Part shown: one piece after another, positions 1 through 64,000 of the stretch
Position numbering within the stretch: position 1 is the stretch's first letter
Layout of the letters: the number at the start of each line of letters is the position of its first letter
Source: a phage
Length of the DNA: 64,000 nt
Sequence record: NC_100372.1
Reading direction: 5' to 3' (one strand)
The notes under the pieces: generated by a model
Seen by the model: the letters and a program-made list of their open reading frames with translations, nothing else
Database searches by the model: none
Told to the model about the DNA's origin: nothing
Program-made: the position numbers and the translations under genes

Positions 1-32
1 AATACAAAGAGACGATCTGCACACCTAAGAAC

Positions 33-1163
33 GTGGGTCGTGCCAATGAAACTACAGCTGAGCAACAGGCTGAGCTGGAAGCGATCAGTAAGTGGGAAAA
101 ACAAGTCCGTCTGGGGTATGTTGAAAATATGGAAGATTGCGAGCAGGGTGTTGACCTTTTACCCATGCTGGTGCATGACTACCTGAAGCGTGGAAAGGCA
201 CTTAAATTACCTTGCTGGATCTTGCGTAAGTTAGATGGCCTTCGTCTACTGGTTGTTTTCCAAAACGGTGAGCCTAAATTTATTTCCCGTGGTAATAAGT
301 CCTACCCTATTCAAGGAAAGCTTCTGGAGCAACTTCGTTCTTTCCACTTCACCACCGGGATTAAACAGCTCGACGGAGAGATCTATATTCATGGTCTGCC
401 TCTGCAGAAAATAGTGTCTCTTGCTAAACGTTGGCGCACACAGGAAGAGATTCAGGCCGAGATCGATAAAGACTACGAGGCAGATAAAAAACGCCGTCAT
501 GCCGCAATTAAGGCAGGCTTATCAACATACAAAAACTTCAATAAGGTAGATATTCCTGTTGATGTTGAGCCTGTTCGTGATGATTTGCGTTACGGAGGGT
601 ACTGTAGCTATGACTTAGAGTATCATATTTTCGACATCCCTAGTGACAAGGTATGGTGGGATCCGGAAACAGAATCTGGACGATGCAAGGATCTTATGGA
701 TGCAGAAGATACCATTACCACTCTGATGCTTGACCATATCAAGGTTGTTGACGCAGAGCTTGCGTACACAGTTGATCATTGCGAAGAATCTGTTGGTGTA
801 TTCATGTCCGAAGGATATGAAGGTACTATCATGCGTAACTTCTGTGGTAAATACGAATACGGTCAGCGAACATCTGAAGCATTGAAATGGAAAAAGTTCA
901 ACGATGCTGAGGTGAAAGTTATTGACGTTGAGAAAGATAAGAATGATGAAGGTGTTCTTATCTGTGTTGACAAGGAAGGTATCGTTGTTAAAATGAAGAT
1001 GAAAGGTACGCACGAGGAGCGTAGCTATGACAGGATGCAGGAAATGATCGGCAAGTTTGTCACCTTCAAATATCAAGCAAGGACAGAAGACAACAACTAC
1101 CAATTCCCTGTCGGCATCTGCGTCCGAAATGTTAACCCAGACACTTGGGAGGTTCTGGAATGA
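33..1163 (+). CDS. ATP-dependent DNA ligase (start uncertain; frame is open back to the window edge)
   Basis: Adenylation motif I K-L-D-G-L-R (RKLDGLRLL), motif IV-like EGTIMRN, motif V-like LKWKKF. No stop in frame between nt 3 and 33, so the N-terminus may lie upstream of the window. Confidence 0.85.
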   Translation: MGRANETTAEQQAELEAISKWEKQVRLGYVENMEDCEQGVDLLPMLVHDYLKRGKALKLPCWILRKLDGLRLLVVFQNGEPKFISRGNKSYPIQGKLLEQLRSFHFTTGIKQLDGEIYIHGLPLQKIVSLAKRWRTQEEIQAEIDKDYEADKKRRHAAIKAGLSTYKNFNKVDIPVDVEPVRDDLRYGGYCSYDLEYHIFDIPSDKVWWDPETESGRCKDLMDAEDTITTLMLDHIKVVDAELAYTVDHCEESVGVFMSEGYEGTIMRNFCGKYEYGQRTSEALKWKKFNDAEVKVIDVEKDKNDEGVLICVDKEGIVVKMKMKGTHEERSYDRMQEMIGKFVTFKYQARTEDNNYQFPVGICVRNVNPDTWEVLE

Positions 1164-1190
1164 TGTAGGAAGGTTTAGTAGGTAACGGTA

Positions 1191-1250
1191 GCCAATTGAA
1201 TGATGGTTTTTCAATTGGCACCTGCATAACCACATTATGCAGTGTTGTTG
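1191..1250 (+). terminator. Tandem hairpins downstream of the ligase gene
   Basis: GCCAATTGA(1191-1199)/TCAATTGGC(1211-1219), then CTGCATAA(1222-1229)/TTATGCAG(1235-1242), followed by TGTTGTTG. Confidence 0.45.
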
Positions 1251-1287
1251 ATCGGGTTAGTTATGAGTAAATTGGAGAGTATGAAAA

Positions 1288-1758
1288 ATGAAACTTGATA
1301 AAAATGTTCAACGAAAAGCTTTCTTGGATATGATCGCATATTCAGAAGGTACAGATAACGGTAGACAACCTACCAAGGATCGGGGCTATGATGTCATAGT
1401 CGGTGGCAAGCTGTTTAGCGATTACAGCAAGCATCCGGGTGTGTACGTTAAGCTAAATGCTAAACTTACCTCCTCTGCTGCGGGGCGCTACCAAGTTTTG
1501 GAGAAGTTTGCTAAACACTATATGAAACAGTTAGGATTACCAGATTTTGGCCCTGCCAGTCAGGATAAGATCGCACTACAATTGATCCGTGAGTGCAAGG
1601 CGCTCGATGATATTGATGAAGGTCGTATTCATCAGGCCATCCATCTTTGCAGATCCCGATGGGCAAGCCTTCCTGGTGCAGGGTACGGTCAGCATGAACA
1701 GAAGATTGAGAAGTTGATCGAGGTGTTTAAAAAGGCAGGCGGCATTGTCCTAGATTAA
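1288..1758 (+). CDS. Endolysin, phage lambda R-type lytic transglycosylase (GH24-like fold)
   Basis: Nearly collinear with my recollection of lambda R: QRKAFLDMIAYSEGTDNGRQ, GYDVIVGG, AAGRYQ, WASLPGAGYGQ, catalytic E in AYSEGT. Confidence 0.92.
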   Translation: MKLDKNVQRKAFLDMIAYSEGTDNGRQPTKDRGYDVIVGGKLFSDYSKHPGVYVKLNAKLTSSAAGRYQVLEKFAKHYMKQLGLPDFGPASQDKIALQLIRECKALDDIDEGRIHQAIHLCRSRWASLPGAGYGQHEQKIEKLIEVFKKAGGIVLD

Positions 1759-1761
1759 TCA

Positions 1762-1790
1762 TTGACATGACCACATGGACGTGGTATTGT
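1762..1790 (+). promoter_or_regulatory. sigma70-type promoter with palindrome in the spacer
   Basis: TTGACA(1762-1767), 17 nt spacer, TATTGT(1785-1790). Spacer holds ACCAC-ATGGAC-GTGGT. Confidence 0.6.
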
Positions 1791-1821
1791 TACCTAGTAA
1801 AATGTTAAGAAGGGTTTAACC

Positions 1822-2028
1822 ATGAAAGATTTTCTGTTGGCAATTTTGTTCATGGCAGCATGTCTGGCCTGTGGTGTCGTGTTTGCAGGTGAAACAGCGT
1901 ATCTTGTCGATGTATATCGGGACAATGGTAAACGTATTTGCCTTTATGAAACAAGCCAAGGTGAGCTCTACGAGCTTGTTAAACAAGGCGAGGCTGGATC
2001 TTGTCCTCGGACTCACTTCTTCGAATAA
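1822..2028 (+). CDS. Small secreted protein (signal peptide; possible lipoprotein)
   Basis: N-terminal h-region LLAILFMAACLACGVVFA followed by a charged mature part with 2 Cys. SD-like AAGAAGGG 8 nt upstream. Lies just after the endolysin. Confidence 0.55.
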   Translation: MKDFLLAILFMAACLACGVVFAGETAYLVDVYRDNGKRICLYETSQGELYELVKQGEAGSCPRTHFFE

Positions 2029-2038
2029 GGTTGGTAGT

Positions 2039-2257
2039 ATGGCTTTAGAAGGCACTGATTATATTCACGATTACCGTGGGAGTGCAGTGTATGTGGGCGA
2101 TACTGTTGCAGTATACTACGGTTATGGTTCCCTAGAAACAGCGAAGGTCATACAGATCAAGAATGACCGTGCTAAGCTTGAAGTTTATTACTCTAATGGT
2201 GAAAGATCGATTTCTAAGTGGAAAGATGGTCATTGTATGGTCAAATTGGAGGGCTGA
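2039..2257 (+). CDS. Hypothetical protein (72 aa)
   Basis: ATG at 2039 inside track ORF 1871..2257. The upstream part of that ORF overlaps the 1822..2028 gene. Stop overlaps the next start (TGATG). Confidence 0.55.
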   Translation: MALEGTDYIHDYRGSAVYVGDTVAVYYGYGSLETAKVIQIKNDRAKLEVYYSNGERSISKWKDGHCMVKLEG

Positions 2258-2721
2258 TGGAAGACGGACGTTTAATGAAGTCTGAACGCAGGCTTATTGT
2301 GCAGCTGATCCCAGAAACAGCTTGGTATAATAATCTCCGAAACGCTGTGAAGAAGAGTGAGTGGGATAAGATCCGTAAGAAGTGCTACAGAGAAGCCAAC
2401 TATACTTGTGAGGTGTGCGGCGGTAAAGGCAGCAAACATCCGGTGGAGTGTCATGAACTTTACACTTTCGAAGAGGGAGTGATCCGGCTTGTCGGACTGA
2501 TAGCGTTGTGCCCAGATTGTCACACATCGGTGCATCCTGGGTTAGCAAATATCCGTGGAAAGTATGCTCAGGCAGTTAATCAGTTGGCTAAGGTGAATAA
2601 GATCACCAAGGGTATGGCAGAGGCCTATTACCGAGACTGCTTTGCAGAATGGCGGGAGCTTAGCAAAGTTCCTGAATGGAGAACTGACTTTTCGTGGATA
2701 GAGGGTTACCTTGATGGCTAA
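2257..2721 (+). CDS. HNH-type zinc-finger nuclease
   Basis: CEVCGG...HPVECHELY...CPDCHTSVH (CxxC / H / CxxCH arrangement). ATG 2257 overlaps the upstream TGA. Confidence 0.65.
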   Translation: MEDGRLMKSERRLIVQLIPETAWYNNLRNAVKKSEWDKIRKKCYREANYTCEVCGGKGSKHPVECHELYTFEEGVIRLVGLIALCPDCHTSVHPGLANIRGKYAQAVNQLAKVNKITKGMAEAYYRDCFAEWRELSKVPEWRTDFSWIEGYLDG

Positions 2722-3004
2722 GAAACCTGTAAAAGAGAAATTTGATAAGACAGCTTTTGTATTCGATACACCTCTGGACGACATTATTAGAGGTATGCAA
2801 GCACTGTATCGAAAGGCTGAATCTGAGCAGTTGTCTGAATCAGAACTTTACTGGCTTGGTTGGTGGGAGTTAAACCTGCCTAAAGCTGAAAGTTCTTGTC
2901 TGAGAACTGTTAAAACGTGCGCCCAAGAAAACGCCGCACTTGGAATCTACCACAAAAGGAAAAGATCAACAAAAAGCTCTCCAAGAAAGACTAAAAAGTC
3001 TTGA
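2711..3004 (+). CDS. Hypothetical protein with basic C-terminus
   Basis: ORF overlaps the previous stop. C-terminal HKRKRSTKSSPRKTKKS. Confidence 0.55.
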   Translation: MMAKKPVKEKFDKTAFVFDTPLDDIIRGMQALYRKAESEQLSESELYWLGWWELNLPKAESSCLRTVKTCAQENAALGIYHKRKRSTKSSPRKTKKS

Positions 3005-3030
3005 CAAAAGTGCTATTAATCTGATATTAT
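3001..3030 (+). promoter_or_regulatory. sigma70-type promoter
   Basis: TTGACA(3001-3006), 18 nt spacer, TATTAT(3025-3030). Confidence 0.6.
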
Positions 3031-3063
3031 CAGTCAGATATTTATAAACTAGGAGAACTAGAC

Positions 3064-3372
3064 ATGCTTAAAATTTTTATTGTTGAAGATAAAGATATTG
3101 TCCAGTTGTATGCAAACGAGAATCATAAAGGTATGATCCTGAAGAAGGCAAGCAACCTTCATGAAAACACCATTCAACCTGGCGATGTAATTAAGATCTG
3201 TGGCTATCTGATACCAGACTCCTTGATGAAAATAACCCACCACTGGGGGTCTAATCCGTTCCTTTTTGAAAAATATTGGGATGTTGAGTCGCTTATTGCA
3301 GAGAGTGATGATGCATTCCATTACAGCATCCAACCATCTTGCAGAGTAACTAACAGGAGGGTCTTTGAGTAG
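3064..3372 (+). CDS. Hypothetical protein
   Basis: AGGAG SD upstream of ATG 3064. Follows the promoter at 3001. Confidence 0.65.
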   Translation: MLKIFIVEDKDIVQLYANENHKGMILKKASNLHENTIQPGDVIKICGYLIPDSLMKITHHWGSNPFLFEKYWDVESLIAESDDAFHYSIQPSCRVTNRRVFE

Positions 3373-4504
3373 AGAATATCCGCTTATTGAGTCCATAGAT
3401 TGTCTAGCTGATCTTCTTGAACCTGACGCTATAGTTTATTATGACTTCGATCAGGTTGCATACCAAGCTGCAGCAAGCTGTGAAAAAAGGACAATTGAGG
3501 TAACACATAAAGCCTCCGGACGTAAGAAGGTGTTTAAAACACGAACAGAGTTTTGGGGGAGGCAGAAGAACGCAGTTGGCGGCTGGTTAAAGGCTGAGAA
3601 CACCAACCGTGAAGCTGCATGTAAAAAAGCTGGCAAGGAGTTTATTCCGTGGACACGAGAAGATTTCGATGTCTTGGATATCCAAACCCCTGATCCTGTA
3701 GAGAACTGCTTGCACACAATTAAGTGTAAAGCTAATGCAGTCCTTAACTATCTCGGTATTCCTGAAGATCGGTGCGTAGGGGTGCTTGGAGGAACAGGCA
3801 ATTTCAGACTAGATCTTCCCATGCCGGAACGATATAAAGCCAACCGTAACAATACTCTTCGACCACTGTTGCTTGAAGATGCAAGACAGTATCTACAAAA
3901 GCAATATAACGCTCAAGTGATCAACGGTATTGAAGCTGACGACTGGTTAGCTATCCAGCAATTTGAAGGTTGGAACCACTACCAGAAAACAGGAAAGTTC
4001 AACAAGTTTATTATCTCTATAGATAAGGACCAGCGAACACTTCCTGGGCTTGTATTCGATCCGATGAGGAACGATAAAGGTGATTTTGTAAGAGAGACAC
4101 CTATGCTCATTGATAACGGTATGGGTAACATATTCATGAAACCAAACGGCGATGTTGGTGGGTATGGAATGTTGTTCTTCGGTTATCAAATGCTGTGTGG
4201 TGACTCGGCTGACAATATTAAGCCTTACCAAGGGCTTATTGGTAAAGGAAAGTTTGGAGATGCATCTGCATTCTCCTTACTGTCTCAGTGCAGCACACCG
4301 AAAGAGATGTGGTTAGCAATTATTGATCAGTATAAAAAATGGTTTCCGAAAGGTGCCGTTAAGTATACTGATTTCAATGGTATCGACCGTAGGATTTCCG
4401 TAGGCCAGTGGATGAGTATAATTTTTGACTGTTTGTATATGAAGCGAACATTCAATGATCAAACAAAACTTGTTAACGTTCTTAGAAATGTTGGAGCAAT
4501 TTGA
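3365..4504 (+). CDS. 5'-3' exonuclease / flap endonuclease (FEN, PIN-like)
   Basis: GIEADDWLA, ISIDKDQRTL and CGDSADNIKP acidic-cluster motifs typical of T5 D15 / T7 gp6 / Pol I 5' nuclease family. TTG start preceded by AGGAGGG. Confidence 0.8.
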   Translation: MSREYPLIESIDCLADLLEPDAIVYYDFDQVAYQAAASCEKRTIEVTHKASGRKKVFKTRTEFWGRQKNAVGGWLKAENTNREAACKKAGKEFIPWTREDFDVLDIQTPDPVENCLHTIKCKANAVLNYLGIPEDRCVGVLGGTGNFRLDLPMPERYKANRNNTLRPLLLEDARQYLQKQYNAQVINGIEADDWLAIQQFEGWNHYQKTGKFNKFIISIDKDQRTLPGLVFDPMRNDKGDFVRETPMLIDNGMGNIFMKPNGDVGGYGMLFFGYQMLCGDSADNIKPYQGLIGKGKFGDASAFSLLSQCSTPKEMWLAIIDQYKKWFPKGAVKYTDFNGIDRRISVGQWMSIIFDCLYMKRTFNDQTKLVNVLRNVGAI

Positions 4505-4827
4505 TGACTAAAAATTCTGTAGATAATGCAATTATGGAAGCTGTTTTTGAGGATGATCATACAACAGGGACCCTTAAAACAAAAAATACATTTATTGTTG
4601 CTACAGGTATGTGGCGGTTGTATGAAGATGACACTATTGCATACATCCTGTATACTGATGATTACGCAGATGATCGTGTATGGTCTGCTGTTTTAAAAGA
4701 AGATTGCGAGCTGATTGAGGGCGAGCGGTTATGCATGTTTACCAGCGTGGAAACAGACGTTAAGCTTTGCTCTCTTGTGCTATTCAAAGACAAAGCTTAT
4801 TCTCCAGATGAAGAGGAAACAGCATGA
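4504..4827 (+). CDS. Hypothetical acidic protein
   Basis: ATG 4504 overlaps the upstream TGA. No motif recognised. Confidence 0.6.
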   Translation: MTKNSVDNAIMEAVFEDDHTTGTLKTKNTFIVATGMWRLYEDDTIAYILYTDDYADDRVWSAVLKEDCELIEGERLCMFTSVETDVKLCSLVLFKDKAYSPDEEETA

Positions 4828-5453
4828 GAGAAAGACTGCTGTCTATAGACCAGTCTCTTACCCACACAGCCTGTGTTGTATGGGACGATGGTAAGCCTGT
4901 TCATAAGATTGTGTTACGCACACAAAGCTCATCTGCAAAAGAGAAGAAACCAGGGACGGTTTCTTTTGCAACAGCTGCTGAGCGTATTGACTGGATCTGC
5001 AAACAGGTTAGATATTATATCCACACGCACGGAGTCGATACTGTGGTTATGGAAGGGCTTTCCTTTGGATCGCGAGGTGATGCCACACGTGAGCTGGCTG
5101 GGTTGTTTTACGGTCTTGAAGTTATGCTTTGGGATGCTTTAGCAGATTGTGAAAATGACGGCCTGTTTAAGGTTCACACAGTGACACCAACAACTGCCAA
5201 AAAGTTTGCTCGTAGTCATCTTCCTGAAGAACTTGCTTTTGAGGAGAAGAAAAAGCTTGACAAAAGGACAGGTAAAGAGCATACTGTGAAGAAACCTGTT
5301 ACGATGGATAAAAAGTTGATGGTTAAGGCCTGCGAAGTATCTGAACCCGGGTTCCTGGATGGGATCAACTTGGTACAAGGTAAGGCCGATCTCGCAGATG
5401 CTTATTGGATAGGCAGGGCGCATCTGGAGGGATTATCGCAAAGCGTAAAATAA
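4824..5453 (+). CDS. RuvC-like Holliday junction resolvase
   Basis: LSIDQSLTHTACVV (first catalytic D), VVMEGLSFG (E), ADLADAYWIG (C-terminal D). Arrangement matches the RuvC/RNase H fold. Confidence 0.7.
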   Translation: MRERLLSIDQSLTHTACVVWDDGKPVHKIVLRTQSSSAKEKKPGTVSFATAAERIDWICKQVRYYIHTHGVDTVVMEGLSFGSRGDATRELAGLFYGLEVMLWDALADCENDGLFKVHTVTPTTAKKFARSHLPEELAFEEKKKLDKRTGKEHTVKKPVTMDKKLMVKACEVSEPGFLDGINLVQGKADLADAYWIGRAHLEGLSQSVK

Positions 5454-6010
5454 GAAAGAAAGCTGTCAAAGCCCCCGTTCATAGCGGGTGGCTAAAAGAT
5501 TCTAAGGACATAGCTAACTTTCGGAAAGAATTGTCAGAAGAGCAGGATGGTCTTGATCCGATCTTGTGCGAACCACTTCGTAAGCCTTGTTTAGATCATG
5601 ATCATCTGACTGGTCGTTGCAGGGGTGTTTTGTCCCAATGCACTAATACCTTTGAGGGGTATGTGCTTAAATACTGGATGAAATACTGTAACGAGTATAC
5701 AGATTGCAGTTTATCAGAGGCGTTACGCCGGATGGCTGACTATCTGGAGAAAGACTACAGCGACTTCCCGCTCCACAAAAACTACAGAGATGATATGACA
5801 AAGTTCTTGAGGAGATGCTCTAAAGCTACGATTATTGCACGTGCAGAATCAGATCTCGGTCTTGTCATTAATTCAGAGTATACCAAGCATGAGGCTATTG
5901 AGGCCTACATGCAGGAGTTTATAAAGAAAACTGAGGAGAGAGATTTCTATGGGGACGAAAAAGGTATTCAATCCTTGCGATTCAGTTCTGATCAGGATGA
6001 AATACCGTAA
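5405..6010 (+). CDS. Endonuclease VII-family (Endonuclease_7) protein; start codon uncertain
   Basis: CLDHDHLTGRCRGVLSQCTN matches the LDHDHxTGxxRGxLCxxCN core. No in-frame ATG before the domain. Only TTG 5405 or non-canonical codons after GGAGGG(5425-5430). Confidence 0.7.
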   Translation: MDRQGASGGIIAKRKIRKKAVKAPVHSGWLKDSKDIANFRKELSEEQDGLDPILCEPLRKPCLDHDHLTGRCRGVLSQCTNTFEGYVLKYWMKYCNEYTDCSLSEALRRMADYLEKDYSDFPLHKNYRDDMTKFLRRCSKATIIARAESDLGLVINSEYTKHEAIEAYMQEFIKKTEERDFYGDEKGIQSLRFSSDQDEIP

Positions 6011-6170
6011 CTGGAAAGGTGTTGTTGCAGATCGCTGCGTTACTGAGCCTAATTTATGGTTTGGCTCTACAGAGTATCATAAAGAAGAGCAGTGGTTGAT
6101 GCATGCATTTGACGTAGATAAGGGCGAATACCGTGACTTCGCTTTAAAAGACATTCTTCAGTTTTACTAA
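5997..6170 (+). CDS. Hypothetical protein (57 aa)
   Basis: ATG 5997 within track ORF 5949..6170. Confidence 0.5.
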   Translation: MKYRNWKGVVADRCVTEPNLWFGSTEYHKEEQWLMHAFDVDKGEYRDFALKDILQFY

Positions 6171-6182
6171 GGAATCTTAACG

Positions 6183-7166
6183 ATGATGACAAAGTTAACT
6201 CTTGAGCAAATTTTAACACTAAAGCAACAGGGATACACTAATAGACAAATTGCTCGTGAATTTTTAGGGCGTGAGTCGCGTGAGAGCTGGATCCGACTAC
6301 AGCTTAAACGTGCACAAGAGAATATGTCAGAGATTGTAGGAGAGGCAACGGAGCGCTTCCTTGAAGAACACAAAGGCGCTAAAGTTTGGGTGTATGATAC
6401 AGAGACATCCCCAACAAACGGCTGGTTCTTTGGGCACTATAAGACCAACATTCAAACCTGCGGTATTGAAATTATGCCTTATATGCTAACTTTCGCAGGT
6501 AAATGGTTAGACAGCCCTAGTGTGGTCGACTGTGCTCTTCCTGATTACAAAATGTGGGGCGAGGATATCCACAACGATCTTGAACTGATTCAAGATTTGT
6601 GGTATTATCTGGATAAATGTGATGTTGCAGTAGCGCACAACTCTGGTTTTGACTGTGGATGGGCCAACCAACGATTTGCATTTCACGGTTTACCACCAAC
6701 AAGTCCATACAAAGAGGTTGACACCCTCAAGATGATTAAAAAGGCATTCCGTTTGAATGCAAACACGTTAGAGTATGCATGTAAATACTTCCAACTGGCC
6801 CGACAGAAGCTGATTGACCACACATTTGAAATGTGGATCAAGTGTGTTCATGGTGATCTTGAGGCGTTTAAACAGATGCGGGAGTATAATGTTGGGGACA
6901 TCTTGTCTCTTGAAGGCCTGTATTTGCTGGCGCGTCCGTTTGCTAAGCAGCACCCTAACATGTCGTTGTACTACCAAGATGAGGAGTCAAAAGTTCGTTG
7001 CCCACGTTGTGGTGGAGAACACCTTCACGAGGAAGAAGCTTTGGCGTATACTCAGCTGAGTGCATTTAAAACATACCGCTGCGAAGGTTGTGGATCTGTT
7101 GTTCGTGATCGTAACAACATCCGTACTAGGGAAGAGATGAAAAACACCCTTATTCAGATAATCTAA
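6183..7166 (+). CDS. DnaQ-like 3'-5' exonuclease with N-terminal HTH and C-terminal zinc ribbon
   Basis: DEDD motifs VYDTET, AHNSGFD, YNVGDI. N-terminal GYTNRQIAREF helix-turn-helix. C-terminal CPRCGG...CEGCG. Confidence 0.75.
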   Translation: MMTKLTLEQILTLKQQGYTNRQIAREFLGRESRESWIRLQLKRAQENMSEIVGEATERFLEEHKGAKVWVYDTETSPTNGWFFGHYKTNIQTCGIEIMPYMLTFAGKWLDSPSVVDCALPDYKMWGEDIHNDLELIQDLWYYLDKCDVAVAHNSGFDCGWANQRFAFHGLPPTSPYKEVDTLKMIKKAFRLNANTLEYACKYFQLARQKLIDHTFEMWIKCVHGDLEAFKQMREYNVGDILSLEGLYLLARPFAKQHPNMSLYYQDEESKVRCPRCGGEHLHEEEALAYTQLSAFKTYRCEGCGSVVRDRNNIRTREEMKNTLIQII

Positions 7167-7172
7167 CAAATA

Positions 7173-7200
7173 GAGGGAGGCTTGCGCCTCCCTTTTCCTT
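7173..7200 (+). terminator. Rho-independent terminator
   Basis: GGGAGGC(7175-7181)-TTGC-GCCTCCC(7186-7192) followed by TTTTCCTTTT. Confidence 0.8.
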
Positions 7201-7211
7201 TTGGAGGCACT

Positions 7212-8018
7212 TTGAGCAAGAAAGAGTCCAACGACAAATATTACACAGACCCCGAGTATGCAGAATATCTTGTTGGTAAAGTAAAAGGTAAGTATGGGAA
7301 TTGTGCATACGTTGAGCCTTCTGCTGGAAAGGGTTCTTTTTCAAAACTATTTTCAGAGATACTGTCGTATGATTTGGTACCAGATCCTGAATTTGAAGGC
7401 CCAACCCCGTGTATTAAGGCAAACTTCTTAGAGGTGTACCCCAAGGCCGATGTATTCATAGGTAATCCTCCATTCGGCAAAAATTCGTCTTTAGCTTGCA
7501 AGTTCTTTAACCACTGTGCATCATTGCTAGAGCCTGGTGGAGCTATAGCCTTCATCTTGCCACGGACTTTTGAAAAAATATTTTTTGCAAACAAACTGGA
7601 CATGTCGATGCACCTTATTTACAGCGAAAGGTGCCCCAAGAACTCGTTTTTACTTAACGGCAAACCTTATGACGTGCCATGTGTTTTCCAAATTTGGGAG
7701 AAAAAGGTGTGCAATAGGGACCCTGTAGAGATCGGGGAGAATAAGTTATTTTCTTTTAGCACACCGGACGATTACGACTTCTGTATAAGACGTGTTGGGT
7801 ATAATGCTGGGAAAGTATTGGGAGAGGATGACCCAAAATCTGAAGAATCAACATATTTCATAAAATCTTTAGTTGATGGTGTTGACAGAGTGTTTGCTGA
7901 GTGCTATTCTTCTTTTCAAGAAGAAGCAGGTAAGACTGCTGGAATGAAGAGTATAGGCAAGAAAGAACTACAATACATTTTGGAGACCAGGTATGATCAA
8001 AAGTATAGACTTGACTAA
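7212..8018 (+). CDS. DNA N6-adenine (or N4-cytosine) methyltransferase, NPPF type
   Basis: AdoMet motif VEPSAGKGSF followed by catalytic IGNPPFG. TTG 7212 after GGAGG is preferred because the track start 7182 lies inside the terminator hairpin. Confidence 0.8.
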   Translation: MSKKESNDKYYTDPEYAEYLVGKVKGKYGNCAYVEPSAGKGSFSKLFSEILSYDLVPDPEFEGPTPCIKANFLEVYPKADVFIGNPPFGKNSSLACKFFNHCASLLEPGGAIAFILPRTFEKIFFANKLDMSMHLIYSERCPKNSFLLNGKPYDVPCVFQIWEKKVCNRDPVEIGENKLFSFSTPDDYDFCIRRVGYNAGKVLGEDDPKSEESTYFIKSLVDGVDRVFAECYSSFQEEAGKTAGMKSIGKKELQYILETRYDQKYRLD

Positions 8019-8451
8019 AGAGCTTACTGATGCAAAAGCTTTTGGTGAGACAGCTGTGCAAAGGGGGCAGGCTATGGGGCTGGCACTACCTTTTGTCTTA
8101 AAAGAGCATTTTACAGATTTTCAGCTTATCCGTGGTGAAAAGGGGATGCTTATTCTGGAGCATAAGCTGAGTAAGAAACGTTATAAAGTTGTTTTTAATT
8201 CTAAAGCTCCAACAAAACTTGGATTCAGAACTTACAATCTCAACCCTTCTTATACTAAGGGTGTTGGAAGAGTGGAACAGCAACATCTCAGTGCTAGAGC
8301 TTCTTTAGCCCCTTTGATGCTAAATTTCTCAGGTGTTGCTTTGGGATACCTGGATAAGAAAAGAGTTCTTCATGTTCGTTTTACAGACTTCGTAACGCTT
8401 TTAGCTAACAACGAAGTAGATGAAAAGGGACGTGTAAAAACAAACTTCTAA
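7993..8451 (+). CDS. Hypothetical protein
   Basis: ORF overlapping the upstream gene end. No motif recognised. Confidence 0.6.
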   Translation: MIKSIDLTKELTDAKAFGETAVQRGQAMGLALPFVLKEHFTDFQLIRGEKGMLILEHKLSKKRYKVVFNSKAPTKLGFRTYNLNPSYTKGVGRVEQQHLSARASLAPLMLNFSGVALGYLDKKRVLHVRFTDFVTLLANNEVDEKGRVKTNF

Positions 8452-8478
8452 TAACGTGCAGTATGATTGGAGACCGCA

Positions 8479-8670
8479 ATGACACCAGAGTTAACAATTC
8501 CAGACAGCTTTTCAGAAAGCTTTATCCCAGAAATGATGAAGAAGATGCAATCACTGCTTGATCAGATTGAGGAGGCTGTTTGGGAAGACGATGCTGTAGT
8601 AGCTAACGAGCTGGTAGATAAGTGTAAAAGTATTATTGATGCAATTGAAGAATACCACGGAGGTTTTTAA
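8479..8670 (+). CDS. Hypothetical acidic protein (63 aa)
   Basis: ATG 8479 five nt after GGAG. Stop overlaps the next start. Confidence 0.55.
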   Translation: MTPELTIPDSFSESFIPEMMKKMQSLLDQIEEAVWEDDAVVANELVDKCKSIIDAIEEYHGGF

Positions 8671-9272
8671 TGGATATTATTGTTCTTAATGCTCCACCAA
8701 GTTCTGGAAAAGACCATATCGCAGATCTTTTGTTGGAAGCCATTCCAAACTCGCATCACCGCGAGGTAAAGGAAATGCTATTCAGTGTGGCAATTAAGGC
8801 AGCGGGTATTTCACCACAGTTGTGGAATGCACTCTATGATCGCCGCTACAAAGAAGAACCGTGCCCGTTCTTAATGATAGACGGCAAGCATGTTTCTCCG
8901 CGAGAATGGATGATCCATTGTAGTGAAAATCTGATTAAACCTATCTTTGGTGAAGACGCTTTCGGTAAGGCCGCAGTCGCATCCTTGAAGAAAGATTTCC
9001 CTGAAGGTAAAGGGGTTGTTGTTTACTCCGATGGTGGCTTCAAAGAGGAGCTGGCATGCCTTGGCGAGTACGCATACAGCACAGGTGGCGATCTTCTACT
9101 GTTCCGTATCCACCGTGCAGGATATGATTGGGGAAATGATTCCAGAACTTACCTTAGCCTAGAGAAGAACGGGATAAAAGGTATCGAGTTTGATGTTGTT
9201 AACCCTGAGGGGTCTCCTTGGGAGTGCGCATCTGAGATTGTGTGCAAGTATATTGATGCTAAAGAGGTCTGA
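8670..9272 (+). CDS. Deoxynucleoside monophosphate kinase-like P-loop protein
   Basis: N-terminal P-loop LNAPPSSGKDHIADL resembling T4 gp1 (SGVKRSGKDT). Size and context (nucleotide metabolism) fit. Confidence 0.6.
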   Translation: MDIIVLNAPPSSGKDHIADLLLEAIPNSHHREVKEMLFSVAIKAAGISPQLWNALYDRRYKEEPCPFLMIDGKHVSPREWMIHCSENLIKPIFGEDAFGKAAVASLKKDFPEGKGVVVYSDGGFKEELACLGEYAYSTGGDLLLFRIHRAGYDWGNDSRTYLSLEKNGIKGIEFDVVNPEGSPWECASEIVCKYIDAKEV

Positions 9273-9277
9273 GAACA

Positions 9278-9871
9278 ATGCTGATCGGAATTGATGTAGA
9301 TTTAACACTGGTAGACTCAGGAACAGCATGGTGGGAGTGGCTAGAGCGTTTATATGGTCCAGCCAGCAAGACAGTCGCTAAACCTTCTAACGGACTGATG
9401 TATTACGATCTGTCAAAGTATTGGCCTGATCGCCCCAAAGAAAACATCATAGGGCCTTTTGATTTCTGGAGTGACCCGTTCCTCTACGACTTTCTTAAGC
9501 CTGAAGAGGGGGCTATTGAGGTTATGAAAGATTTGGTGGCTCGTGGTCACAAGCTTGCATTTATCTCTGTATGCAAGAAAGGTCACCTTGCATCTAAATC
9601 AAGGTTCTTAAAGCGTTGGACCAGCGATTTTATGGATCTGGACGATCACACCCAGGGTCACGGCTTCTACGCCACACATTTCAAAGGTAATGTGGCTGTA
9701 GATGTTATAATTGACGACAGACATGAATACCTGAACCAATTCGCTTCACGCCCTGAAGTTATTAAAATCTTAAAAGACACTCCTTATGAGCAATTCGAGG
9801 AGTTGAAGGTCAGTGTTGACTATACCACCAATAGTTGGTATAAAATAGGAAAGTTTTTAGAAGGTATTTGA
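9278..9871 (+). CDS. HAD-superfamily 5'(3')-deoxyribonucleotidase-like phosphatase
   Basis: Motif I IDVDLT (DxDxT). C-terminal acidic motif DVIIDDRHE. Confidence 0.7.
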   Translation: MLIGIDVDLTLVDSGTAWWEWLERLYGPASKTVAKPSNGLMYYDLSKYWPDRPKENIIGPFDFWSDPFLYDFLKPEEGAIEVMKDLVARGHKLAFISVCKKGHLASKSRFLKRWTSDFMDLDDHTQGHGFYATHFKGNVAVDVIIDDRHEYLNQFASRPEVIKILKDTPYEQFEELKVSVDYTTNSWYKIGKFLEGI

Positions 9872-9872
9872 A

Positions 9873-10073
9873 ATGGGCAGATGTTCTAAAGGTGGCGATC
9901 CTGTAGTCAGATACGGTGACTGGCTAGAGGTATATGATCTTGGAGGTAAGCTAGTGTATGCCTCCAGGATCACCCAAGACATGTGCTCTGATATGTTTAA
10001 CAGATACCTTGCATTTAAGGCCAACATAAACCCAGACGAAATTTCCAAAATTAAAACAAGGAGAGCTAAATAA
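9873..10073 (+). CDS. Hypothetical protein (66 aa)
   Basis: Tightly packed between the HAD gene and thyX. Confidence 0.5.
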   Translation: MGRCSKGGDPVVRYGDWLEVYDLGGKLVYASRITQDMCSDMFNRYLAFKANINPDEISKIKTRRAK

Positions 10074-11056
10074 TGCTAAAACTGTGCACTGCAAAGATTA
10101 TTGCCGACAGCATTTCCGAGAAAGGTAAGCGTATCACCACTTTTGAGCTAGAGTATCCTCGAATTATTCACTCAGAGCTTATGACACATCGAGTGTTCAG
10201 CCGAAACGCCATGTCTTCTCGTGCAGTTCCTGTCGGTAAGATGCTACAGCAGATCGTGGAGAATCCGGCAATGCCAGTTCGCTTCGGTGTAAATAAGCGA
10301 GGGATGGAAGATGGTGGGGAACACGATCAAAAGATCCGTGTAGAGTATACCGACATGGAGTTAACTCCTGAAGAGTTTTGGAAAGAAGCTGCAAAAAACG
10401 CCGCGTGGCATGCAGAGAAGTTCGCCCTTGCTGGTTACCATAAGCAAGTATGTAATCGCTTAGTGGAGCCGTTTCAGCGCATGAAAACAGTTGTAACAAG
10501 CACCGAGTGGAATAATTTTTTCCATCTGCGTTGCTGGCACGATGCTGATCCTACGATTCAGATGCTGGCTAATTGTATGTGGGATGCTCTTATGAATAGC
10601 ACTCCTGAAACCCTTAAACCAGGCCAATGGCACACCCCATATGTAGAGCACGTTTATTTGGACGGTGAGTTTAACTATGCCGTGCGTGACACAGAAGGGA
10701 AGCTATGCATTCTCGATACTGGAGAAGCTCTATCTATTAGTGCGAGCTGCTGTGCACAAGTATCTTATCGCAATATTGACAGCACGTTTGAAAAAGCAGA
10801 TAGTGTGGCTAAAAAATTGATTGGTGGGGATCGTATTCATGCAAGCCCTTACGAGCACCAGGCGACACCTATGGATCACGATAATGCAATGGAACGTTTA
10901 AACTACTACCTGTCTTCATGTGAAATCACACAAGATAGTTGTGTTTGGCAGGAAGGTGTAACCCATCAAGACCGTGATGGTAAATTCTGGTCTGCCAACT
11001 TTTGTGGGTGGGTTCAGCACAGACAGTTGCTTAATAACCACTTCATGAAAGGGTAA
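10073..11056 (+). CDS. thyX: FAD-dependent thymidylate synthase ThyX
   Basis: ThyX signature THRVFSRNAMSSRA (RHRxxSxxxxS-type). Length about 330 aa. Confidence 0.9.
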   Translation: MLKLCTAKIIADSISEKGKRITTFELEYPRIIHSELMTHRVFSRNAMSSRAVPVGKMLQQIVENPAMPVRFGVNKRGMEDGGEHDQKIRVEYTDMELTPEEFWKEAAKNAAWHAEKFALAGYHKQVCNRLVEPFQRMKTVVTSTEWNNFFHLRCWHDADPTIQMLANCMWDALMNSTPETLKPGQWHTPYVEHVYLDGEFNYAVRDTEGKLCILDTGEALSISASCCAQVSYRNIDSTFEKADSVAKKLIGGDRIHASPYEHQATPMDHDNAMERLNYYLSSCEITQDSCVWQEGVTHQDRDGKFWSANFCGWVQHRQLLNNHFMKG

Positions 11057-11085
11057 GCCTATCACAGCGATAGGTAACTTTTGTG

Positions 11086-11114
11086 TTGACTAATAGCATT
11101 AGATAATCTATAAT
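11086..11114 (+). promoter_or_regulatory. sigma70-type promoter (near consensus)
   Basis: TTGACT(11086-11091), 17 nt spacer, TATAAT(11109-11114). Confidence 0.75.
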
Positions 11115-11154
11115 AGTGGCTCACTTTGTTGGTGAGCCAGAAAGGGAGACAGAT

Positions 11155-11616
11155 ATGAGTGATGTTATGATTCCTAAAAAGACATTTATTTCAGTTACTT
11201 TAGATTTCCTATCTACCGTTCCTGGGTTTAACGTTCGCACACGAAACGGTCTTCGAGCTGCACTCTTTGCCGTAGGGTTTGATTTAAAAAATATTGATGT
11301 TCTTCGTGGAAAAAACGTTAGATGCAAAAATAAACCAACTCATTATCGAAAGGCCGATGTATTTGCTGGTGTCATGCGTGCAGACTTTAGATACCCACAA
11401 ATGTATAATGGTGTAGATATTCTAGATGTAGATAAAGCACCCGGTGAGACAATGCTTGTTCAAGATCTTCCGTATGATATCCCCGTAGAGGATCGTGTCA
11501 ATGTAAGAAAGTATACAAAACAATCTGAAAAGGCTGAAGATATTCATATTGTTGATGAACCTTTCAATTTTGAAGATCTGCATCGCCTGGAAAAATTATT
11601 CGGTATTGAAAGCTAA
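11155..11616 (+). CDS. Hypothetical protein
   Basis: ATG 11155 after GGGAG. The track start 11116 would precede the predicted transcript start. Confidence 0.6.
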   Translation: MSDVMIPKKTFISVTLDFLSTVPGFNVRTRNGLRAALFAVGFDLKNIDVLRGKNVRCKNKPTHYRKADVFAGVMRADFRYPQMYNGVDILDVDKAPGETMLVQDLPYDIPVEDRVNVRKYTKQSEKAEDIHIVDEPFNFEDLHRLEKLFGIES

Positions 11617-11626
11617 GGTGGTGAAG

Positions 11627-11857
11627 ATGAGTCATAACTCCAAGTGGAAGGATCTTGGTTTTGCAAGTCGGGCAGAATATGTTGGTTGGCTTTGGTTCAA
11701 TGGCCTGACAAACGATATTAAAATGTATGATGATGTTTATTATGACGAGTATACAGGTAAAATTATAAATATCTCTGTAGAAGAGGATACCTTTACCCAA
11801 CAAGATACTGATACCTGCCTTGATAAATACGTTGATGAAGTGGAGGAAGCAAATTGA
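11627..11857 (+). CDS. Hypothetical acidic protein (76 aa)
   Basis: ATG 11627 after AAGGTGG. Stop overlaps the nrdA start. Confidence 0.55.
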   Translation: MSHNSKWKDLGFASRAEYVGWLWFNGLTNDIKMYDDVYYDEYTGKIINISVEEDTFTQQDTDTCLDKYVDEVEEAN

Positions 11858-14169
11858 TCACCAAGGTAATTAAAAGCAACGGATGTGAAGTAGCATTCGA
11901 TCCGGAACGTTTAAATAAGGCAGCTATTTTCGGTGACGACGGTAACGGCAATTGGTCACATATTGCACTTGATGCATACAAACGGCTGTATGATGGATGC
12001 ACAACCAAAGAAGTTAACCAAGCTATTATAGACTCCTGTGTTAGCCGTAAGGACGAAGCACATTCTCGTATGGCTGGTCGTGTTCTTATCGGTCAGATTT
12101 ATAAAGAGGCTTTTGGAGGATTCACAAAGATCCCTTCCTTACCATCATTTTACAATACCATGGTTGATAAAGGGTATTGGGAGGATATGGGCTATAGCTT
12201 TACCGAGTTAAACACTTTAGACACTGTTATTGATCACAGTAAAGACCTTGGTTATGGCTATGCAGTCCTTAAACAGTTTCGAGACAAATACGGGATCAAG
12301 GATACTCTTAAAGACACCCTGTTCGAATCTCCACAGATGATGTTTATGGGGATAGCGATGGCTGTCATGAAAAATATGCCGAAAGAACGCCGTATTGACG
12401 ATGTTGTAAAATTATACACTTATCTGTCAGACTTAAAGATCAATGCCCCGACACCGTACTTAAACGGTCTACGCACAGGCAAGACAGGGTATGCATCTTG
12501 TTGTGTAATAAAAGCTGACGATACAGCAAAATCTATTGGTGTGGCACGTGAAGTTGCATACACAATGACGGTTAACCAAGCAGGTATTGGCTACTATTTA
12601 TCATCAAGATCTGCAGGTGATGGTGTTCGTGGTAACACTATTAAACATATGGGCAAGATTCCATATTATCGAGGTATTGATGCTGGAGTTAAGGAGAACA
12701 GACAACAATCACGTGGCGGTTCTGCAACAGTATCATTCCTTGCACTGGACCCGCAGATTGATGAGCTAATCCGTTTGAGAAACCCTATGACTGTTGCTTC
12801 AAAAAGAATCAACACCATGGACTACTCTATAGGTATTAATAGGTCGTTTATCAACCGTGTGGCTAAGAATTTAGATTGGATGCTTGTTTCTTATAAGCAC
12901 GCTCCTCAACTGCATGAGGGTATCTTCACCATGTCTATGGAGGAGTTTGATGCAGAGGTTGATCGTATCGCTAAAGATGACAGTATTCCTAAAACATGGA
13001 TCCGAGCTAGAGATCTTGCTGTTGAGCTGATCACTCAGCGTACCGAGGTTGGAAGGCTGTACGTATACTGGACAGATGAGATGAATAGACATACACCTTT
13101 TAAAGATGTAATCTATTCAAGTAACCTGTGTGCAGAAATAGCCCTCCCGACAAAAGGCTATTCAGATATGCGTAATATCTTCAAGTACGATGTTGATGAT
13201 GGCGAAGTTGCATTGTGCTTCCTGTCATCTCTTGTAGCCGGAAGGGTTACCCCAGAGGAGTATGAGGATGTTGCATACTACACGGTGCTTATGATTGACA
13301 ATGTTATGGAAATCATGACATATCCGTATGAAAATATGGAGAGCACTGTTAAAAAACGCAGATCCATTGGGGTTGGCCTTACTAATGTTGCACATTTTAT
13401 TGCCAGCCACAAGGTTACTTACGGATCTCCTGAAAGTAAACAGCTTGTTCACGATCTTGCAGAACTTCACAGCTACAGCTTGCATAAGGCAAGTTTACGA
13501 TTGGCAAAAGAGCGTGGTGTCTGTGAGTGGATGCATAAAACAAAATACCCGGAGGGTTGGTTACCAATCGACACCTATAACAAAGAGGTCGATAGTGTGG
13601 TGAAAGATCCTTCTCTTAAGCAGGATTGGGAAGGGTTACGTAAAGAAATCATTGAAAATGGTGGGCTACGTAATAGCGTTCTTGAAGCATATATGCCTAA
13701 TGAAAGCTCTTCGCTGGCAACAAACACCACTAACGGGGTTTATCCTGTCCGTGAACACATTATCTTTAAAAAGTCACCACAAGGGCAGGTGCTGTTTATC
13801 GTTCCTGAATATGATGAACTGAAAGAGTATTATACCTCGGCTTGGGACGTTGATACTAGCGACATGATTGATATGTATGCTGTGATTCAAAAATTCACAG
13901 GACAGGCAATCAGTGCTGACCTATATATTGATTACACCAAGTTGAAAGATGGTAAAATTTCAATGAAAGAGCAGCTGGGGTATCTTATCCGTGCTACTAA
14001 ATTCGGGATGAAGACATGGTATTACTTAAACTCTCGGGTTGGTGCTGGTGACTCTTTGACAGAGGAGCTTCACGCGAAGAAACAGGCTGAAGATGAAACC
14101 AGAAAGAACTATCCTTTGATTGCAGATAGTTCAGTTGAAGATCCGTATTGCGAAAGTTGTGCACTGTAA
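11854..14169 (+). CDS. nrdA: Ribonucleotide reductase class Ia, alpha subunit
   Basis: N-terminal ATP-cone (VIKSNGCEVAFDPERL), active-site NLCAEI, C-terminal CESCAL redox pair. TTG start after GGAGGA. Confidence 0.95.
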   Translation: MITKVIKSNGCEVAFDPERLNKAAIFGDDGNGNWSHIALDAYKRLYDGCTTKEVNQAIIDSCVSRKDEAHSRMAGRVLIGQIYKEAFGGFTKIPSLPSFYNTMVDKGYWEDMGYSFTELNTLDTVIDHSKDLGYGYAVLKQFRDKYGIKDTLKDTLFESPQMMFMGIAMAVMKNMPKERRIDDVVKLYTYLSDLKINAPTPYLNGLRTGKTGYASCCVIKADDTAKSIGVAREVAYTMTVNQAGIGYYLSSRSAGDGVRGNTIKHMGKIPYYRGIDAGVKENRQQSRGGSATVSFLALDPQIDELIRLRNPMTVASKRINTMDYSIGINRSFINRVAKNLDWMLVSYKHAPQLHEGIFTMSMEEFDAEVDRIAKDDSIPKTWIRARDLAVELITQRTEVGRLYVYWTDEMNRHTPFKDVIYSSNLCAEIALPTKGYSDMRNIFKYDVDDGEVALCFLSSLVAGRVTPEEYEDVAYYTVLMIDNVMEIMTYPYENMESTVKKRRSIGVGLTNVAHFIASHKVTYGSPESKQLVHDLAELHSYSLHKASLRLAKERGVCEWMHKTKYPEGWLPIDTYNKEVDSVVKDPSLKQDWEGLRKEIIENGGLRNSVLEAYMPNESSSLATNTTNGVYPVREHIIFKKSPQGQVLFIVPEYDELKEYYTSAWDVDTSDMIDMYAVIQKFTGQAISADLYIDYTKLKDGKISMKEQLGYLIRATKFGMKTWYYLNSRVGAGDSLTEELHAKKQAEDETRKNYPLIADSSVEDPYCESCAL

Positions 14170-14174
14170 TTTAA

Positions 14175-14197
14175 AAAGGGGCTTCGGCCCCATTTTA
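14175..14197 (+). terminator. Rho-independent terminator / attenuating hairpin
   Basis: GGGGC-TTCG-GCCCC followed by ATTTT. Confidence 0.7.
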
Positions 14198-14208
14198 GAG
14201 GTAGAATA

Positions 14209-15297
14209 ATGGCTGTATTTAATACTGAGAACACTGCTCATAAAACTGGTGATTATCCGCTGTTTTTAGGACAGCAGATGGGGATGTACGACTCTATTAA
14301 CAAAAAGTACCCACAGCTGTTTGAACTATACAAAAAACAAAAAGAACAAGATTGGGCAGAGGACGAAGTAGATTTGTCACAGTCTATTTCGGATTTCGTA
14401 ACATGCTCAAAGTCAACTTACGATGTAATGGTGCAGACACTGATGTGGCAATGGGAGGCAGACAGTGTTGCAGCAAGATCTATCATTTGTCTGTTTTCAC
14501 CATTTATCACTAATAGTGAACTTTTCACCTTGTTGATGAAGCAGTCTGAGATCGAGGTTCTTCATGCACTAACTTACTCAGAGATTGTTAGACAATGCCT
14601 TCCTAATGCTCGTGAGATTATAGAAGAGATTCAGGAAAACCAGAACGTGCTAAGCAGGTCTGGAGTTATTGTCAAATATATGCAAGAGCTTGAGGTTATT
14701 GGTGCAAAATACCGACTGGATCCTTCCAGTGTTGAAGAAGATGTTGTACGGAAATGTATCCTTAGAGCACTTTTTGCACTTTTAGCTCTAGAGAGTATTG
14801 AGTTTATTGCAAGTTTTGCATGTACGTTCGCAGTAGCTGAGCAAGGTATTTTTGTTCAAGTTGCACAACTCGTTCAAAAAATTATGCTTGATGAGATGCT
14901 GCATTCGAAAGGTGATTTTGCTATCATCGATATCCTGCTTGATGATCCTACATGGGAGCAAAGCTTTCTTGAGATTAAGGGAGAGTTAAAAGAGATTCTT
15001 GACGAAGTACGGATCAAGGAGTACGGTTGGAGTGACTATATTTTCAGCGAAGGAAGGGCGATTATAGGGCTTAACTCACCATTACTTAAAGAATGGGTTG
15101 ACTATAACTGTTCACCGATTTATGATTACTATAACATCGACAAAGACTTTGTGCCGCCAACAAAAGACCCGTTACCGTTTATGCAGGTGTGGATGAAACC
15201 TTCACTGCAACAGACGGCTAACCAGGAAATGTCTAACACCGACTATCGCGTCAACACAACTGTTAATGACGCTGAAGAAGAAATTTGGGAGTTTTAA
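14209..15297 (+). CDS. nrdB: Ribonucleotide reductase class Ia, beta subunit
   Basis: Di-iron ligand motifs EIEVLHALTYSE and DEMLHSKG. Acidic C-terminal tail ...EEEIWEF. Confidence 0.93.
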   Translation: MAVFNTENTAHKTGDYPLFLGQQMGMYDSINKKYPQLFELYKKQKEQDWAEDEVDLSQSISDFVTCSKSTYDVMVQTLMWQWEADSVAARSIICLFSPFITNSELFTLLMKQSEIEVLHALTYSEIVRQCLPNAREIIEEIQENQNVLSRSGVIVKYMQELEVIGAKYRLDPSSVEEDVVRKCILRALFALLALESIEFIASFACTFAVAEQGIFVQVAQLVQKIMLDEMLHSKGDFAIIDILLDDPTWEQSFLEIKGELKEILDEVRIKEYGWSDYIFSEGRAIIGLNSPLLKEWVDYNCSPIYDYYNIDKDFVPPTKDPLPFMQVWMKPSLQQTANQEMSNTDYRVNTTVNDAEEEIWEF

Positions 15298-15300
15298 TAT

Positions 15301-15579
15301 ATGAGCTGTGAAAAATCTTTTTTCATTATCATCTACGGTAAGGATAACTGCCCACATTGTGTAAGAGCAAAAGAATTTGCAGCAAGCAAAGGTATACCTT
15401 TCGTATACAAGACGCTCGGTGAAGGATACACAAAAGAAGAGCTTATTGAGAAGTGTAGTCCATTTGTTCCCAGAACGTTGCCTCAGATCTTCTTGGAAAG
15501 CAACCTTGATAGTGTCCACATAGGTGGTGCTGACGATTTCATCTCTTTTGTTAAGAATGGTTTTGGAGAGAAAAAGTGA
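15301..15579 (+). CDS. Glutaredoxin/thioredoxin-like redoxin
   Basis: Active site CPHC near the N-terminus (YGKDNCPHCVRAKE). Located between nrdB and nrdD. Confidence 0.85.
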   Translation: MSCEKSFFIIIYGKDNCPHCVRAKEFAASKGIPFVYKTLGEGYTKEELIEKCSPFVPRTLPQIFLESNLDSVHIGGADDFISFVKNGFGEKK

Positions 15580-17699
15580 AAGTTGTAAAACGGGACGGTA
15601 GAGAAGAGGTCTATAACGGAGTTAAGGTAATCAAGGCGGCAGAGTCCGCCTTACTTGAGTCTGGGCATACTGAAGAAGAAGCTTACCGGATCGCTTGTGC
15701 GATTAATGAAGTTGTTGCCAACAATCTACCAACCGACCAGTGCACGATCTCTGTAAAAAATATCCATATCCTTGTTGAAGATGCTCTTATGGATATGGGT
15801 TTAAAATGTGCAGCCAGAGAATATATCCAGTATAGACAGACAAGAGATAATAACAGAGAGGCAGGTGGAAAACTGCTTGCAGATATTAGTGGCTTCTTGG
15901 ATCGAACTTGTGATGAATTTACAAAAGAAAACGCAAATAAGCCCACTAATCATGTACATACTCATCGTGACCTGCTTGCAGGTATCCTTAGCAAACACCT
16001 TGCATCAACACAGATACTGCCAGATCGTGTCTCCGAAGAGCACAACAAGGGATTCATCCATGTGCATGATCTTGACTATCTGATCAGTCCGTTAACAAAC
16101 TGCTGTTTGGTGAATTATCCGGATATGCTGGAAAACGGATTCAACATTGGCAACGCCCATGTCAGTAAGCCGAAGTCAATAGGGGTTGCAACAACAATCC
16201 TCAGCCAAATCTCTAGTGCAGTAGCTAGTGCTCAATATGGTGGTCAGACCATGAGCCATATTGATCATTATCTGGCGCAGTATGCTGAAGCAACCTATGA
16301 GAAGAATCTTAAATTTTGTCAGGAACATTGGTTGCCGGATGCTGAGACTGTTGCAATGCAAATGACGGATAAAGACGTGTTTGATAGTATGCAAACTTTG
16401 CTATACCAAATCAATACGTTAACTTCTGTCAACGGGCAAACCCCATTCATCACATTAAGTTTAGGACTGGATACCTCAATCTTTGGTAGAATGATTACCA
16501 AAAACTACCTGAAAGTCCACAAAATGGGTCTTGGTGAAGAACGTATCACACCTGTGTTCCCTAAGGTGCTGTTCTTCCTGGAGGAGGGTATCAACATGAA
16601 CCCCGGGGATCCTAACTATGATTTGAAACGATTAGCTCTGGAATGCTCTGCAGAGCGGATTTATCCTGACTTCGTATCTGTACCACTAAATAGAAAAGTG
16701 ACAGGTTCAACAGAAGGTAATGTCACAAGCATGGGTTGCCGGAGTTTTCTTAGCAAATACAATGACTTGGAAACAGGAGAGGAGAAATACCTTGGCAGAT
16801 TTAACTTAGGTGTTGTTAGCCTTAACCTACCAATGATTGCGGCAAAAGCTAAAACGGAAGGTGTTGATTTCTTTGCAGTTCTTGACGAGTACTTGGATCT
16901 GGCATACGAGGCTCATCTTGTAAGGGTTAACCGTCTAAAAGGAACAAAGGCAGGGCAGAACCCCATCATGTGGTGTGAAGGAGCTCTTGCTCGCCTGGAT
17001 CCTGAAGAGAGTATTGATAAACTCTTCTATGACGGGTATGCTTCCATAAGTATTGGATATATTGGTGTGTATGAAACCTGCCAGATTTTAGGCAGAGAGG
17101 GAGACAAGTCCTTAGCTCTTGGGATCCTTCAGCACATGAAAGACGCTTGTGATCGGTACAAAAAAGAAAGTGGTCTGGCATTCAGCTTGTACGGCACTCC
17201 TTCAGAGAGCTTGTGCTATAAGGCTGCAACATGTCTAGATCGTGAATATCCTGAAGTGTTGAAGCACGAGCACGAATACCTTACCAACAGTTTCCACCAG
17301 CCCGTGTGGATCAATAGCTCACCTTTTGACAAGTGGAAGTATGAGGAAGGTTTTGCTATGATCTCTTCTGGCGGTAACATTGGATACATAGAAACACCTA
17401 ACCTGAAAAACAACCTGGATGCTTTGGAATCCCTTGTCGATTTCGGGTATAAACACATTATGTATTTTGGTATTAACCAACCTGTGGATAAATGTCTTAA
17501 GTGCGGATTCTCTGGTGAGTTCAGTGCAACAGCTAAAGGCTTTGTATGCCCAGAGTGCGGAAACCATGAAGAGGGAACGATCAGTGTGATTAGACGTGTA
17601 TCTGGGTATCTGTCCAGTCCAAACTCCCGACCTTACAACAAAGGTAAGCAAGCGGAAGTTATAGAACGGGTTAAGCACTACGGCAGCTGTGGTTGCTGA
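15576..17699 (+). CDS. nrdD: Anaerobic ribonucleoside-triphosphate reductase (class III)
   Basis: N-terminal ATP-cone, C-terminal zinc site CLKCG...CPECG and glycyl-radical motif RRVSGYL. Confidence 0.95.
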   Translation: MKVVKRDGREEVYNGVKVIKAAESALLESGHTEEEAYRIACAINEVVANNLPTDQCTISVKNIHILVEDALMDMGLKCAAREYIQYRQTRDNNREAGGKLLADISGFLDRTCDEFTKENANKPTNHVHTHRDLLAGILSKHLASTQILPDRVSEEHNKGFIHVHDLDYLISPLTNCCLVNYPDMLENGFNIGNAHVSKPKSIGVATTILSQISSAVASAQYGGQTMSHIDHYLAQYAEATYEKNLKFCQEHWLPDAETVAMQMTDKDVFDSMQTLLYQINTLTSVNGQTPFITLSLGLDTSIFGRMITKNYLKVHKMGLGEERITPVFPKVLFFLEEGINMNPGDPNYDLKRLALECSAERIYPDFVSVPLNRKVTGSTEGNVTSMGCRSFLSKYNDLETGEEKYLGRFNLGVVSLNLPMIAAKAKTEGVDFFAVLDEYLDLAYEAHLVRVNRLKGTKAGQNPIMWCEGALARLDPEESIDKLFYDGYASISIGYIGVYETCQILGREGDKSLALGILQHMKDACDRYKKESGLAFSLYGTPSESLCYKAATCLDREYPEVLKHEHEYLTNSFHQPVWINSSPFDKWKYEEGFAMISSGGNIGYIETPNLKNNLDALESLVDFGYKHIMYFGINQPVDKCLKCGFSGEFSATAKGFVCPECGNHEEGTISVIRRVSGYLSSPNSRPYNKGKQAEVIERVKHYGSCGC

Positions 17700-17702
17700 T
17701 AC

Positions 17703-17732
17703 TTGACAAAAGCCACAAGGATGTGGCATATT
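17703..17732 (+). promoter_or_regulatory. sigma70-type promoter with palindrome in the spacer
   Basis: TTGACA(17703-17708), 18 nt spacer, CATATT(17727-17732). Spacer holds GCCACA-AGGA-TGTGGC. Confidence 0.55.
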
Positions 17733-17762
17733 GTTGTTACACAGTAAACTAGGAGGTGCAGT

Positions 17763-17879
17763 ATGTCGTCAGGTATTTATAAAATTTGCAAGTGTGGTTG
17801 TCATTGCAATCTTCGTTGGTGCAAGGCACTGGATGATTTTATTTGGCATTGTCCTAAATGTGATGCGGAGTACTTATGA
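17763..17879 (+). CDS. Cys-rich mini-protein (38 aa, zinc-ribbon-like), translationally coupled to nrdG
   Basis: MSSGIYKICKCGCHCNLRWCKALDDFIWHCPKCDAEYL. AGGAGG SD. Its TGA overlaps the nrdG ATG (ATGA). Below the ORF-track size cut-off. Confidence 0.55.
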   Translation: MSSGIYKICKCGCHCNLRWCKALDDFIWHCPKCDAEYL

Positions 17880-18349
17880 ATATTGTCGGATACACAGAAA
17901 TATCCTACACCGAAGGGCCAGGTCTCAGGACGGCCTTGTGGGTATCTGGGTGCCCACACGCTTGTCCTGGTTGCTTTAATCAAGCATTTTGGTCCAAAGA
18001 TAAGGGAAGAGAATTCACCGAAGAAGATTTGCAGAGAATTTTGTCAGATTTGGACAATGAATCTATATGCGGTATTTCTTTGCTTGGTGGAGAGCCTTTG
18101 GCTACGTATAATGAGCCCGGTATTATTAAACTTATGAGGAGAATTAAGGAAAAGTTTGGTGACAAGAAAACTATTCTTGTGTATACTGGGTTCACATTTG
18201 AGCATATCTCTAGTGATGTTCTTGAGCTGGCTGATATCATCATTGATGGCAAGTATGTAAAAGATTTACCAACAAAGAAACCATTCCGAGGCAGCGATAA
18301 CCAAAGAATGTTTAAAAAGGTAGCAGGCGGTTGGGTTCAGGTTGACTAA
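17876..18349 (+). CDS. nrdG: Anaerobic RNR activating enzyme (radical SAM)
   Basis: CPHACPGC radical-SAM cluster motif (CxxxCxxC). Size about 157 aa. Confidence 0.92.
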   Translation: MNIVGYTEISYTEGPGLRTALWVSGCPHACPGCFNQAFWSKDKGREFTEEDLQRILSDLDNESICGISLLGGEPLATYNEPGIIKLMRRIKEKFGDKKTILVYTGFTFEHISSDVLELADIIIDGKYVKDLPTKKPFRGSDNQRMFKKVAGGWVQVD

Positions 18350-18352
18350 TCG

Positions 18353-18382
18353 TTGACAAAGCTTTGGTAAGTTGGTTATAAT
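18353..18382 (+). promoter_or_regulatory. sigma70-type promoter
   Basis: TTGACA(18353-18358), 18 nt spacer, TATAAT(18377-18382). Confidence 0.7.
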
Positions 18383-18411
18383 TATCGTAATGAAAGCAGA
18401 GGAGGTGCCAA

Positions 18412-18525
18412 ATGGCTAAAAAAGCCTTGAAGAAGGCGTACAAGAAAGAGATTGCGCTTGAGCTTAAGAAAAAACACAAGCGTGAAAAGAAATATCATGA
18501 AGATGAAGAGGGGGTGCAGCAGTGA
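18412..18525 (+). CDS. Lys-rich mini-protein (37 aa)
   Basis: MAKKALKKAYKKEIALELKKKHKREKKYHEDEEGVQQ. GGAGG SD. Stop overlaps the GTG of the next ORF. Confidence 0.45.
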   Translation: MAKKALKKAYKKEIALELKKKHKREKKYHEDEEGVQQ

Positions 18526-18872
18526 CACAAGAGCGTATTGATTTAGCCAGTAAGTTTGTAGATCTCATTTTGCCACGGTTGGTTACTCAACATGCAGACG
18601 CTATTTCTACCAATCTTGATGGCTTACGCCTAATGCTGAACCGAACAGATGACCCACGTATTCGGGCCGATTTAGAGGCCTCTGCCAACAAACTGGAAAA
18701 GTTCTTGCAAGTAGACACGCAAGAAGCCTTGCACAAGATTATGGTGGAAGGTTTCTCTAAAGAATTCACCGTTAAAGAGCTTAAGGAGCTGATCCGCCAA
18801 GAAGAGATGAATATCCGAGTTCAGGCTGTTGCAAGCAGCATGGAAGCGGCTATTGAAAAACTGTTGCAGTAA
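18522..18872 (+). CDS. Hypothetical protein
   Basis: GTG start overlapping the upstream stop. Helical-looking sequence. Confidence 0.6.
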   Translation: MTQERIDLASKFVDLILPRLVTQHADAISTNLDGLRLMLNRTDDPRIRADLEASANKLEKFLQVDTQEALHKIMVEGFSKEFTVKELKELIRQEEMNIRVQAVASSMEAAIEKLLQ

Positions 18873-18910
18873 AAGTCCTTGACACATCTCAATCTGAAAG
18901 GAGTCCCAAC

Positions 18911-19699
18911 ATGGGTCGAGCTAAAGAAACAAAACGCATGCGTGATGAAGCCAGAGAGGCTCGCAAATCTGATCGCCTGCGTAAGGCTGCTGAGAAATTT
19001 GCTGACGAACGAGAGCACACAGCTCCAGCTCTCCGACCAATGAACAAAAAGCAGCAAAAGTATCTTGATTATCTAGGATCGCGTAAGATTATTATTGTAA
19101 ACGGTGTGTTTGGATCCGGTAAGACATTCATGGCATCCGCATATGCAGGTGATCTTTTGCGTAAGAACGAGATTGATAAGATCATTGTTGCACGCCCTTA
19201 CGTTCAGACAGGAAAGACTTCAGGGTTTAAACCTGGAAACGCAATGCAGAAACTGTGGCCCTATCTCCGAAGCATGATGGACACGATTTGTCGTCGTGTT
19301 GGCAAAGGTGCTTTTGCCGCAATGCTGGGAGATGGTCAGAACAGTCGTATCGAGATCTGTGAAGTTGAAAGCATTCGTGGTCGTAGTTTCGATGAGCGAT
19401 GCTTTGTCCTAATTGACGAGGCACAGCAAACTAACCCTGAAGAGATGTTGTCAATTATCACAAGGATCTCTGATCAGGCCACACTTGTAATCATGGGTGA
19501 TAATAGCCAACGTGACATCCCTGGTAAGTCTGGGCTTGCATGGGTAACGGATTTCTTTACTCGTCATCCAGATCCTGAGGTTGGGATGATTAGCTTTGAT
19601 AGCCCAGATGATGTTGTTCGTTCTGGATTGGGCCGTCAGATTGCACTCAATCTTATTAAGGATCGTGCAAATCATATTTGGACACCTGTTTCCGAGTAA
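18911..19699 (+). CDS. phoH: PhoH-like ATPase
   Basis: Walker A GVFGSGKTF, Walker B VLIDEAQ, PhoH-like C-terminal region. Confidence 0.9.
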   Translation: MGRAKETKRMRDEAREARKSDRLRKAAEKFADEREHTAPALRPMNKKQQKYLDYLGSRKIIIVNGVFGSGKTFMASAYAGDLLRKNEIDKIIVARPYVQTGKTSGFKPGNAMQKLWPYLRSMMDTICRRVGKGAFAAMLGDGQNSRIEICEVESIRGRSFDERCFVLIDEAQQTNPEEMLSIITRISDQATLVIMGDNSQRDIPGKSGLAWVTDFFTRHPDPEVGMISFDSPDDVVRSGLGRQIALNLIKDRANHIWTPVSE

Positions 19700-19743
19700 T
19701 ACAAAAGGGTGGTTATTCCACCCTTAAATATCTAAAACAATTA

Positions 19744-19772
19744 TTGACAAACAGATAAGTTTTAGGTATTAT
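19744..19772 (+). promoter_or_regulatory. sigma70-type promoter
   Basis: TTGACA(19744-19749), 17 nt spacer, TATTAT(19767-19772). Preceded by hairpin AAGGGTGG/CCACCCTT (19705-19725). Confidence 0.7.
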
Positions 19773-19797
19773 CGAACAAAACAAGGAGAATGACAGT

Positions 19798-20109
19798 ATG
19801 GCTACAATACAAGAGAGACTGAATAAGATATACTGCCTATTTGTCTATAACGGTGAGACAATTTTGGCAAACAAAGGATACAAGAATGTGTGGATTAAGG
19901 ACAGCGGTGGTAACATAATCAACTTGGCGCTACTACGTGAGCGAAGACACCGATTCTTCACTGAGTCCCGTGTTATTGAAAGCAACACATTTTACAGAAC
20001 AGGGGATAAAGTAATTGTTGACAATGACACGTGGTATGTGGTAGACTGGCAATCGTTGACCTGTGATGCTTCTGACAATTGTAAGTATTCCATGGTAATT
20101 GCTAAATAA
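19798..20109 (+). CDS. Hypothetical protein
   Basis: AAGGAG SD upstream. No motif recognised. Confidence 0.65.
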   Translation: MATIQERLNKIYCLFVYNGETILANKGYKNVWIKDSGGNIINLALLRERRHRFFTESRVIESNTFYRTGDKVIVDNDTWYVVDWQSLTCDASDNCKYSMVIAK

Positions 20110-20170
20110 AGGCAAATGAGAATCAGGTTTAAATAGATCGCTTTTAACTTTCCAACATTAAGGACCTCAC

Positions 20171-21220
20171 ATGAATTTAACACCTCGCAGCACCATGGTA
20201 CACGGCATGAAAGAAAAACAGAACGGCTTCGAACCGATGAGTAATAAAATGTTTGGTATGCCTGGTGGTATTATGGAAACATACAGCTACCCAACGCCAG
20301 TTGTTGACCACGTGCTTTATATTGACGATCTTGATGATTTGCAGGATCATATGTCCCGTTTGCAAACAATTCGTATGGCACGGCCGGAAGAAAGTATCCG
20401 TGTAATTGTTAACAGCCCTGGTGGTTGCGTCCACATTGCTATGGCGTATTTGCAGGCATTCCGCGAGTCTCAGGCAAGCGTTGTTGTACACGCTGAAGGG
20501 ATGTGCTGCTCAGCAGGAACAATCTTATGGCTGGGTTGCAAAGAACGAACTGTGGCTCCGGACACAGAGTTTATGTTCCACTACTATCAAGGTGGCACCT
20601 ATGGCAACGGTGTGAACATGAATACTCAGGTCAACTACTGGAAGAAACGTTTTGAACGCCTGATCGAAAAATACTACGGTGGGGTTCTGACAGAAGATGA
20701 GATCGCATCCATCACGGCTGGTGGAGAAGTGTGGTTGGATGGAGAAGAGCTGGCAGCTCGAACTGGTGCTATCATTCTGGACGATGAAAACATTCAGCGC
20801 ATTCAGAATGGGCAGAAACCGAAAAAGCTTTTGGCAAAAAGTGATGAAGAAGGTGTGCTAGGCGAAGCAGGCCTGCCAGAGATTCACCAATGCACATCTC
20901 TGGACGAGCTGGTCCATGCTGTTGAGTCTGCAAAAGTAAATGGTATGAAAGGTGATGTTCACACTGTGTTCCTGAATCTGCAGATGGAGAGTGGTGAGAC
21001 CGTTAAGATTGCACTGGGTGAGATTACCTCGGAAGATCTGCAGCGATTCTCTGTGGTAGAGCTTCAGGACATTTTGTCCCAATTGAAAACCACCCTGAAC
21101 GGAGGTGAAGAAGTTCAGGTTAAAGATAAGACCCGCAAGCGTCTGGTGGACAATATTATTAAAACAGCAAAAGAGCTCAATGAAAAAATCCTGGGCGCAG
21201 GAATTGTCGAAGAAGCTTAA
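20171..21220 (+). CDS. ClpP/S14-like serine protease with about 150 aa C-terminal extension
   Basis: VNSPGGCVHIAMAYLQAF, nucleophile region GMCCSAGTILWLG, His region EFMFHYY. Collinear with ClpP INSPGG...AAS.G...MIHQP. Confidence 0.75.
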   Translation: MNLTPRSTMVHGMKEKQNGFEPMSNKMFGMPGGIMETYSYPTPVVDHVLYIDDLDDLQDHMSRLQTIRMARPEESIRVIVNSPGGCVHIAMAYLQAFRESQASVVVHAEGMCCSAGTILWLGCKERTVAPDTEFMFHYYQGGTYGNGVNMNTQVNYWKKRFERLIEKYYGGVLTEDEIASITAGGEVWLDGEELAARTGAIILDDENIQRIQNGQKPKKLLAKSDEEGVLGEAGLPEIHQCTSLDELVHAVESAKVNGMKGDVHTVFLNLQMESGETVKIALGEITSEDLQRFSVVELQDILSQLKTTLNGGEEVQVKDKTRKRLVDNIIKTAKELNEKILGAGIVEEA

Positions 21221-21232
21221 ACATTAATCTTA

Positions 21233-21256
21233 AAGCCCTCTTCGGAGGGCTTTTAT
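21233..21256 (+). terminator. Rho-independent terminator
   Basis: AAGCCCTC-TTCG-GAGGGCTT followed by TTTAT. Confidence 0.85.
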
Positions 21257-21271
21257 GATCTGGAGATTTGC

Positions 21272-21805
21272 ATGACTTGTGCTAGAAAACCTGACGAACA
21301 ACGTAACGCCTATGATGAATATGTGACACCAGAGTGGTGTGCAGAAGGGTTGTATGACCTCATTCCGTTCCCAGAAGATTGGACCTATTTGGAGCCTTGC
21401 AGGAATAGCGCCTCAGGTGTGTTCTACTCCCGTATGCCGTTAGGATCTGCATGGGGAGAAATCCAAGAAGGTGTTGACTATCTGAATACGGAATACAACC
21501 ATGTTGACTGTATTATCACCAACCCGCCGTACAGCCTGGCTCGTGAGTTTGTGGACAAGGCGTTGAAAGATGCCGACGTAGTTATTATGCTTTTGCGTCT
21601 TAATTTTCTGGAAAGCAAGGCCAGATTTGAATGGTGGCTTGATAATGCCCCTACCACTGTGATCACAATATCTAAGCGTCCATCATTCCAATCGAATGGC
21701 AGAACTGACGGGCAAGCATATGCATATTTTGTGTGGGACAAGAAGAACCGTTTAGACCTACCACCATTTATGTGGTTGGCACCTCCGGAGGCAGACTTGA
21801 AATGA
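21272..21805 (+). CDS. DNA methyltransferase, NPPY type (N6-adenine/N4-cytosine)
   Basis: Catalytic motif IITNPPYSLAREF. Small single-domain phage-type MTase. Confidence 0.8.
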   Translation: MTCARKPDEQRNAYDEYVTPEWCAEGLYDLIPFPEDWTYLEPCRNSASGVFYSRMPLGSAWGEIQEGVDYLNTEYNHVDCIITNPPYSLAREFVDKALKDADVVIMLLRLNFLESKARFEWWLDNAPTTVITISKRPSFQSNGRTDGQAYAYFVWDKKNRLDLPPFMWLAPPEADLK

Positions 21806-22086
21806 AAATGAGTGCTAAGGACAAGTTGCACCAGTTAGCGCTAAAACGTCCTGTAACTCTCCCTGACGAGCTTAACTCCATTTATGATGCGATTGTAGGG
21901 GAGATACAAAATAAGGCGTTAGCAGGCTTTCTGGGATGCGGATTTTCGATAAATCTTCCATCACACCTCTCAGACTACTTCCCACACATCGTTGGGGATT
22001 TGAGGGCAGGAGGTCTGCAGGTGGATGTTGTTGGCATCTCCCCGGAGAAAAATAACACAGTTGCCTACTTGACAGTGACCTGGTAG
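21802..22086 (+). CDS. Hypothetical protein
   Basis: ATG 21802 overlaps the upstream TGA (ATGA). Confidence 0.6.
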   Translation: MKMSAKDKLHQLALKRPVTLPDELNSIYDAIVGEIQNKALAGFLGCGFSINLPSHLSDYFPHIVGDLRAGGLQVDVVGISPEKNNTVAYLTVTW

Positions 22087-22122
22087 TAGTGTATTTTGTT
22101 TTCAACAAGAGGGGGGTCATCT

Positions 22123-22362
22123 ATGTATAAGTCATTTTCAATTTACTCAAGACAGGCAAAACACTACACAGAGATTCTGATCACTCAGAAAAAATCTGTG
22201 GAAGGTGAGTGGGAATATCATCATAAAATGTTGCGTCCAGACTGGGTTTTTGATAGGCTTATTGCTATGATCCCTCTTGGAGAAGTATACCCTCTGACAG
22301 GTCATAGGGATGCTTGGGATTTAATTGACTATATAGATTCATTTAAGGAGCCTAGATTATGA
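22123..22362 (+). CDS. Hypothetical protein
   Basis: ATG 22123 after AGAGGGGGG. Confidence 0.55.
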   Translation: MYKSFSIYSRQAKHYTEILITQKKSVEGEWEYHHKMLRPDWVFDRLIAMIPLGEVYPLTGHRDAWDLIDYIDSFKEPRL

Positions 22363-22757
22363 AGATTGAGATTACTGAAGAAGGTAAGAAAGTCTCTGGT
22401 AACTATGCAACAGTTATCCGTGATGTAATGTTCGAAGTCACTAAGATTGGCACATCCAAGGTTGGTCAAACGGTGAGTGTGCAAGGTAATATCACCGCAG
22501 GAGAGAAGATATTCATCGTGATAAAAGGCCAGGATCCTGTAGAAGGGACAGTTGGACGTGGTGGATACTTGTGTATCTCTGAAGAGCCTCGCATGCTAGT
22601 TGCTGATAACTCCACAGGTAAAAAGCGAGTATGTAACACGGACGAGGTGATGATTATCTATCCAGTCAACCCGGATGATCCGGCAACATGGATTGTGGGA
22701 AATGAAATCTTCTCTTTAGAAGAGCTATCCTTCCCAGCTCCGCGATCTGTTCAGTAA
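22359..22757 (+). CDS. Hypothetical protein (MKIEIT... family-like N-terminus)
   Basis: ATGA overlap with the upstream gene. Confidence 0.6.
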   Translation: MKIEITEEGKKVSGNYATVIRDVMFEVTKIGTSKVGQTVSVQGNITAGEKIFIVIKGQDPVEGTVGRGGYLCISEEPRMLVADNSTGKKRVCNTDEVMIIYPVNPDDPATWIVGNEIFSLEELSFPAPRSVQ

Positions 22758-22796
22758 TAATTTATCTTGCCAGGGACGGCAAAAGCAGGAGGTAGC

Positions 22797-23030
22797 ATGA
22801 AAGTTAAATTTCTTACAGATTTAGGGTACCCTTCCTTGGTTGACTGCGTTGGTAAAATTGTGGAAGCAAAACGGCTATCTGCAAACGATAATGTTGTCAT
22901 GGTTAAGGGAAAAGATTTACTAGCTGCAGGTGCAGAGTCTGGCAGGATCTCTCCTGACTATACGTATTACCTGTCTTTAAGTAATCTACCAGAACGAGGC
23001 GGCAAAGGCCTTGAAGTTGTGGAGGAGTGA
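22797..23030 (+). CDS. Small acidic protein, KGxDLxAAGA paralogue family
   Basis: MKVKFL...VMVKGKDLLAAGAE...VVEE. AGGAGG SD. Confidence 0.65.
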   Translation: MKVKFLTDLGYPSLVDCVGKIVEAKRLSANDNVVMVKGKDLLAAGAESGRISPDYTYYLSLSNLPERGGKGLEVVEE

Positions 23031-23035
23031 CAGGT

Positions 23036-23572
23036 ATGCTTCTGATTAACTGGGAAGACCTCTATGGGGACAAAGACCCTGTTGCGTTTGTTGATCGTAG
23101 GTGGAGGTACACTGAAGAACAACTGGCTGCAAAAAATTTAACTGCAAAACGCAGAAAGATCATCCAGTGCAAGTACAAATACGCACAGTTTGCTGCAAAA
23201 GTGTCTCCACAAATCGAGAGTTTTGTACTTAAATTGTATGACGAGTACCTCAAATTCAAATTGGATTTTGTACAGGTATACCGTGCACAGGTACGTCCAG
23301 ATACCAACATCTGTAGATGGAAGGTTGTTTGTGATGGTAAAGATTTGCCGCTCAGTTTGACAATTGAGTGGCGTTGGGGGTATCATGAGTGCGGTTTGTA
23401 TGATATTTGGGATGTCATTGTAGATCCTGCTAAGTACCTGAACACAGAGGAGCTGGAATATATCAATAAGGTTATTCTAGATATGTTTTTCAGCTACACC
23501 CATGAAAACTCTGAGAAAGAACGGGATAATTTTCTTGACACCCTCGGCAACCACCTGCAGTGTACAATTTAA
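23036..23572 (+). CDS. Hypothetical protein
   Basis: ATG 23036, 10 nt after GGAGG (GTG 23027 is too close to the SD). Confidence 0.6.
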   Translation: MLLINWEDLYGDKDPVAFVDRRWRYTEEQLAAKNLTAKRRKIIQCKYKYAQFAAKVSPQIESFVLKLYDEYLKFKLDFVQVYRAQVRPDTNICRWKVVCDGKDLPLSLTIEWRWGYHECGLYDIWDVIVDPAKYLNTEELEYINKVILDMFFSYTHENSEKERDNFLDTLGNHLQCTI

Positions 23573-23590
23573 CCTACAAAGGAGGAGCCA

Positions 23591-23827
23591 ATGAGTATAG
23601 ATGCTGTGCTGATAGGTTACCTGGTAGTAGCTGTTATAACAGCAGTAATCTTGGCAGGTATATGCATCGTGTCTACACGAAGGGTGAAGTTTGATGATTT
23701 TATCACCATCATCACTGCTGCGCCCTTTTGGCCTGTTGTTATCTTCATCGTAATAATGTGCCTAGTTGATTACCACAAGAATATCCGTAAGGAGAAAAAG
23801 GAGAGTAGGGATGGATACCGCACCTAA
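23591..23827 (+). CDS. Membrane protein (2 TM)
   Basis: Two hydrophobic spans VLIGYLVVAVITAVILAGICIV and ITAAPFWPVVIFIVIMCLV. AAGGAGGAG SD. Confidence 0.65.
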   Translation: MSIDAVLIGYLVVAVITAVILAGICIVSTRRVKFDDFITIITAAPFWPVVIFIVIMCLVDYHKNIRKEKKESRDGYRT

Positions 23828-23963
23828 AACTGTTTATACTGTTCTTAAAGAGATTGCGTTCTACGCAGATCTTAGCCGGGCACCTTTATGGGAAAAGAAT
23901 ATGTATTTAAAATGGTGCGTGAAATTAGGGGGGCCTTCTAATGTTTCAAGCCATGTTTATTGA
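23811..23963 (+). CDS. Hypothetical protein (50 aa)
   Basis: ATG 23811 within track ORF 23766..23963. Confidence 0.4.
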   Translation: MDTAPKTVYTVLKEIAFYADLSRAPLWEKNMYLKWCVKLGGPSNVSSHVY

Positions 23964-24069
23964 AATGCTCTCTGGGGTATTACTGCTGGTAGCCATTTTG
24001 GGTGGCGCGGCACTGATGTATAATTATCTTGAAAAAGGGGACAGTAATGACAAAAAAATAAATCCTTAG
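23941..24069 (+). CDS. Single-TM mini-protein (42 aa) ending at an A7 run
   Basis: MFQAMFIEMLSGVLLLVAILGGAALMYNYLEKGDSNDKKINP. See the frameshift finding. Confidence 0.45.
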   Translation: MFQAMFIEMLSGVLLLVAILGGAALMYNYLEKGDSNDKKINP

Positions 24070-24235
24070 AACAGGCTGAAAACCTTCTCCACGAGCTGGT
24101 AAAGGAGTGGAAAGTTGAATACTCAGATTTTAATGCAAGAGAGGGGGAAGATTATTGGCCTACAGAGCGCTCAGAGGGAGAGTGGTATCAAGATTTCATA
24201 GAATGGCTATATCAGACGTGCGATGAGGGGTGACG

Positions 24236-24691
24236 ATGTTTGTTAAATATGTAAAAACGTGCCTCAACAACCTTGGTAGAGAGCATTGGTACACACTGCT
24301 TGAAAAAGGAGAAATTTTAACAAAATCTGGAAAGATAACTTTGATACCTTTGGACGATAAAGACCCGTCACTACTTGTCATAGATGATTACGTTACAGGT
24401 GTGTCGTACGAGGTATCTGTGGAGAGGTTAATACGCAGATCTGGAGGTCCTTATGACCGAAGAGAGTATGTTTTCGATTCCGTTACAGAGAAGGAAGATC
24501 CGTCCCTAATGTTTAGAATGGTAATCAGGGATATGAAATCATCTATAAATAGGATCGTAAAGGACATTAAGGAGCCTTTTAGGGTAAAAGTTAATAAGTT
24601 TTTTGATTCTAAGATCAACATACTCACCGTTGTGCTAGGCGTAATTCAACTTCTGTTAATTTTGCACTATTTTGAACTGTTGTTTAAGTAA
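24236..24691 (+). CDS. Hypothetical protein with C-terminal TM helix
   Basis: ATG 24236 after GAGGGG. C-terminal ILTVVLGVIQLLLILHYF. Confidence 0.6.
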   Translation: MFVKYVKTCLNNLGREHWYTLLEKGEILTKSGKITLIPLDDKDPSLLVIDDYVTGVSYEVSVERLIRRSGGPYDRREYVFDSVTEKEDPSLMFRMVIRDMKSSINRIVKDIKEPFRVKVNKFFDSKINILTVVLGVIQLLLILHYFELLFK

Positions 24692-24751
24692 TGTGCATTA
24701 TGGCACAAAGGATGTGCCATAATTAAATAAACTAAGAAAGAGGTAGAGAGA

Positions 24752-25099
24752 ATGTCAAAGATTAAATCGATATTAATGTGGGTGGCTGTTGTAGCTTTTG
24801 TAGGATACTGGACTTGGGAAACTGAATTAAAAGATATTGGGTATACCAGCCTTGAGAGCAAGGCGTGCATTGGCATAACCGATGCATTCAGGCAGAATGC
24901 TATGGATCACGAATGTGTCGATGCAGATATAGATGAGAAACTGTCTAAGGACAAAGATTTTTACCATGGTCATGCCTTGCTTGATAGTGGTGACACTGTG
25001 GAATTCTGGTCGTGGTTCCGTGAAGATGGGACAATAAAGACAGCAGTAAAGATTTCCAACAAAGAGTTGATGCTGTTGCAGCAGAAGGAGGTGCAATGA
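24752..25099 (+). CDS. Membrane-anchored/secreted hypothetical protein
   Basis: N-terminal hydrophobic ILMWVAVVAFVGYWTW. AGAGG SD. Confidence 0.6.
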   Translation: MSKIKSILMWVAVVAFVGYWTWETELKDIGYTSLESKACIGITDAFRQNAMDHECVDADIDEKLSKDKDFYHGHALLDSGDTVEFWSWFREDGTIKTAVKISNKELMLLQQKEVQ

Positions 25100-25383
25100 T
25101 CTGGATATCCTACGCTGATGGCACCATGCTGTATACTGCAGGTACTAGATATGAAGTTAAGGAGGACGATAAAAAATTTATCGTAAAAACATTTGACAAG
25201 GACGACAACCTTTTGCTAGAATTGACTTACAAGGTTGGGGATGTATCTAGCATCCAATTAGATTGCGGTCATAAAGATAACCCGCTCAAGAAACCTGGGG
25301 TAGGTAAAGCTTCAGAAGAACGCCTGTCTCGTATTGCAGAAAGCGTTTCTGCACAAAAATCTAAAAAGGGGACTAGAAAATGA
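25096..25383 (+). CDS. Hypothetical protein
   Basis: ATGA overlap with the upstream gene. Confidence 0.6.
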   Translation: MIWISYADGTMLYTAGTRYEVKEDDKKFIVKTFDKDDNLLLELTYKVGDVSSIQLDCGHKDNPLKKPGVGKASEERLSRIAESVSAQKSKKGTRK

Positions 25384-25574
25384 AAAACTTACATTTTAAC
25401 ACTTATTACTACAACACTTTGAATGATTTGTATTATATTGTTCGAAGTAAAAATCCTGAAACAGTCCTATTCTGCCGCGAACCTTTCAAAGGAGAGGAAG
25501 TGGAGTCTGAGATGAATGTTAGCCAGATTACCTCTTTGTTGCTCTCAGGTGCAATGGAAGAAGCAATATTCTAA
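25380..25574 (+). CDS. Hypothetical protein
   Basis: ATGA overlap with the upstream gene. Confidence 0.55.
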   Translation: MKNLHFNTYYYNTLNDLYYIVRSKNPETVLFCREPFKGEEVESEMNVSQITSLLLSGAMEEAIF

Positions 25575-25592
25575 ACCAGGCGGGAGGGTTTT

Positions 25593-25778
25593 ATGAAGCA
25601 CTATTGTCTGTCTGGTAGGATGGGGGTGGATTGTGATTGGGTTTTCTTAAAACTTGTCAGCGTTCGAGAGTCCATCCCAGAGGAAGAGCAAGAAAGTGAG
25701 CTGATGTCATGGATCAACTATTACGGCAACACTTTCCGGCATGTCAAAATGGAAGAGCTGCCAAACGAGGCTGATTGA
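25593..25778 (+). CDS. Hypothetical protein
   Basis: GGGAGGG SD upstream. Confidence 0.55.
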   Translation: MKHYCLSGRMGVDCDWVFLKLVSVRESIPEEEQESELMSWINYYGNTFRHVKMEELPNEAD

Positions 25779-25780
25779 TT

Positions 25781-25870
25781 ATGGTCGCATCAATATTAAC
25801 GTTTATGGGTGGCGTGGCATTCGGATTCATTCTTTGTCTGTTTATAGTTATCATGGCTATGCGAGGCTGA
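25781..25870 (+). CDS. Single-TM mini-peptide (29 aa)
   Basis: MVASILTFMGGVAFGFILCLFIVIMAMRG. Fills the gap between neighbouring genes exactly. Confidence 0.4.
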   Translation: MVASILTFMGGVAFGFILCLFIVIMAMRG

Positions 25871-25873
25871 ATT

Positions 25874-26158
25874 ATGAAACTGTTCGAGTGGTTTAAAAAG
25901 TTTAAATACCAGGCTGTTGCTGTATCGAAATGGACCGTCCGCTGGGTGGACGATGATGGAACACAAATTCCCGGTGATCAGGATACCGGATACTGGGTTA
26001 TGATGGAGAACGGATTTGGGAAAAGGAAGTTTAAATGTGTTGGTGCTCCTACTCTTTTAAATGTTAGAAGTGTGCCAGGGTACAGCACTATGGTTGTTTG
26101 GGAGCTATCCGGTGTTCCTCCTGCTAATGTGCAATATCTGCCAAACCCAGAAAAATAA
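25874..26158 (+). CDS. Hypothetical protein
   Basis: GAGG SD. Start as in the ORF track. Confidence 0.6.
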   Translation: MKLFEWFKKFKYQAVAVSKWTVRWVDDDGTQIPGDQDTGYWVMMENGFGKRKFKCVGAPTLLNVRSVPGYSTMVVWELSGVPPANVQYLPNPEK

Positions 26159-26170
26159 AAGGAGAAGATA

Positions 26171-26455
26171 ATGAGCAATGGTGTTAGCAATAGTGCTGCA
26201 GAGTTTAAAGTGATCTGTAAAGGAACTTATTGGATAGTGAAACAGAAAGTGTACCTATTCGGTTTCATACCGTTTTGGCAGAGATTTTGCTGGGGAGCTA
26301 ACGAGCTTAAGAGATACGCAACCAAGGCTATGGCACTTATTGGTATAGCTGAATACATTGCTGCCAGGGACAGAGAGGGTAAAACTTGTTACTACACTGC
26401 TGACGAGATTCGTAACAGTGTTTACGTTCCACAACCGCCCGATGGAGACCGCTGA
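26171..26455 (+). CDS. Hypothetical protein
   Basis: AAGGAG SD upstream. Confidence 0.6.
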   Translation: MSNGVSNSAAEFKVICKGTYWIVKQKVYLFGFIPFWQRFCWGANELKRYATKAMALIGIAEYIAARDREGKTCYYTADEIRNSVYVPQPPDGDR

Positions 26456-26679
26456 TGAAAGTTAAAGTTTTAGATTCAAGCTTCTATATTGGTCAGGAGC
26501 CCTTAGTGGGGAAAGTGTTTACCGCTATCCCTAACGAAGATTATCCTGACCTTCTAAAAATAAAAGGTGCAGATCTTATTGCCGCTGGTGCATCCCAGGA
26601 ATGCTTTGACAGTCAGTGGACCTACAACTTTGCCCTAGGAGAGGATGTGGAGATAGTGGAGGACGATCATGAAGGTTAA
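26455..26679 (+). CDS. Small acidic protein, KGxDLxAAGA family
   Basis: MKVKVLD...LKIKGADLIAAGASQE...VEIVEDD. Confidence 0.65.
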   Translation: MKVKVLDSSFYIGQEPLVGKVFTAIPNEDYPDLLKIKGADLIAAGASQECFDSQWTYNFALGEDVEIVEDDHEG

Positions 26680-26923
26680 AATTCTTGACTCTAACGTCTA
26701 CTTGGGACAATCCTTCCTGAAAGGAAAGGTAGTACCTGCTGTATACTTCGAAGGGTTGCCGTGGGACGATCCTGTGCGGCAAAATCACAGCCATGTAGGC
26801 CACAATGTGGTGTTCATCTTGGGATCAGACCTGATCGCGGCTGGTGCCCCGGAATATTATTTCGGAGAGGACTCGTATTATGCCTTTGGGGCAGGGTCAG
26901 ATGCAGATATTTTAGAGCTGTGA
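26669..26923 (+). CDS. Small acidic protein, KGxDLxAAGA family
   Basis: MKVKILD...ILGSDLIAAGAPE...ADILEL. Confidence 0.65.
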   Translation: MKVKILDSNVYLGQSFLKGKVVPAVYFEGLPWDDPVRQNHSHVGHNVVFILGSDLIAAGAPEYYFGEDSYYAFGAGSDADILEL

Positions 26924-26935
26924 TGGGGAACTGTT

Positions 26936-27334
26936 GTGAAAAATAAACTGTTCAAAGTTACAATGAAAATTCGCGGAGCTTGGAGCGTAAAGCAAGGGCG
27001 TATCCCCGAATTTGAGAAAGACTTCTACGTAGTCTCCACCTCGGAGGAGGCTGCATGCTGGCAGGCTGGCTATGCCTATGCAAGAACCTGGTACGAAGGA
27101 TACCAGACTGGAGGCTATGACGGAGAAATTGTCAGTAAGGGTGTGGAAGAAATTAATGTGTTGACAAGTGAAAAAGTTTTTGTTATAGTGCATCCAGATT
27201 CCAGAGTGAAGCATTACTGGAATGCCAGAACAAAAACCTGGACACCGTTTGCAGATTCTGCTACACCACTTTTAAACCAGAAAGCTCTTGACTCTGCCCC
27301 AAGCTATGGGGTTGTTGAAGAAAAGATAAGCTGA
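26936..27334 (+). CDS. Hypothetical protein, paralogue of 29141..29536
   Basis: Shares FVIVHPDSRVKHYWNARTKTWTPFADSATPL with FVMRHPHSNIAYYWDVLNNEWTPDLQKATVL. GTG start. Confidence 0.6.
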   Translation: MKNKLFKVTMKIRGAWSVKQGRIPEFEKDFYVVSTSEEAACWQAGYAYARTWYEGYQTGGYDGEIVSKGVEEINVLTSEKVFVIVHPDSRVKHYWNARTKTWTPFADSATPLLNQKALDSAPSYGVVEEKIS

Positions 27335-27351
27335 AATAGTGGGGTGCTTAC

Positions 27352-27642
27352 ATGATGGATTTAGTTTTGGACGCTGATAACACCGGATCGTTTAAAAAAG
27401 ATGGTGTAATAAGCATGGACCAATCCTGCGATGTCAAGATTGACTCAAAATGGACCTACAAGTTTGACGGTGAGATCTTCGCAAATGATGAGAAGGTCGT
27501 GGATGCTGTAGCCATTTTAAACGCTTTAGGGTATGACCCTGTGAACTCATTGATCAAGGATCCTGTTGAGTTTGCAGAGTATGTTCGTAAAATGGCAGAT
27601 CTTGCAGTAGATATTTTAAAAACTATCGACAACAAGTTGTAA
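27352..27642 (+). CDS. Hypothetical acidic protein
   Basis: Start as in the ORF track. Confidence 0.6.
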   Translation: MMDLVLDADNTGSFKKDGVISMDQSCDVKIDSKWTYKFDGEIFANDEKVVDAVAILNALGYDPVNSLIKDPVEFAEYVRKMADLAVDILKTIDNKL

Positions 27643-27648
27643 AAACTG

Positions 27649-27677
27649 TTGACACAACGCTTCAGATTTAGTATCAT
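27649..27677 (+). promoter_or_regulatory. sigma70-type promoter upstream of the HPF homologue
   Basis: TTGACA(27649-27654), 17 nt spacer, TATCAT(27672-27677). A 5' leader hairpin AAGAGGG-GTTGGT-CCCTCTT at about 27687-27709. Confidence 0.7.
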
Positions 27678-27723
27678 TGTTTTCAAAGAGGGGTTGGTCC
27701 CTCTTCTTTAAAAGGAACACATT

Positions 27724-28041
27724 ATGCAAATTGAAATCACTGGCAACGTAGAGATCACTGAAGGTATGGTGTCTTTCATTTCCAACAAAATGTCCAAGCT
27801 GGAGCGTTTGCACCCCTCTGCCAACTATGCACGTGTGAGTGTAAAAGTTGAAAATGATCACCAGGAAGTTATGGCTTTCATTTTTGACACTTCTGGAAAA
27901 GAAGTTATCGCCAAAGCTAAAGGTAGTGATGCTTACGAGGCAACTGACCGTATGGTAGATGTTGCAGCACGCCAGTTGGCTAAGTGTGGTGGAAAGAAAG
28001 GTAAGGGAAAAGGCAAAGTAAAGATTGACTTTTTAGATTAA
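27724..28041 (+). CDS. hpf: Ribosome hibernation promoting factor / RaiA (YfiA) family homologue
   Basis: MQIEITGN-VEITEGMVSFISNKMSKLERL...VKVEN...AKAKGSDAYEATDRMVDVAARQLAK aligns along its length with E. coli HPF as I recall it (MQLNITGNNVEITEALREFVTAKFAKLEQY...LKVEK...ASAEGQDMYAAIDGLIDKLARQLTK). It has an extra Gly/Lys-rich tail. Confidence 0.85.
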   Translation: MQIEITGNVEITEGMVSFISNKMSKLERLHPSANYARVSVKVENDHQEVMAFIFDTSGKEVIAKAKGSDAYEATDRMVDVAARQLAKCGGKKGKGKGKVKIDFLD

Positions 28042-28050
28042 GGTGCTACA

Positions 28051-28152
28051 ATGGGCACGATTAAGAAATTAATCCCAAATGTAGAGATTGCATGCTTTGA
28101 AATTATGTTTGCAATCGCAGTTGTAGTTAATGTGTTAGGTTACGGCTATTAA
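28051..28152 (+). CDS. Single-TM mini-peptide (33 aa)
   Basis: MGTIKKLIPNVEIACFEIMFAIAVVVNVLGYGY. AAGGTG upstream. Confidence 0.4.
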   Translation: MGTIKKLIPNVEIACFEIMFAIAVVVNVLGYGY

Positions 28153-28178
28153 TATCAAATAATTGAGGAGACCTCTAA

Positions 28179-28448
28179 ATGAAAATTAAATTATTCCAAA
28201 CTGAGCTGGCAGACAAAAACTGTGGACTGGTTGAAGGCATGATCGTTGAAGCACAACCAGTTGACTACATGAAGGTGGTTCGTGATGCCCTGGGTGAAGG
28301 TTTTGATCTGATGGAGCCAGCTCTGCGAGAAGATGTCATCGAAATGGCTAAAAAGCACACACCGGAAGGTTTGGTAGTGTTTGTTGCTCCAGGTAATGGA
28401 GAGGAGTTGATTGTAACTCCGGATGTGTATGAGGTTGTAGAAGAGTAA
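28179..28448 (+). CDS. Small acidic protein, ...YEVVEE paralogue family
   Basis: MKIKLF...GLVVFVAPGNGEELIVTPDVYEVVEE. GAGGAG SD. Confidence 0.65.
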   Translation: MKIKLFQTELADKNCGLVEGMIVEAQPVDYMKVVRDALGEGFDLMEPALREDVIEMAKKHTPEGLVVFVAPGNGEELIVTPDVYEVVEE

Positions 28449-28540
28449 TCCTGCTTGGGTTGGAATACTTTCCTCGACAAGAAAGGTTTATAATTATTTG
28501 TGGGAAAGGAATCCCCATCTCTTACCAGAGGTGATACTAT

Positions 28541-28804
28541 ATGATTGTTTATTTTAAAACTTCAGGTGGATACCCTGATTCTCAAAGCTTGATTGGAAAA
28601 ACGTGCACAGCATACTCACCTCTTGATGAGGAGGTAAGTGGTATCCTACGAGATATGTATCGGATTGATCCACAAGAAGCTTTTGATCAAAACCTTGTAT
28701 TTGTCAAGGGATCAGACATAAAGTCTTTGGGGGCATTCCCTGAAGCAGATGATGATGCTGTTTATTCGTTTATGACACCTTTTGAAGCTATGGTTGTGGG
28801 GTAA
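28541..28804 (+). CDS. Small acidic protein, KGxDLxAAGA family (divergent)
   Basis: LVFVKGSDIKSLGAFPEADDDAVYSF. Confidence 0.6.
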   Translation: MIVYFKTSGGYPDSQSLIGKTCTAYSPLDEEVSGILRDMYRIDPQEAFDQNLVFVKGSDIKSLGAFPEADDDAVYSFMTPFEAMVVG

Positions 28805-28808
28805 GAAT

Positions 28809-29141
28809 ATGAAAGTACGCTTTATTGGTGAAACAATTCCTGTGCATCTCCGGTCTCCTGAAGACTCTGCAGATCTTGCATCTCAAAAGGCGAGAGGGTA
28901 TGATAAGAAAGTGATCTCAAGCAATGTAGAGCTTGAGGCCACCAGTCTGCCTGACCCAGCTGCATTCTTCAATCATTATGGCTACTATTTTAGCAATCTG
29001 ATGAATATTGGTGAGCTTGTGTTTATTAGTGGTGGAGAGATAGTTAGCAAGCTTGGTGGAGATCCGGATATCTTTCATGAAACCTGTCCTTTTGCATTTG
29101 TGGTGGGTTCAGATGTGGAAGTTATTGAGGAGGTTCGGTAA
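28809..29141 (+). CDS. Small acidic protein, KGxD family (divergent)
   Basis: MKVRFIG...LVFISGGEIVSKLGGDPD...VEVIEEVR. ATG 28809 inside track ORF 28782. Confidence 0.6.
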   Translation: MKVRFIGETIPVHLRSPEDSADLASQKARGYDKKVISSNVELEATSLPDPAAFFNHYGYYFSNLMNIGELVFISGGEIVSKLGGDPDIFHETCPFAFVVGSDVEVIEEVR

Positions 29142-29536
29142 TGGTAAGTCTATACCGTGTTGAGTATAGCTCGGATACTGTATACAACGTAAGAAGCAAA
29201 GATCGCAGTGATAGAGTGCAAGAAATGTATGTTCTTGCAGATAGTCCGTTATCTGCAGCGTTCAAGGCAGGAGCTCTTGCATCTCGTTGGAAATTTGAGG
29301 GTGGATCTTTCTATGAAGAAACCCTCGAAGATTCTGTTGTTATTTCTTCTGTAGAGGTTTCAACCGACTACGAAGGGAAAAAGTTCGTAATGCGGCACCC
29401 ACACAGCAACATTGCGTACTACTGGGATGTTCTGAACAATGAGTGGACCCCTGATCTTCAGAAGGCCACTGTTCTAACCCCATTCCTGGCAGATAAGTTC
29501 CCACCAGAAGGTAATTTATCTGCACTGTTTCAGTAA
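29141..29536 (+). CDS. Hypothetical protein, paralogue of 26936..27334
   Basis: See 26936..27334. ATG overlaps the upstream TAA. Confidence 0.6.
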   Translation: MVSLYRVEYSSDTVYNVRSKDRSDRVQEMYVLADSPLSAAFKAGALASRWKFEGGSFYEETLEDSVVISSVEVSTDYEGKKFVMRHPHSNIAYYWDVLNNEWTPDLQKATVLTPFLADKFPPEGNLSALFQ

Positions 29537-29554
29537 TTTTATGCCACACAGGTG

Positions 29555-29583
29555 TTGACAACACCAACCCTGTGTGCAATAAT
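29555..29583 (+). promoter_or_regulatory. sigma70-type promoter embedded in nested palindromes
   Basis: TTGACA(29555-29560), 17 nt spacer, AATAAT(29578-29583). GGTGTTGACAACACC palindrome sits inside CACACAGG...CCTGTGTG. Confidence 0.6.
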
Positions 29584-29615
29584 ACCTTCATCTTAACAAG
29601 ATAGGAGACCGACTG

Positions 29616-29873
29616 ATGAAGATTAAATTGAAAAACCTTGAAACGGCAGAGATTCAGGAAGGTGTTGATTTCCGTTCTAAAGATGGAGACATCCTAGAGG
29701 CGAATGTCCCGACATATAAGTTGATTAAAGGTTTTGGCAACGTTCCGGAGGAGGATATTACAGACATTCTTATGATGTTGATCCTTGACGGGACTGTGTT
29801 TGTAGGTGAAGGTGAGAACGCTATTGCAATCCCGAGCCATTTTTATGAAGTAGTTGACGAAGAGGTGCTGTAA
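29616..29873 (+). CDS. Small acidic protein, ...YEVVDEE family
   Basis: MKIKLKNL...GTVFVGEGENAIAIPSHFYEVVDEEVL. Confidence 0.65.
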   Translation: MKIKLKNLETAEIQEGVDFRSKDGDILEANVPTYKLIKGFGNVPEEDITDILMMLILDGTVFVGEGENAIAIPSHFYEVVDEEVL

Positions 29874-30224
29874 ATGAAAGTAGAGATCACAGGTTTTGAT
29901 ATGAATGCGGTTCCGGAAGATATTTTAGCTAAACTCCCGGAAGGTTTTAGTAACGGTGTTGTGGTGGATGCTGTCCCTCCTACCAAAGACATTCTGCTGC
30001 AGTATGGTGTAGCAGAGGAGGATGTCGATAAAGTTCTTACAATGATGGCAATCGACCGTGTTGTCGTTGTTAAAGGTCTTGAAGGTTTTGATGACGATCC
30101 TCTGATTATTCGTGGTGATGACTATCGCATCATCGACAACGAAGGCCAAGAGTTCTACGAACCTTCTGCTGAAGATGTTCTTAACTTACTACTGGAAGCA
30201 GGCACCGAAGAGGAGGAAGAATAA
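29874..30224 (+). CDS. Small acidic protein, same family
   Basis: MKVEITGF...RVVVVKGLEGFDDDPLIIRGDDYRIIDNEG. Poly-E tail. Confidence 0.65.
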   Translation: MKVEITGFDMNAVPEDILAKLPEGFSNGVVVDAVPPTKDILLQYGVAEEDVDKVLTMMAIDRVVVVKGLEGFDDDPLIIRGDDYRIIDNEGQEFYEPSAEDVLNLLLEAGTEEEEE

Positions 30225-30553
30225 TGAAAATTGATCCGTTACTGAAGGCTCGTGCAGAAAAAGCATACACTATCAAGCTGACCTCTCTGGTCCCTACTTG
30301 TCATCCGGATGTAGGTTGGCCTGAAGGCCTGGTAGAGGGGACTGTAACAGCTGCATACCTTCCTAACATCAAATACCTCATGGAGATCTTGGAGATGGAT
30401 GAGGAAACTGCAGAACAGTTCCAGTTAGACATGAAACAAAGTGGGACTCTGGTTATTCACGGGTGGTATAATACTAAAGATGCAGAAGATCCTCTGGTAA
30501 CTTCTAATCTGGCATATGAAATCTTAGGACCTTTGAACTTGGGGGAAGATTAA
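30224..30553 (+). CDS. Small acidic protein, same family (divergent)
   Basis: GTLVIHGWYNTKDAEDPLVTSNLAYEILGP. Confidence 0.6.
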   Translation: MKIDPLLKARAEKAYTIKLTSLVPTCHPDVGWPEGLVEGTVTAAYLPNIKYLMEILEMDEETAEQFQLDMKQSGTLVIHGWYNTKDAEDPLVTSNLAYEILGPLNLGED

Positions 30554-30840
30554 TGAAAGATTTGGTCAAGATCAAGATTAAAGATACCAATGGAGAACTC
30601 AGCCATTTTGGAATTAACGATGGTGACGAGCTGGTCGCCCACCTGCCTACCAAGGAAGTTGTAAGCAAGGCTGTTGCCGGAGAAGAAGATGCAATGCAGG
30701 CTGCTGGTGTGGATGAAAACTATGTAGCCATGTGCATGTGCCGAGATCAGGTTGTTCTGTATAAAGCGTATCGACCAAATGGAGCACCTGAGTGGCTTGT
30801 TTTCCGACCCGAAGGGTATGAAATTTTAGAGACACTATGA
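30553..30840 (+). CDS. Small acidic protein, same family (divergent)
   Basis: VKIKIKD...QVVLYKAYRPNGAPEWLVFRPEGYEILETL. Confidence 0.6.
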   Translation: MKDLVKIKIKDTNGELSHFGINDGDELVAHLPTKEVVSKAVAGEEDAMQAAGVDENYVAMCMCRDQVVLYKAYRPNGAPEWLVFRPEGYEILETL

Positions 30841-30920
30841 TAAATCTTGCCAAGGTTGCAATGGCACTGCTAATTATTTGCTGGATAGTGACCTTGGCAC
30901 TATGTCTTGTATTTCATTAA
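30837..30920 (+). CDS. Single-TM mini-peptide (27 aa)
   Basis: MINLAKVAMALLIICWIVTLALCLVFH. ATGA overlap with the upstream gene. Confidence 0.4.
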   Translation: MINLAKVAMALLIICWIVTLALCLVFH

Positions 30921-30929
30921 GGGGGCTGT

Positions 30930-31193
30930 ATGAACATCTTGGTGTGGGTTGTGGCAGTGGCGTTTGTTGCGTGCCTCTCTTGTTGGGTTGCTGTGAGGAT
31001 TTCTATAGCCACTCTTCGGAAATTAGGGTTCTCAGAGTGGGATATTAATATCCTTTCTTTTCGCAATGAGACAATCTCAGCCGCCCTGCTGTGCAAGAGG
31101 TTTAAGTGGGAACCTTGTGAGGTCATGAACTATCTAAGAACAGGGGATATTCCTGAGAGATTTAAAAAAGTTCTTGACGGCAAAGACAAATGA
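30930..31193 (+). CDS. Membrane-anchored hypothetical protein
   Basis: N-terminal TM ILVWVVAVAFVACLSCWVAV. AAGGGGG SD. Confidence 0.6.
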   Translation: MNILVWVVAVAFVACLSCWVAVRISIATLRKLGFSEWDINILSFRNETISAALLCKRFKWEPCEVMNYLRTGDIPERFKKVLDGKDK

Positions 31194-31202
31194 TAGTATA
31201 GT
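31174..31202 (+). promoter_or_regulatory. sigma70-type promoter
   Basis: TTGACG(31174-31179), 17 nt spacer, TATAGT(31197-31202). Confidence 0.6.
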
Positions 31203-31221
31203 GACTAACAAGAGGTGAGGA

Positions 31222-31362
31222 ATGACTGATTTTACTGAAGCTTTAATGATGGCCTTATCTGTTTTAGCGCTATCGGTGTGTTTTGGAGCGTTATTCACAT
31301 CTCTGGTTAGAGTTTTACATACCATATTATCACCCAAGGAGCACAGTAATGACGAAGATTGA
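31222..31362 (+). CDS. Single-TM mini-protein (46 aa) ending in UGA-C
   Basis: MTDFTEALMMALSVLALSVCFGALFTSLVRVLHTILSPKEHSNDED. GAGGTGAGG SD. Confidence 0.45.
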   Translation: MTDFTEALMMALSVLALSVCFGALFTSLVRVLHTILSPKEHSNDED

Positions 31363-31443
31363 CTTAAATGCTGGCGACCATTTGTTGTCAAATGCATCGG
31401 GGATTATCTTGGATTCACAATCGGCAACACTTACGAGGCGGTA

Positions 31444-31599
31444 GTGGCGAAGGTTTATCATGATAAAGTCCTCAGCCTTGTGTTTGACTGTGATGATGAC
31501 GGAGATGACCGTTACGTCTGTGAGGTGCTGGCACGTGACGATAGTGAAGACCAGAAATTCCTGGTTATTGAACTGAACGGTATTTTTGTAGAACGTTAA
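31444..31599 (+). CDS. Small acidic protein (51 aa from GTG; the open frame extends upstream to 31363 without a start)
   Basis: GTG 31444 five nt after GAGG. The frame is continuous with the 31222 ORF across its TGA. Confidence 0.35.
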   Translation: MAKVYHDKVLSLVFDCDDDGDDRYVCEVLARDDSEDQKFLVIELNGIFVER

Positions 31600-31627
31600 T
31601 TTAAAACAATATAAGGAGACTCTTACT

Positions 31628-31933
31628 ATGGCTAAATCTAAAGTTGAACTGTTCACCTCTCTGCCTTCTGACACTGCAGAGCGTGATCGCCTCCGTAAAA
31701 CAATTGAAGAGCTGGTGGAACTTCAGCTTCAGATTAAAGATCTGAAAGACGCTATCAAGGATATTATTCTTGTCGAGAAACAGGATCATCTGTATTCTCC
31801 TAAGTTTATCAAGTCATTGGTGGCTACCGAATTCGATATCCGCTACGAAGCTGAAAAACGTCGAGCTAAAATCGAAGAAGAGGTTGAGCACATGTCTGAA
31901 GCAGACATTCTGTTCAAACGCTCTGCAGAATAA
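31628..31933 (+). CDS. Hypothetical coiled-coil protein
   Basis: AAGGAG SD. Heptad-like RKTIEELVELQLQIKDLKDAIKD. Confidence 0.65.
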   Translation: MAKSKVELFTSLPSDTAERDRLRKTIEELVELQLQIKDLKDAIKDIILVEKQDHLYSPKFIKSLVATEFDIRYEAEKRRAKIEEEVEHMSEADILFKRSAE

Positions 31934-31941
31934 CAACGAGG

Positions 31942-31965
31942 AGGGGTCTTGGCCCCTATTTTTAC
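31942..31965 (+). terminator. Rho-independent terminator
   Basis: AGGGG-TCTTGG-CCCCT followed by ATTTTTAC. Confidence 0.7.
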
Positions 31966-31986
31966 TATCTATGGAGAAGATCAGAA

Positions 31987-32313
31987 ATGCTAATGCCGAT
32001 TACTGTAAAAGAGCTAAATGAACGTGATGCAGGGGGCCTGTGGCCTGCACGGAAAATACGCTGCGTTTATATGAAAGAGAATCTTGAGCACCTTGATCAG
32101 CAGATTGCGGTTGGTGATATTTTCGAAGTTCTCTATTCTAATCGTCGCAACTGGGAAACCATTCAACCTTCCGGTTTTGTTCTTGCCAGACTTGATACTG
32201 GAGAAGTGATTATCCCCGGGCTGGATATTGTCTTCGAAATTATCCAGGAGTGGGATCCTGATAAGATTAAATATGAAGAGTTATTCGGTGAAGGTATTAT
32301 CAAGCCTGTGTGA
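31987..32313 (+). CDS. Hypothetical protein
   Basis: Start as in the ORF track. Confidence 0.6.
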   Translation: MLMPITVKELNERDAGGLWPARKIRCVYMKENLEHLDQQIAVGDIFEVLYSNRRNWETIQPSGFVLARLDTGEVIIPGLDIVFEIIQEWDPDKIKYEELFGEGIIKPV

Positions 32314-32321
32314 GGTGGATT

Positions 32322-32621
32322 ATGTCTACAACGACAGCTAAATACTCCTATATGCCAGCAACCTCAGCAGAAATAGACTTCAGTTTCGATGTGTTTCCAT
32401 TGTTTGAGATAGTCCTGGCATACCCAACAATTCTATCTACTCCTGAATCACTTGTACCTGTTAAGTTGCAGAACGCTATGCATTCCATGCACTACAACAA
32501 TAAATGTAGGCACAGATGGTGTCAAGACGAGGAAAAAGATCTGGAGAGTTTGAAAGATTTTGACAGTCACCTTTTGACACCTTTTAGTTACTCAAACCTA
32601 GACAAACCCTCATGGGTATAG
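32322..32621 (+). CDS. Hypothetical protein
   Basis: ATG 32322 (the track start 32310 is GTG). Confidence 0.55.
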   Translation: MSTTTAKYSYMPATSAEIDFSFDVFPLFEIVLAYPTILSTPESLVPVKLQNAMHSMHYNNKCRHRWCQDEEKDLESLKDFDSHLLTPFSYSNLDKPSWV

Positions 32622-32645
32622 CAAAATATCAAATTTAAGGCACCT

Positions 32646-32672
32646 AGGACGCTCTGTGGCGTCCTTTTCTTT
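32646..32672 (+). terminator. Rho-independent terminator
   Basis: AGGACGC-TCTGTG-GCGTCCT followed by TTTCTTT. Confidence 0.85.
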
Positions 32673-32834
32673 ATCTGGTGCACGATTCCATACCTTAGAC
32701 AATTAATCTCCTTACAGAGCGTTTAAAGGCATCCTACAAACAACTCTCTATTTCGAGCGTAGCGAGAACGCACGCCCGTTTTGACCCAAATCACCATACG
32801 CTCGGATTTTAACCAAACCCTCGCGGTGTTTCTG

Positions 32835-32863
32835 TTGACACATTACCGCTCCTGTGATAATAT
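32835..32863 (+). promoter_or_regulatory. sigma70-type promoter
   Basis: TTGACA(32835-32840), 17 nt spacer, TAATAT(32858-32863). Confidence 0.65.
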
Positions 32864-32895
32864 CCACACATCGTTTGAAGAATATGGGATACACA

Positions 32896-32976
32896 ATGAA
32901 AACATTGTCAGAGGTTTTAGTGGTGATCCTGATGATCATTGCGTCCATAGCGGCTGTTGCCGGAATATGCTTATAG
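32896..32976 (+). CDS. Single-TM mini-peptide (26 aa)
   Basis: MKTLSEVLVVILMIIASIAAVAGICL. First ATG after the 32835 promoter. Weak SD. Confidence 0.35.
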   Translation: MKTLSEVLVVILMIIASIAAVAGICL

Positions 32977-33051
32977 CATCGACACGTTCCAGCCATATGT
33001 CGATAAAGTCTTATTTTTTAAACATGTTGCCGGAATACTCACGGGTGGAAC

Positions 33052-33237
33052 ATGACCAACACACATGCATCTACAGAAACATCTGAAGGAGTGACAGAGG
33101 AAAACTTCAATTCTGAGGATTCTCTATCTCCGTCCCAGGTGGACCCTGAGGCTGATGACCTAACGTGGGAGGATATCATAGCCATCTGGTTCTCTATTAT
33201 GCCTGAGCACGAAGAGTTCAGAGGTGGGAGACTATGA
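33052..33237 (+). CDS. Hypothetical highly acidic protein
   Basis: GGGTGGA upstream. D/E/S-rich. Confidence 0.5.
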   Translation: MTNTHASTETSEGVTEENFNSEDSLSPSQVDPEADDLTWEDIIAIWFSIMPEHEEFRGGRL

Positions 33238-33357
33238 AGCACCGAGCCCACATAAGTTTATCATGCTAAAGCATGGCCTGAAGGGGCAAACGTGCATAAT
33301 TCCATCGTATTGGAACGTATAAACCCCGTTCACACTCTCATTTCCAGAGGAGATTTC

Positions 33358-33573
33358 ATGAAAATAGAAATATTTGGTGGGGCTGACAACACTCGTGGCC
33401 TGATTTACCTTGAATTCGATGAATCTTACCTGCCAGAGGTGTTAAATATAGATGCTGTTGCGGAAGCCCTTGATGTAGACCCTAAAGATCTCTACTCCCG
33501 TGCTGAGATTGATGGTTGGGAAGAGACTCTGAACATTGATTTCAGTGAAGTAGTAGATGAACCTTTGGACTGA
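33358..33573 (+). CDS. Small acidic protein (MKIEIFGG..., family-like)
   Basis: ATG 33358 after AGAGGAG. Last gene of the + strand arm. Confidence 0.6.
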   Translation: MKIEIFGGADNTRGLIYLEFDESYLPEVLNIDAVAEALDVDPKDLYSRAEIDGWEETLNIDFSEVVDEPLD

Positions 33574-33713
33574 CACACAAGTCTGCTTTGCAGGTTTAGC
33601 TGCTCAGCTAAGGTTCTGGAGTCACCTATAACATCTTCCAACTAAATTTCCTACCAACACAGTTACTTACCCACCACACATGACTGTTTGCTTGTTTAGT
33701 GAGCAGTCATCCC

Positions 33714-33741
33714 TTGACATTCTTGCCTATCTTGATAAAAT
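33714..33741 (+). promoter_or_regulatory. sigma70-type promoter firing into ORF-free DNA
   Basis: TTGACA(33714-33719), 16 nt spacer, TAAAAT(33736-33741). No ORF with an SD downstream. Confidence 0.5.
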
Positions 33742-33936
33742 TAAGTTCTTCTCTTTTCTTTTACCGAGTAATTCGGGTTTTCTGTTCTCTTCGGTTTGAA
33801 GGGGTATGGAGATACACCTGAGTGAACAGGGTGAACAACCGAACCTTTAGCTATGGCATTAGCATGGCGAAGCGGACGGGTGACGAAAGAGGGGCCGGAG
33901 GACACCAGTCACTGCCATATAGTATATGGGTGATAA

Positions 33937-34476
33937 CCTGAAGAGTCTGAATAAGTGTTTAAGTACCAGTCAGAGGAAAAGGTGAATGGTAGCCGAAGGG
34001 GGAGGGGGGTTTCTTATATCTTTAATTTGTATACTTTATATACACTTGTAAACCAATTCAATTAGGATCTGTTTACCACACAAAGTGGATGGAGACAAAT
34101 ATCACCTATTAAACTTGAATTATTTATAGAAAATACCACAACACCGCTTAAGTCTTTGATTTTACACACAAATCTTACAAATATCCTACCTCCATATTTA
34201 ACATACTTGTAACATATTCCATATCCTACCTGCCTGATCAATTTACTCCCACCACATTCCCACATTTTCCCTGTCTGTACTACCCCACCCCCGCCGGGAG
34301 TCCCGTCATATCTGGCTTTCCAGCAAATATCACACCCACAAATATCATCACCTGAAGAGGGTTTCATCCCATAATACCTGCCTTACCTGAAGAGCGCTTC
34401 ATACACCACCTAAATTTTTTAATTGACCCCTCCCCGCCGCCGGAGAGGTTGGCTTTTCCCACACAGGCCTGAAGAG
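33937..34476 (+). repeat. CCTGAAGAG 9-mer, 4 direct copies
   Basis: Copies at 33937-33945, 34351-34359, 34386-34394 and 34468-34476. Confidence 0.8.
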
Positions 34477-34706
34477 TCAGCCAGAAATATCTGAACAGGT
34501 CCAGTTATGCCCCGATTTTGTGCTTGTCCTACAGGAGTGCTGCCCTGTCAGGAGCCGGTAGCGACTGGAGTGCTGCCAGGCGGACGGAATGGGAATACTT
34601 CTCATTTTTATAATAATTCTCAAATATCGAGGCAGTGAGGCAAATTAATAGGCCAGGCCGTTCACACAGTGGCACAACATTTGCAATCTATCTTGTGGGA
34701 GTGAAT

Positions 34707-34740
34707 GAGAATACCTATCATTGTGAGAATGGTTATCATT
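34707..34740. promoter_or_regulatory. Two adjacent Fur-box-like sites (GAGAATNNNTATCATT)
   Basis: GAGAATACCTATCATT (34707-34722) and GAGAATGGTTATCATT (34725-34740). The second matches 13/19 of GATAATGATAATCATTATC. Confidence 0.4.
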
Positions 34741-35038
34741 ACGGGCAATTTAACATAATACCTATTATGCGCACCACTGGCGATACATACAGGGATTGAT
34801 AACATGGGTTACTGTTTACGCACATAACAATTATATTTATTACTATTTGTGTGGGATATAGTTAGCAACCAATAGATTAGATATTGACCTGCAGACTTCT
34901 GACCGTCCAGACGTCTAAACGCCCACACAACAAGGATTATACATACATTCCTGAATGTAAACAGGGCCGCAAAAAATGCTACCATACCAGTTTGTAAATT
35001 TTTCATGCAGCACTTGACAAAGAGGAGAAAAACTTGTC

Positions 35039-35100
35039 TGACACAATGTGACAAAATTGCCACTTTTGACACTTTTACCTTTGACACAATATGACACAAT
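35039..35100 (+). repeat. TGACACAAT iteron cluster (5 copies, 3 perfect)
   Basis: Perfect copies at 35039-35047, 35082-35090 and 35092-35100. Variants at 35049 (TGACAAAAT) and 35067 (TGACACTTT). Confidence 0.8.
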
Positions 35101-35193
35101 AACGGCTGTTACTATTCCATATCTCACTGTTTACGTATAGACTGTTTACGCCTGAATAGTTTACGCCCAAACTGTTTACACAGAGATGATAAG

Positions 35194-35432
35194 CCATGAC
35201 ATTCGTTTGCATGAAAACAATTAACAAGTTAATAATATATGACATAATATAAAAGCAGGGCAACTATTAGAAGATCTATAGTTGCCTTGCTTGTTATGTC
35301 ATGATTAACTAAATACAAGGCAACTATGATCTGAATAATAGATTGCAGAAAAACTATCACGGGGGTGATTGTTACTGCTTTTATATTATGTCGCGACTCC
35401 GTCGCGCCATGCCATTCGTTTGCATAGTTGCC
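35194..35432. repeat. Nested direct-repeat / inverted-repeat / palindrome structure
   Basis: 19-nt DR CCATGaCATTCGTTTGCAT (35194-35212 and 35407-35425, 1 mismatch). 18-bp perfect IR GACATAATATAAAAGCAG (35241-35258) / CTGCTTTTATATTATGTC (35375-35392). GGCAACTAT/ATAGTTGCC at 35259, 35278, 35319 and 35424. Confidence 0.85.
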
Positions 35433-36040
35433 TTATTGTTACAGGTAAAACAATTACATTATTAATTATTTCTTATCTTTCTCTTAGTCATCTAATGATT
35501 CCAGTCAGTATAGTAATGTACAGTAAACATTAGACGACTAAAGATTTCTCTGTGTATAATAACTTATCGTGACAATTTCGAACTGTTTACGAAAAATGTT
35601 GACACCTGAGCTGATTTATGTTATGCAGTTTACACGAATAATTATTTTATGCAGGTATTGACTATTCCGTTATTCTGTGGTTGGAATAAATACTTTGCAG
35701 ACTATAGAATGGCGTGCGTACGTGAATTCTGAGATCTGGCGGCTATAGTTATACTCGATTTTTCGCGTAGAACACGCTTTCGATGCTGTGTAAGTGTATG
35801 ACTTATAAAGATTTTTAGTTGTTGACAAGATATTGGAGATGTGCATCAGGTTAAAATTTGTGCAATAGCGGCATTACGTGCACTTTTGGGAGAGAAAACG
35901 GGTAAAAATGGCCCTGCTACCACACAATGAAAGATTATGCAATGGTTATTTTCCATGTATATTTGTACAGTATGTGGGATTGATGGCTAGTCAATTATTC
36001 CACTTGCCAGGTAGGGCCGTTTATGGTAGGAGAAGAGCAG

Positions 36041-36069
36041 ACAAAAAGAAAGGGGCCTTTAAGCCCCTT
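36041..36069 (-). terminator. Rho-independent terminator ending the - strand arm
   Basis: On the - strand: AAGGGGC-TTAAAG-GCCCCTT followed by TCTTTTTGT. Confidence 0.8.
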
Positions 36070-36087
36070 GATAATTCAGTTAAGAAA

Positions 36088-36507
36088 TTATAATGATTCG
36101 TATATTTCAAAAATCCGATTTGCCAGGTCGTTACGGTAGCGGAATTTTTCATCGCGCTTGATCATTAAATCCTTATAGCCGTACTCTTTAAGCACTTCAT
36201 TAACTTTATAGCGGCATACCTGCATATTATCTTGAGCGTCACCAATAAACTTGTTGCTGTGGTGCATTGCTTTAATTTCTTCTTCCAGGACCAGGGCAAC
36301 TACCCGGACCGGATCAAGCTGGTAGGCGGTAACATCTATGCGGCATTGTAGACGGCTTTTAACGTCTGCCACCGGATATACTGCAACCTCTTCCCCGTCA
36401 ACATTGACAATAATTAGTTTACCATCGATTTCGAATCCTTTCGCCGCCGGACCGTGACAAAAAGCGTTATCAAAGCTATATGCCGGATTATCAGATTTAA
36501 TGTTCAT
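36088..36507 (-). CDS. Hypothetical protein
   Basis: AGAGG SD. Own promoter at 36557-36585. Confidence 0.65.
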   Translation of the reverse strand: MNIKSDNPAYSFDNAFCHGPAAKGFEIDGKLIIVNVDGEEVAVYPVADVKSRLQCRIDVTAYQLDPVRVVALVLEEEIKAMHHSNKFIGDAQDNMQVCRYKVNEVLKEYGYKDLMIKRDEKFRYRNDLANRIFEIYESL

Positions 36508-36556
36508 GGTGTTTTTACCTCTTAGTTAATTTTCTTACAACTTCCCTTCAAAAAAG

Positions 36557-36585
36557 AATATAGCAAAACTGCCGATCCCTGTCAA
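36557..36585 (-). promoter_or_regulatory. sigma70-type promoter (-35 inside a palindrome)
   Basis: On the - strand: TTGACA(36585-36580), 17 nt spacer, TATATT(36562-36557). ATCCCT-TGTTGAC-AGGGAT palindrome brackets the -35. Confidence 0.7.
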
Positions 36586-36651
36586 CAAGGGATAGCATAA
36601 TTTTTATGTGATCAAGGGGCTTTATCGCCCCTGACCATGCAACCTGTTGTA

Positions 36652-36915
36652 TTATTTGTTGCTCATCCAGTTTTCCCAAGCTGCCTGATAATCTGCCTCA
36701 CTACGGCGGATCTCTTCTTGTTCTTCAAGCCGGATCTCTTCTTCCAGGTACCCCAAGATATCGGCTTTTTTGGTCTGGCGTAACATCCAATCGTCTTTTT
36801 TGCGAGTAAAGATCTTGTACGCTTTCTCGCAAACTTCTTTTTTGCTACCTTTTTGGACTTCAAGAATTCTGTAAGCCATGTACTGAACTAGTTTGAGCTG
36901 GTCAAGACGTTTCAT
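36652..36915 (-). CDS. Hypothetical protein
   Basis: AAGAGGAAA SD. The overlapping track ORF 36663..36863 is rejected. Confidence 0.65.
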   Translation of the reverse strand: MKRLDQLKLVQYMAYRILEVQKGSKKEVCEKAYKIFTRKKDDWMLRQTKKADILGYLEEEIRLEEQEEIRRSEADYQAAWENWMSNK

Positions 36916-36971
36916 GATGTTTTCCTCTTTATGTGGTTCGTTTCGATTAGTTGATAATATAGCATGAATTG

Positions 36972-37190
36972 CTATTTACTCACAACAATATCGAAAACAA
37001 ATTTTTCTTTGTTGTCAAAACTCACGTATCCGATTCGACCACGCAATCCCCGAGTAGTGCCGTATTCGTAACCATCAAGGCCTTTAACCTTCCAATCCGT
37101 ACCCATTAAAACCGCATTATATTTCTGACCAACTACAAAAGCGCTACCAGTTGATTCAATGCAAACAACTTTAATTTTACGGGTTGCCAT
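36972..37190 (-). CDS. Hypothetical protein
   Basis: AGAGAGAAAG upstream. No motif recognised. Confidence 0.6.
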   Translation of the reverse strand: MATRKIKVVCIESTGSAFVVGQKYNAVLMGTDWKVKGLDGYEYGTTRGLRGRIGYVSFDNKEKFVFDIVVSK

Positions 37191-37252
37191 TTTCTTTCTC
37201 TCTTTTTGTGCGGTTCTGATTAGTGGGCCTTTTGGCCCGTGTCATTATCTTA

Positions 37253-37525
37253 TTACTTACGGCGGCAGAATTCAAGCGTTTTTAATTGATAATCTTCCTC
37301 AGCCTGAAGTACAACCGCCTCGATCATTTCGTTGGCATTGTTGAAGCCATACCCTTTAGCGAACTCGTCCGCACCACCTTCGTGATCATGTTCTGCGTTC
37401 ATCGCTTCCACGAAATGGAATTCAAGATTATTGAGATAAGGGCTTGATGTTCCGTCCTCTTTTTCGATGAGATCCCAAATAGTATTAAAACGTGATTCGA
37501 CTTCTTGGTTAATCCAGCTTAACAT
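37253..37525 (-). CDS. Hypothetical acidic protein
   Basis: AGAGAGGAAAA SD. Promoter at 37580-37608. Confidence 0.65.
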   Translation of the reverse strand: MLSWINQEVESRFNTIWDLIEKEDGTSSPYLNNLEFHFVEAMNAEHDHEGGADEFAKGYGFNNANEMIEAVVLQAEEDYQLKTLEFCRRK

Positions 37526-37579
37526 GGCGTTTTCCTCTCTTCTGGTTGTTGTGTGGGCACTTTTGCCCCTTCAAGATAA

Positions 37580-37608
37580 ATGTTACCCCACCGCCTGGCA
37601 GGTGTCAA
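37580..37608 (-). promoter_or_regulatory. sigma70-type promoter
   Basis: On the - strand: TTGACA(37608-37603), 17 nt spacer, TAACAT(37585-37580). Confidence 0.6.
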
Positions 37609-37630
37609 CGGTTTTTATAGTTTTTTATAT

Positions 37631-37677
37631 GACAGGCACCCCCGGTGATTGTCTCCCCCCGTCGCCAGGTGCCTGCC
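37631..37677 (-). repeat. GC-rich hairpin element, copy C (candidate ncRNA / protein-binding hairpin)
   Basis: On the - strand: GGCAGGCACC-UGGCGACGGGGGGAGACAAUCACCGGG-GGUGCCUGUC. The 23-nt core (37635-37657) is the exact reverse complement of 45480-45502. Confidence 0.7.
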
Positions 37678-37692
37678 GTGAAACAAGTATAA

Positions 37693-37720
37693 CAAAAAAC
37701 AGGACCATTACAAGCCCTGT
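37693..37720 (-). terminator. Rho-independent terminator
   Basis: On the - strand: ACAGG-GCTTGTAATGGT-CCTGT followed by TTTTTTG. Confidence 0.7.
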
Positions 37721-37737
37721 TTTATGGTTTATAAAGA

Positions 37738-37929
37738 TTATATTTTTTCGCCTATATAGTCCGGTCGGTTTTTCTCTGTCATACGCTTAAGCAATTCTTG
37801 CATGTTGCTTATGGCTTGCAGTGTATCCTCTTCAAGGGATGAATCGAGATAATCAGGATCATTCTTCACCTTGCAATGGTTATGGTAACGTAGTACTGCC
37901 AGTACTTTTTTAACTTCTTCTGCTGTCAT
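37738..37929 (-). CDS. Hypothetical protein
   Basis: AGGTGG SD. Third gene of a 3-gene unit. Confidence 0.6.
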   Translation of the reverse strand: MTAEEVKKVLAVLRYHNHCKVKNDPDYLDSSLEEDTLQAISNMQELLKRMTEKNRPDYIGEKI

Positions 37930-37937
37930 TATTCCAC

Positions 37938-38072
37938 CTAAAACAATGAGTTAATATATAACATTAGATCGCTGACTACCAGGACAACACTGATCAGCAC
38001 ATACCTAACCATAAGGGGAAAGATCGCCAACATTGCCACCACGATCCCCATGGTAATAATTATCTTTCTCAT
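37938..38072 (-). CDS. Membrane mini-protein (44 aa, 2 hydrophobic spans)
   Basis: MRKIIITMGIVVAMLAIFPLMVRYVLISVVLVVSDLMLYINSLF. ATG 2 nt after the upstream stop. Below the track cut-off. Confidence 0.5.
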   Translation of the reverse strand: MRKIIITMGIVVAMLAIFPLMVRYVLISVVLVVSDLMLYINSLF

Positions 38073-38074
38073 GG

Positions 38075-38359
38075 TTAACGGTTCACGTAAGTTTTCCCGT
38101 TTACGGTTATCGGCAGATCCTCCAGGTCTGGATCTTCTTTAAGGTCGCGAGCAAGTTCACCGCACCGGACGCCCTCGAATCCGTAGTACTCTGTAGTGCC
38201 GTCCTTAAAAGTTTTTGCGGCAAGGCATAGGCGATAAGTAACCCCGATTTGATTGACGGCATGGATATCAGTTAGATCTACCTCTTTTGCCAACTCTTTA
38301 GCCATTACAGGCGCATTAAGTCCAACAACCAGGGCAACCACTGCGATCATCTTTTTCAT
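38075..38359 (-). CDS. Secreted (periplasmic) protein with Sec signal peptide
   Basis: MKKMIAVVALVVGLNAPVMA|KE, a typical n-h-c signal with an AxA-like VMA site. AGAGGA SD. Confidence 0.7.
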   Translation of the reverse strand: MKKMIAVVALVVGLNAPVMAKELAKEVDLTDIHAVNQIGVTYRLCLAAKTFKDGTTEYYGFEGVRCGELARDLKEDPDLEDLPITVNGKTYVNR

Positions 38360-38450
38360 TGTGTCTATCCTCTTTCTGCTACGTTTAAGGCGGCAGTAAC
38401 CGCCTGTTTATGCTTTGTTGGTTAATTTTCGGGTATCTGTATAAATTAAA

Positions 38451-38666
38451 CTATGCTGTACGCTCAACTATAACAACGGCTTGAGGGATCTCACCTTCAA
38501 CCACTATCAAGGCTTTTTTCTGCGTGATAGATATCTTTACCCGCTTCAGCGTGGCGGTAAAATCTTTCATTTCGTCACGTGGTGTTTTAGTGCAATACCA
38601 GATCTCAGGCTTGCCGATCTGCAAGTTGCGTAAAAATTCTGTTTTGCCTGTTTTGTTGGTGATCAT
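38451..38666 (-). CDS. Hypothetical protein
   Basis: AGAGGGG SD. Confidence 0.6.
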   Translation of the reverse strand: MITNKTGKTEFLRNLQIGKPEIWYCTKTPRDEMKDFTATLKRVKISITQKKALIVVEGEIPQAVVIVERTA

Positions 38667-38722
38667 TTGCCCCTCTTTATTTTTTCATAATTTCAGGAGG
38701 GGCCTTTTCGGCCCCGCCAGGC

Positions 38723-39007
38723 TTATTTATTGATGGCGTGCAACGGGAAAGGTACGCCAGGTTGATAGATAACTTTTACAACCTCATCAGGGCAAAAGAA
38801 GTTGCAAAATTCACCGCAATAGGCTTCGTCTTCTTTTAGCTCTTCATCAACATACTCAAAAAAGTAGTCGATGCTTGGATAATCCTGGCCGGGATTATAG
38901 TCGACCATTGTCAGGACTAGCTCAAGATCGTTGCGTAGGATATGCATACCAGCTTTTAAGTATTTGGCTTCCATTTCTACTACATCGCCAACGGTAACAA
39001 TAGCCAT
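38723..39007 (-). CDS. Hypothetical acidic protein
   Basis: TAGGAG SD. TTGCAT/GATAAT promoter about 39070-39100. Confidence 0.65.
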   Translation of the reverse strand: MAIVTVGDVVEMEAKYLKAGMHILRNDLELVLTMVDYNPGQDYPSIDYFFEYVDEELKEDEAYCGEFCNFFCPDEVVKVIYQPGVPFPLHAINK

Positions 39008-39215
39008 GGTTTTAACTCCTATCTATCCGGTTAATGATTGGAGGCCTCACCGCCCCCCCCGACACCCTTTATTATCCATATTGTAGGACTTGATGCAAGT
39101 ACTTCTTTAAAAAATTTTTAAGCGCCTTGGGGCCGCTGTAACGCCAAAATAATAAAGGCCATGCGGGTTGCATAGCCTTTAGATGATTATATCGCTGTAG
39201 GCCCTGCTGGGGGCC

Positions 39216-39566
39216 TTATTTTGCATTATTTCCTATATTGCCGCTACGGTACCAGCGTTTACGGTGAAAATGGTAATAATCGCCATCGGCATTGAACATC
39301 AGATGGTTTTCAATAACCAGCTTACGAAGGTGGGCCGGATCTTGTTCCATTCTTGCCAGACTCTGGCGGCTGTTACGTAAGCGGATAAATTCCATATTCA
39401 GGCCGTTGATTGCAGCATGGATGTCAAAGTAACCACCTTTGAGACGTTCACGCATGGCGTTAATCTCAACACAATATACAGATTTCTCACAAATCAAGGT
39501 ATTAGCCAGGGCGCGGACCTGGGCAAGGGGGTTAAGCTCATTAAGGTAATATAGTTTTACTTTCAT
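39216..39566 (-). CDS. Hypothetical protein
   Basis: Start as in the ORF track. Weak SD. Confidence 0.55.
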   Translation of the reverse strand: MKVKLYYLNELNPLAQVRALANTLICEKSVYCVEINAMRERLKGGYFDIHAAINGLNMEFIRLRNSRQSLARMEQDPAHLRKLVIENHLMFNADGDYYHFHRKRWYRSGNIGNNAK

Positions 39567-39583
39567 AAAATAACCTGCTGAAA

Positions 39584-39883
39584 CTAGTTTGAGAAAACAT
39601 CGTTCACAATAGCGATCACAATGCCGTTCACCTTGTCACGGTCAACAATGCACAAATCGCCATAGATCATGTGGTAGTCTGGATGATCTTTCACGGAATA
39701 ATCAATGAGTGTTTTCTTATCGTCCAGCTTACTAACTTCCATTCTCATAACGATATGAGAATCATCAAAGGCATTATTCCGAAAAGTCATAACCTGACCG
39801 CCAGGGCACCCGGTGATCTCTACTTCCACGCCGTCTACGATCTGACCATCAAAGAAATAAAGATTATTAGCCTGGATAAACAT
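39584..39883 (-). CDS. Hypothetical protein
   Basis: ATG 39883, 8 nt after GGAG (the track start 39904 is GTG). Confidence 0.6.
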   Translation of the reverse strand: MFIQANNLYFFDGQIVDGVEVEITGCPGGQVMTFRNNAFDDSHIVMRMEVSKLDDKKTLIDYSVKDHPDYHMIYGDLCIVDRDKVNGIVIAIVNDVFSN

Positions 39884-39927
39884 GATCATTACTCCTTTTT
39901 GCACTGATTATTTTAACAGGGTTTAAA

Positions 39928-39972
39928 TTTACTTTATTGATGGCCCTGGAGTCAAGGCCATCTAAAAATAAA
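39928..39972 (-). repeat. 45-bp perfect repeat, copy 1: hairpin with the -35 hexamer in its loop
   Basis: Identical to 43671-43715. On the - strand: GATGGCC-TTGACTCCAG-GGCCATC, then about 18 nt to TAAATT. Confidence 0.85.
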
Positions 39973-39974
39973 TT

Positions 39975-40175
39975 TTACAGGCCTACAATCTCTTTAATTC
40001 GTTTTACTGCTGCCTCAGCGCCTTGAGGGTAAAAATTATGGTAACCAATCACGCGGGTAATACTGATCGCCACTTGATGATCTTCATAATCGCCTTTGAA
40101 GATTTCTTGACCGTCAATCAGCACGGCAATTTTTTCTTCTTTTTTGAAGTTAATAACGCGGATATTGTTGCTCAT
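39975..40175 (-). CDS. Hypothetical protein (66 aa)
   Basis: ATG 40175 after AAAGGAGAAA. Confidence 0.6.
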   Translation of the reverse strand: MSNNIRVINFKKEEKIAVLIDGQEIFKGDYEDHQVAISITRVIGYHNFYPQGAEAAVKRIKEIVGL

Positions 40176-40280
40176 TTTGTTTCTCCTTTCTGGTCTTTGT
40201 GTTGGTGGGGATTGCTCCCCGTTGATTGTTATTATCCATATTTCCGGACCGGATTGCAACACCCTAGAAGAAAAATTTTT

Positions 40281-40310
40281 GAAAAAGTTAAGCCCCCAGG
40301 GATTGGGGGC
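40281..40310 (-). terminator. Rho-independent terminator
   Basis: On the - strand: GCCCCCA-ATCCC-TGGGGGC followed by TTAACTTTTTC. Confidence 0.7.
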
Positions 40311-40315
40311 CGTTA

Positions 40316-40435
40316 TCAGTTACTTACAGCGATAAAGTACATCCCTACGCCTAACAATATTTCAAGGGCGATGATCTCAAGCCATACCGTAACACGGCGC
40401 ACCTTATCGGTGCGGGGCTTATCCTTGGGTGTCAT
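40316..40435 (-). CDS. Single-TM mini-protein (39 aa)
   Basis: MTPKDKPRTDKVRRVTVWLEIIALEILLGVGMYFIAVSN. GGAGG/GGGGGAG upstream. Confidence 0.45.
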   Translation of the reverse strand: MTPKDKPRTDKVRRVTVWLEIIALEILLGVGMYFIAVSN

Positions 40436-40455
40436 CGTCTCCCCCTTTCCTCCTG

Positions 40456-40677
40456 TTAGCAGTGACGTGGTTTGCAATGGCCCCCAGGAGTATTATCACC
40501 ACGCACATTACAAGAAAAATTATCTCTGTCGTTGTTCGATCCATTGTTATAAAATTCCTTAAGATCAGGCCTGAAAATAAAGCTTTCGTTATTGAATCCA
40601 TCCCGCCAGGCGGCTGGCTTCAAATCTTCACTAAATGGATTAATTAACGTGGTATTATTTAAACGGCTGGCCCACAT
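40456..40677 (-). CDS. Hypothetical N/D-rich protein (73 aa)
   Basis: Preferred over the overlapping TM-like track ORF 40419..40601. It has fewer rare codons and a clean stop-SD-ATG junction to the next ORF. Confidence 0.45.
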   Translation of the reverse strand: MWASRLNNTTLINPFSEDLKPAAWRDGFNNESFIFRPDLKEFYNNGSNNDRDNFSCNVRGDNTPGGHCKPRHC

Positions 40678-41026
40678 ATTTTCTATTCCTCTCAAATAAG
40701 CGATCCGCCTCAGTTAAACAAATCTCATGGGCGTGATCTCTGGTTTTAGCTTCATCGAAAACCTGTTGTGCAAGGCTGCAACGTAGGGAGACTGGAAGAT
40801 CACTATAATAGGCGTTGACAAACGTTTGAGCGTCGTACAGGTCTGAAAATACTTTACCCTTTCTATTATTCCCCTTGTCAACAATTGCAAGGATAACCAA
40901 TACAATAGTTGCAACCACTCCCAGGAAGATAGATATAATAAACCATAAAAAGGCGGATCTACCCATCTTGCCAGCGATCCAGGCGTTAAACAAGGCAACT
41001 AATATAGCCAAAATAATAAATTCCAT
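40655..41026 (-). CDS. Membrane protein (2 TM) with cytoplasmic C-terminal domain
   Basis: MEFIILAILVALFNAWIAGK...FLWFIISIFLGVVATIVLVILAIV. AAAGAGG SD at ATG 41026. Confidence 0.65.
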   Translation of the reverse strand: MEFIILAILVALFNAWIAGKMGRSAFLWFIISIFLGVVATIVLVILAIVDKGNNRKGKVFSDLYDAQTFVNAYYSDLPVSLRCSLAQQVFDEAKTRDHAHEICLTEADRLFERNRKYVGQPFK

Positions 41027-41093
41027 TCTATGTACCTCTTTTACAGTTCTGATTAACAATAAGGCGGCAAATATGCCGCCGCCTGTTACCTGA

Positions 41094-41474
41094 TTAAAAA
41101 TTATCGCCGTAAATCTTTCCGCTTTCTACCCATACCACCACGCGGGGCATACTATCCCACACATCTTGTTTTAGATTGAGCGAGTGCAGTTCTTCGGTGG
41201 TGCTCATACCGGGCACGGGCTGATTGTATACTGCAAAACGACCGCCTGCATAATCATAGGCCAGGGTTAAATCACACTGGATCATCTTTTTGATCATGGC
41301 ATTAAGCATAGCGTTAGCCGCGTACTGATCTCGTTTTAATGGCAACTCTTTAATCAGTTTGCGATAGTTTTCGATATGGTCGCACACTGTTTCACGCGGA
41401 AGATCTTTCATATCTTCACGGAATGTAACCAGGTTAAACATAACGGTGTCAATAGCTTTAGTAGTGTTTTTCAT
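41094..41474 (-). CDS. Hypothetical protein
   Basis: ATG 41474 after AAGAGGAAA. Confidence 0.65.
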   Translation of the reverse strand: MKNTTKAIDTVMFNLVTFREDMKDLPRETVCDHIENYRKLIKELPLKRDQYAANAMLNAMIKKMIQCDLTLAYDYAGGRFAVYNQPVPGMSTTEELHSLNLKQDVWDSMPRVVVWVESGKIYGDNF

Positions 41475-41529
41475 GATGTTTTCCTCTTTGTTTTGTGGGA
41501 GGCAAGTCATCTCGCCCCCTTGAGTTTTA

Positions 41530-41557
41530 AATATAGCAGGTTTTTAGATTATTGCAA
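41530..41557 (-). promoter_or_regulatory. sigma70-type promoter
   Basis: On the - strand: TTGCAA(41557-41552), 16 nt spacer, TATATT(41535-41530). Confidence 0.6.
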
Positions 41558-41565
41558 CACTTTAT

Positions 41566-42189
41566 TTATGAAAAACTCATCTCACCATATTCATCCACAT
41601 CAAACCGCCAATCATTGGCTTCAATAAGGCCGATCAGGTTTTCGGTAGTAAACTGTTCAAGATAGGCCTCCTCCAGGTCTACATAAACCTTGCGGGATAG
41701 CTCCCGTACCGTCTCGGTGATCAGCTCTTCCAGGTCTTCCACTTTGTTTTCTTGTTTGGCGGTCAGATCTAGCCAGGTGGTATCAATGTATCCGCTTACA
41801 GTGTTTTCATGGCTGTAATGGCTGTACTTGTCGCGTTCAACACTGGCTGATAACTCGCCATCGTGCATTGTGCCGAACAAGTGACGAATTGATCGGAACT
41901 TGGTCAGGGCCTTTACTTTACGCAAGAATTTTTCTAAATCCACGTTTTCAGCACTGATTGACGCGCCGTCACCCTGGCACCAAAAGCCGGACCAATGTAC
42001 TTCGGTATCTTCAAGGCCGTACTCTGGAAAAACTTGTTCTTTATAATATTCAATTACACTTTCTGCGAAAAAATCCTCTCCGCTGTGTTCTTCTCTTTCG
42101 CGGACCATTTCAATAGCTTTTTCTTTTTGTTCGTCGGTCAGCACGTCGAAAGATAAATTGCAACCTGTGGTAATGTTAACGGTGGTCAT
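41566..42189 (-). CDS. Hypothetical acidic protein (207 aa)
   Basis: AGGAGAAAA SD. Contains HWSGFWCQGDGA. No family assigned from memory. Confidence 0.7.
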   Translation of the reverse strand: MTTVNITTGCNLSFDVLTDEQKEKAIEMVREREEHSGEDFFAESVIEYYKEQVFPEYGLEDTEVHWSGFWCQGDGASISAENVDLEKFLRKVKALTKFRSIRHLFGTMHDGELSASVERDKYSHYSHENTVSGYIDTTWLDLTAKQENKVEDLEELITETVRELSRKVYVDLEEAYLEQFTTENLIGLIEANDWRFDVDEYGEMSFS

Positions 42190-42246
42190 GATATTTTCTC
42201 CTGTTTTCTTTATTAGTGGCGGGAAGTTTTCCCGCCTGTGTGTTTA

Positions 42247-42274
42247 ATTATACTTATTGAGATTTACTTGTCAA
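42247..42274 (-). promoter_or_regulatory. sigma70-type promoter (consensus hexamers)
   Basis: On the - strand: TTGACA(42274-42269), 16 nt spacer, TATAAT(42252-42247). Confidence 0.7.
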
Positions 42275-42524
42275 CACTATTTTTTAAATTATTGTGGCGT
42301 AAAATGTTCAAGATCTCTTCAACGTCATCAACACGGCGGTAATTTTTAAACGCTACCAATTGCCCCATGATTTTAATCACTGGGCGGCCTTGCCAGTGCC
42401 CCTGGAGAAAGCGCGCCTTGACTTTATCGGTGGAGCTATCACGCCACCAAATGGCCTTGTTGTTGCAGTAGTAAAAATTATTCAGGACAACATCAACCTT
42501 ATCAAAATTTTTTAATTTACGCAT
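42264..42524 (-). CDS. Hypothetical protein
   Basis: AAAGGAG SD. Confidence 0.65.
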   Translation of the reverse strand: MRKLKNFDKVDVVLNNFYYCNNKAIWWRDSSTDKVKARFLQGHWQGRPVIKIMGQLVAFKNYRRVDDVEEILNILRHNNLKNSVDK

Positions 42525-42556
42525 GGCGTTTACTCCTTTCTCTCTTTGATGTGGTT

Positions 42557-42584
42557 AGTATAGCTAACCTGTTTAAGATGTCAA
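42557..42584 (-). promoter_or_regulatory. sigma70-type promoter
   Basis: On the - strand: TTGACA(42584-42579), 16 nt spacer, TATACT(42562-42557). Confidence 0.7.
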
Positions 42585-42765
42585 GCTTTAAATAAAATCA
42601 CTGTCAATAATATTTTTAACGCCATAAAACGGCCCTGGGCGATGTTTTCAGGTTAAGAAAGGCGATTGCATAGGTGGGGGCCTTTTCGGCGCTTACAGGG
42701 CCAACCAGGGGCGCTATTCGTAGGATAGAAATAAAAAGCCCCGCACAATGGCGGGGCGTTGGTTG

Positions 42766-42963
42766 TTATTTGTCTTTATGGCGGTATCGTTCTGCCTGTC
42801 GTTCACGTTCCAAAAGTAGGCCAGGCAATTTACGATCATAATGATTTCGCCAGATCTTTCCAAATCTTTTTGGCTTATTTAGTTTATTGTTACGCTGGCG
42901 GCGTTCCGGCAGCTCTTCGGAATCATGAGATCGCTTTACAATCTTCTCAAAATTAATCTTCAT
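42766..42963 (-). CDS. Hypothetical basic protein (65 aa)
   Basis: ATG 42963 after GGGGGG. R/K-rich. Confidence 0.5.
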   Translation of the reverse strand: MKINFEKIVKRSHDSEELPERRQRNNKLNKPKRFGKIWRNHYDRKLPGLLLERERQAERYRHKDK

Positions 42964-43306
42964 ATATTCCCCCCTTGCTAACTTCAATATTTGCCTGAAT
43001 AGCCCGGATACGGCGCTTTATAACTTCCTGGTCTGTGTGATCGTATCCCCAAAAGTCTACAATTTTTGCGCCCCCCGCCTCCAGGCGGTATAGTGTTTCC
43101 TGCATCTTGTAAGCCGGGACCGGTCGCGGTGTTACTTGGTCACCTTCTTTATTTTTATACTTTATAATATAATCTTCGTTATCGTTGAATGCCCAAAATG
43201 GATATTTTGCAAGGGCGTTGCTTTCTTTTTCGTTCTTAGATTGGATCTTGTTTACAATTAAAGCCGTAGCAATAGCGCCGATAATAAAACTTGCACCGCT
43301 GATCAT
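42953..43306 (-). CDS. Membrane-anchored hypothetical protein
   Basis: ATG 43306 after AAAGGAGAAAG. N-terminal TM ISGASFIIGAIATALIV. Confidence 0.65.
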   Translation of the reverse strand: MISGASFIIGAIATALIVNKIQSKNEKESNALAKYPFWAFNDNEDYIIKYKNKEGDQVTPRPVPAYKMQETLYRLEAGGAKIVDFWGYDHTDQEVIKRRIRAIQANIEVSKGGIYED

Positions 43307-43381
43307 GTTACTTTCTCCTTTCATGGTGTTAATAAATTATCTTTATAGATGGCCCTGCAGCCAGGACCACCGAAAAAATAA

Positions 43382-43627
43382 CTATTTCACAATGCCCACA
43401 AAACAGATCCCGCCTTCCCCGACGTAGGCAATATCGGTCACTTTGTAGTCGGTTAAGATCTGTTTATTCAGATCATTAATAAAATCGGTCATTGCGTTGG
43501 TGTAGTTGTCTTCCATGTCTAGGGAATAATCCCAGGTGTAAACCTTTTTACGTCCGAAGCCTTTAACAACAACACGGGCACCTTTGGTGTTGGTTGGTGC
43601 ATAGTATTTAGTGATTAGTGCTGCCAT
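43382..43627 (-). CDS. Hypothetical protein
   Basis: GAGGAG SD. Confidence 0.65.
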   Translation of the reverse strand: MAALITKYYAPTNTKGARVVVKGFGRKKVYTWDYSLDMEDNYTNAMTDFINDLNKQILTDYKVTDIAYVGEGGICFVGIVK

Positions 43628-43670
43628 GGTTTTAACTCCTCTGTATTAGTTCAGTGTTAACAGTGTAAAG

Positions 43671-43715
43671 TTTACTTTATTGATGGCCCTGGAGTCAAGG
43701 CCATCTAAAAATAAA
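43671..43715 (-). repeat. 45-bp perfect repeat, copy 2
   Basis: Identical to 39928-39972. Sits between the stop of 43717..44121 and the start of 43382..43627. Confidence 0.85.
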
Positions 43716-43716
43716 C

Positions 43717-44121
43717 TTAGTAAGTTTTCAGTACTTTACCGTCCAACCTGTCAAGCTGGATCTCGATAGCTGCAGAAAACCTATTGTACACCACGTCGCC
43801 CATGGAATCCAACCAGTCTATGACGTTATACACCTGCTCTTTGTTCTTGCAGGTCCGGATCCGTTTCATGATGTAAGCCGGATCAATATTGGTACTTTCG
43901 TTGGTGTTCCCCTGTACCTGATTTGCCGTATTAGTTACATCTTTAATGGCCTTTACCACCACCTGGAAGGGCTTTAAGGTGCCTTTTGCGTTCATCTCAC
44001 GCGCTTTTGCGGCGCGGTTGTTATATGTTACACAACGGCGGCAAATGTTCACCAAATGCATGTCAATAATTTTTTCATCGTTTGCCAGTTCGTTCATGAT
44101 GCGGCGTACGTTCTTATTCAT
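43717..44121 (-). CDS. Hypothetical protein
   Basis: AAAGGAAAAAG upstream. Confidence 0.65.
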   Translation of the reverse strand: MNKNVRRIMNELANDEKIIDMHLVNICRRCVTYNNRAAKAREMNAKGTLKPFQVVVKAIKDVTNTANQVQGNTNESTNIDPAYIMKRIRTCKNKEQVYNVIDWLDSMGDVVYNRFSAAIEIQLDRLDGKVLKTY

Positions 44122-44203
44122 GATCTTTTTCCTTTGTGTTGGCGGGAAACATTCCCGCCTTTTGTGACTAGTTTACTTGAATTTTGCAGCGTGTCAACAA
44201 TTT

Positions 44204-44602
44204 TTATTCGTGGGCGCATGTTACAATGTGCTTTTTATAGCCCAGGTGGTTAGCAAGTGCCGACAAAAACTCTTCTTCATAGATCCAGCCGTTGGCAGTG
44301 ATCCCCATAGCATTTAATGCGCTCTCAAGTGCTGCATTAGCTTTATCGTAACCGTGACCGCTCGCCTTCCCGCCAGTATAACCGTACTTATTGTTCTTGT
44401 TGTCGTGAATCCAAAAAACGCAGTATTGAGTGTTCCCGCTGGCGGCGGCATAATACCGGATCTCAGCTACTTCGTGCAAATTATTGTCATCGTCCAGGCC
44501 CACCAGATTATAAGCCTTGTAAAATCCACGATCACGGCGGCAGTTCTTGACATCAGAAAAAGAAAAGTCCGCATTATCAAAATTAAAGGTAGTGGTTTTC
44601 AT
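44204..44602 (-). CDS. Hypothetical protein
   Basis: AAGAGGA SD. Confidence 0.65.
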   Translation of the reverse strand: MKTTTFNFDNADFSFSDVKNCRRDRGFYKAYNLVGLDDDNNLHEVAEIRYYAAASGNTQYCVFWIHDNKNNKYGYTGGKASGHGYDKANAALESALNAMGITANGWIYEEEFLSALANHLGYKKHIVTCAHE

Positions 44603-44666
44603 GATTTTATCCTCTTAGTGTCTTTTGTGCTTTTAGTGTATTTGGTGTCGGACTGTATGTCAATAC

Positions 44667-44864
44667 TTATTTTTTATTAAACCAGTGGTTGATCTGGCCT
44701 TTTGTCAGGGCGCAACGATTAAGCTGTTGCCGGGTATAGCTCTGACCGCGACGGAATTTATAAAGGCCTTGCCCGTTGTTGATGGTTACGTCCACCTGGC
44801 AAATCATTTGATCGGTGACGGCCTGGCGAGTGTTGCGACGTACTTTAATTCCGTAGGCGTTCAT
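44667..44864 (-). CDS. Hypothetical protein
   Basis: AGAGAGGA SD. Confidence 0.6.
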   Translation of the reverse strand: MNAYGIKVRRNTRQAVTDQMICQVDVTINNGQGLYKFRRGQSYTRQQLNRCALTKGQINHWFNKK

Positions 44865-44947
44865 GATTTTTATCCTCTCTGTTAATTAGTGTGGTGTTGT
44901 TCACCTTGCGAGGATAAGAATAACAGAACTATCCGAGCTGTCAACCA

Positions 44948-45121
44948 TTAGTTAGAATTATTTTTTGGGCAGAATTCTCCAGCCGCCGCCCCTGCCAGGT
45001 TAACCATCATTTTTTCGTACTCTTCTTTATGTTCCAACGCTCCCGCCATAGCCTTTTCAACCAGGGCGATAGCCTCAGCGTCATTAATCGCTACATTTCC
45101 AGGGATCCTATTACCTTTCAT
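44948..45121 (-). CDS. Hypothetical protein (57 aa, below the track cut-off)
   Basis: MKGNRIPGNVAINDAEAIALVEKAMAGALEHKEEYEKMMVNLAGAAAGEFCPKNNSN. GAGGAGG SD. Confidence 0.5.
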   Translation of the reverse strand: MKGNRIPGNVAINDAEAIALVEKAMAGALEHKEEYEKMMVNLAGAAAGEFCPKNNSN

Positions 45122-45281
45122 TTTTGTACCTCCTCTTCAATTGTTACCTGCCCTGTAGCATAGGCCTACCAGGTTTGCAAGCTTTCACTCTCTCCTACCT
45201 GGTCAGTCAGGTCCTGCCAGGCTGGCCCCGCCAGGTTGCAGCGGTTGGTGTATTATGTTAGAAAAAATTTTTGAAGAAGTG

Positions 45282-45312
45282 TTGACAGCGGCCCCGCCAG
45301 GTGGCACAATAT
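45282..45312 (+). promoter_or_regulatory. Candidate + strand promoter upstream of hairpin element A
   Basis: TTGACA(45282-45287) then CACAAT/CAATAT at 17-19 nt. Antisense to all neighbouring genes. Confidence 0.4.
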
Positions 45313-45327
45313 ACCTATCGAAAGGAC

Positions 45328-45374
45328 GGCAGGCACCGGTGACGGGGGAGACAACCACCGGGGATGGGCGCTGC
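45328..45374 (+). repeat. GC-rich hairpin element, copy A (candidate ncRNA)
   Basis: GGCAGGCACCGGTGACGGGGGAGACAACCACCGGGGATGGGCGCTGC. Inner stem CCGGUG/CACCGG. Followed by the Fur-box-like GAGAACGGTTATCATTATC (45382-45400). Confidence 0.65.
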
Positions 45375-45461
45375 ATAAAATGAGAACGGTTATCATTATC
45401 ATTTAAAAATTTATGCAAAAAATCCTTGCTTTCTTTGTCCTGTGTGATACTATAATAACAA

Positions 45462-45504
45462 GCCGGGGCAACAGGGGCCGGGAGACAATCACCGGGGGTG
45501 CCCG
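45462..45504 (+). repeat. GC-rich hairpin element, copy B (candidate ncRNA)
   Basis: GCCGGGGCAACAGGGGCCGGGAGACAATCACCGGGGGTGCCCG. Starts 6 nt after a consensus TATAAT (45451-45456). Followed by the Fur-box-like GAGAATGATTATCATT (45518-45533). Confidence 0.65.
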
Positions 45505-45639
45505 TTATTCTGCAAACGAGAATGATTATCATTCAAAATTCTAAATGAGAACTTTTCGCATTTCATAAATTTAGTTAGCATGCTAATTACCTACCGTGAC
45601 AATTCTATATAAAATAATACCTCCTTAAATATTTCCATA

Positions 45640-46110
45640 TACAAATTTTAAAAATCCATTTCCGAAAACGAAAAATCGATTTCGTCCCCAAAAATTTCAG
45701 GTCGAGCTCCGGAACGATTTCCAGAAAATCTGATTCAGAAAACGAAAAACAGATCGAGTACTAAGAAATTTATCGAGAAAAATTTTCAGAAAATTCAATC
45801 TTTGAAACGAAAAACAGATCGAGTACTGAGAGAGATGTATCAAAACCTGCTGAGAATAATGGGTTTATTGTTATAAAGGGTCAAAGGTAAGCTGGGAAAG
45901 TTCCGGTAGAAGGGTGAGAGTATGTGCGGAAAATCTGGAATAGTAACTTAAAGTACGGTGCGAACGATAGAATGAGCAGCACATCTTATCGCGCCTGTCT
46001 TGAAAAATCCATTTTAGTTTTCGATCCATTTTCTGATTTTCTAAGAATTTTAAAATATCCGGCTAGGTAAAATATCAAAAGGAGGAAATCCATTTTAGAA
46101 ATCCTCCTTA
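45640..46110. repeat. AT-rich degenerate tandem repeats / iterons (origin-like)
   Basis: 22-nt perfect DR AACGAAAAACAGATCGAGTACT at 45741-45762 and 45806-45827, with a degenerate copy at 45667. AAATCCATTTTAG at 46005 and 46086, with variants at 45652 and 46023. Confidence 0.75.
46071..46109 (-). terminator. Rho-independent terminator
   Basis: On the - strand: AAGGAGGA-(15 nt loop)-TCCTCCTT followed by TTGATATTTT. Confidence 0.6.
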
Positions 46111-46138
46111 TACTTGATGTGCCAGGGATTTTCAAGTA

Positions 46139-46468
46139 TCAACTGTCTTTGTTTTTAGGCTTGTGCATACGTAGAGGTATGGTCTTTATAACATTCCATC
46201 TGCCCAACCCCTCCCAGTTCCAATTGTGAGCGTGATACCCAGTTATGCATGCACTGCTGGCGTGATCATAAGCATAAGAGAACGCTATGCGAACCAGGTG
46301 GGGCCAGTCCCTCCACGGCTGTGGACCGTAAGCCTTTCTCCAACACCGACACAAACTAATTGTCTCAAGAATAGGTAGAATAACAAATCCATATACCGCC
46401 ACCAAAATGGTAAGAGCAATGATTGTCAGGAATACATACCCTGCAGTTGAAATAATGATCTCTGTCAT
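46139..46468 (-). CDS. Membrane protein (N-terminal TM hairpin)
   Basis: IIISTAGYVFLTIIALTILVAVYGFVILPIL. ATGA overlap with the upstream gene. Confidence 0.65.
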   Translation of the reverse strand: MTEIIISTAGYVFLTIIALTILVAVYGFVILPILETISLCRCWRKAYGPQPWRDWPHLVRIAFSYAYDHASSACITGYHAHNWNWEGLGRWNVIKTIPLRMHKPKNKDS

Positions 46469-46668
46469 TTGTCATCCCCTTTCTTACGGATATAGATGTG
46501 AGAGCCTGCTTGTACATAAATTTCCCGACCATCTTCTGCAAAGATGTGGAATACACGGTCGCCTTCGTATTCAATACGGGATATCTTCATAACGGTCTTC
46601 CCACCCGGAATGCGGATCTCATCACCCACAGCAATGTTCCATGCAGATTTAAGCTTAAACATCTGCAC
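46465..46668 (-). CDS. Hypothetical protein
   Basis: Overlapping starts and stops within an operon-like run. Confidence 0.6.
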   Translation of the reverse strand: MQMFKLKSAWNIAVGDEIRIPGGKTVMKISRIEYEGDRVFHIFAEDGREIYVQAGSHIYIRKKGDDK

Positions 46669-46900
46669 CCCCCTTTGGGAGCTCTAACTCTGGCATAGCC
46701 ATATACGCCACGACAGGGTTGTAATCAAAGTAGAAATGACCGTTAATTATCCCAGTTTTGTGGGCATAGTCACCAGATCCTGCAAGAACAATCTCGCAAA
46801 CTCCGAAATCCACCTCGCCATTCTCATCTGCCATGGCTACAATATACTTTCCTAGAGGCATGTTTTTAACGCCGTCTACAAATGTCCACCCTTTGTTCAT
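46655..46900 (-). CDS. Hypothetical protein
   Basis: CAGGAG SD. Confidence 0.6.
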   Translation of the reverse strand: MNKGWTFVDGVKNMPLGKYIVAMADENGEVDFGVCEIVLAGSGDYAHKTGIINGHFYFDYNPVVAYMAMPELELPKGGADV

Positions 46901-46920
46901 ACTTTATCTCCTGCACTTTC

Positions 46921-47253
46921 TTAAGGTAACCAGTAAACAATTTCGCCTTTCAGTTCCATGTCGTTACCGACATAGATTTTCCAGCCATCCATTTTAGCCA
47001 CTGCAGGAGTGAAGCCCGTAGAACCACTAACCTCTTTCCAAGTCCCGTAGTCAGGTTGCCAGATATAGAATCCACCTCCCTTGTCCCATGCTCCATATAC
47101 CACATCGAGCAGGTTGCCCATTGCAACAATAGTAGGCCGTGGGAATAATACATCTACAGATGCGCCACAATTTCGGGTAGATTTTAAATTACAATCCCAA
47201 AAGATGTCTGCCAGTGTGGCGGCGATAGCTTTACGTCTTTCTAATGTTACCAT
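46921..47253 (-). CDS. Hypothetical protein
   Basis: Start as in the ORF track. Confidence 0.6.
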   Translation of the reverse strand: MVTLERRKAIAATLADIFWDCNLKSTRNCGASVDVLFPRPTIVAMGNLLDVVYGAWDKGGGFYIWQPDYGTWKEVSGSTGFTPAVAKMDGWKIYVGNDMELKGEIVYWLP

Positions 47254-47263
47254 GGCACGATAC

Positions 47264-47455
47264 TCACTTGTTGTTAAGAAGTTCTAAAACTTTCTGTTTT
47301 ACTTTATCAAGGTCTGTTGATTCAAAAATTGTGCGATATCCCCAACTTTGCCCATAGGAATAACTGCAATCCCCGTAACACCATTGCTCAACTTGATAGT
47401 ATTCAAGGAATGGGTGCTGTCTGACTATGATACCGTCTCGATTAAAAATTACCAT
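47264..47455 (-). CDS. Hypothetical protein
   Basis: AGAGAGGGA SD. Confidence 0.55.
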   Translation of the reverse strand: MVIFNRDGIIVRQHPFLEYYQVEQWCYGDCSYSYGQSWGYRTIFESTDLDKVKQKVLELLNNK

Positions 47456-47518
47456 AATTTATCCCTCTCTGCTAGTCTATGTTTGTATTATATACTGCAG
47501 TTTTCAGATGTCAACCTT

Positions 47519-47713
47519 TTACAGGTTACTCCAGTATAATCGGCATTTACACTTCGGGCAATGAGGTTCTTTTATGTAATAACCATCAGTCTTTGGAACA
47601 CTTTTTGGTGCAGTTTTAAGATTGTACCGAGTAAAGCACCGGAAGCAGGTTACCTCTCCTACCTGTTGATCGTTTATCCACTCACCAGAGTAAAGCTCTT
47701 TCTTGTTTCTCAT
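47519..47713 (-). CDS. Zinc-ribbon protein (64 aa)
   Basis: CFRCF...CPKCKC (CxxC x2). ATG 47713 after GGGGAGAG. Confidence 0.55.
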   Translation of the reverse strand: MRNKKELYSGEWINDQQVGEVTCFRCFTRYNLKTAPKSVPKTDGYYIKEPHCPKCKCRLYWSNL

Positions 47714-47739
47714 AATTCTCTCCCCAATCCTCTGCAATC

Positions 47740-47910
47740 TTATACCAGAATCTCCAGCCAGAAAGCACACGGGAACACTTTGAGGATTGAATCTTTACTA
47801 GGCTCGGAAGTTCTTTTTCCGTAGGGCAGGTAGAAATACCCTCCTGCAGATTCAAACATGGCTCCTTCTGTTGTATCTATCACAGCTAGAATTAAGATTT
47901 TAGTCTCCAT
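47740..47910 (-). CDS. Hypothetical protein (56 aa, below the track cut-off)
   Basis: METKILILAVIDTTEGAMFESAGGYFYLPYGKRTSEPSKDSILKVFPCAFWLEILV. GGGGAG SD. Confidence 0.45.
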   Translation of the reverse strand: METKILILAVIDTTEGAMFESAGGYFYLPYGKRTSEPSKDSILKVFPCAFWLEILV

Positions 47911-47964
47911 AGTGCTCCCCTGTCTTAATCGTTGTGGTGACTATACCACCTTAAAATATAGCTG

Positions 47965-48423
47965 TCAACACTCTTTGTACTCCACCACGATAATATCTAT
48001 ATCAAAAGTGGCAAGGTTAATAATGTCCTCTACATGTTCCCACTTCAAACCGCCTATGCCGCACCCGATCTTAGGGATGTAGAATGGTAAAATCGACCCC
48101 TCAAATACTTCATTGACTCGCTCAAAGCCTTTCAGTATTGAGAAATATTCAGCATTAGGCCCTGGGTAGAACTGAGTATACAGATTTATTCCGTAGACAA
48201 TACCTCTCGGAGATAAGTGCTCCCAGCGGGAGAACGCGCCCAGTTTACTTAGGCAACCGTGCATAGTCATTTTATCAGCTTCCAATGCTTGAGGGAACTC
48301 ACGGGCAATCTGTTTTGCTACACCCTTACCCATTGTGTGGAAGCAGTTACAACCGTGGATCAGGTGACCATCACCGCTCTTAAAAAGGGAGATTAAATCT
48401 CCCTCTACAGTATCAATAATCAC
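47965..48423 (-). CDS. Macrodomain protein, TARG1/DarG-like (ADP-ribose hydrolase family)
   Basis: HGCNCFHTMGKGVAKQIA and IPKIGCGIGGLKWEHVEDII match the TARG1-type NC..MG.G(I/V)A and P.IGCG..GL.W motifs. GTG 48423 overlaps the upstream stop. Confidence 0.8.
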   Translation of the reverse strand: MIIDTVEGDLISLFKSGDGHLIHGCNCFHTMGKGVAKQIAREFPQALEADKMTMHGCLSKLGAFSRWEHLSPRGIVYGINLYTQFYPGPNAEYFSILKGFERVNEVFEGSILPFYIPKIGCGIGGLKWEHVEDIINLATFDIDIIVVEYKEC

Positions 48424-48838
48424 GATATTCCAGCTCCTCTTCCACAATTTCAAAAAACTCAGTCCAGCACTGTGGCATATTGGAGTTACCGAAGTGGCTT
48501 TCATAGTAAAGGTTTTTACCGCTCGGAAGATAGAAATCTGTTACCTCATAAAATCCACAATCGTCGCACTCTCCCTCTTCAAACTTGGCCTTAACCTTAA
48601 TGCCGAGGAAGGTGAAAAGTTTATGGATATCTTCGGTCTCGAACTCCCAATTAATGTTGTTTTCCGCATCGGTGTAAAACTGGATCAGTAGGCCATCATC
48701 CATTTTTCCAAAATATTCTGTGAAGTAGCTTCCTTCCCAGAAGTCTTTGTGACAAATAATATCCATGCGCTTGCCCATAATAAAGGTGTGGGCGTTTCGT
48801 GCATCGTCACGAATCAGTTTTGGCATTTCATAAATCAT
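48413..48838 (-). CDS. Hypothetical protein, translationally coupled to the macrodomain gene
   Basis: Start as in the ORF track. No motif recognised. Confidence 0.65.
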   Translation of the reverse strand: MIYEMPKLIRDDARNAHTFIMGKRMDIICHKDFWEGSYFTEYFGKMDDGLLIQFYTDAENNINWEFETEDIHKLFTFLGIKVKAKFEEGECDDCGFYEVTDFYLPSGKNLYYESHFGNSNMPQCWTEFFEIVEEELEYRDY

Positions 48839-48903
48839 CGTAGTTCTCCAGGATCAATAGGTGGTGCTACAGGAAGATCATAAAACATGGCGATCACATT
48901 CTC

Positions 48904-49101
48904 TTACGCAGGAATTGCTTCAAACAGGCCGTTATCGATACCATCCTTCAAGTAAAGATTATACTCTATGTCAGTATCTGTGTAAAGGGCAGCATCTAGC
49001 ATTCTATCTGTGAGTCCATCCATTGGGTGGAGAAACCACCACCCACGCCAGTCAAAGTAACAACCTGGTGCATCTTCTCTCACACGGATTCGATAAATCA
49101 T
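48904..49101 (-). CDS. Hypothetical protein
   Basis: CAGGAGG SD. Confidence 0.6.
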   Translation of the reverse strand: MIYRIRVREDAPGCYFDWRGWWFLHPMDGLTDRMLDAALYTDTDIEYNLYLKDGIDNGLFEAIPA

Positions 49102-49197
49102 GGGCAGTGGCCTCCTGTTAGTTACACATCCCAGTTTTCTTCGTTCATCACATCCTCCAGCTCAACAAGGTTATAATTGCACACCTTACAACCCGTG

Positions 49198-49614
49198 TCA
49201 ACAGAAAACTTCAACAAATTCTTCCACAGTTTTAATGTCATGGGAAAAAGGTTTGCGGCTATAACGGGCAATAGCACTGTCAACCACCGCCCGGTACTCC
49301 AAATCTTCAGAATATTTCATGAAGCATTGCAACGTCTCTGGACAGATAGCCAGATAGCTCCACCACCCCTCTTCAGATTGGTAGTCAAATCCCATACTCT
49401 CTAGCCACGAAGCGTATACACCTGCACCTTCCAGCCAGTGAGTATTTTCATCAAGAAACTTGTTCACAGTCATGTGAGCTTCTAAGCATTTATCCAGCTC
49501 TTTTCCGTTAACCAGCCACGCACTGACAGTGGCGCATCCAAGATCCACAGATTGAGCTGATAGATTGTATTGGTCATAGTTCTCAGGTTTAACAATGATA
49601 TCTTCTAATGTCAT
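49198..49614 (-). CDS. Hypothetical protein
   Basis: AGAGGA SD. Confidence 0.65.
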   Translation of the reverse strand: MTLEDIIVKPENYDQYNLSAQSVDLGCATVSAWLVNGKELDKCLEAHMTVNKFLDENTHWLEGAGVYASWLESMGFDYQSEEGWWSYLAICPETLQCFMKYSEDLEYRAVVDSAIARYSRKPFSHDIKTVEEFVEVFC

Positions 49615-49676
49615 TTTTCAGTCCTCTATATACAAAAATGCCCCACCCTTTCGGGTAGGGCTATGTTAACTAGATG

Positions 49677-50903
49677 TTAAAAAGGTATGTCATCATCAAA
49701 GGCGTACTGTGCCGGATTCTGATCCATCGGGTCGTCTTCCGCATCATCTACAGGAGGAGCGTCTACAGTGTTTTGCTGTGGGGCGGCTTCCTGTTTGGCA
49801 GCTTGAGGCTCTTGATGGTCAGTGGCTCCAGCACCGTTCTTGATCCAATCATACAACGGTTCAGCAAGATTAGTCAAGACATCTTTTGCCTCTGCAGTAA
49901 TTGCTACTGCAAAATCATCAACTTTCGTTTTCTTGTCAATACGGCGACAAGCGTTCAATACCGCATTACCAACACTGGCACCTACTTCATCTTCAGTTCG
50001 GTTAGTGGCTTGAGCGTACTCTTTCTTAAGCTCGATGGTGACCACGTGCAGTGTTTTAGCCACATCTAAAGGGCTGTCAATCTTAAACCCGCGATCCAGG
50101 ATGATCTGCAATGCATTGATACTGTGCCCTGTCTCTACACCGATGGGGTCGTAAGAGGATTTACGCTTACCACCAGAACCTTGTGTACCGTTCTCTGCTT
50201 TAGGCGGGTAGGCCTTGAAGCCGCTGATAATATTCCCGGTGTCTTTGTCAACAATAGCTGCAACACGACCACCTACCACCAGGTCTTTAAGCTGCTCATC
50301 AGAGACAACCATAGCACCTTCACCAATCTTGTGATCATTGACAGTAACCACGTTGCCAACAATCTGAGTCACATCGCCATAGATGCGTAAAACGTCCTGA
50401 TTGGCATTCTGCTGAGGTTTCTGCTTCTGGCCTTGTGATTGTGCACCTTGTTGCTGTTTTTGCTGCTGAGTCGCTGCTGGAGCCTCTCCTGCACCCAGCT
50501 TGACCATCTTAGCCAGGGAGCCTTTGTAATAGGTCTTACCGTTATGCTCGTTTGCCTTCAAAGGGATATTTACGATCCATCCTGGCGTTACAGTTTCCCA
50601 CTTGTCATCAATTTTAACAGAGACAGAGTCTTGATGACCCGGTTTAAGCAGCTTATCACCCATACTGATCCAAACTTCTTCACCACCTTGAAGCAGGTTA
50701 TCAGAGGAATCCAGTTCAGAAATCAGTAAAGAGATGGTGTGGCTGGATTCAATTTTCTTACCTTGCCACACAGTGGTTTTAATACCTGTTGTAGGATCAG
50801 CACCTTTGATAGGCTTGATGCTGACACGTTTAATCATGCCGTGAGCCAGTAAAACAGTTTCACGCGGATTCATCGGGTTAGCGAATTGTTGAATAACGCT
50901 CAT
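49677..50903 (-). CDS. SSB-like protein carrying the bacterial SSB C-terminal tip (...FDDDIPF)
   Basis: Last 7 residues FDDDIPF equal the E. coli SSB acidic tip. Q/G-rich low-complexity linker. Placed in the replication module. The OB fold was not verified. Confidence 0.65.
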   Translation of the reverse strand: MSVIQQFANPMNPRETVLLAHGMIKRVSIKPIKGADPTTGIKTTVWQGKKIESSHTISLLISELDSSDNLLQGGEEVWISMGDKLLKPGHQDSVSVKIDDKWETVTPGWIVNIPLKANEHNGKTYYKGSLAKMVKLGAGEAPAATQQQKQQQGAQSQGQKQKPQQNANQDVLRIYGDVTQIVGNVVTVNDHKIGEGAMVVSDEQLKDLVVGGRVAAIVDKDTGNIISGFKAYPPKAENGTQGSGGKRKSSYDPIGVETGHSINALQIILDRGFKIDSPLDVAKTLHVVTIELKKEYAQATNRTEDEVGASVGNAVLNACRRIDKKTKVDDFAVAITAEAKDVLTNLAEPLYDWIKNGAGATDHQEPQAAKQEAAPQQNTVDAPPVDDAEDDPMDQNPAQYAFDDDIPF

Positions 50904-51268
50904 TATTTATCTCCTTGTTCTTCGTTAGTGTTTGCCGTGTGTGCAAACCCTGCTTGAATTAATTTGTCCTGAACTTGAGCCAACAGGCCCATTGCAAAAC
51001 TTGTGGTCCCAGAGAGGGCCATCAGCATATCTCGTTGTTGAGCTACCCAACCTAAGGCATAGTCCAAACGACGATATTTTTCTTCTTCACGCAGAGCCTG
51101 GAATAATTGTTCAGCCTCTGGCTGTTGTGTAAGCTCCTGAAGTCTTCCCATGAAAGAAGAAAGCACTAGCAGAAGAGACACTTGATCTTTACTTAACCCT
51201 AAGAAAAATTCTTGAGGTTGTTCTTGCTCGTTCATCGCAACCGACGCTTGATCGTTCATTTGTTCCAT
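50903..51268 (-). CDS. Hypothetical protein
   Basis: ATG 51268 after CGGAGA. Confidence 0.55.
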   Translation of the reverse strand: MEQMNDQASVAMNEQEQPQEFFLGLSKDQVSLLLVLSSFMGRLQELTQQPEAEQLFQALREEEKYRRLDYALGWVAQQRDMLMALSGTTSFAMGLLAQVQDKLIQAGFAHTANTNEEQGDK

Positions 51269-51351
51269 TATGGAATCTCCGATTTTATTTGAACAACATA
51301 GAAGGAGACACCATTTTAGCATCTCCTTCTGCAAATTACAACAGGTATTTG

Positions 51352-51597
51352 TTAGCCAATTACTTCGAAAGTACCCCAACTCCCGTTCAGCAGGCAGGTG
51401 ATCGGATCACCATCATCGTCAATTATTTCAAAGTTTTCAACATCCAGAATATGGTCATCGAACACAATGCTCTTATCGCCACCACCAGAAATAACAGCGT
51501 ATTCCTTACCTTGTGTTAGGTTCTGGCAACCTTTGCCGCCGAAACCAACTTCAACACAACGTACTTTCTGTCCTGCGCGAGCAACTACTCCAGCCAT
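51352..51597 (-). CDS. Small protein, G(K/E)xY...DD.G paralogue family
   Basis: LTQGKEYAVISGGGDKSIVFDDHILD...DDDGDPITC. Confidence 0.6.
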   Translation of the reverse strand: MAGVVARAGQKVRCVEVGFGGKGCQNLTQGKEYAVISGGGDKSIVFDDHILDVENFEIIDDDGDPITCLLNGSWGTFEVIG

Positions 51598-51614
51598 CTT
51601 AAGGTCTCCTGATA

Positions 51615-51917
51615 TTAATCGTCAAGTTCAAAATAGATTTTAACAGCTTCATCAAAGATTGGAATCCCGATGTTGTTGATAAGCTGCCAAACTACCATAT
51701 CTTTTCCTGGATCTGGGAGAATGTCAACCTTTCTCCATGCGCTGTATATCCAGTTCGGACCGCCTTCTGCACTAACTGGTAGATTTTCACCAGCTTCTTG
51801 TAAATACTTATACAGCAAAAGGTATTCTGGGTACTCTAGAACACTGTCCTCTGTAGTATATAGCAGTTCACGGTATACTTTCAAGAATCCTGTTGGGTTG
51901 ATGTTTTCAGTCTTCAT
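51615..51917 (-). CDS. Hypothetical protein
   Basis: ATG 51917, 9 nt after GGAG (alternative start 51935). Confidence 0.55.
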   Translation of the reverse strand: MKTENINPTGFLKVYRELLYTTEDSVLEYPEYLLLYKYLQEAGENLPVSAEGGPNWIYSAWRKVDILPDPGKDMVVWQLINNIGIPIFDEAVKIYFELDD

Positions 51918-52311
51918 TTGCTGCTTCTCCTGCATTCATCAGATCTGCCATAGCGTCACCAACGAAGAGGACAACCACGTCGTTGACAGCGTCAGCATCA
52001 TCTTTATTGATGTTGCTGAATTTGGGGCACACTGCAATGACCATATAGACCCCGTTGCCCAACTGAACAGTGCGTGTAGTGCACATTAGTGTGGTGCTTG
52101 TGCCTTCTTTAAAGGCAAATCCTTGCAGACGTTCTTCCAGAGAGTCACCTGTGGATTTCAACAAGGCAAGATCGCCCAATGCGTAGGTAGTGTCCTCATA
52201 GGTCAGTCCAGAGGTCAATGTTGCCTTTCCATCAGAAACTATAATAACCCCATCGGCACCGTCAAGCTCAGAGGCTTCAAAGATATTAATATCCCAAATG
52301 TTTTTCATCAC
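51907..52311 (-). CDS. Hypothetical protein
   Basis: ATGA overlap with the upstream gene. Confidence 0.6.
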   Translation of the reverse strand: MMKNIWDINIFEASELDGADGVIIVSDGKATLTSGLTYEDTTYALGDLALLKSTGDSLEERLQGFAFKEGTSTTLMCTTRTVQLGNGVYMVIAVCPKFSNINKDDADAVNDVVVLFVGDAMADLMNAGEAANED

Positions 52312-52568
52312 GCTTCCTCGTCATCTAATGAGTTGAAGATTTCACCGAAGTATTCTAAGACTTCCAGCTCACGGGTGGTGCAGAAAACACAGTCCCCGTT
52401 GTCATCTTCGATAACGGCCTCTTTACCAAGAACATCCACTTCAAATTCGTCGTTTAACAGAACGGAACCTGTGTAAACTTTATCTGCCGTGCAGTCCCGA
52501 AAAGCAGAGTCCTTCTCCAAGTAGTCTGGCTTAACCTTGGCTTTAATTCGTTGATATTGTTTGGTCAT
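52308..52568 (-). CDS. Small acidic protein, paralogue of 52632..52886
   Basis: KVKPDYLEKDSAFRDCTADKVY...EDDNGDCVFCT vs LKPECVANDRAFKDCTIGTVY...KDDEGDSVWCT. ATG 52568 lies downstream of the promoter at 52600-52628. Confidence 0.6.
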   Translation of the reverse strand: MTKQYQRIKAKVKPDYLEKDSAFRDCTADKVYTGSVLLNDEFEVDVLGKEAVIEDDNGDCVFCTTRELEVLEYFGEIFNSLDDEEA

Positions 52569-52599
52569 TGCTGTGGTCCCCTTTCGTTTTGATAGGGCC

Positions 52600-52628
52600 A
52601 TTATATTAGGCCCTATCGCTATTGTCAA
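52600..52628 (-). promoter_or_regulatory. Consensus sigma70 promoter with a palindrome across the -10
   Basis: On the - strand: TTGACA(52628-52623), 17 nt spacer, TATAAT(52605-52600). ATAGGGCC-TAATATAA-TGGCCCTAT. Confidence 0.8.
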
Positions 52629-52631
52629 GTA

Positions 52632-52886
52632 TTAATGCTCAGGTTTTACAAAAACTACTTCGTTAACAGTGCACCAGACAGAATCTCCTTCATCATCTTT
52701 AAAGGTAAGACACTGGGCTGAGTTTTCCAACTCATCGAGCTCTTCTTGTGATAAATAGGTCCCTTCTTCCAGAAGAGCTTTTACCAGAGGGTTCTCACAA
52801 AACTCTGCTTCATAAACTGTACCGATTGTGCAATCTTTAAAAGCTCGGTCATTTGCAACGCACTCTGGCTTCAAAGTGATTTTCAT
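52632..52886 (-). CDS. Small acidic protein, paralogue of 52308..52568
   Basis: GAGGAG SD. See the paralogue motif. Confidence 0.65.
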   Translation of the reverse strand: MKITLKPECVANDRAFKDCTIGTVYEAEFCENPLVKALLEEGTYLSQEELDELENSAQCLTFKDDEGDSVWCTVNEVVFVKPEH

Positions 52887-52962
52887 TTTAGCAGTCTCCT
52901 CAATTATTTAAAAATCAACTCTCTGTTTGTGTGGAGCATCTTATATCCAATCTTACTTCTTG

Positions 52963-53334
52963 TCAATGACTATTTTCAATCATCCACACAGGGTCGAGGT
53001 AAATTTGTTGGCGTTTTGCCCAATGACAAACTTCATTGTACATCTGAATCTCTTTGTCTGTCAATTCACGAATAGGCTCATCTATACCCTCATTTTTGTG
53101 GTAATCCCAGTCGGCATCGATTTCCCACAACCATGACTTACGATCTTCACGCTTACGCACACAAAAGTCCCCAGGACGGCCTGCCAGTGCATTTAAGAAC
53201 TCGTTCTCCGCTCGCTCCTGAAGAATACTAAGGAGCAAAACGTTGGAGCATGACCGTAAAATATGCTTCAGCTCACAATCATCAATCTCAACTTCAATAC
53301 GTTGCTTGACTGTGTGGGTACCTTTTACTAACAT
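52963..53334 (-). CDS. Hypothetical protein
   Basis: ATG 53334 after GAGGAGG. Confidence 0.6.
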   Translation of the reverse strand: MLVKGTHTVKQRIEVEIDDCELKHILRSCSNVLLLSILQERAENEFLNALAGRPGDFCVRKREDRKSWLWEIDADWDYHKNEGIDEPIRELTDKEIQMYNEVCHWAKRQQIYLDPVWMIENSH

Positions 53335-53344
53335 TCTACCTCCT

Positions 53345-53539
53345 CTATACAAACTCTGCAAGGGTTGTGTTGTTCACCGCACCACAGTAGATGGAATATC
53401 CCAACCCATTATGGTGCAGAAACCACGGCACACCTTGGTCATCCTTCACGTATACATCTCCATTTTCCGTGAAGGGCCAATACTCTTCCCCAAGGGTAAA
53501 ATACCTACTCATACCTTCAGCCAGATACTTTACTTTCAT
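53345..53539 (-). CDS. Small protein, G(K/E)xY...DD.G..W(F/Y)(L/I) family
   Basis: FTLGEEYWPFTENGDVYVKDDQGVPWFLHH. Confidence 0.6.
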   Translation of the reverse strand: MKVKYLAEGMSRYFTLGEEYWPFTENGDVYVKDDQGVPWFLHHNGLGYSIYCGAVNNTTLAEFV

Positions 53540-53763
53540 AGATCCTCTTCAACAACTACAAACTTGGCAAGTAGGGTGGTCCCATAGATATGATACTCAC
53601 CATTTGCCAGATGGGAGATATACCAGGAGATACCGTCCTCGTCTTCGATCATATTGTTCCTGCGATCCTTATCGTAATAAACCTTGTAGACCTTACCTTC
53701 TTCAAAGAATGACAGGTCTGTCATCTTTTCTTCTACAAATGTAGCTTTAACCAAAGTTGTCAT
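53536..53763 (-). CDS. Small protein, same family
   Basis: FEEGKVYKVYYDKDRRNNMIEDEDGISWYISH. Confidence 0.6.
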   Translation of the reverse strand: MTTLVKATFVEEKMTDLSFFEEGKVYKVYYDKDRRNNMIEDEDGISWYISHLANGEYHIYGTTLLAKFVVVEEDL

Positions 53764-54044
53764 TGATCTGTCTCCTTCTTGTTGAGCCGGAACACTGCAA
53801 TAATAGCATTTCCAAGATGCAGTGTCAAATCATTCCCCAGATACCATAACATTCCACGGTCATCTTTGATGAAAGGATAACAATCCGGTGCTTTCCAGAC
53901 ATTATACACTTTGCCGACCTGAAAGAAATCAGGCCCTGTTGGAATTTTAGTACCGGGCCACACTTGAGACACCTGAACGCACTCTACCTGCATAATGACA
54001 GGGATAGTCATAGAAGTAAATGTTTTTGTTGGTTCTACTACCAT
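53760..54044 (-). CDS. Small protein, same family
   Basis: FQVGKVYNVWKAPDCYPFIKDDRGMLWYLGN. ATG 54044 after GAGAGGAG (the track start 54134 would overlap the polymerase gene). Confidence 0.6.
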   Translation of the reverse strand: MVVEPTKTFTSMTIPVIMQVECVQVSQVWPGTKIPTGPDFFQVGKVYNVWKAPDCYPFIKDDRGMLWYLGNDLTLHLGNAIIAVFRLNKKETDQ

Positions 54045-54093
54045 AAAAGTCTCCTCTCTGTCTAACAACACTTCCGTGTGTTGATAGTTTACA

Positions 54094-56871
54094 TTAGTGA
54101 CAATCGCCCCAGTTACGACCGCACAAGTATTCACCTGTGATCTGGAACGGAACGCCCATCATTTTAGAAGCCTGCCAGAAGCAATGCACCACCATTTCGC
54201 CCACAGGGCTCCAGATAAGTTCAAGCTTTCCGTCATCGTTCAAGATAGGATCGTATACCGTATTTCCGTCCTTGTCAACCACTTCGTTTCCGTCCTCATT
54301 TTTGCGTGCCTTTTTGTACTTATGACCGTCGAACACATGAAGTTTAGCCTCTTGTTGGGCTTTAAATGTTTCCAGCTCTTCAATTGTGTCGAAGGTGTAT
54401 ACAGTTTTATACTTAGGGGTGTCAGGCACTTGAAGCTGATATTCGTCATGGTAATAAATAATACGACGAACACCTTCATCATACCATCCACGCTTCACCA
54501 TTTGGTGGTGCATGAGGATTCCGACCAAGTCGCACAACGATGCACCGCCATTTTGCTGATATGCATTAAGCAAAGAGTGTTTAGAGCGGGTCCAAATGGC
54601 ATGCCCGTCAAAAGAGTAGATAAATTTCTTACCTGTTGCTTCCCAGAATTTCTCCAGATCCTCTTTGCGCCCCTTAAGACCTGGGTTGGCATCCCAGAGA
54701 GCATCAATTACTCTCTGCCCCAGTTCTGGAGAGATATCCAGCATATCTGCAACTTTATCTTTTTGTGCCCCATACATAACCCCATACGTGATAGGTTTAC
54801 CATCGTTACGAGACACCTCTCTACCTGCTACTTTTGTATATGCCTCAGCATTGTTTTGGTGCGCGTCCCCGTTACTTACAACATCATAATACAGACCGTT
54901 GTCAAACTCAAAGGCACCCCAGGCCCCGATGAGCTGCTCTAAGTTGGACCCGTCAATACCGATCTCAAAGTATCCAGGAGGAACACCCCACAGACTACGC
55001 ATCTCTTTACCCATAACCACTTTAGGAGATGGTTTAGGCATGTTTGCACAAATACTATGTTTCTGTCTGGAAGTGTTTGTTAATCCAGAACTTTTAGCAG
55101 GAAGCTTGTGGTCAATCTTCAAACGTGGATGATTAAGAAGACCAGTATCTACCTTATCTTCCTTGATTGGATCAAGGACCGATCTGCGGTTTCGCAATGA
55201 TAACCACAAAACGATATCTTTAGCCATCTCTCCGTTCAATTTTTCAAGATTCGGGCACAGGTGTCCAAACGTATCTTTCAGTTGCGGAGAAGTAATAAGC
55301 GCTCTGGCTTTTCTACGTATCTTCCCAAACACTTCCTTTTTAATCCTTTCTGAGTTAGGGAAGCTTCGGAACTTGTGCACGGTTGTCTGGAACTTAGCAT
55401 CGGTTTTGTTCCAGAAGTTGATAATCAGGTCACAATACTCTGACTCTAAAAGCTCGTCCATATATGCATATACTCGTGCATCAACATCTGCATCAGGTAG
55501 AGCTTTCTTCTTGCTGTCTTTAGTTACATCCTTAGTTCTCCACATTGTCGGAAGCCAACCAGCACTGATCAGGTATCGCTTAATGTCGTCCTGGTTGCTG
55601 ATTTTCATAGGTATCTTGCAGTCCGGCATTCGCTTCTGCTGTAGATCACTTATTGCCTGATCCATTAGCTCTTTAGGTAAAGGTTGTGGTGTGGAGGTGC
55701 CCTTAATATAGCCTCTCAAGAAATCAGCCATCTTATCGGGGTCTTTGCAGCCCATCTCTTCACACCATTTTATCCCCATCTTGCTGACATCTCCTGTGGA
55801 GGTAAATGCTCGCTTAGGCGGGGCTTTGAACTCTAAAGCGCTCATGTCCACAGGATAGCCAAGCTTATCTTTTAACCATTTCCAACCATTATTGGAGATT
55901 GTCCCATCTTGGTTAAACGGCTTTTCAGGGAACTTGGGCCGCTGAGACATTGACAACTCTTTTAAAGGAAGTTGAGGTTCAACACGATCAGCGATCTCTT
56001 TCATCCACGCATCGCAACGGTCCCGTAAAGCAATAGCCCCATCTATGTCGAAATACACCCCCTGTCGAGCCTGCAGCTCCATCAGAAAGTGCTGTAACAT
56101 GCCTCGGCGTAATGCGTTCTTCCAGGTGATTTTCTTGAAGCCTTTCGGCTTCTCTTTGGCAGGATCGTACATAAAGTTCTGCATGTCAGATTTGCCGTAG
56201 AATACACCTTTTGATTCCGCTACCAACTCCTTCCAGAGCAACTCCTGGATGATAACGTCCTCGAACACACGATCCACATACTTCCACAGAGGAAGCTCAC
56301 GCCAGTCATCGATTTGAACTTTCTGGTTACCAAGGGCATAGCCCCATGCCATAAGGCCATGAGGTCCAACAGGTTGCATTTTCTTGGTAACTGGATTAAA
56401 TACTGCGTCCGGACAACCTTTTGGCAAAGGGCGGTCAGGCCACAAGATTCGACTCATTGCTAACGTATCGAACAGATTAACCTGGTGGTCGTTGATAGTC
56501 CCCATGCATTTAGGATCACGGAACATATCAAAATGAATACCGGATAATCTCTCCATCAGCATAAAGTCGTAGCTGTAGCAGTTATGACAGTTCAAAGCTG
56601 TAGGTGACCAGTCTGAGTTGCCTGTAAGCCAGCCTTCCAACTCTGAAAAATCTGCTATGCGAGCCTCAAAATCTGTATAAAGGGTCTTCTTTGCCAGAAT
56701 GAAGTTCTTAGCTTTCTCCACATCCTCTTCAGAGTAGTGTGTGCGGTCATTTAGAGGAAGGAACAGCATAAAACGGTTCTTATTCAGCTCTTTAAACAAA
56801 CCGCAGTGATAATAAAGATCTGGGTCTTCCAGCAGGCCAGAGGCCTCAAAATCGAACGACCACATGCTCAT
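54094..56871 (-). CDS. DNA polymerase, family A (with 3'-5' exonuclease domain)
   Basis: Exo I FDFEASG, Exo II NCYSYDFMLM. Pol motif A IGIDGSNLEQLI, motif B RNDGKPITYGVMYGAQ, motif C YYHDEYQLQV. Confidence 0.93.
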   Translation of the reverse strand: MSMWSFDFEASGLLEDPDLYYHCGLFKELNKNRFMLFLPLNDRTHYSEEDVEKAKNFILAKKTLYTDFEARIADFSELEGWLTGNSDWSPTALNCHNCYSYDFMLMERLSGIHFDMFRDPKCMGTINDHQVNLFDTLAMSRILWPDRPLPKGCPDAVFNPVTKKMQPVGPHGLMAWGYALGNQKVQIDDWRELPLWKYVDRVFEDVIIQELLWKELVAESKGVFYGKSDMQNFMYDPAKEKPKGFKKITWKNALRRGMLQHFLMELQARQGVYFDIDGAIALRDRCDAWMKEIADRVEPQLPLKELSMSQRPKFPEKPFNQDGTISNNGWKWLKDKLGYPVDMSALEFKAPPKRAFTSTGDVSKMGIKWCEEMGCKDPDKMADFLRGYIKGTSTPQPLPKELMDQAISDLQQKRMPDCKIPMKISNQDDIKRYLISAGWLPTMWRTKDVTKDSKKKALPDADVDARVYAYMDELLESEYCDLIINFWNKTDAKFQTTVHKFRSFPNSERIKKEVFGKIRRKARALITSPQLKDTFGHLCPNLEKLNGEMAKDIVLWLSLRNRRSVLDPIKEDKVDTGLLNHPRLKIDHKLPAKSSGLTNTSRQKHSICANMPKPSPKVVMGKEMRSLWGVPPGYFEIGIDGSNLEQLIGAWGAFEFDNGLYYDVVSNGDAHQNNAEAYTKVAGREVSRNDGKPITYGVMYGAQKDKVADMLDISPELGQRVIDALWDANPGLKGRKEDLEKFWEATGKKFIYSFDGHAIWTRSKHSLLNAYQQNGGASLCDLVGILMHHQMVKRGWYDEGVRRIIYYHDEYQLQVPDTPKYKTVYTFDTIEELETFKAQQEAKLHVFDGHKYKKARKNEDGNEVVDKDGNTVYDPILNDDGKLELIWSPVGEMVVHCFWQASKMMGVPFQITGEYLCGRNWGDCH

Positions 56872-56929
56872 ATACAGTTCTCCTTAAAGGGGAGGCGGTT
56901 GTACTACCCCTCCCACTCTTGGTTAAACA

Positions 56930-59008
56930 TTAAAAAGGTGTTTCGTCGTCTTCAAAACCAGGAACGTGGTTAGAGGACGGATCATCATACTGAAGATCTT
57001 CCTGTGTGTCAACAGGGTTAACAGCAGGGGTTATAACCTTATCAGCCACAACCTTGCCCACAGGTGTTTCTACAACTGCATGCTCCTGATCCTCAAACAT
57101 AGCCTGAGGTCTCCAAACAACCTCCCCACCTTCCCCATCTGTAAACATCTGCATTTCTTTGTCCCAGTACCAGTTGCTGGCATCATGGAACTTGCCTGTG
57201 TGGGGATCCATAACTAGAGTGTCTGCAATACCTAAGGTTTTTGCTGGGCGGTTTTTAAGACCTACCAGTCGGACACGTCCACGGGAACGATCCACCATCT
57301 CCTCTGCCTCTACCCCGACAACCACCCAGCTAAGTTGCTCCAATCCGGCACTACCGCGAAGGTTCTCTTTTCGTACAGGGTACCAGAAAGGTAACGGATT
57401 TCCATCCTTATCCTTCGGAGGTACAATCTCTGTGCGCTTCAGGTGAGCAATCACCAAGATAAACACATTAAACTGCTTACAGAACGCGGCTAGTTGAGTC
57501 ATAGCCATGTCAAGTTCTTTGCGCTCATCCTTAACATTAAGCCCTGAAATCACCATAGACAAGTGATCCAGCACAATGTAACGGCAGTGATACAGGCACA
57601 CCATTTGTTTAAGCTTAGTGATCAGCTCATCTACAGGAATGGAGCCGAAATGCTTGAACACTTTGATTTTTCCGGCCTTGGCCCAAGATTGATGAATCTC
57701 AGCGTGCTCCTGATCGGTCAGGAACTGACTGGGGTCTTCAACAAACTCTTTAACATCAAACCCCAGCTGGTTAGCGTACAGAGAGTTGATTGCTTCCTCA
57801 GGATCCTCTTCAAGGTGAATCAGGCACAGGCGATCATCCTCTTCATAATCATCAGCTTTAGGGCATGTTGGATCCATCAAGTATCTTGCAATGCAATGTT
57901 CCAGCTTCTTGGCTACAGTTGTTTTACCACCGCCAGACGGGCCTGTCAGCATCATCAAGGTGCCTTTGTGGAGTCCTTTCAGCATCTTCTGCAGTTTAGG
58001 GAACTCTGCACTAATATCCACGCCATTGGAAGTCTTCTTACGAAGAGATTCAATGGAGAAGTCTTCTAAATCAGATACAGCATCAGGCACATATTTGACT
58101 GGGTGACGGAACATGTTGACAATATCTTCCAGCTTTTTAGCCTTCAGCATGTCACGAATATCTTTTACACCATCAGGGTCGTTTACCTCACCTGGGTATT
58201 CCACGTGGTAAACGTTGTCAGCCATCAAAAATGCTGCGATATTATGCGTAGCTTCAACACCTTTGATAACGTGTTTTTGCTTCTCTACCTCGTTAGCTGC
58301 ATCGTTGTCCATTGCAAGGACTACTGTTCCGTAGCTACGGATAAATTTCTCATTGTTCGCAAAAGTGTCTACGGCGTTTGCACACCCGCAGTTAATTCCG
58401 ACAAAAGGCAGGCATGGTTTTCCTGCCAGATCACCGCCGTTGATAACTGCATCAATCCCATCCTGGACTTCTTTAGCCCACTGCTTCACCTTCGCCGGGG
58501 CTTTAGCATTGGTGAGAATTCCTTTTACTTGTACCTGATATGCAGCCTGCCACGCTGCAATAACATCTCCTTCCCCCTCACAAACGTTAATCTGCTTGCG
58601 GTTGTTGGAGGATGCACACAGCTTTTGACCAAACATCTGGGAGTTGGCCTTTACTATGCCGACAACCGAGAAATGGCCCCTTTGCTCTTTAGGGATTGTC
58701 CAGTCACGCTTTTTAAAGCCAGATAGATTACCGTAGCGGTCATAATACGGAAAGTAGGTGGCAGTAACAGTTACGCCATCCTCTTGGGATAGCGATGATC
58801 GTACACCAAAATATTGTGCAGCCATCAGTCCAATATTTTGTTGTGGAACAGGGACAATTTTAGTGTTTTCTAAAACAGTCTCCACAGTTTCAACTTCTTT
58901 TTCATCACGATAGTCTCGTTTCACACTTCCCCCACTTTTATACTTAGTTGCTTTCGGGTTTGGCTCACCGAAACGGTTGTATGCAGATGCCATGAATTTA
59001 CTGCCCAT
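56930..59008 (-). CDS. Bifunctional primase-helicase (T7 gp4-like: TOPRIM + DnaB/RecA-type helicase)
   Basis: TOPRIM CEGEGDVIAA and AMDNDAANE. Walker A LTGPSGGGKTT, Walker B-like YIVLDHLS. Acidic C-terminal tail ...GFEDDETPF. ATG 59008, 8 nt after AGGAG. Confidence 0.9.
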   Translation of the reverse strand: MGSKFMASAYNRFGEPNPKATKYKSGGSVKRDYRDEKEVETVETVLENTKIVPVPQQNIGLMAAQYFGVRSSLSQEDGVTVTATYFPYYDRYGNLSGFKKRDWTIPKEQRGHFSVVGIVKANSQMFGQKLCASSNNRKQINVCEGEGDVIAAWQAAYQVQVKGILTNAKAPAKVKQWAKEVQDGIDAVINGGDLAGKPCLPFVGINCGCANAVDTFANNEKFIRSYGTVVLAMDNDAANEVEKQKHVIKGVEATHNIAAFLMADNVYHVEYPGEVNDPDGVKDIRDMLKAKKLEDIVNMFRHPVKYVPDAVSDLEDFSIESLRKKTSNGVDISAEFPKLQKMLKGLHKGTLMMLTGPSGGGKTTVAKKLEHCIARYLMDPTCPKADDYEEDDRLCLIHLEEDPEEAINSLYANQLGFDVKEFVEDPSQFLTDQEHAEIHQSWAKAGKIKVFKHFGSIPVDELITKLKQMVCLYHCRYIVLDHLSMVISGLNVKDERKELDMAMTQLAAFCKQFNVFILVIAHLKRTEIVPPKDKDGNPLPFWYPVRKENLRGSAGLEQLSWVVVGVEAEEMVDRSRGRVRLVGLKNRPAKTLGIADTLVMDPHTGKFHDASNWYWDKEMQMFTDGEGGEVVWRPQAMFEDQEHAVVETPVGKVVADKVITPAVNPVDTQEDLQYDDPSSNHVPGFEDDETPF

Positions 59009-59792
59009 CAATTCTTCTCCTTACTACAGGCTCGTTTGCTAAGAATACAGCTCTTGCCCAGCCACGTGGTGTAAGGCTTCGAATCATCTTCGTCCTTGCA
59101 CTCTTTCCACCTAGCTTAGCGTGTTGCATGGAATAACCACTAACCACATCAACTATTTGCGGGACAGGTTTTGTGGCGGGGATTATAAATCCATTTCCTA
59201 TCCAACCGCAAGTTATTTTTGGGTAGGCATCACGTGGAGCTATAAATTCAGGAAACCATGGGTTTACATCATCCTCTGGTAAATACCCACCATAATCCGA
59301 AGGATGAAAACGGTAATCAGGTTTTCGCCACAGTGTTGACATAACTCCTACAGGGTTCTCTACATGCCACGGGCAATCGTAAATCTCTCCCAACTCTTCT
59401 GCAACCCGAGCATCTTTCACAGCATTAATTTGGATCAGAGGATCCTTAGCCAGCTTTTTCTTAAAGTGTGCAGCTCCGGATACTGCTAAATGCGTGCACG
59501 GAGGAAATGCAAGAATAAAGTCTGGAGCTGGATACATGCAAAAAGTTTCTTGAGGGAACCATGGATCAATCCAATAATCCACATAGTGAATGTTAGGATG
59601 ATCTGTTATCACCTCTGCATAACTACCGTGGTCAGCACCTTCTGCATTAAAGCACAGGCACAGGTACCCAGCTTTTGCCCAGTCAATAACTGCACCACCA
59701 GACCCGTCAAATAGACTCCACACAACACCTTTGTGGTAGTGTTCTTTGTAGATAAATTTCAATTTGCTGTCTCCTAATGCAAAAAGCCCCAC
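58998..59792 (-). CDS. DNA (cytosine-5) methyltransferase-like protein (compact)
   Basis: Motif I LFDGSGG, motif IV AFPPCTHLAVSG (catalytic PC), motif VI HVENPVG. Only 264 aa, so the target-recognition region is short. Confidence 0.75.
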   Translation of the reverse strand: MGLFALGDSKLKFIYKEHYHKGVVWSLFDGSGGAVIDWAKAGYLCLCFNAEGADHGSYAEVITDHPNIHYVDYWIDPWFPQETFCMYPAPDFILAFPPCTHLAVSGAAHFKKKLAKDPLIQINAVKDARVAEELGEIYDCPWHVENPVGVMSTLWRKPDYRFHPSDYGGYLPEDDVNPWFPEFIAPRDAYPKITCGWIGNGFIIPATKPVPQIVDVVSGYSMQHAKLGGKSARTKMIRSLTPRGWARAVFLANEPVVRRRIDGQ

Positions 59793-59813
59793 CCTTTCGG
59801 GCAGGGCCTAGTG

Positions 59814-60296
59814 TTAAACCCGGATACCTATTGTATACTCGGTGGATACCAATGTCAAATCTAAATTTAAAATTTCTTGCATCTCATAGTATGCATCCAG
59901 AGTGAGATACATTTCCCCATCCTCTTCTACATACTTGTCGAGATGTTTGAGGCACTTTGGATAACTATCAAGGGCAGCTTTTAAGCACTCAAACTCCGTG
60001 CTGTTGATGAATCCTTCCATCTTAGCTACCCGTTCTGGAGTAACAATAGCACTGTAGTGAGATTTAGCTTCCTGAATGCAATGGGTCCAAGCATCAACTT
60101 TCTCTTCAAAAAGCCCGAAGAATTTCTTTTTGGTGAGTTTCAGATTTTTTAAGTGCTTAAGCACTCGGTTGCCGATTACAGCCACATCACGAAACTTAAA
60201 GATAACTTTGTCGATATCCTCGCGGCCTATTTTCACAAAGCAGGCCTTGCACATCTCGGGAGCAGCGTAGCCTACCTTCCACATAAAATCTGACAT
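59814..60296 (-). CDS. Hypothetical protein
   Basis: AAGGAGAGAG SD. Confidence 0.65.
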   Translation of the reverse strand: MSDFMWKVGYAAPEMCKACFVKIGREDIDKVIFKFRDVAVIGNRVLKHLKNLKLTKKKFFGLFEEKVDAWTHCIQEAKSHYSAIVTPERVAKMEGFINSTEFECLKAALDSYPKCLKHLDKYVEEDGEMYLTLDAYYEMQEILNLDLTLVSTEYTIGIRV

Positions 60297-60308
60297 AACA
60301 CTCTCTCC

Positions 60309-60704
60309 TTATTCCTGAAAAGCAACAATATCATATGCACTTGCAGATGATCCTGGTGAAGAGTGACTCCAGTCTAGGTCATCAGAGTAGTCAGCATACT
60401 GTGCACCGCTACGTAGTTTGTATTTTACCCACTTACCTGGTGCAGGGTTTTCACCACCTTCCCATGCTTCCCAGCCTTCTGGTAGGCCATCCTGAGAGTA
60501 GTCGTCCACCTCACTAATAATCTTAGGGTTTGGCACCAAGATTCCGGCTGGTTCTTCCTTCTTAGCAAGTGTCCACACAATGTATGTGTCTGAACAGGAG
60601 CATGTCAGTAAAGTATACCCACTGTTCAGAACTTCTGAAAGCTCTTTTTCAGCATCTTCTAATTTGGTTAGGTGGTATTGGATAATCTTCACATCTGTAA
60701 TCAT
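60309..60704 (-). CDS. Hypothetical protein
   Basis: Start overlaps the upstream stop. Confidence 0.65.
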   Translation of the reverse strand: MITDVKIIQYHLTKLEDAEKELSEVLNSGYTLLTCSCSDTYIVWTLAKKEEPAGILVPNPKIISEVDDYSQDGLPEGWEAWEGGENPAPGKWVKYKLRSGAQYADYSDDLDWSHSSPGSSASAYDIVAFQE

Positions 60705-61006
60705 TAGAAACCTCCTGTCTCTTCAGCAAATGCAGCCGCTGTCGTCGCTGCATCCAGATAGGACTCTAGTTCACGTGCTGCACGTTTGTAAATCGAGTGG
60801 CGCAGATCATTTGGTAACTGGTGAAAATCAACCTCTTCTCCGTTGTGGTAAACATGCACATCAGTAATCTGTCTAAATCCATAATAATCAACATCAGAAT
60901 CACGGCACTCCGGATCTGGCAACTGGACAACTGCCTGAGCTTCTACAGTGAGCATATCGTCAAGTTCGAAATCGATTTCAAAAGTGTATGGTTTATAACG
61001 CTTCAT
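60704..61006 (-). CDS. Hypothetical acidic protein
   Basis: GAGGAGAG SD. Confidence 0.65.
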   Translation of the reverse strand: MKRYKPYTFEIDFELDDMLTVEAQAVVQLPDPECRDSDVDYYGFRQITDVHVYHNGEEVDFHQLPNDLRHSIYKRAARELESYLDAATTAAAFAEETGGF

Positions 61007-61076
61007 CGTTTGGTGCTCTCCTCAGTTTTGTGGGGAGGAGTTCCTCCCCCTTTTTTTTTTTTATACTCACATCTTA

Positions 61077-61418
61077 CTACTCAAGGTCTTCAGAGTCAAG
61101 CTCAAAAAGAATCAAACTGTGCATGCCTGCAGAGAGATCAACACACCCTGCAACAATAAGGGTTTGATAGTAAGGTTCAGCACCCTCAATATCTTCGTTA
61201 AAATCCACAACAAGGTAGTCACCTTTGTTAAAGGTGTATTTGTCCGATGTAAACGCAAAACCTGCCCAGTCCCCTACTGCAGGATCTTTATCAGTCACCT
61301 TTGTTAGCAGTAGATCTTTTTCACGGGATCTTTTAGTAAAATCGTGAATCACAACATCCTTCTCTTCAGGAGTCGGATTGCCACACACGTAGTTAACGAT
61401 ATTTCTCCACAAACTCAT
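61077..61418 (-). CDS. Hypothetical protein
   Basis: ATGA-type overlap with the helicase gene. Confidence 0.65.
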   Translation of the reverse strand: MSLWRNIVNYVCGNPTPEEKDVVIHDFTKRSREKDLLLTKVTDKDPAVGDWAGFAFTSDKYTFNKGDYLVVDFNEDIEGAEPYYQTLIVAGCVDLSAGMHSLILFELDSEDLE

Positions 61419-62785
61419 ACGTCCCCCTTTTCTGCTCTAGTTTCAAAATCTTTCCTGACTTTCTCGTCTAAGCCAGGGAAAGTTGTATTATAAAACTCTA
61501 CGACTCTCGGGTCAACAATAATATCCACCTCTCTTAATGGACGCAACAAGTTTATTCCTTGTATCGTCTTAACCCGACTCAAGGCAACATACGTCATTCC
61601 GGGAGAGAAAGCTCCGTTCTTTCCGAGGTCTAGGTTGTAACAATCTAACGTAAGTCCTTGACTTTTGTGCGATGTTACTGCGTACCCAGATTTCAAAGGA
61701 AGTTGCTCATAAGACCCGATCACAACCCTCTCTATGAACTTCTCCATCTTCCTTTCGGCAATATTGTACCTCTGGGAAGGTTTGTACTCGTTATTCTCCC
61801 ACAATCTCGGCTCAATTTCAACCTGTGTCCCGTCTTCCAGCTCAACCACCACAGACTTGGTCTTGAATTTTACCACTGTGGCGCGTGTCCCGTTGACATA
61901 GTACGGAACTTTGTGTGTCGGGTCAACATCGTTTGAGGTTATCATAACCTTCATCCCTATCTTCAGCCTCATTTCCTGCTCCACAGGCAGTGTGGAGGGG
62001 AACTTACCTTTCATTTTACCAATGTAGGTCTTCTCTGGGGCCTTGATGGCATCATAGAAACGTCTGTTCACCTCCTCTGCTTGCTTATTGGTGGCACAGA
62101 TGGTCAAGGCATCTGTTGGGACACCACCATGATAGCAACGAGTGTTAAGCTCTGCTACAACCTCTTTTATGCGACGACCTTCACGAACACAGTTCAACAT
62201 TGTGGCGAAGCGAACAGATTCCTGACGGAACTGGTCTACTAATGCTATATTGTGAAGATTAAGATCCTCCCAAGATTTTGTATAGCAACACAGGTCTGTG
62301 TGGTAGAAGTTGAAGTAGGCTTCTTTCTCCATAGAAGAGACAACTGGGGGTGCTTGGTAGAAATCTCCAAACAATAACACCTGAATGCCTCCGAAAGGTT
62401 TGTCATTTTTCCGAAGAAAGCGGAGTTTTCTATCCATCTCTATGAACTTGTCAGCACGGATCATAGAGATTTCATCGATAATTAGGATGGTAAATGCCTT
62501 GCTTTTCAGAGGCTTTGCTGTTTTTGCCCTTATTGCTGTCCAGTCTGACTCCATGCTCACACCTGCGGCAAGATCGAAAGTTCGGTGCGCTGTTGCTCCA
62601 TTAACGTTTAAAGCGGCTACCCCTGTCGGGGCAACCGTTATGCAAGAGTCTCCATACATGGACTGGATCATGTTGATAAGATATGTCTTCCCGGTTCCAC
62701 CAGGTCCACTTACGAAGACATTCTCACCGCTCATGATTGCAACAAGGGCAGCATCTGTGCCTACATCGTACTGCCCTTTTTCCAT
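61415..62785 (-). CDS. SF1B helicase, Pif1/RecD/Dda-like
   Basis: Walker A VSGPGGTGKTYL, Walker B LIIDEISMI, GDFYQAPPV, TSHKSQGLTLD, YVALSRV. Confidence 0.9.
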   Translation of the reverse strand: MEKGQYDVGTDAALVAIMSGENVFVSGPGGTGKTYLINMIQSMYGDSCITVAPTGVAALNVNGATAHRTFDLAAGVSMESDWTAIRAKTAKPLKSKAFTILIIDEISMIRADKFIEMDRKLRFLRKNDKPFGGIQVLLFGDFYQAPPVVSSMEKEAYFNFYHTDLCCYTKSWEDLNLHNIALVDQFRQESVRFATMLNCVREGRRIKEVVAELNTRCYHGGVPTDALTICATNKQAEEVNRRFYDAIKAPEKTYIGKMKGKFPSTLPVEQEMRLKIGMKVMITSNDVDPTHKVPYYVNGTRATVVKFKTKSVVVELEDGTQVEIEPRLWENNEYKPSQRYNIAERKMEKFIERVVIGSYEQLPLKSGYAVTSHKSQGLTLDCYNLDLGKNGAFSPGMTYVALSRVKTIQGINLLRPLREVDIIVDPRVVEFYNTTFPGLDEKVRKDFETRAEKGDV

Positions 62786-63990
62786 TACGCCTCCTCGTAG
62801 ATAATGTCGATAGTATTACCGTCGCGGTCAACCACGTACTCAATTGGGTCGCCATCTTTGCGCGATTCTGGAGCTACTACGATTTCGTAGCGGCATGCAC
62901 GGCACTTGGCGCTGTTGTGTTGGTAAGGTACACTAACTACATCGGCAGGGTCAACCATAACCGTCATCACAGTTCCGTAGCTCTTTGCATACTCTTTGCT
63001 GGCACAGTGCAGGCCATAAGAGCATGCAGCTTCCGGATCATCCTCTACAAAGTTACGAGGCATGGATACAAAAGCCCCCTGGTATTGTGGGACTTTACCA
63101 CTGTGCCAATCCACCCACTTGTCGCCGTTAAACTGAACCCCTTTGTAGCAAATGATTCGACCATCTTCTGCAATCTGAATGTCGTTTGCCTGCATAAAAT
63201 CGTAGAGCATGTTTACAGATTTTGCAGAAGGATTGCGTAGCAGGCGAACGAGGAATTTCACATAGCGGTCATCCAGTGTTCCGTCTGCATAATCTTTCTC
63301 AATTTTCTTTGCAATGGTGGATCGCATCTCTACACCGTAGTAGTAGAGCTTACCGTCTTTCATGATCAGGTTGTCTGCAAGTGTGGTGAACTCATTCTTG
63401 CGTTCCAGCCAGACAAGGATTTCACCAATTGCCTCGTCATATTCCTGAACAGAGATATGGTCGAAAACTTTCTGGTAAACTTCCTCACTTTCACTGCGGC
63501 GAATTTCAAAAATACCTTCGTTGCAGGTGATCTGGAGGAGTTCCCCGCAAATAACCACCAAAGGCTCGATGCTTCGGGTCTGTTGCTGAGACACACTGCT
63601 CACCACCTCCAGCACCGGGTCTTTTACTTCTACTAAAGGTTCTTCTGACTTGATTGCTACCCCAGTGAACCCTACACCGTGAACAACACACAGTGGATAT
63701 ACCACACCCCAACGTTTAACGGAACCTTCTCCTAAATCTAAGATCATGGCGTACTTACCGTTATCTTCCAGCCCATATCGAAATAAACGGGCCTCTTCAC
63801 GGGTTTCAAAATCCTCACGGGTGTAGCAGACGCTGTCACGGTCAGGATCGAACAACTCTGGGGCACCTACTGCCAGTGTCCAGGTTGTGTTACCTTTCTC
63901 AATAGCGCATGTGAAACCCTTCTTCTCAAGCTCTGCACGGCGGTCACGTGCTTCTTTACGAGTTTTGAAATGTTCGTAGATGAAAATCAT
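62785..63990 (-). CDS. Hypothetical protein (401 aa) with duplicated N-terminal F.TR(K/E)EAR..R..LE..G motif
   Basis: GGAGACC SD at the window edge. HFKTRKEARDRRAELEKKG and DFETREEARLFRYGLEDNG repeats. No family assigned. Confidence 0.7.
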   Translation of the reverse strand: MIFIYEHFKTRKEARDRRAELEKKGFTCAIEKGNTTWTLAVGAPELFDPDRDSVCYTREDFETREEARLFRYGLEDNGKYAMILDLGEGSVKRWGVVYPLCVVHGVGFTGVAIKSEEPLVEVKDPVLEVVSSVSQQQTRSIEPLVVICGELLQITCNEGIFEIRRSESEEVYQKVFDHISVQEYDEAIGEILVWLERKNEFTTLADNLIMKDGKLYYYGVEMRSTIAKKIEKDYADGTLDDRYVKFLVRLLRNPSAKSVNMLYDFMQANDIQIAEDGRIICYKGVQFNGDKWVDWHSGKVPQYQGAFVSMPRNFVEDDPEAACSYGLHCASKEYAKSYGTVMTVMVDPADVVSVPYQHNSAKCRACRYEIVVAPESRKDGDPIEYVVDRDGNTIDIIYEEA

Positions 63991-64000
63991 CTTGGTCTCC

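What the first reader, a model, noticed from the sequence alone, without database searches (positions are those of the whole stretch)
45282..45560. Two tandem promoter-proximal GC-rich hairpin elements (core GGGAGACAAYCACCGGGG), each followed by a Fur-box-like palindrome and antisense to all flanking genes
Two related elements of about 45 nt lie on the + strand inside an ORF-free 1 kb gap in the - strand gene arm. They are A (45328-45374) and B (45462-45504).

- B starts 6 nt after a consensus TATAAT (45451-45456). A lies about 15 nt after a TTGACA/CAATAT pair.
- Each folds as an outer stem (A/C type GGCAGGCACC...GGUGCCUGUC; B type CGGGGCA...UGCCCG, i.e. different sequence with pairing kept). 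Inside is an inner stem (CCGGUG/CACCGG in A) and a conserved purine-rich loop, GGGGGAGACAA.
- Each is followed 8-14 nt later by GAGAA(C/T)G(G/A)TTATCATT, which matches 14/19 of the Fur box.
- The only ORF across them (45203..45532, - strand) is an artefact of the repeat.
- Weaker look-alikes of the core occur in the other ORF-free island: GGAGACAAATATCACC at 34091-34106, GGAGATACACC at 33808-33818, and GGTGACGAAAGAGGGGCCGGAGGACACC around 33876-33905.

The pattern (own -10 box, stem covariation, conserved loop, no coding potential) fits a family of small structured RNAs or hairpin binding sites for a phage or host factor. I do not recognise it as a known RNA family.
Basis: partly seen in the sequence, partly recalled or inferred. 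Interest (0 to 1): 0.78.

Follow-up and report, generated by a model that had tools for sequence, protein, structure and literature searches.

The report
Conserved phage promoter-leader motif with Fur-like operators
Two tandem promoters in a gene-free stretch of an rV5-like coliphage each start a transcript carrying a 16-19-base motif that recurs behind promoters in unrelated phages. Each is followed by an iron-regulator-type (Fur-like) operator, but the claimed conserved hairpin is not supported.

Summary
The window is an rV5-like Vequintavirus. The repeat is real. The core GGGAGACAAYCACCGGGG occurs exactly three times: A and B on the + strand, and C at 37.64 kb on the - strand. Only 0.04 matches are expected by chance.

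- **Promoter link.** Each copy lies 25-37 nt after a -10 box. The same core sits 22-37 nt after a -10 box in five related genera and in unrelated metagenomic phages. It is absent from Rfam and from bacterial genomes.
- **Hairpin.** A conserved hairpin is not supported. RNAalifold finds no consensus structure, and flank and inner pairings are no better than shuffles. Only copy C folds convincingly, and A modestly.
- **Palindromes.** The "Fur boxes" belong to a 7-1-7 palindrome family, AAATGAGAAT-N-ATTCTCATT. There are six in the window, spaced 29 bp apart in relatives. The first box of most clusters nearly matches the aerobactin Fur operator.
- **Context.** A and B lie in a roughly 0.85-kb non-coding locus conserved across genera. 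It holds tandem rightward promoters, operators, an AT-rich tract and three direct repeats of about 70 bp.

My best reading is leader elements of a Fur-type-gated, transcription-driven control locus, possibly the replication origin. The function is inferred, not shown. It is new, unannotated and moderately to highly interesting.

The parts
45282..45310 (+). Promoter PA: TTGACA, 17-nt GC-rich spacer (GCGGCCCCGCCAGGTGG), CACAAT with a TG extension
   Evidence: Promoter scan gives 10/12 matches. The divergent relative L038 has a promoter at the same place with a different sequence (TTGACA...TATTAT).
45328..45374 (+). Element A: GC-rich leader segment holding the core GGGAGACAACCACCGGGG (45346-45363)
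   Evidence: The fold is -20.1 kcal/mol, z = -2.8. It is invariant in 9 of 10 rV5-like sequences. It occupies the position that element X holds in other genera.
45380..45396 (.). Operator box A (ATGAGAACGGTTATCAT). The overlapping 19-mer 45382-45400 on the - strand, GATAATGATAACCGTTCTC, matches the Fur consensus at 16/19.
   Evidence: It starts 17 nt after the core.
45426..45456 (+). Promoter PB: TTGCTT, then TACTAT after 16 nt or TATAAT after 19 nt
   Evidence: Read from the sequence. The -35 TTGC(A/T)(A/T) and -10 TAT(A/T)(A/T)T are conserved while the spacer varies across GAP31, KPP-1, phiTE, CR3, KE22, phiWec181, TH18 and Aeromonas phage 2L372X. It is invariant among rV5-like phages.
45462..45504 (+). 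Element B: leader segment with the core GGGAGACAATCACCGGGG (45480-45497)
   Evidence: It is the best-conserved copy: the 3' half plus the first box is 80-89% identical in other genera. Folding is not better than shuffles.
45516..45532 (.). Operator box B1 (ACGAGAATGATTATCAT). It matches the Fur 7-1-7 motif at 12/14 and the Fur 19-mer at 15/19.
   Evidence: The version in GAP31, KPP-1, phiTE, KE22 and TH18 is ATGAGAATGATTATCAT, one base from the window's box. The Aeromonas 2L372X box is identical to the window's. CR3 has ATGAGAATGATTCTCAT and phiWec181 ATGAGAAAAATTCTCAT. It shares AATGAGAATnATTAT with the aerobactin operator.
45545..45561 (.). Operator box B2 (ATGAGAACTTTTCGCAT), 29 bp after B1
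   Evidence: The 29-bp spacing is conserved in relatives.
45575..45603 (+). Candidate third rightward promoter P3 (TTAGCA-17-GACAAT). It lies just downstream of the boxes, which sit about 55 and 85 bp upstream of its predicted start site.
   Evidence: Read from the sequence. This is a conserved island in rV5-like phages, including L038. Stronger counterparts (TTGACA-17-GAGATAAT and similar) sit at the same place in GAP31, KE22, KPP-1 and TH18. Inferred only.
45520..45700 (.). AT-rich tract (GC 22-30%) directly downstream of B and the boxes
45651..45831 (.). Three direct repeats of about 65-75 bp; the second and third end in CAGATCGAGTACT and the first is diverged there (AATCGATTTCGTCC) (iteron-like)
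   Evidence: families D1, D3. Three repeats with 63-78-bp spacing were found in KPP-1, TH18, phiTE and KE22. BLAST homology to relatives.
37631..37677 (-). Element C: third copy on the gene-sense strand. It has a 10-bp outer stem, GGCAGGCACC/GGUGCCUGUC, and the core at 37657-37640.
   Evidence: The fold is -24.6 kcal/mol, z = -3.4, and the flank duplex gives z = -5.5. It sits between a terminator (37723-37696), whose T-run abuts a TATACT -10 (37691-37686), and the promoter 37608-37580.
34589..34739 (.). Second cluster of three boxes of the same family (34589, 34705, 34723), in the large ORF-free region

Best explanation
A and B are the first 40-50 transcribed bases of two tandem host-RNA-polymerase (sigma-70) promoters. 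These promoters fire rightward, against the flanking genes, inside a conserved non-coding control locus.

The functional core is a linear motif, (G)GAGACAA-N-CACC-R-G, placed about +17 to +45 in the transcript. It is not a conserved hairpin. Because it is tied to a promoter and to one strand, and is shared by phages with no detectable common genes, I infer that it acts in cis and during transcription. The likely target is the host polymerase or a host factor on the nascent RNA or the non-template strand. That is how put, nut and ops elements work.

Each motif is followed, 16-19 nt later, by a 7-1-7 palindrome of a multi-copy operator family. I infer that a dimeric regulator binds there. Host Fur is the leading candidate for the first box of most clusters. 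A regulator bound there could gate whether transcripts from PA and PB (and initiation at P3) continue into the AT-rich tract and the three ~70-bp repeats.

That layout is the architecture of a transcription-activated replication origin, as in T7 and T4 oriF/oriG. I take origin or control-hub function as the most likely role of the locus.

**Shown:** the repeat, the promoter linkage, the conservation, the operator family and the locus architecture. **Inferred:** RNA or polymerase action of the motif, Fur binding and origin function.
For: **Motif and promoter link**
- Three exact copies against 0.04 expected.
- 35 distinct phage contexts have a -10 hexamer matching at 5/6 or better, 22-37 nt upstream, with a peak at 23-25 nt. 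None of about 27 chance matches in coding or GC-rich contigs does (contexts).
- The motif occurs in Vequinta-, Seuna-, Mydo-, Certre- and Phapecoctavirus. It also occurs as at least 14 cassettes in unrelated 42-47-kb and 215-kb metagenomic phages. tblastx finds no shared proteins with the sequenced parts of those contigs.
- In bacterial genomes there are only 4 hits to the 19-mer, all in coding-like contexts with no -10 box nearby, in unrelated metagenome-assembled genomes; I take them to be chance.

**Purifying selection**
- 45340-45500 is 70-95% invariant across 10 rV5-like sequences. The flanking genes are 10-50% invariant.

**Promoter footprint**
- The PB hexamers are conserved and the spacer varies across 8 genera.

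**Operator family**
- 36 boxes in total. The consensus is AAATGAGAAT-N-ATTCTCATT. The spacing is 29 bp. Core-to-box spacing is 16-19 nt in 8 of 9 cases.

**Fur likeness**
- 16/19, 15/19 and 12/14 matches.
- The sequence AATGAGAATnATTAT is shared with the stretch immediately upstream of iucA. That this stretch is the classic Fur operator is from the literature as I recall it (de Lorenzo 1987; Escolar 1998).

**Locus architecture**
- AT-rich tract; three repeats conserved in number and spacing; homology of 45445-45832 to the control regions of relatives.
- In relatives the A position holds element X. X has a consensus fold with one compensatory pair and two invariant G.U pairs, which are valid only on the + strand. 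This shows that the rightward promoters of this locus do make functional RNA.
Against: - There is no direct evidence of transcription, of 5' or 3' ends, of Fur binding or of origin activity.
- No DnaA boxes or IHF sites were found, and GATC is not enriched in the window's locus.
- GC skew follows gene orientation only. The rV5 paper could not place an origin either.
- The left half-site of the boxes carries G, not the Fur-preferred T, in 32 of 36 boxes. That argues for a binder other than, or in addition to, Fur.
- The boxes lie about +55 from PA and PB rather than over the promoters, which is unlike classic Fur repression.
- Copy C and the metagenomic cassettes lack boxes and repeats. The motif's role therefore cannot be origin-specific.
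- No U-run or terminator follows A, B or C, so any role in termination control is unproven here.
Confidence: 0.4

Rival explanations
1. A, B and C are genes for short trans-acting RNAs, either regulators or decoys. The conserved single-stranded core would be the seed or the protein-binding site, and several copies would raise the dose.
For: - Each copy has its own promoter and no coding potential, and the genome holds several copies.
- In the metagenomic phages a U5-6 run follows about 9 nt after the core, which would give RNAs of about 50 nt.
- The core is the conserved part and the flanks vary.
Against: - No terminator hairpin precedes the U-runs, and their 3' flanks vary freely.
- No U-run or terminator follows A, B or C in the window.
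- The core shows no complementarity above shuffles to E. coli rRNAs or to the three tRNAs of that rrn operon.
- The fixed 16-19-nt spacing to a DNA palindrome is hard to explain for a free RNA.
Confidence: 0.2
2. The core is a double-stranded DNA site for a protein, or simply part of a mobile terminator-promoter cassette (PeSL-like) spread by recombination between phages. In that case the 19-base identity reflects recent transfer rather than RNA function.
For: - No conserved RNA structure was found.
- Copy C and the metagenomic cassettes share the whole layout: terminator T-run, -10 box, GTTTCA, motif, second promoter. PeSL cassettes are known composite terminator/promoter modules in T4-like phages.
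- CACCGG recurs as a direct repeat 21-22 bp apart in A and C.
Against: - The orientation and distance relative to the upstream -10 box are strict, while the distance to the downstream promoter varies.
- PeSLs as described contain only a stem-loop, a promoter and a Shine-Dalgarno sequence. They have no conserved transcribed motif.
- Strong purifying selection within rV5-like phages argues for function rather than hitch-hiking.
Confidence: 0.2
3. This is the first reader's model: A, B and C are structured RNA hairpins (outer stem, inner stem, purine-rich loop) that work through their fold, like boxB or a 5' stabiliser.
For: - C folds well (z = -3.4; flank duplex z = -5.5), and A and the CR3 B copy fold moderately.
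- The outer stems of A, B, C and the CR3 and phAPEC8 copies use different sequences.
- G.U pairs are valid only on the motif strand.
- The loop variants GACAA, GAUAA and GGUAA all fit a GNRA-like pentaloop with the third base flipped out, as in P22 boxB. The boxB comparison is from memory.
- Other early mRNAs of this phage begin with 5' hairpins.
Against: - RNAalifold predicts 0 pairs on 22 members.
- Mean flank z is -0.6, and most copies are indistinguishable from shuffles.
- Inner-stem pairing is at chance.
- B, the best-conserved copy, has z = +0.62.
- The base that would close the pentaloop varies (U, A or C) without compensation.
Confidence: 0.12
4. The region encodes a protein on the - strand, namely the ORF at 45203-45532, which is annotated as ORF198 in rV5.
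For: An open frame of 78-119 codons persists in all 10 rV5-like sequences. Several GenBank records annotate it as a hypothetical protein.
Against: - There is no Shine-Dalgarno sequence.
- The variable sites are multi-base, non-synonymous changes in otherwise invariant DNA.
- Indels that are not multiples of three occur in L038.
- Annotation is inconsistent between records.
- Other genera conserve the DNA without the frame.
Confidence: 0.03

Closest known systems
HK022 put RNA (putL/putR), a cis-acting antiterminator RNA that binds the polymerase that makes it
   Same: It lies promoter-proximal on the transcribed strand of a host-polymerase promoter. It needs no dedicated phage protein. It would explain why unrelated phages share the motif. 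putL starts at about +3.
   Different: put is about 70 nt with two long stem-loops. Here the conserved part is about 16-19 nt with no supported structure, and no downstream terminators are shown to be read through.
ops / JUMPStart element recruiting RfaH
   Same: It is a short linear leader motif that is orientation-dependent and promoter-proximal. It is read on the non-template strand of a paused complex (established knowledge).
   Different: The sequence is unrelated (GGCGGTAGCGTG against GAGACAAnCACCGG). ops-like strings (GGGGTAGCGTG) occur only next to a few metagenomic copies. No pause has been demonstrated.
Lambda/P22 nut site (boxA + boxB)
   Same: It is a leader element just after early promoters. 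The GACAA string equals the P22 boxB pentaloop (from memory).
   Different: No boxA was seen by eye next to B, and I ran no systematic search. The pair that would close the loop is not conserved. No N-like protein was identified.
Fur box / aerobactin (iucA) Fur operator
   Same: It has 7-1-7 inverted-repeat architecture. The matches are 16/19, 15/19 and 12/14. The first box shares AATGAGAATnATTAT with the sequence upstream of iucA.
   Different: The family consensus has G/C where Fur boxes have T/A. The boxes lie downstream of the promoters, not over them. They are spaced 29 bp apart and all face the same way. Binding has not been tested.
Transcription-activated phage origins (T7 primary origin; T4 oriF/oriG)
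   Same: Tandem promoters are followed by an AT-rich unwinding-type tract in a non-coding gap. The promoters serve no gene.
   Different: These phages use host polymerase promoters together with operator palindromes and ~70-bp repeats. No origin has been mapped in any rV5-like phage.
PeSL composite terminator/promoter cassettes of T4-like phages
   Same: Copy C and the metagenomic copies sit in terminator-promoter cassettes between small early genes.
   Different: PeSLs have no conserved transcribed motif and no second promoter. A and B are not in front of genes.

Membership tests
Any Rfam 15 RNA family | Covariance-model score at or above the family's gathering threshold | tested here: not met
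   No gathering-level hits in the window. Permissive E-value scans of 44900-46250, of 45300-45570 and of the loci from relatives return only noise.
Fur box (Fur operator) | Match to the 19-bp consensus GATAATGATAATCATTATC at the level of known sites | tested here: met
   Box A 16/19; B1 15/19; the box at 34725 15/19. With 3 or fewer mismatches there is 1 match against 0.01 expected.
Fur box (Fur operator) | 7-1-7 inverted repeat TGATAAT-N-ATTATCA | tested here: inconclusive
   The architecture is met. The family consensus TGAGAAT-N-ATTCTCA matches at 12/14. However, the position that is T in Fur, PerR and Zur boxes is G in 32 of 36 left halves.
Fur box (Fur operator) | Overlaps the regulated promoter (-35 to +1) | tested here: not met
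   The boxes start about 55 nt downstream of the predicted PA and PB start sites, and about 55 to 90 bp upstream of the predicted P3 start site. A weak - strand promoter, 45566-45538, is bracketed by B1 and B2 but is not conserved in relatives.
Fur box (Fur operator) | Bound by Fur-Fe2+ | not testable with these tools
   This needs a footprint, EMSA, ChIP or a Fur titration assay.
HK022-type put RNA | About 70-nt RNA with two conserved stem-loops | tested here: not met
   No consensus structure. The element is about 45 nt. put features are taken.
HK022-type put RNA | Lies just downstream of a host-polymerase promoter and acts in cis on that polymerase | tested here: inconclusive
   The position criterion is met. 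Action on the polymerase cannot be tested here.
Intrinsic terminator / Hfq-type small RNA | GC hairpin immediately followed by a U-run | tested here: not met
   The scan finds no terminator after A or B, and none is visible after C in the sequence. The U-runs in metagenomic copies lack a conserved hairpin.
   0 consensus pairs. Pairing is at shuffle level.
Phage replication origin (transcription-activated or iteron type) | AT-rich unwinding tract next to repeated elements and promoters in a non-coding gap | tested here: met
   GC is 22-30% at 45520-45700. There are three ~70-bp repeats and tandem promoters.
Phage replication origin (transcription-activated or iteron type) | Host initiator signals (DnaA boxes, IHF sites) or a strand-skew switch | tested here: not met
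   No DnaA boxes or IHF sites in the window's locus. Skew tracks gene strand only.
Phage replication origin (transcription-activated or iteron type) | Replication initiates here | not testable with these tools
   This needs marker-frequency sequencing or 2-D gels.
PeSL cassette | Stem-loop terminator directly upstream of a sigma-70 promoter in front of a small gene | tested here: inconclusive
   Met for C and for the metagenomic copies. Not met for A and B. The transcribed motif is not part of PeSLs.

The most novel reading that the evidence does not exclude
The core would be a new class of cis-acting leader signal aimed at the host transcription machinery, working like ops or put but unrelated in sequence. 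Very different phages would have kept or exchanged it. In Vequintavirinae and their relatives it would be wired to host Fur operators. A strictly lytic phage would then read host iron status to gate non-coding transcription into its origin. Alternatively, the phage would titrate Fur as its genome copies accumulate, de-repressing iron uptake to supply its own iron-dependent ribonucleotide reductases.
Probability: 0.15. Interest if true: 0.85.

Novelty: new variant of a known kind. Interest (0 to 1): 0.62.

Why it matters
- rV5-like, phAPEC8-like and PVP-SE1-like phages are broad-host-range candidates for therapy, yet their origin and early regulation are unmapped.
- This locus is the most conserved non-coding DNA in the region. 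It is more conserved than the neighbouring genes, and it is either unannotated or mis-annotated as hypothetical proteins.
- A short leader motif shared by unrelated phages points to a common host target. That would give a directly testable handle on how lytic phages reprogramme host polymerase without their own polymerase.
- Operators of the Fur type in a lytic phage control region would link infection to host iron physiology.

Tried and rejected
**Searches that found nothing**
- Rfam at gathering and at permissive thresholds on the window and on relatives.
- tRNA and tmRNA scan.
- Literature searches for the motif, element X and box sequences, and for Vequintavirus RNA work: nothing relevant. 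The rV5 genome paper leaves the origin undefined.
- Similarity of B plus its boxes to E. coli genomes: none.
- The 19-mer in 185,579 bacterial and archaeal genomes: 4 hits, which I take to be chance.
- Complementarity or mimicry of the core to the 16S, 23S and 5S rRNAs and the three tRNAs of one E. coli rrn operon: not above shuffles.
- A phage-encoded Fur homologue in the window: none.
- The small + strand ORF found upstream in relatives, and the ~275-aa neighbouring protein: neither has a homologue in the window, and each falls into unrelated families. So there is no conserved partner protein.
- Proteins shared between the window and the metagenomic motif-bearing phage: none.
- DnaA, IHF and GATC signals: absent or not enriched in the window's locus.

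**Hairpin tests** were negative: RNAalifold, flank duplex against shuffles, and inner-stem pairing against shuffles.

**Ideas considered from the sequence and dropped**
- Sigma-70-dependent pause (-10-like GACAAT): the key T is not conserved.
- G-quadruplex: the 3' G-run is not conserved.
- A sigma-54 or second sigma-70 promoter.
- A T7-type start site.
- A Chi-like site.
- A small leader peptide: there is no start codon.
- A consensus elemental pause: the register is lost in GAP31-type copies.
Full report
**Identity of the window.** The 1.3 kb around the finding is 97.6% identical to Escherichia phage ECP2303 and about 90% identical to phage rV5 itself. It matches 121 phage records in all, 102 of them over at least 80% of the query; the listed ones are rV5-like. 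In rV5 the region lies at 116.4-117.7 kb, inside the long leftward early arm. It is annotated only with hypothetical ORFs, including "ORF198" across A and B. Other records annotate it differently or leave it empty. No tRNA is present and no Rfam family reaches threshold anywhere in the window.

**Checking the observation.** The coordinates and strings given for A and B are correct.
- The core GGGAGACAAYCACCGGGG occurs exactly three times: A at 45346-63 (+), B at 45480-97 (+) and C at 37640-57 (-). Shuffles give 0.04.
- A sequence-only covariance model built from 22 family members finds only these three in the window, at E-values of 2e-13, 2e-12 and 5e-8.
- A lies behind TTGACA-17-CACAAT, which has a TG extension.
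- B lies behind TATAAT. Relatives use a 16-17-nt spacer after TTGC(A/T)(A/T), so the overlapping TACTAT may be the working -10.
- C lies 8 nt after a TATACT that abuts the T-run of a terminator. C is followed by a second, strong promoter and a gene, so it is sense to its neighbours.

**The hairpin claim.** Taken one at a time, C folds well (-24.6 kcal/mol, z = -3.4) and A moderately (z = -2.8). B is no better than its shuffles (z = +0.62). A does not carry the GGUGCCUGUC arm ascribed to it. It pairs its shared 5' arm with a different 3' strand.

I then collected copies from other genera and from viral and metagenomic contigs and tested the fold across the family.
- RNAalifold predicts no pair on 22 members.
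- Duplex energy between the flanks beats composition-matched shuffles clearly only for C (z = -5.5) and modestly for the Certrevirus B copies. The mean z is -0.6.
- The longest helix between the invariant CACCRG and the upstream 28 nt sums to 63, against 62 expected.
- Within rV5-like phages the few variable sites of B do fall where internal loops would be, and one A-to-G change keeps a G.U pair. That is weak evidence.

The conserved entity is therefore a linear sequence. Its invariant columns are AA-N-CACC-R-G, and GAG is present upstream in about 90% of copies.

**The promoter link is robust.** Among 77 distinct sequence contexts that contain the core, 35 have a -10 hexamer matching at 5/6 or better, 22-37 nt upstream, with a peak at 23-25 nt.
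- The phage contexts that fall below 5/6 have 4/6 hexamers in the same place. A's CACAAT is backed by a perfect -35 and a TG extension. The C-type copies have TATTCT or TATGCT.
- None of about 27 chance matches in coding or GC-rich contigs has such a hexamer.
- The 19-mer occurs in bacterial genomes only four times, in coding-like contexts that I take to be chance matches.

**Distribution of the motif.** B-type and C-type copies occur at two syntenic loci in the following genera:
- Vequintavirus
- Seunavirus (GAP31, KE22)
- Mydovirus (KPP-1)
- Certrevirus (phiTE, CR3)
- Phapecoctavirus (phAPEC8, phiWec181)

The motif also occurs in unrelated metagenomic phages of 42-47 kb and 215 kb. These carry at least 14 very regular cassettes: terminator T-run, TATAAT, 7 nt, AAUACC...GGGGAGACAAUCACCGGGG, about 9 variable nt, U5-6, TGTAAC-N5-TGTAAT, then the next promoter. 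The available parts of those contigs share no detectable protein with the window. C in the window has the same cassette logic.

**The "Fur boxes".** They belong to a family of 7-1-7 palindromes.
- With up to three mismatches to ATGAGAAT-N-ATTCTCAT, the window holds six, against 0.64 expected: 45380, 45516 and 45545, plus a second cluster at 34589, 34705 and 34723.
- Across 13 loci, 36 boxes give the consensus (g)(y)AAATGAGAAT-N-ATT(C/A)TCATT.
- Successive boxes are 29 bp apart in GAP31, phiTE, CR3, KPP-1 and KE22, 28 bp apart in the Aeromonas phage, and 29 bp apart in the window.
- The core-to-box distance is 16-19 nt in eight of nine modules.
- A C-type copy in CR3 also has a box, 48 nt downstream.

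The likeness to Fur is real.
- Box A on the - strand is 16/19 to the Fur consensus. It is the only match with three or fewer mismatches, against 0.01 expected.
- B1 and the box at 34725 are 15/19. B1 is 12/14 to TGATAAT-N-ATTATCA.
- The first box of most clusters (TGAGAATgATTATCA) shares AATGAGAATnATTAT with the sequence I recalled as the aerobactin Fur operator. I verified that this sequence lies immediately upstream of iucA, at 99% identity or better in 641 plasmids.

Two points argue against Fur as the sole binder. The left half-site has G where Fur-family boxes have T in 32 of 36 cases. All the window's boxes also share one orientation. No Fur homologue is encoded in the window.

**A and B are modules of a larger conserved locus.** Window 45445-45832 is homologous to the non-coding control regions of the other genera. 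Those regions read as follows:
1. A small, variable + strand ORF, absent from some.
2. A promoter.
3. A conserved element X of about 95 nt.
4. TGTAAAG repeats.
5. Promoter PB.
6. The B motif.
7. Two to four boxes.
8. A further rightward promoter.
9. Three direct repeats of 65-75 bp ending in CGATCGAGAAC.

Element X has a consensus fold with one compensatory G-C/A-U pair and two invariant G.U pairs, so it is an RNA on the + strand. It has no Rfam match. The window lacks X, and element A with its own promoter sits in its place.

Among ten rV5-like sequences, including a very divergent one, 45340-45500 is 70-95% invariant while the flanking genes are 10-50% invariant. Downstream of B the GC content drops to 22-30%. 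Three repeats follow, of which the second and third end in CAGATCGAGTACT.

**How it most likely works.** What is shown is two (probably three) tandem rightward sigma-70 promoters with no gene to serve. Their leaders carry the motif. Spaced operators follow, then an AT-rich tract, then three long repeats. All of this is conserved across genera.

What I infer is as follows.
- The motif acts in cis during transcription, on the polymerase or on a host factor. Only a host target readily explains its strict promoter and strand linkage in phages that share no genes.
- A dimeric regulator, with Fur as the leading candidate, binds the boxes. It decides whether transcription proceeds into the AT-rich and repeat region.
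- The locus is a transcription-activated origin or control hub, analogous to the T7 primary origin and to T4 oriF/oriG.

The weaknesses are plain. There are no transcript, binding or replication data. There are no DnaA or IHF sites. Skew is uninformative. Motif copies outside this locus lack boxes and repeats.

The rival readings cannot be excluded and are scored separately. They are trans-acting short RNAs, a DNA-level site or a mobile PeSL-like cassette, and true hairpin function. A protein-coding reading is very unlikely.

**Comparison with known systems and novelty.** The element works most like put, ops or nut leader elements, but it fails their defining features: two stem-loops for put, the ops sequence, and boxA with a closed boxB. 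The boxes resemble Fur operators closely but differ at a position that is normally invariant, and they sit in an unusual place. The locus resembles transcription-activated origins, but no origin has been mapped here.

I found nothing in Rfam, in the record annotations or in the searchable literature that describes the motif, element X, the box family or the locus. I therefore rate it a new variant of known kinds of element. There is a real chance that the motif is a new class of leader signal.

Noticed in passing
window 33600-35700: A large ORF-free region sits where the gene strand switches. It is probably the 'non-coding' box drawn in the rV5 genome paper. It holds a strong + promoter, TTGACA-16-TAAAAT, at 33714-33742. 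It also holds several repeat sets: CCTGAAGAG x4, CTGTTTAC x4 (35110-35180) and TGACAC x5 (35030-35100). A second cluster of the 7-1-7 boxes lies at 34589, 34705 and 34723.
   Followed up: partly
L003 9830-9925; L004 9835-9925; L005 11895-11975; L006, L007, L008, L010 equivalents: Element X is a conserved + strand RNA-like element of about 95 nt (CGCCACCCCACGGCG(A/T)AAAGGCGGGGCTAAC...GGT(C/T)GGAAGGTGGATCGCCGG). It lies behind its own promoter in Seuna-, Mydo-, Certre- and Phapecoctavirus. It has one compensatory pair and two invariant G.U pairs. It has no Rfam match and is absent from the window.
   Followed up: partly
window 45651-45831 (and L006 3138-3342, L010 3093-3305, L008 3139-3342, L004 10193-10358): Three direct repeats of about 65-75 bp end in (C)GATCGAG(A/T)AC; the first copy in the window is diverged at that end. 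Each contains a short inverted repeat. In relatives each is preceded by an A5T6-type tract. Number and spacing are conserved across genera.
   Followed up: partly
window 44988-45306 and 37600-37590: A GC-rich motif, CC(C/T)GCCAGG(T/C), contains a Dcm-type CCWGG site. It recurs five times left of A, including inside the spacer of promoter PA, and once more in the spacer of the promoter downstream of C. Early promoters of relatives also have GC-rich, often palindromic spacers.
   Followed up: no
window 42236-42218, 44159-44141, 37570-37556, 41520-41495 (- strand): Several early mRNAs begin, about 10 nt after the -10 box, with short GC hairpins such as GGCGGGAAnnnTTCCCGCC and GGGGCAAAAGTGCCC. These are likely 5' stabilisers.
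   Followed up: no
L025, L033, L057, L059, L060, L064, L069, L070, L080, L083: Unrelated metagenomic phages (42-47 kb and 215 kb) carry many copies of a stereotyped cassette: terminator, TATAAT, motif, U-run, TGTAAC-N5-TGTAAT, second promoter, small gene. Their proteins have no PHROG matches. One neighbour in L083 is an ART-PolyVal ADP-ribosyltransferase.
   Followed up: partly
phage records MG065635, MG065659-MG065677: GenBank entries named 'Campylobacter phage' (the one opened, A142, is marked UNVERIFIED) are about 90% identical to rV5-like coliphages across this locus. They are probably mis-assigned or contaminant genomes.
   Followed up: no
window 47965-48504 (-); L005 12662-13189 (-): A Macro-domain protein lies 2.5 kb to the right of the locus. 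In phiWec181 a NADAR-domain protein directly abuts the control region. Both are enzyme types that handle ADP-ribose.
   Followed up: no
window 45566-45538 (-): A weak leftward promoter (ATGAAA-17-TAGAAT) has its spacer covered by box B2 and its start region covered by box B1. That is a classic repressible layout. It is not clearly conserved in other genera.
   Followed up: partly
L039 1140-1330 (CR3 90.8-91.0 kb): In CR3 the C-type motif copy is followed 48 nt later by a box (ATGAGAATGGTTATCAT). The motif-box pairing therefore recurs at a second locus.
   Followed up: partly

What the first reader, a model, noticed from the sequence alone, without database searches (positions are those of the whole stretch)
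45560..46138. Second ORF-free island: AT-rich tandem iterons next to a purine-rich block, likely a paired cis-element with the 34-36 kb island
A 22-nt perfect direct repeat AACGAAAAACAGATCGAGTACT occurs at 45741-45762 and 45806-45827 (65-bp period), with a degenerate third copy at about 45667. It is embedded in repeating AAAAATTTCAG / GAAAATC strings. AAATCCATTTTAG occurs at 46005 and 46086, with variants at 45652 and 46023.

Between them, 45840-45990 is G/A-rich and C-poor like 33790-34015. Together with hairpin elements A/B and the Fur-like boxes, this island repeats the motif repertoire of the first island at smaller scale. That is consistent with two related origins or regulatory hubs.
Basis: partly seen in the sequence, partly recalled or inferred. 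Interest (0 to 1): 0.55.

Follow-up and report, generated by a model that had tools for sequence, protein, structure and literature searches.

The report
Conserved repeat array, candidate phage origin
A gene-free stretch in an rV5-like E. coli phage holds three ancient ~70-bp repeat units next to the most easily melted DNA in the window, which makes it a testable candidate for this phage group's unmapped replication origin, though no function has been shown.

Summary
The window comes from a Vequintavirus, an rV5-like E. coli myophage. The reported repeats are real. The 22-mer occurs twice, 65 bp apart, and belongs to three tandem units of 65-74 bp. AAATCCATTTTAG occurs twice exactly. The block at 45835-45998 is G-rich and C-poor.

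The interval does not code for protein, shows no conserved RNA structure and matches no Rfam family. It is nevertheless under strong constraint. The repeat units are 95-98% identical across 11 Vequintaviruses, against about 78-86% for the flanking gene. The same three-unit array, in one gap-free 72-nt register, occurs in five genera.

The units carry helically phased A-tracts. They lie just downstream of two plus-strand sigma-70-type promoters and of the least stable 60-bp duplex in the 64 kb.

My best reading, at about 0.4, is a DNA-level protein-binding (iteron-type) array that forms a transcription-activated replication origin. The rivals are a long non-coding RNA, a purely regulatory site and a pac site.

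The proposed pairing with the 34-36 kb island is only partly supported. The interval shares no significant sequence with that island. Only the palindromic Fur-like boxes, which lie outside the interval, and a similar G-rich composition are shared.

The parts
45282..45310 (+). P1, a sigma-70-type promoter (TTGACA-17-CACAAT with TG). This is context, upstream of the interval.
   Evidence: It scores 10/12 in the promoter scan. It is 97-99% identical in 11 Vequintaviruses.
45326..45375 (+). GC hairpin element A with loop GGAGACAACCACCGGGGA (context).
   Evidence: The fold z-score is -2.05. It lies directly downstream of P1.
45426..45453 (+). P2, a sigma-70-type promoter (TTGCTT-16-TACTAT with TGn). 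This is context.
   Evidence: Read from the sequence. It falls below the scan's threshold. The hexamers are conserved across genera around a variable 16-17-nt spacer. Matching promoters are called in PVP-SE1, CR3 and Hena1.
45460..45505 (+). GC hairpin element B with loop GGAGACAATCACCGGGGG, at the 5' end of the predicted P2 transcript (context).
   Evidence: The outer stem shows some compensatory changes across genera. The single-sequence fold z-score is only +0.25.
45379..45562 (.). Three palindromic Fur-box-like sites (45379-45397, 45515-45533, 45544-45562). This motif is the only sequence shared with island 1.
   Evidence: There are 6 sites in the window against 0.59 expected, and none elsewhere in the ECP2303 genome. 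The two strongest are the best matches in the window to the canonical Fur 19-mer, at 15/19 and 16/19.
45560..45660 (.). AT-rich, easily melted segment, a candidate DNA unwinding element.
   Evidence: 45601-45660 is the least stable 60-mer in 64 kb, at -62.0 kcal/mol against a mean of -79.8 (sd 4.4). 45560-45659 is the second least stable 100-mer.
45651..45724 (+). Tandem unit U1, the degenerate copy. Its core forms a hairpin followed by a U-run on the minus strand.
   Evidence: It is 95-98% identical among Vequintaviruses.
45725..45789 (+). Tandem unit U2, with AGAAAATC..ATT and GAAAACGAAAAACAGATCGAGTAC subsites.
   Evidence: The stretch AGAAAACGAAAAACAGATCGAGTAC, which holds all but the last base of the 22-mer, is invariant in all 11 relatives.
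45790..45834 (+). Tandem unit U3, which carries the second exact 22-mer.
45835..45998 (+). Variable block of fixed length that is G-rich and C-poor.
   Evidence: About 70% identity, against 95-100% in the flanks. Length is 162-163 nt in all 11 relatives, with C at 12-16% in every one. No codon periodicity. No conserved RNA fold. GC skew is +0.36, against +0.11 and +0.01 at four-fold sites.
45999..46078 (+). Second AT-rich repeat patch. It holds ATCCATTTT twice (46007 and 46025) and AAATATC twice (46053 and 46070).
   Evidence: 46000-46050 is 94-97% identical among relatives. Analogous direct repeats occur in the other genera. It ranks among the least stable 100-mers.
46079..46110 (-). Hairpin AAGGAGGA...TCCTCCTT. 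It is an intrinsic terminator of the upstream minus-strand gene 46139-46468. One AAATCCATTTTAG copy lies in its loop.
   Evidence: The fold z-score is -3.2 on both strands, with a UUUUGAUAUUUU tail on the minus strand. slur16 carries a compensatory change, AGGAGAA/TTCTCCT.

Best explanation
The interval is the core of a roughly 1-kb non-coding cis-acting DNA element (45122-46138) that is conserved throughout the rV5-like phages.

Shown here:
- It consists of three ancient direct-repeat units of about 65-75 bp.
- Each unit carries phased A-tracts and two sequence-conserved subsites, AGAAAAT(C/A)C..ATTT and GAAAA..GATCGAG(A/T)AC.
- These are followed by a spacer of fixed length (162-163 nt) and variable sequence that is G-rich, and then by a second patch of short direct repeats.
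- The element sits immediately downstream of the least stable duplex in the window and of two tandem plus-strand sigma-70-type promoters. These promoters point against the flanking minus-strand early genes.

Inferred:
- The units are binding sites (iterons) for an unidentified phage or host protein that bends or wraps the DNA.
- Transcription from P1 and P2 runs into the AT-rich segment.
- The G-rich non-template block favours a persistent RNA:DNA hybrid.
- Together these would open the duplex and prime DNA synthesis. The element would then be a transcription-activated origin of replication, working like the T7 primary origin, T4 oriF/oriG or ColE1.

The palindromic Fur-like boxes between the promoters and the AT-rich segment would act as a roadblock or switch.
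For: Non-coding. Variable columns by codon position are 18/24/20 in the best minus-strand ORF, against 15/11/42 in the flanking gene. Frameshifting indels occur, and no ORF is present in all relatives.

Not a structured RNA. There are no Rfam hits. Fold z-scores are -0.7 and -1.15 for 45640-46115. Alifold z-scores for the variable block are -0.5 and +0.2. An alignment of 18 units gives 0.0 kcal/mol on both strands.

Strong constraint. 45650-45825 and 46000-46050 are 88-98% identical across 11 Vequintaviruses, against 70-86% for the neighbouring CDS.

Deep conservation of architecture. There are exactly three units, spaced about 63-69 and 74-78 bp apart, in Mydovirus, Certrevirus (CR3), Seunavirus (two phages) and Henunavirus. 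The window phage has the same two spacings in reverse order (74 then 65). All 18 units align without gaps. Hena1 changed the GATCGAG subsite in all three of its units together, as expected if one trans-acting factor reads all three.

DNA-level features. AAA periodicity of 10.5-11 bp is significant in the window (10/300 shuffles), Mydovirus (4/300), PVP-SE1 and GAP31 (0/300 each). There are loop-less palindromes such as A6T6, CTCGATCGAG and AGTACT. The least stable 60-mer of the 64 kb lies at 45601-45660.

Uniqueness. The unit motif occurs once per genome.

Plus-strand promoters are enriched in the island in other genera: 8 against 2.4 expected, 6 against 1.8, and 9 against 2.8.

The G-richness is selected, not neutral. 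GC skew is +0.36, against +0.11 and +0.01 at four-fold sites.

The origin of rV5 is undefined in the literature (PMC3606486).
Against: There is no experimental signal of any kind.

No initiator-like gene lies nearby. All ten flanking proteins lack Pfam hits and fall in PHROGs of unknown function.

There is no DnaA box or IHF core in the island, and no GATC clustering.

The cumulative GC skew shows no inflection at 45-46 kb. The rV5 authors found that skew changes only follow transcription direction.

The very AT-rich segment is not obviously conserved in Seunavirus, where a third promoter occupies that position.

A-tract phasing is absent in CR3 and not significant in Hena1.

Units of 65-75 bp are far longer than classical 17-22-bp iterons.

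The promoters are consensus predictions only. P2 in the window is below the scan threshold, and the window island as a whole is not significantly enriched for promoter-like sites (5 found against 3.0 expected).
Confidence: 0.4

Rival explanations
1. The element is a long plus-strand non-coding RNA of about 650 nt, running from P2 to the 46079-46110 hairpin. Its three A-rich repeat modules would be read as RNA, for example as a sponge or binding platform for a host or phage RNA-binding protein. The C-poor block would keep the untranslated transcript free of Rho loading sites.
For: The plus-strand promoters have conserved hexamers and variable spacers across genera. A conserved 5' hairpin follows each promoter, including the copy at 37.6 kb that points the same way as its neighbouring genes. 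All motif copies are in direct orientation on the plus strand. The C-poor, G-rich composition is selected. A related phage, PhiTE, is known to express a tandem-repeat ncRNA (PMC3475682).
Against: There is no conserved or thermodynamically unusual structure on either strand. Helical phasing of A-tracts and loop-less palindromes are properties of double-stranded DNA. There is no convincing plus-strand terminator, since the hairpin's U-tail is on the minus strand. No similar repeat occurs in any bacterial genome searched. The locus is not syntenic with the PhiTE escape locus: it lies between phiTE_078 and 079 homologues, not 202 and 203.
Confidence: 0.2
2. The element is a purely transcriptional control region or insulator. 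An array of operator-like sites for a phage early or middle regulator, or for host nucleoid proteins, would govern the convergent P1/P2 promoters and separate two minus-strand early operons. It would have no role in replication.
For: The island lies between a minus-strand terminator (46110-46079) and the next minus-strand promoter-like site (TTGCAA-17-TACAGG at about 45183-45155, read). A second terminator-like hairpin lies at 45695-45658 on the minus strand. The DNA is curved and A-tract-rich, and UP-element-like AnTn tracts lie upstream of P1 and P2. Palindromic operator-like boxes sit next to the promoters.
Against: The unit motif occurs at only one place in the genome, whereas regulators of a phage temporal class usually have many targets. 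The array lies 200-400 bp downstream of the promoters rather than over them. The fixed-length G-rich spacer and the extreme duplex instability are not explained.
Confidence: 0.2
3. The element is a pac site for headful packaging. The small terminase subunit would bind the left array and the right repeat patch on bent DNA and cut in the non-conserved central block, as in SPP1 pacL-pacC-pacR or P1 pac.
For: Two repeat arrays flank a 162-163-nt centre of free sequence and fixed length. The DNA has intrinsic A-tract curvature. Vequintaviruses are reported as circularly permuted headful packagers with no pac site mapped (PMC8407724 and PMC13211470).
Against: The element lies in the early region, about 78 kb from the large terminase gene (ECP2303 90064-91611 against the island at 11751-12846). 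Known pac sites usually lie in or beside the small terminase gene (my own knowledge). The tandem promoters, the boxes and the G-rich composition are not explained.
Confidence: 0.07
4. There is no dedicated function. The interval would be a decaying remnant of duplicated sequence or of lost small genes, or it would hold unannotated small ORFs.
For: Several records annotate small hypothetical proteins here. A 52-53-aa minus-strand ORF is open in 8 of 11 relatives.
Against: The repeat units are more conserved than the neighbouring genes, and their architecture persists across genera. No codon periodicity is seen. The ORFs are broken or frameshifted in some relatives. The two ORFs inside the interval hit no PHROG or Pfam family. 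The minus strand is pyrimidine-rich here, so stop codons are rare by composition alone.
Confidence: 0.03

Closest known systems
T7 primary origin, T4 oriF/oriG and ColE1 (transcription-activated, R-loop-primed origins)
   Same: One or two promoters are directed into an AT-rich, easily unwound segment. There is a G-rich non-template stretch downstream, as in ColE1 or mitochondrial CSB. No dedicated initiator gene needs to be adjacent.
   Different: The promoters here are host sigma-70-type predictions, not T7-RNAP or MotA-dependent ones. The known examples lack a three-unit ~70-bp iteron array, palindromic boxes and a second repeat patch. No R-loop or priming has been shown here.
Iteron origins of plasmids and phages (lambda ori, P1 oriR, pSC101, R6K), and the paired ori/crr of P4 or oriL/oriR of SPP1
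   Same: There are direct repeats in a fixed register, intrinsically bent A-tract DNA and an adjacent AT-rich region.
   Different: Classical iterons are 17-22 bp at a spacing of about 22 bp and sit beside or inside the rep gene. Here the units are composite, 65-75 bp long, and no Rep-like gene or DnaA box was found. The motif shared with island 1 is a different one, the palindromic box.
PhiTE pseudo-ToxI, the tandem-repeat ncRNA of an rV5-like phage that mimics a type III antitoxin (PMC3475682)
   Same: It is a non-coding tandem repeat in the same phage lineage.
   Different: The locus differs. The pseudo-ToxI repeats are 36 nt and near-identical, and they expand by slippage. Here the units are 65-74 bp and only 72-78% alike, but each is conserved across species. 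There is no bacterial counterpart and no pseudoknot-like fold.
SPP1 and P1 pac sites
   Same: Repeated motifs on bent DNA lie on both sides of a central region.
   Different: The location is far from the terminase genes, and the element is associated with promoters.
E. coli Fur box (GATAATGATAATCATTATC)
   Same: The neighbouring palindromes match 14-16 of 19 positions, and the two strongest are the best such matches in the 64 kb.
   Different: The boxes lie outside the interval. The cross-genus consensus is TGAGAAT-N-ATTCTCA rather than TGATAAT-N-ATTATCA. Binding by Fur has not been tested.

Membership tests
Iteron-type replication origin | Three or more directly repeated, sequence-conserved binding units | tested here: met
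   There are three direct units in the window and in five other genomes. All 18 units align without gaps.
Iteron-type replication origin | Adjacent AT-rich DNA unwinding element | tested here: met
   45601-45660 is the least stable 60-mer of the 64 kb. This feature is not clearly conserved in Seunavirus.
Iteron-type replication origin | Cognate initiator (Rep) gene identified, usually adjacent | tested here: not met
   The ten flanking proteins have no Pfam family and fall only in PHROGs of unknown function.
Iteron-type replication origin | Host factor sites (DnaA boxes, IHF) | tested here: not met
   There is no TTWTNCACA or WATCAANNNNTTR in 45122-46138.
Iteron-type replication origin | Replication demonstrably starts there | not testable with these tools
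   This needs marker-frequency analysis, nascent-strand mapping or a plasmid ori assay.
Transcription-activated (R-loop) origin, T7/T4/ColE1 type | Promoter(s) firing into the unwinding region | tested here: inconclusive
   P1 scores 10/12. The P2 hexamers are conserved with a variable spacer across genera, and plus-strand promoters are enriched in the other genera. These are consensus predictions only, with no transcript data.
Transcription-activated (R-loop) origin, T7/T4/ColE1 type | G-rich non-template strand that favours a persistent RNA:DNA hybrid | tested here: met
   GC skew is +0.36 at 45835-45998 and is kept in all 11 relatives despite about 30% sequence divergence. Four-fold sites show only +0.11 and +0.01. 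The skew is weaker in other genera.
Type III toxin-antitoxin antitoxin-like repeat RNA (ToxI / pseudo-ToxI) | Near-identical tandem repeats of about 34-45 nt resembling a bacterial antitoxin array | tested here: not met
   The units are 65-74 bp and 72-78% identical. No match was found in 185,579 bacterial or archaeal genomes or in E. coli genomes. The locus differs from the PhiTE escape locus.
Structured non-coding RNA (Rfam family or new) | Conserved secondary structure or covariation, or a match to a covariance model | tested here: not met
Protein-coding gene | An ORF conserved in relatives, with substitutions biased to the third codon position | tested here: not met
CRISPR-like array | Identical repeats separated by unrelated spacers | tested here: not met
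   The segments between the cores are themselves homologous between units and conserved across species.
pac site (SPP1 / P1 type) | Terminase-proximal location and virion DNA ends mapping to the site | tested here: inconclusive
   The site is about 78 kb from the terL gene, so the location feature is not met. Virion DNA ends cannot be tested here.
   The best shared word is 12 nt, and 26 of 100 shuffles are as good. The shared boxes lie outside the interval.

The most novel reading that the evidence does not exclude
The two non-coding islands are the two replication origins of rV5-like phages. Each would be fired by host RNA polymerase through an R-loop in its G-rich block. Each would be gated by host Fur bound to the palindromic boxes that lie between promoter and unwinding element. 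DNA replication of a lytic phage would then be coupled to the iron status of the cell.
Probability: 0.06. Interest if true: 0.8.

Novelty: new variant of a known kind. Interest (0 to 1): 0.45.

Why it matters
rV5-like phages (Vequintavirinae) are widely isolated and are used as therapy and biocontrol candidates. Their origin of replication was explicitly left undefined in the rV5 genome paper, and the pac site of Vequintaviruses also remains unmapped.

This element is one of the most conserved stretches found in the early region analysed here, and it codes for nothing. It gives a precise target of about 500 bp, with defined sub-elements, for origin mapping, protein pull-downs and deletion analysis.

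It also shows that several "hypothetical protein" annotations in this gap are probably spurious. So probably are the "tRNA" annotations on the equivalent region of a Klebsiella phage.

Tried and rejected
- **Known RNA families:** Rfam scans at gathering and at permissive thresholds, on the window and on three related loci, found nothing.
- **tRNA:** ARAGORN found none in the window or in the Klebsiella locus whose record annotates "tRNA-Met/Ile/Lys" on the homologous elements.
- **Structured RNA:** Single-sequence folds and column-shuffled RNAalifold gave no signal for the variable block or for the units. The first alifold script timed out.
- **Protein coding:** Rejected by the codon-position test and by ORF inconsistency between relatives.
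- **Type III antitoxin mimic:** Considered because of PhiTE pseudo-ToxI. Rejected on unit length and divergence, on locus, and on the absence of any bacterial counterpart.
- **Dam/GATC clustering as in oriC or P1 pac:** GATC is common throughout the genome (359 sites against 240 expected) and is not enriched here.
- **DnaA boxes and IHF cores:** None in the island.
- **Minus-strand promoter inside the variable block (45884-45856):** Not conserved in relatives.
- **TTTGAGATAA motif:** It recurs in the central block of other genera but is absent from the Vequintavirus island.
- **G-quadruplex in the G-rich block:** The GGG runs are too widely spaced and are not conserved (read).
- **T5-like injection-stop signal:** Incompatible with circular permutation.
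- **IMG/VR pattern scan:** Only 3 loci, so it was not pursued.
- **Literature searches:** No description of this element was found.
Full report
**Identity of the window.**
The region 45100-46200 is 98% identical to Escherichia phage ECP2303. It is 86-93% identical to about 100 other Vequintavirus genomes, including rV5 itself. The finding lies in a gap of about 1 kb (45122-46138) between two minus-strand early genes, 44948-45121 and 46139-46468. All ten neighbouring proteins belong to PHROGs of unknown function and have no Pfam domain.

**Check of the observation.**
- The 22-mer occurs at 45741 and 45806, with no other copy at up to 3 mismatches and 0.00 expected.
- It is the core of a 55-nt match at 78% identity, 65 bp apart. 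A third, degenerate unit lies 74 bp upstream at 72% identity.
- AAATCCATTTTAG is exact at 46005 and 46086, with variants at 45652 and 46023.
- The copy at 46086 lies in the loop of a strong hairpin at 46079-46110 (z = -3.2). On the minus strand this hairpin is followed by UUUUGAUAUUUU. It is therefore the intrinsic terminator of the upstream 109-aa gene.
- The block 45835-45998 has 13% C, 29% G and GC skew +0.36, close to 33790-34015 at +0.38. Only 2.2% of windows of that size reach this skew.

**It is not a gene.**
In an alignment of 11 Vequintaviruses, variable columns in the longest minus-strand ORF fall 18/24/20 by codon position. In the adjacent real gene they fall 15/11/42. No plus-strand frame shows periodicity either. 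One clade carries -2, +1 and +1 indels, and no ORF is present in all relatives. GenBank annotations of the gap disagree from record to record. The two ORFs inside the interval match no PHROG or Pfam family.

**It is not a recognisable or structured RNA.**
Rfam gives nothing, even at E <= 10, and there are no tRNAs. Folding 45640-46115 gives z = -0.7 on the plus strand and -1.15 on the minus strand. The variable block gives z = -0.05. RNAalifold against column shuffles gives z = -0.5 and +0.2 for the variable block. The only signal in the repeat region (minus strand, z = -2.75) comes from a local hairpin in unit 1.

**It is strongly constrained.**
Pairwise identity is 95-100% over most of 45275-45800 and 94-97% at 46000-46050, with dips to 81-91% at 45400, 45550-45600 and 45700. 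The flanking CDS is 70-86% identical. The block 45825-46000 drops to about 70%. Despite that divergence, its length is 162-163 nt and its C content is 12-16% in all 11 phages. Four-fold degenerate sites in this phage have GC skew of only +0.11 and +0.01 and are about 18% G. The G-richness of the block is therefore selected, not a mutational drift.

**The architecture is ancient.**
BLAST finds only the neighbouring box and hairpin segment in other genera. Reading the syntenic gaps, however, shows the same order of parts. The loci read were Klebsiella Mydovirus, Pectobacterium CB7, Cronobacter CR3 and GAP31, Salmonella PVP-SE1, Erwinia Hena1 and the Phapecoctavirus anhysbys. The order is:
1. plus-strand sigma-70-type promoter or promoters;
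2. a GC hairpin with loop GAGACAAnCACC;
3. one to five palindromic boxes;
4. an AT-rich repeat array;
5. a central block;
6. a second patch of short direct repeats.

In five of the six Vequintavirinae genomes read beyond the window (CB7 is the exception, with five core copies at 31-46 bp), the array has exactly three units. They end in GATCGAG(A/T)(A/C)C, or CTCAAGT/TTCGAGT in Hena1. The spacings are about 63-69 bp and 74-78 bp. The window phage has the same two spacings in reverse order, 74 then 65. All 18 units align without a single gap in a 72-nt register, with consensus ..gaaaaa.tTttt...AAAATaCgaTtt.gAaattGAAAAa.cGATCGAG.aCCc. RNAalifold finds no common structure on either strand. Hena1 has changed the last subsite in all three of its units, which is what one expects if a single trans-acting factor reads all three.

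**Features that point to double-stranded DNA as the functional form.**
- A-tracts recur with a 10.5-11-bp period. This is significant against shuffles in the window (10/300), Mydovirus (4/300), PVP-SE1 and GAP31 (0/300 each). It is not significant in CR3 or Hena1.
- The units contain loop-less palindromes: A6T6, CTCGATCGAG, CGAGTACTCG and AGTACT.
- 45601-45660 is the least stable 60-bp duplex of the whole 64 kb, at -62.0 kcal/mol against -79.8 +/- 4.4. 45560-45659 is the second least stable 100-mer. Segments of island 1 and 46002-46101 are also among the twelve least stable 100-mers.

**Transcription context.**
P1 (45282-45310, 10/12 with TG) is called by the scan. P2 (TTGCTT-16-TACTAT, 45426-45453) falls below the scan threshold. 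Across genera, however, its hexamers are kept while the spacer varies. The equivalent promoters are called in PVP-SE1, CR3 and Hena1, where plus-strand promoter-like sites are three- to four-fold enriched. Seunaviruses add a third promoter directly upstream of the array.

Each promoter is followed at once by the GC hairpin, whose outer stem shows some compensatory change. A third copy at 37635-37680, on the minus strand, also follows a promoter-like site. Plus-strand transcription into the AT-rich segment and the array is therefore likely, but it is not shown.

**Relation to island 1.**
A word-7 BLAST of 45560-46138 against 33580-36100 gives nothing better than a 12-mer, and 26 of 100 shuffles match that. 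A word-9 search of the whole island against the rest of the window finds only the hairpin, at 37.6 kb, and the palindromic box. The box AATGAGAAYNRTTMTCATT occurs three times in each island and nowhere else in the window. It also occurs nowhere else in the remaining 70 kb of the ECP2303 genome, apart from a gap of about 3 kb that was not fetched. The two strongest of these boxes are the best matches in the window to the canonical Fur 19-mer, at 15/19 and 16/19. This is a resemblance, not a test. Island 1 also has a near-consensus plus-strand promoter (33714-33741, 11/12) in front of its own G-rich block. The two islands thus share a box type and a compositional feature. The repeats that define this finding are not shared.

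**Interpretation.**
The data fit a unique, cis-acting, protein-bound DNA element best. Combining tandem promoters, the most meltable DNA in the region, a bent iteron array and a selected G-rich non-template block, I favour a transcription-activated origin of replication (confidence about 0.4). It would work like the T7 primary origin, T4 oriF/oriG or ColE1. This family comparison rests on my own knowledge. The rV5 genome paper states that the origin could not be defined and that skew changes only track transcription (PMC3606486).

Against this reading:
- no initiator gene was found;
- there are no DnaA or IHF sites;
- there is no skew inflection;
- the AT-rich segment and the A-tract phasing are not universal across genera.

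The rivals are a long plus-strand ncRNA whose repeats act as RNA (0.2), a purely regulatory or insulating nucleoprotein site (0.2), a pac site (0.07) and no function or small ORFs (0.03). The pac reading is possible because Vequintaviruses are circularly permuted headful packagers with no pac site mapped.

A link to the PhiTE pseudo-ToxI repeat RNA (PMC3475682) was examined and rejected. The locus, the unit length and the unit divergence all differ, and there is no bacterial counterpart.

**Novelty.**
I found no description of this element in the searchable literature. It belongs to a known kind, iteron or origin-like cis elements. Its form is unusual, with three composite ~70-bp units conserved in register across genera and coupled to promoter-hairpin-box modules. 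Its function is unproven.

Noticed in passing
window 45326-45375 (+), 45460-45505 (+), 37635-37680 (-): A GC-rich hairpin with the conserved loop GGAGACAAnCACCGGGG occurs three times, against 0.01 expected. Each copy lies immediately downstream of a sigma-70-like promoter. It is conserved across two phage subfamilies, with some compensatory changes in the outer stem. It is a candidate 5' RNA element of unknown role.
   Followed up: partly
window 34588-34606, 34704-34740, 45379-45397, 45515-45562: The palindromic box AATGAGAAT-N-ATTCTCATT occurs three times in each non-coding island and nowhere else in the genome. The two strongest copies are the best matches in the window to the E. coli Fur-box consensus, at 15/19 and 16/19. 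The cross-genus consensus has G/C where the Fur box has T/A.
   Followed up: partly
L017 1640-1725, L018 1625-1705, L016 2335-2415, L020 1635-1720, L007 2330-2400, L006 2395-2470: Other genera carry a further highly conserved element behind their first promoter: GCCACCCCACGGCGAAAAGGCGGGGCTAAC...GGAAGGTGGATCGCCGG. It has no Rfam match and is absent from the window. It may be an unrecognised small RNA.
   Followed up: partly
L007 (OY978796.1) 1878-2573: The record annotates tRNA-Lys, tRNA-Ile and tRNA-Met in this non-coding region, two of them on the box, hairpin and promoter elements. ARAGORN finds no tRNA in the locus, so these are probably false calls.
   Followed up: yes
window 45203-45532 (-): A 109-aa ORF (phrog_14993, rV5 ORF 198) is annotated in many Vequintavirus records. 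It overlies the two promoter-hairpin-box modules, and rV5_ev147 has a 1-nt deletion within it. It is probably not a gene.
   Followed up: partly
window 33714-34015: A near-consensus plus-strand promoter (TTGACA-16-TAAAAT, 11/12, with TG) precedes the G-rich, C-poor block of island 1, which ends in GGGGGAGGGGGG. The fold z-score is only -1.39.
   Followed up: partly
window 35057-35179 and 35215-35530: Island 1 has its own, unrelated tandem repeats: TTGACAC-type repeats, and 3.6 copies of the 15-nt unit ACTGTTTACGCCTAA. It also holds several of the least stable duplex segments in the window.
   Followed up: no
L017 1397-1579, L018 1369-1560, L006 2075-2341, L016 1862-2284 (all +): In other genera a small plus-strand gene sits at the left edge of the island, co-oriented with the promoters. 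It is DUF7170 in Seunavirus, and phrog_19316 or phrog_33408 in Phapecoctavirus and Certrevirus. Vequintavirus has none there.
   Followed up: partly
plasmid collection record CP057073.1 (137,565 bp): This record is filed as a non-mobilizable E. coli plasmid. It matches the interval at 85% identity over 95% of its length and has the size of a Vequintavirus genome, so it is probably a phage genome.
   Followed up: no
window 45150-45225: The left edge of the island is the least conserved part, at 45-58% identity, with large deletions in several relatives. It holds a minus-strand promoter-like site, TTGCAA-17-TA(C/T)AGG, for the downstream 57-aa gene.
   Followed up: no
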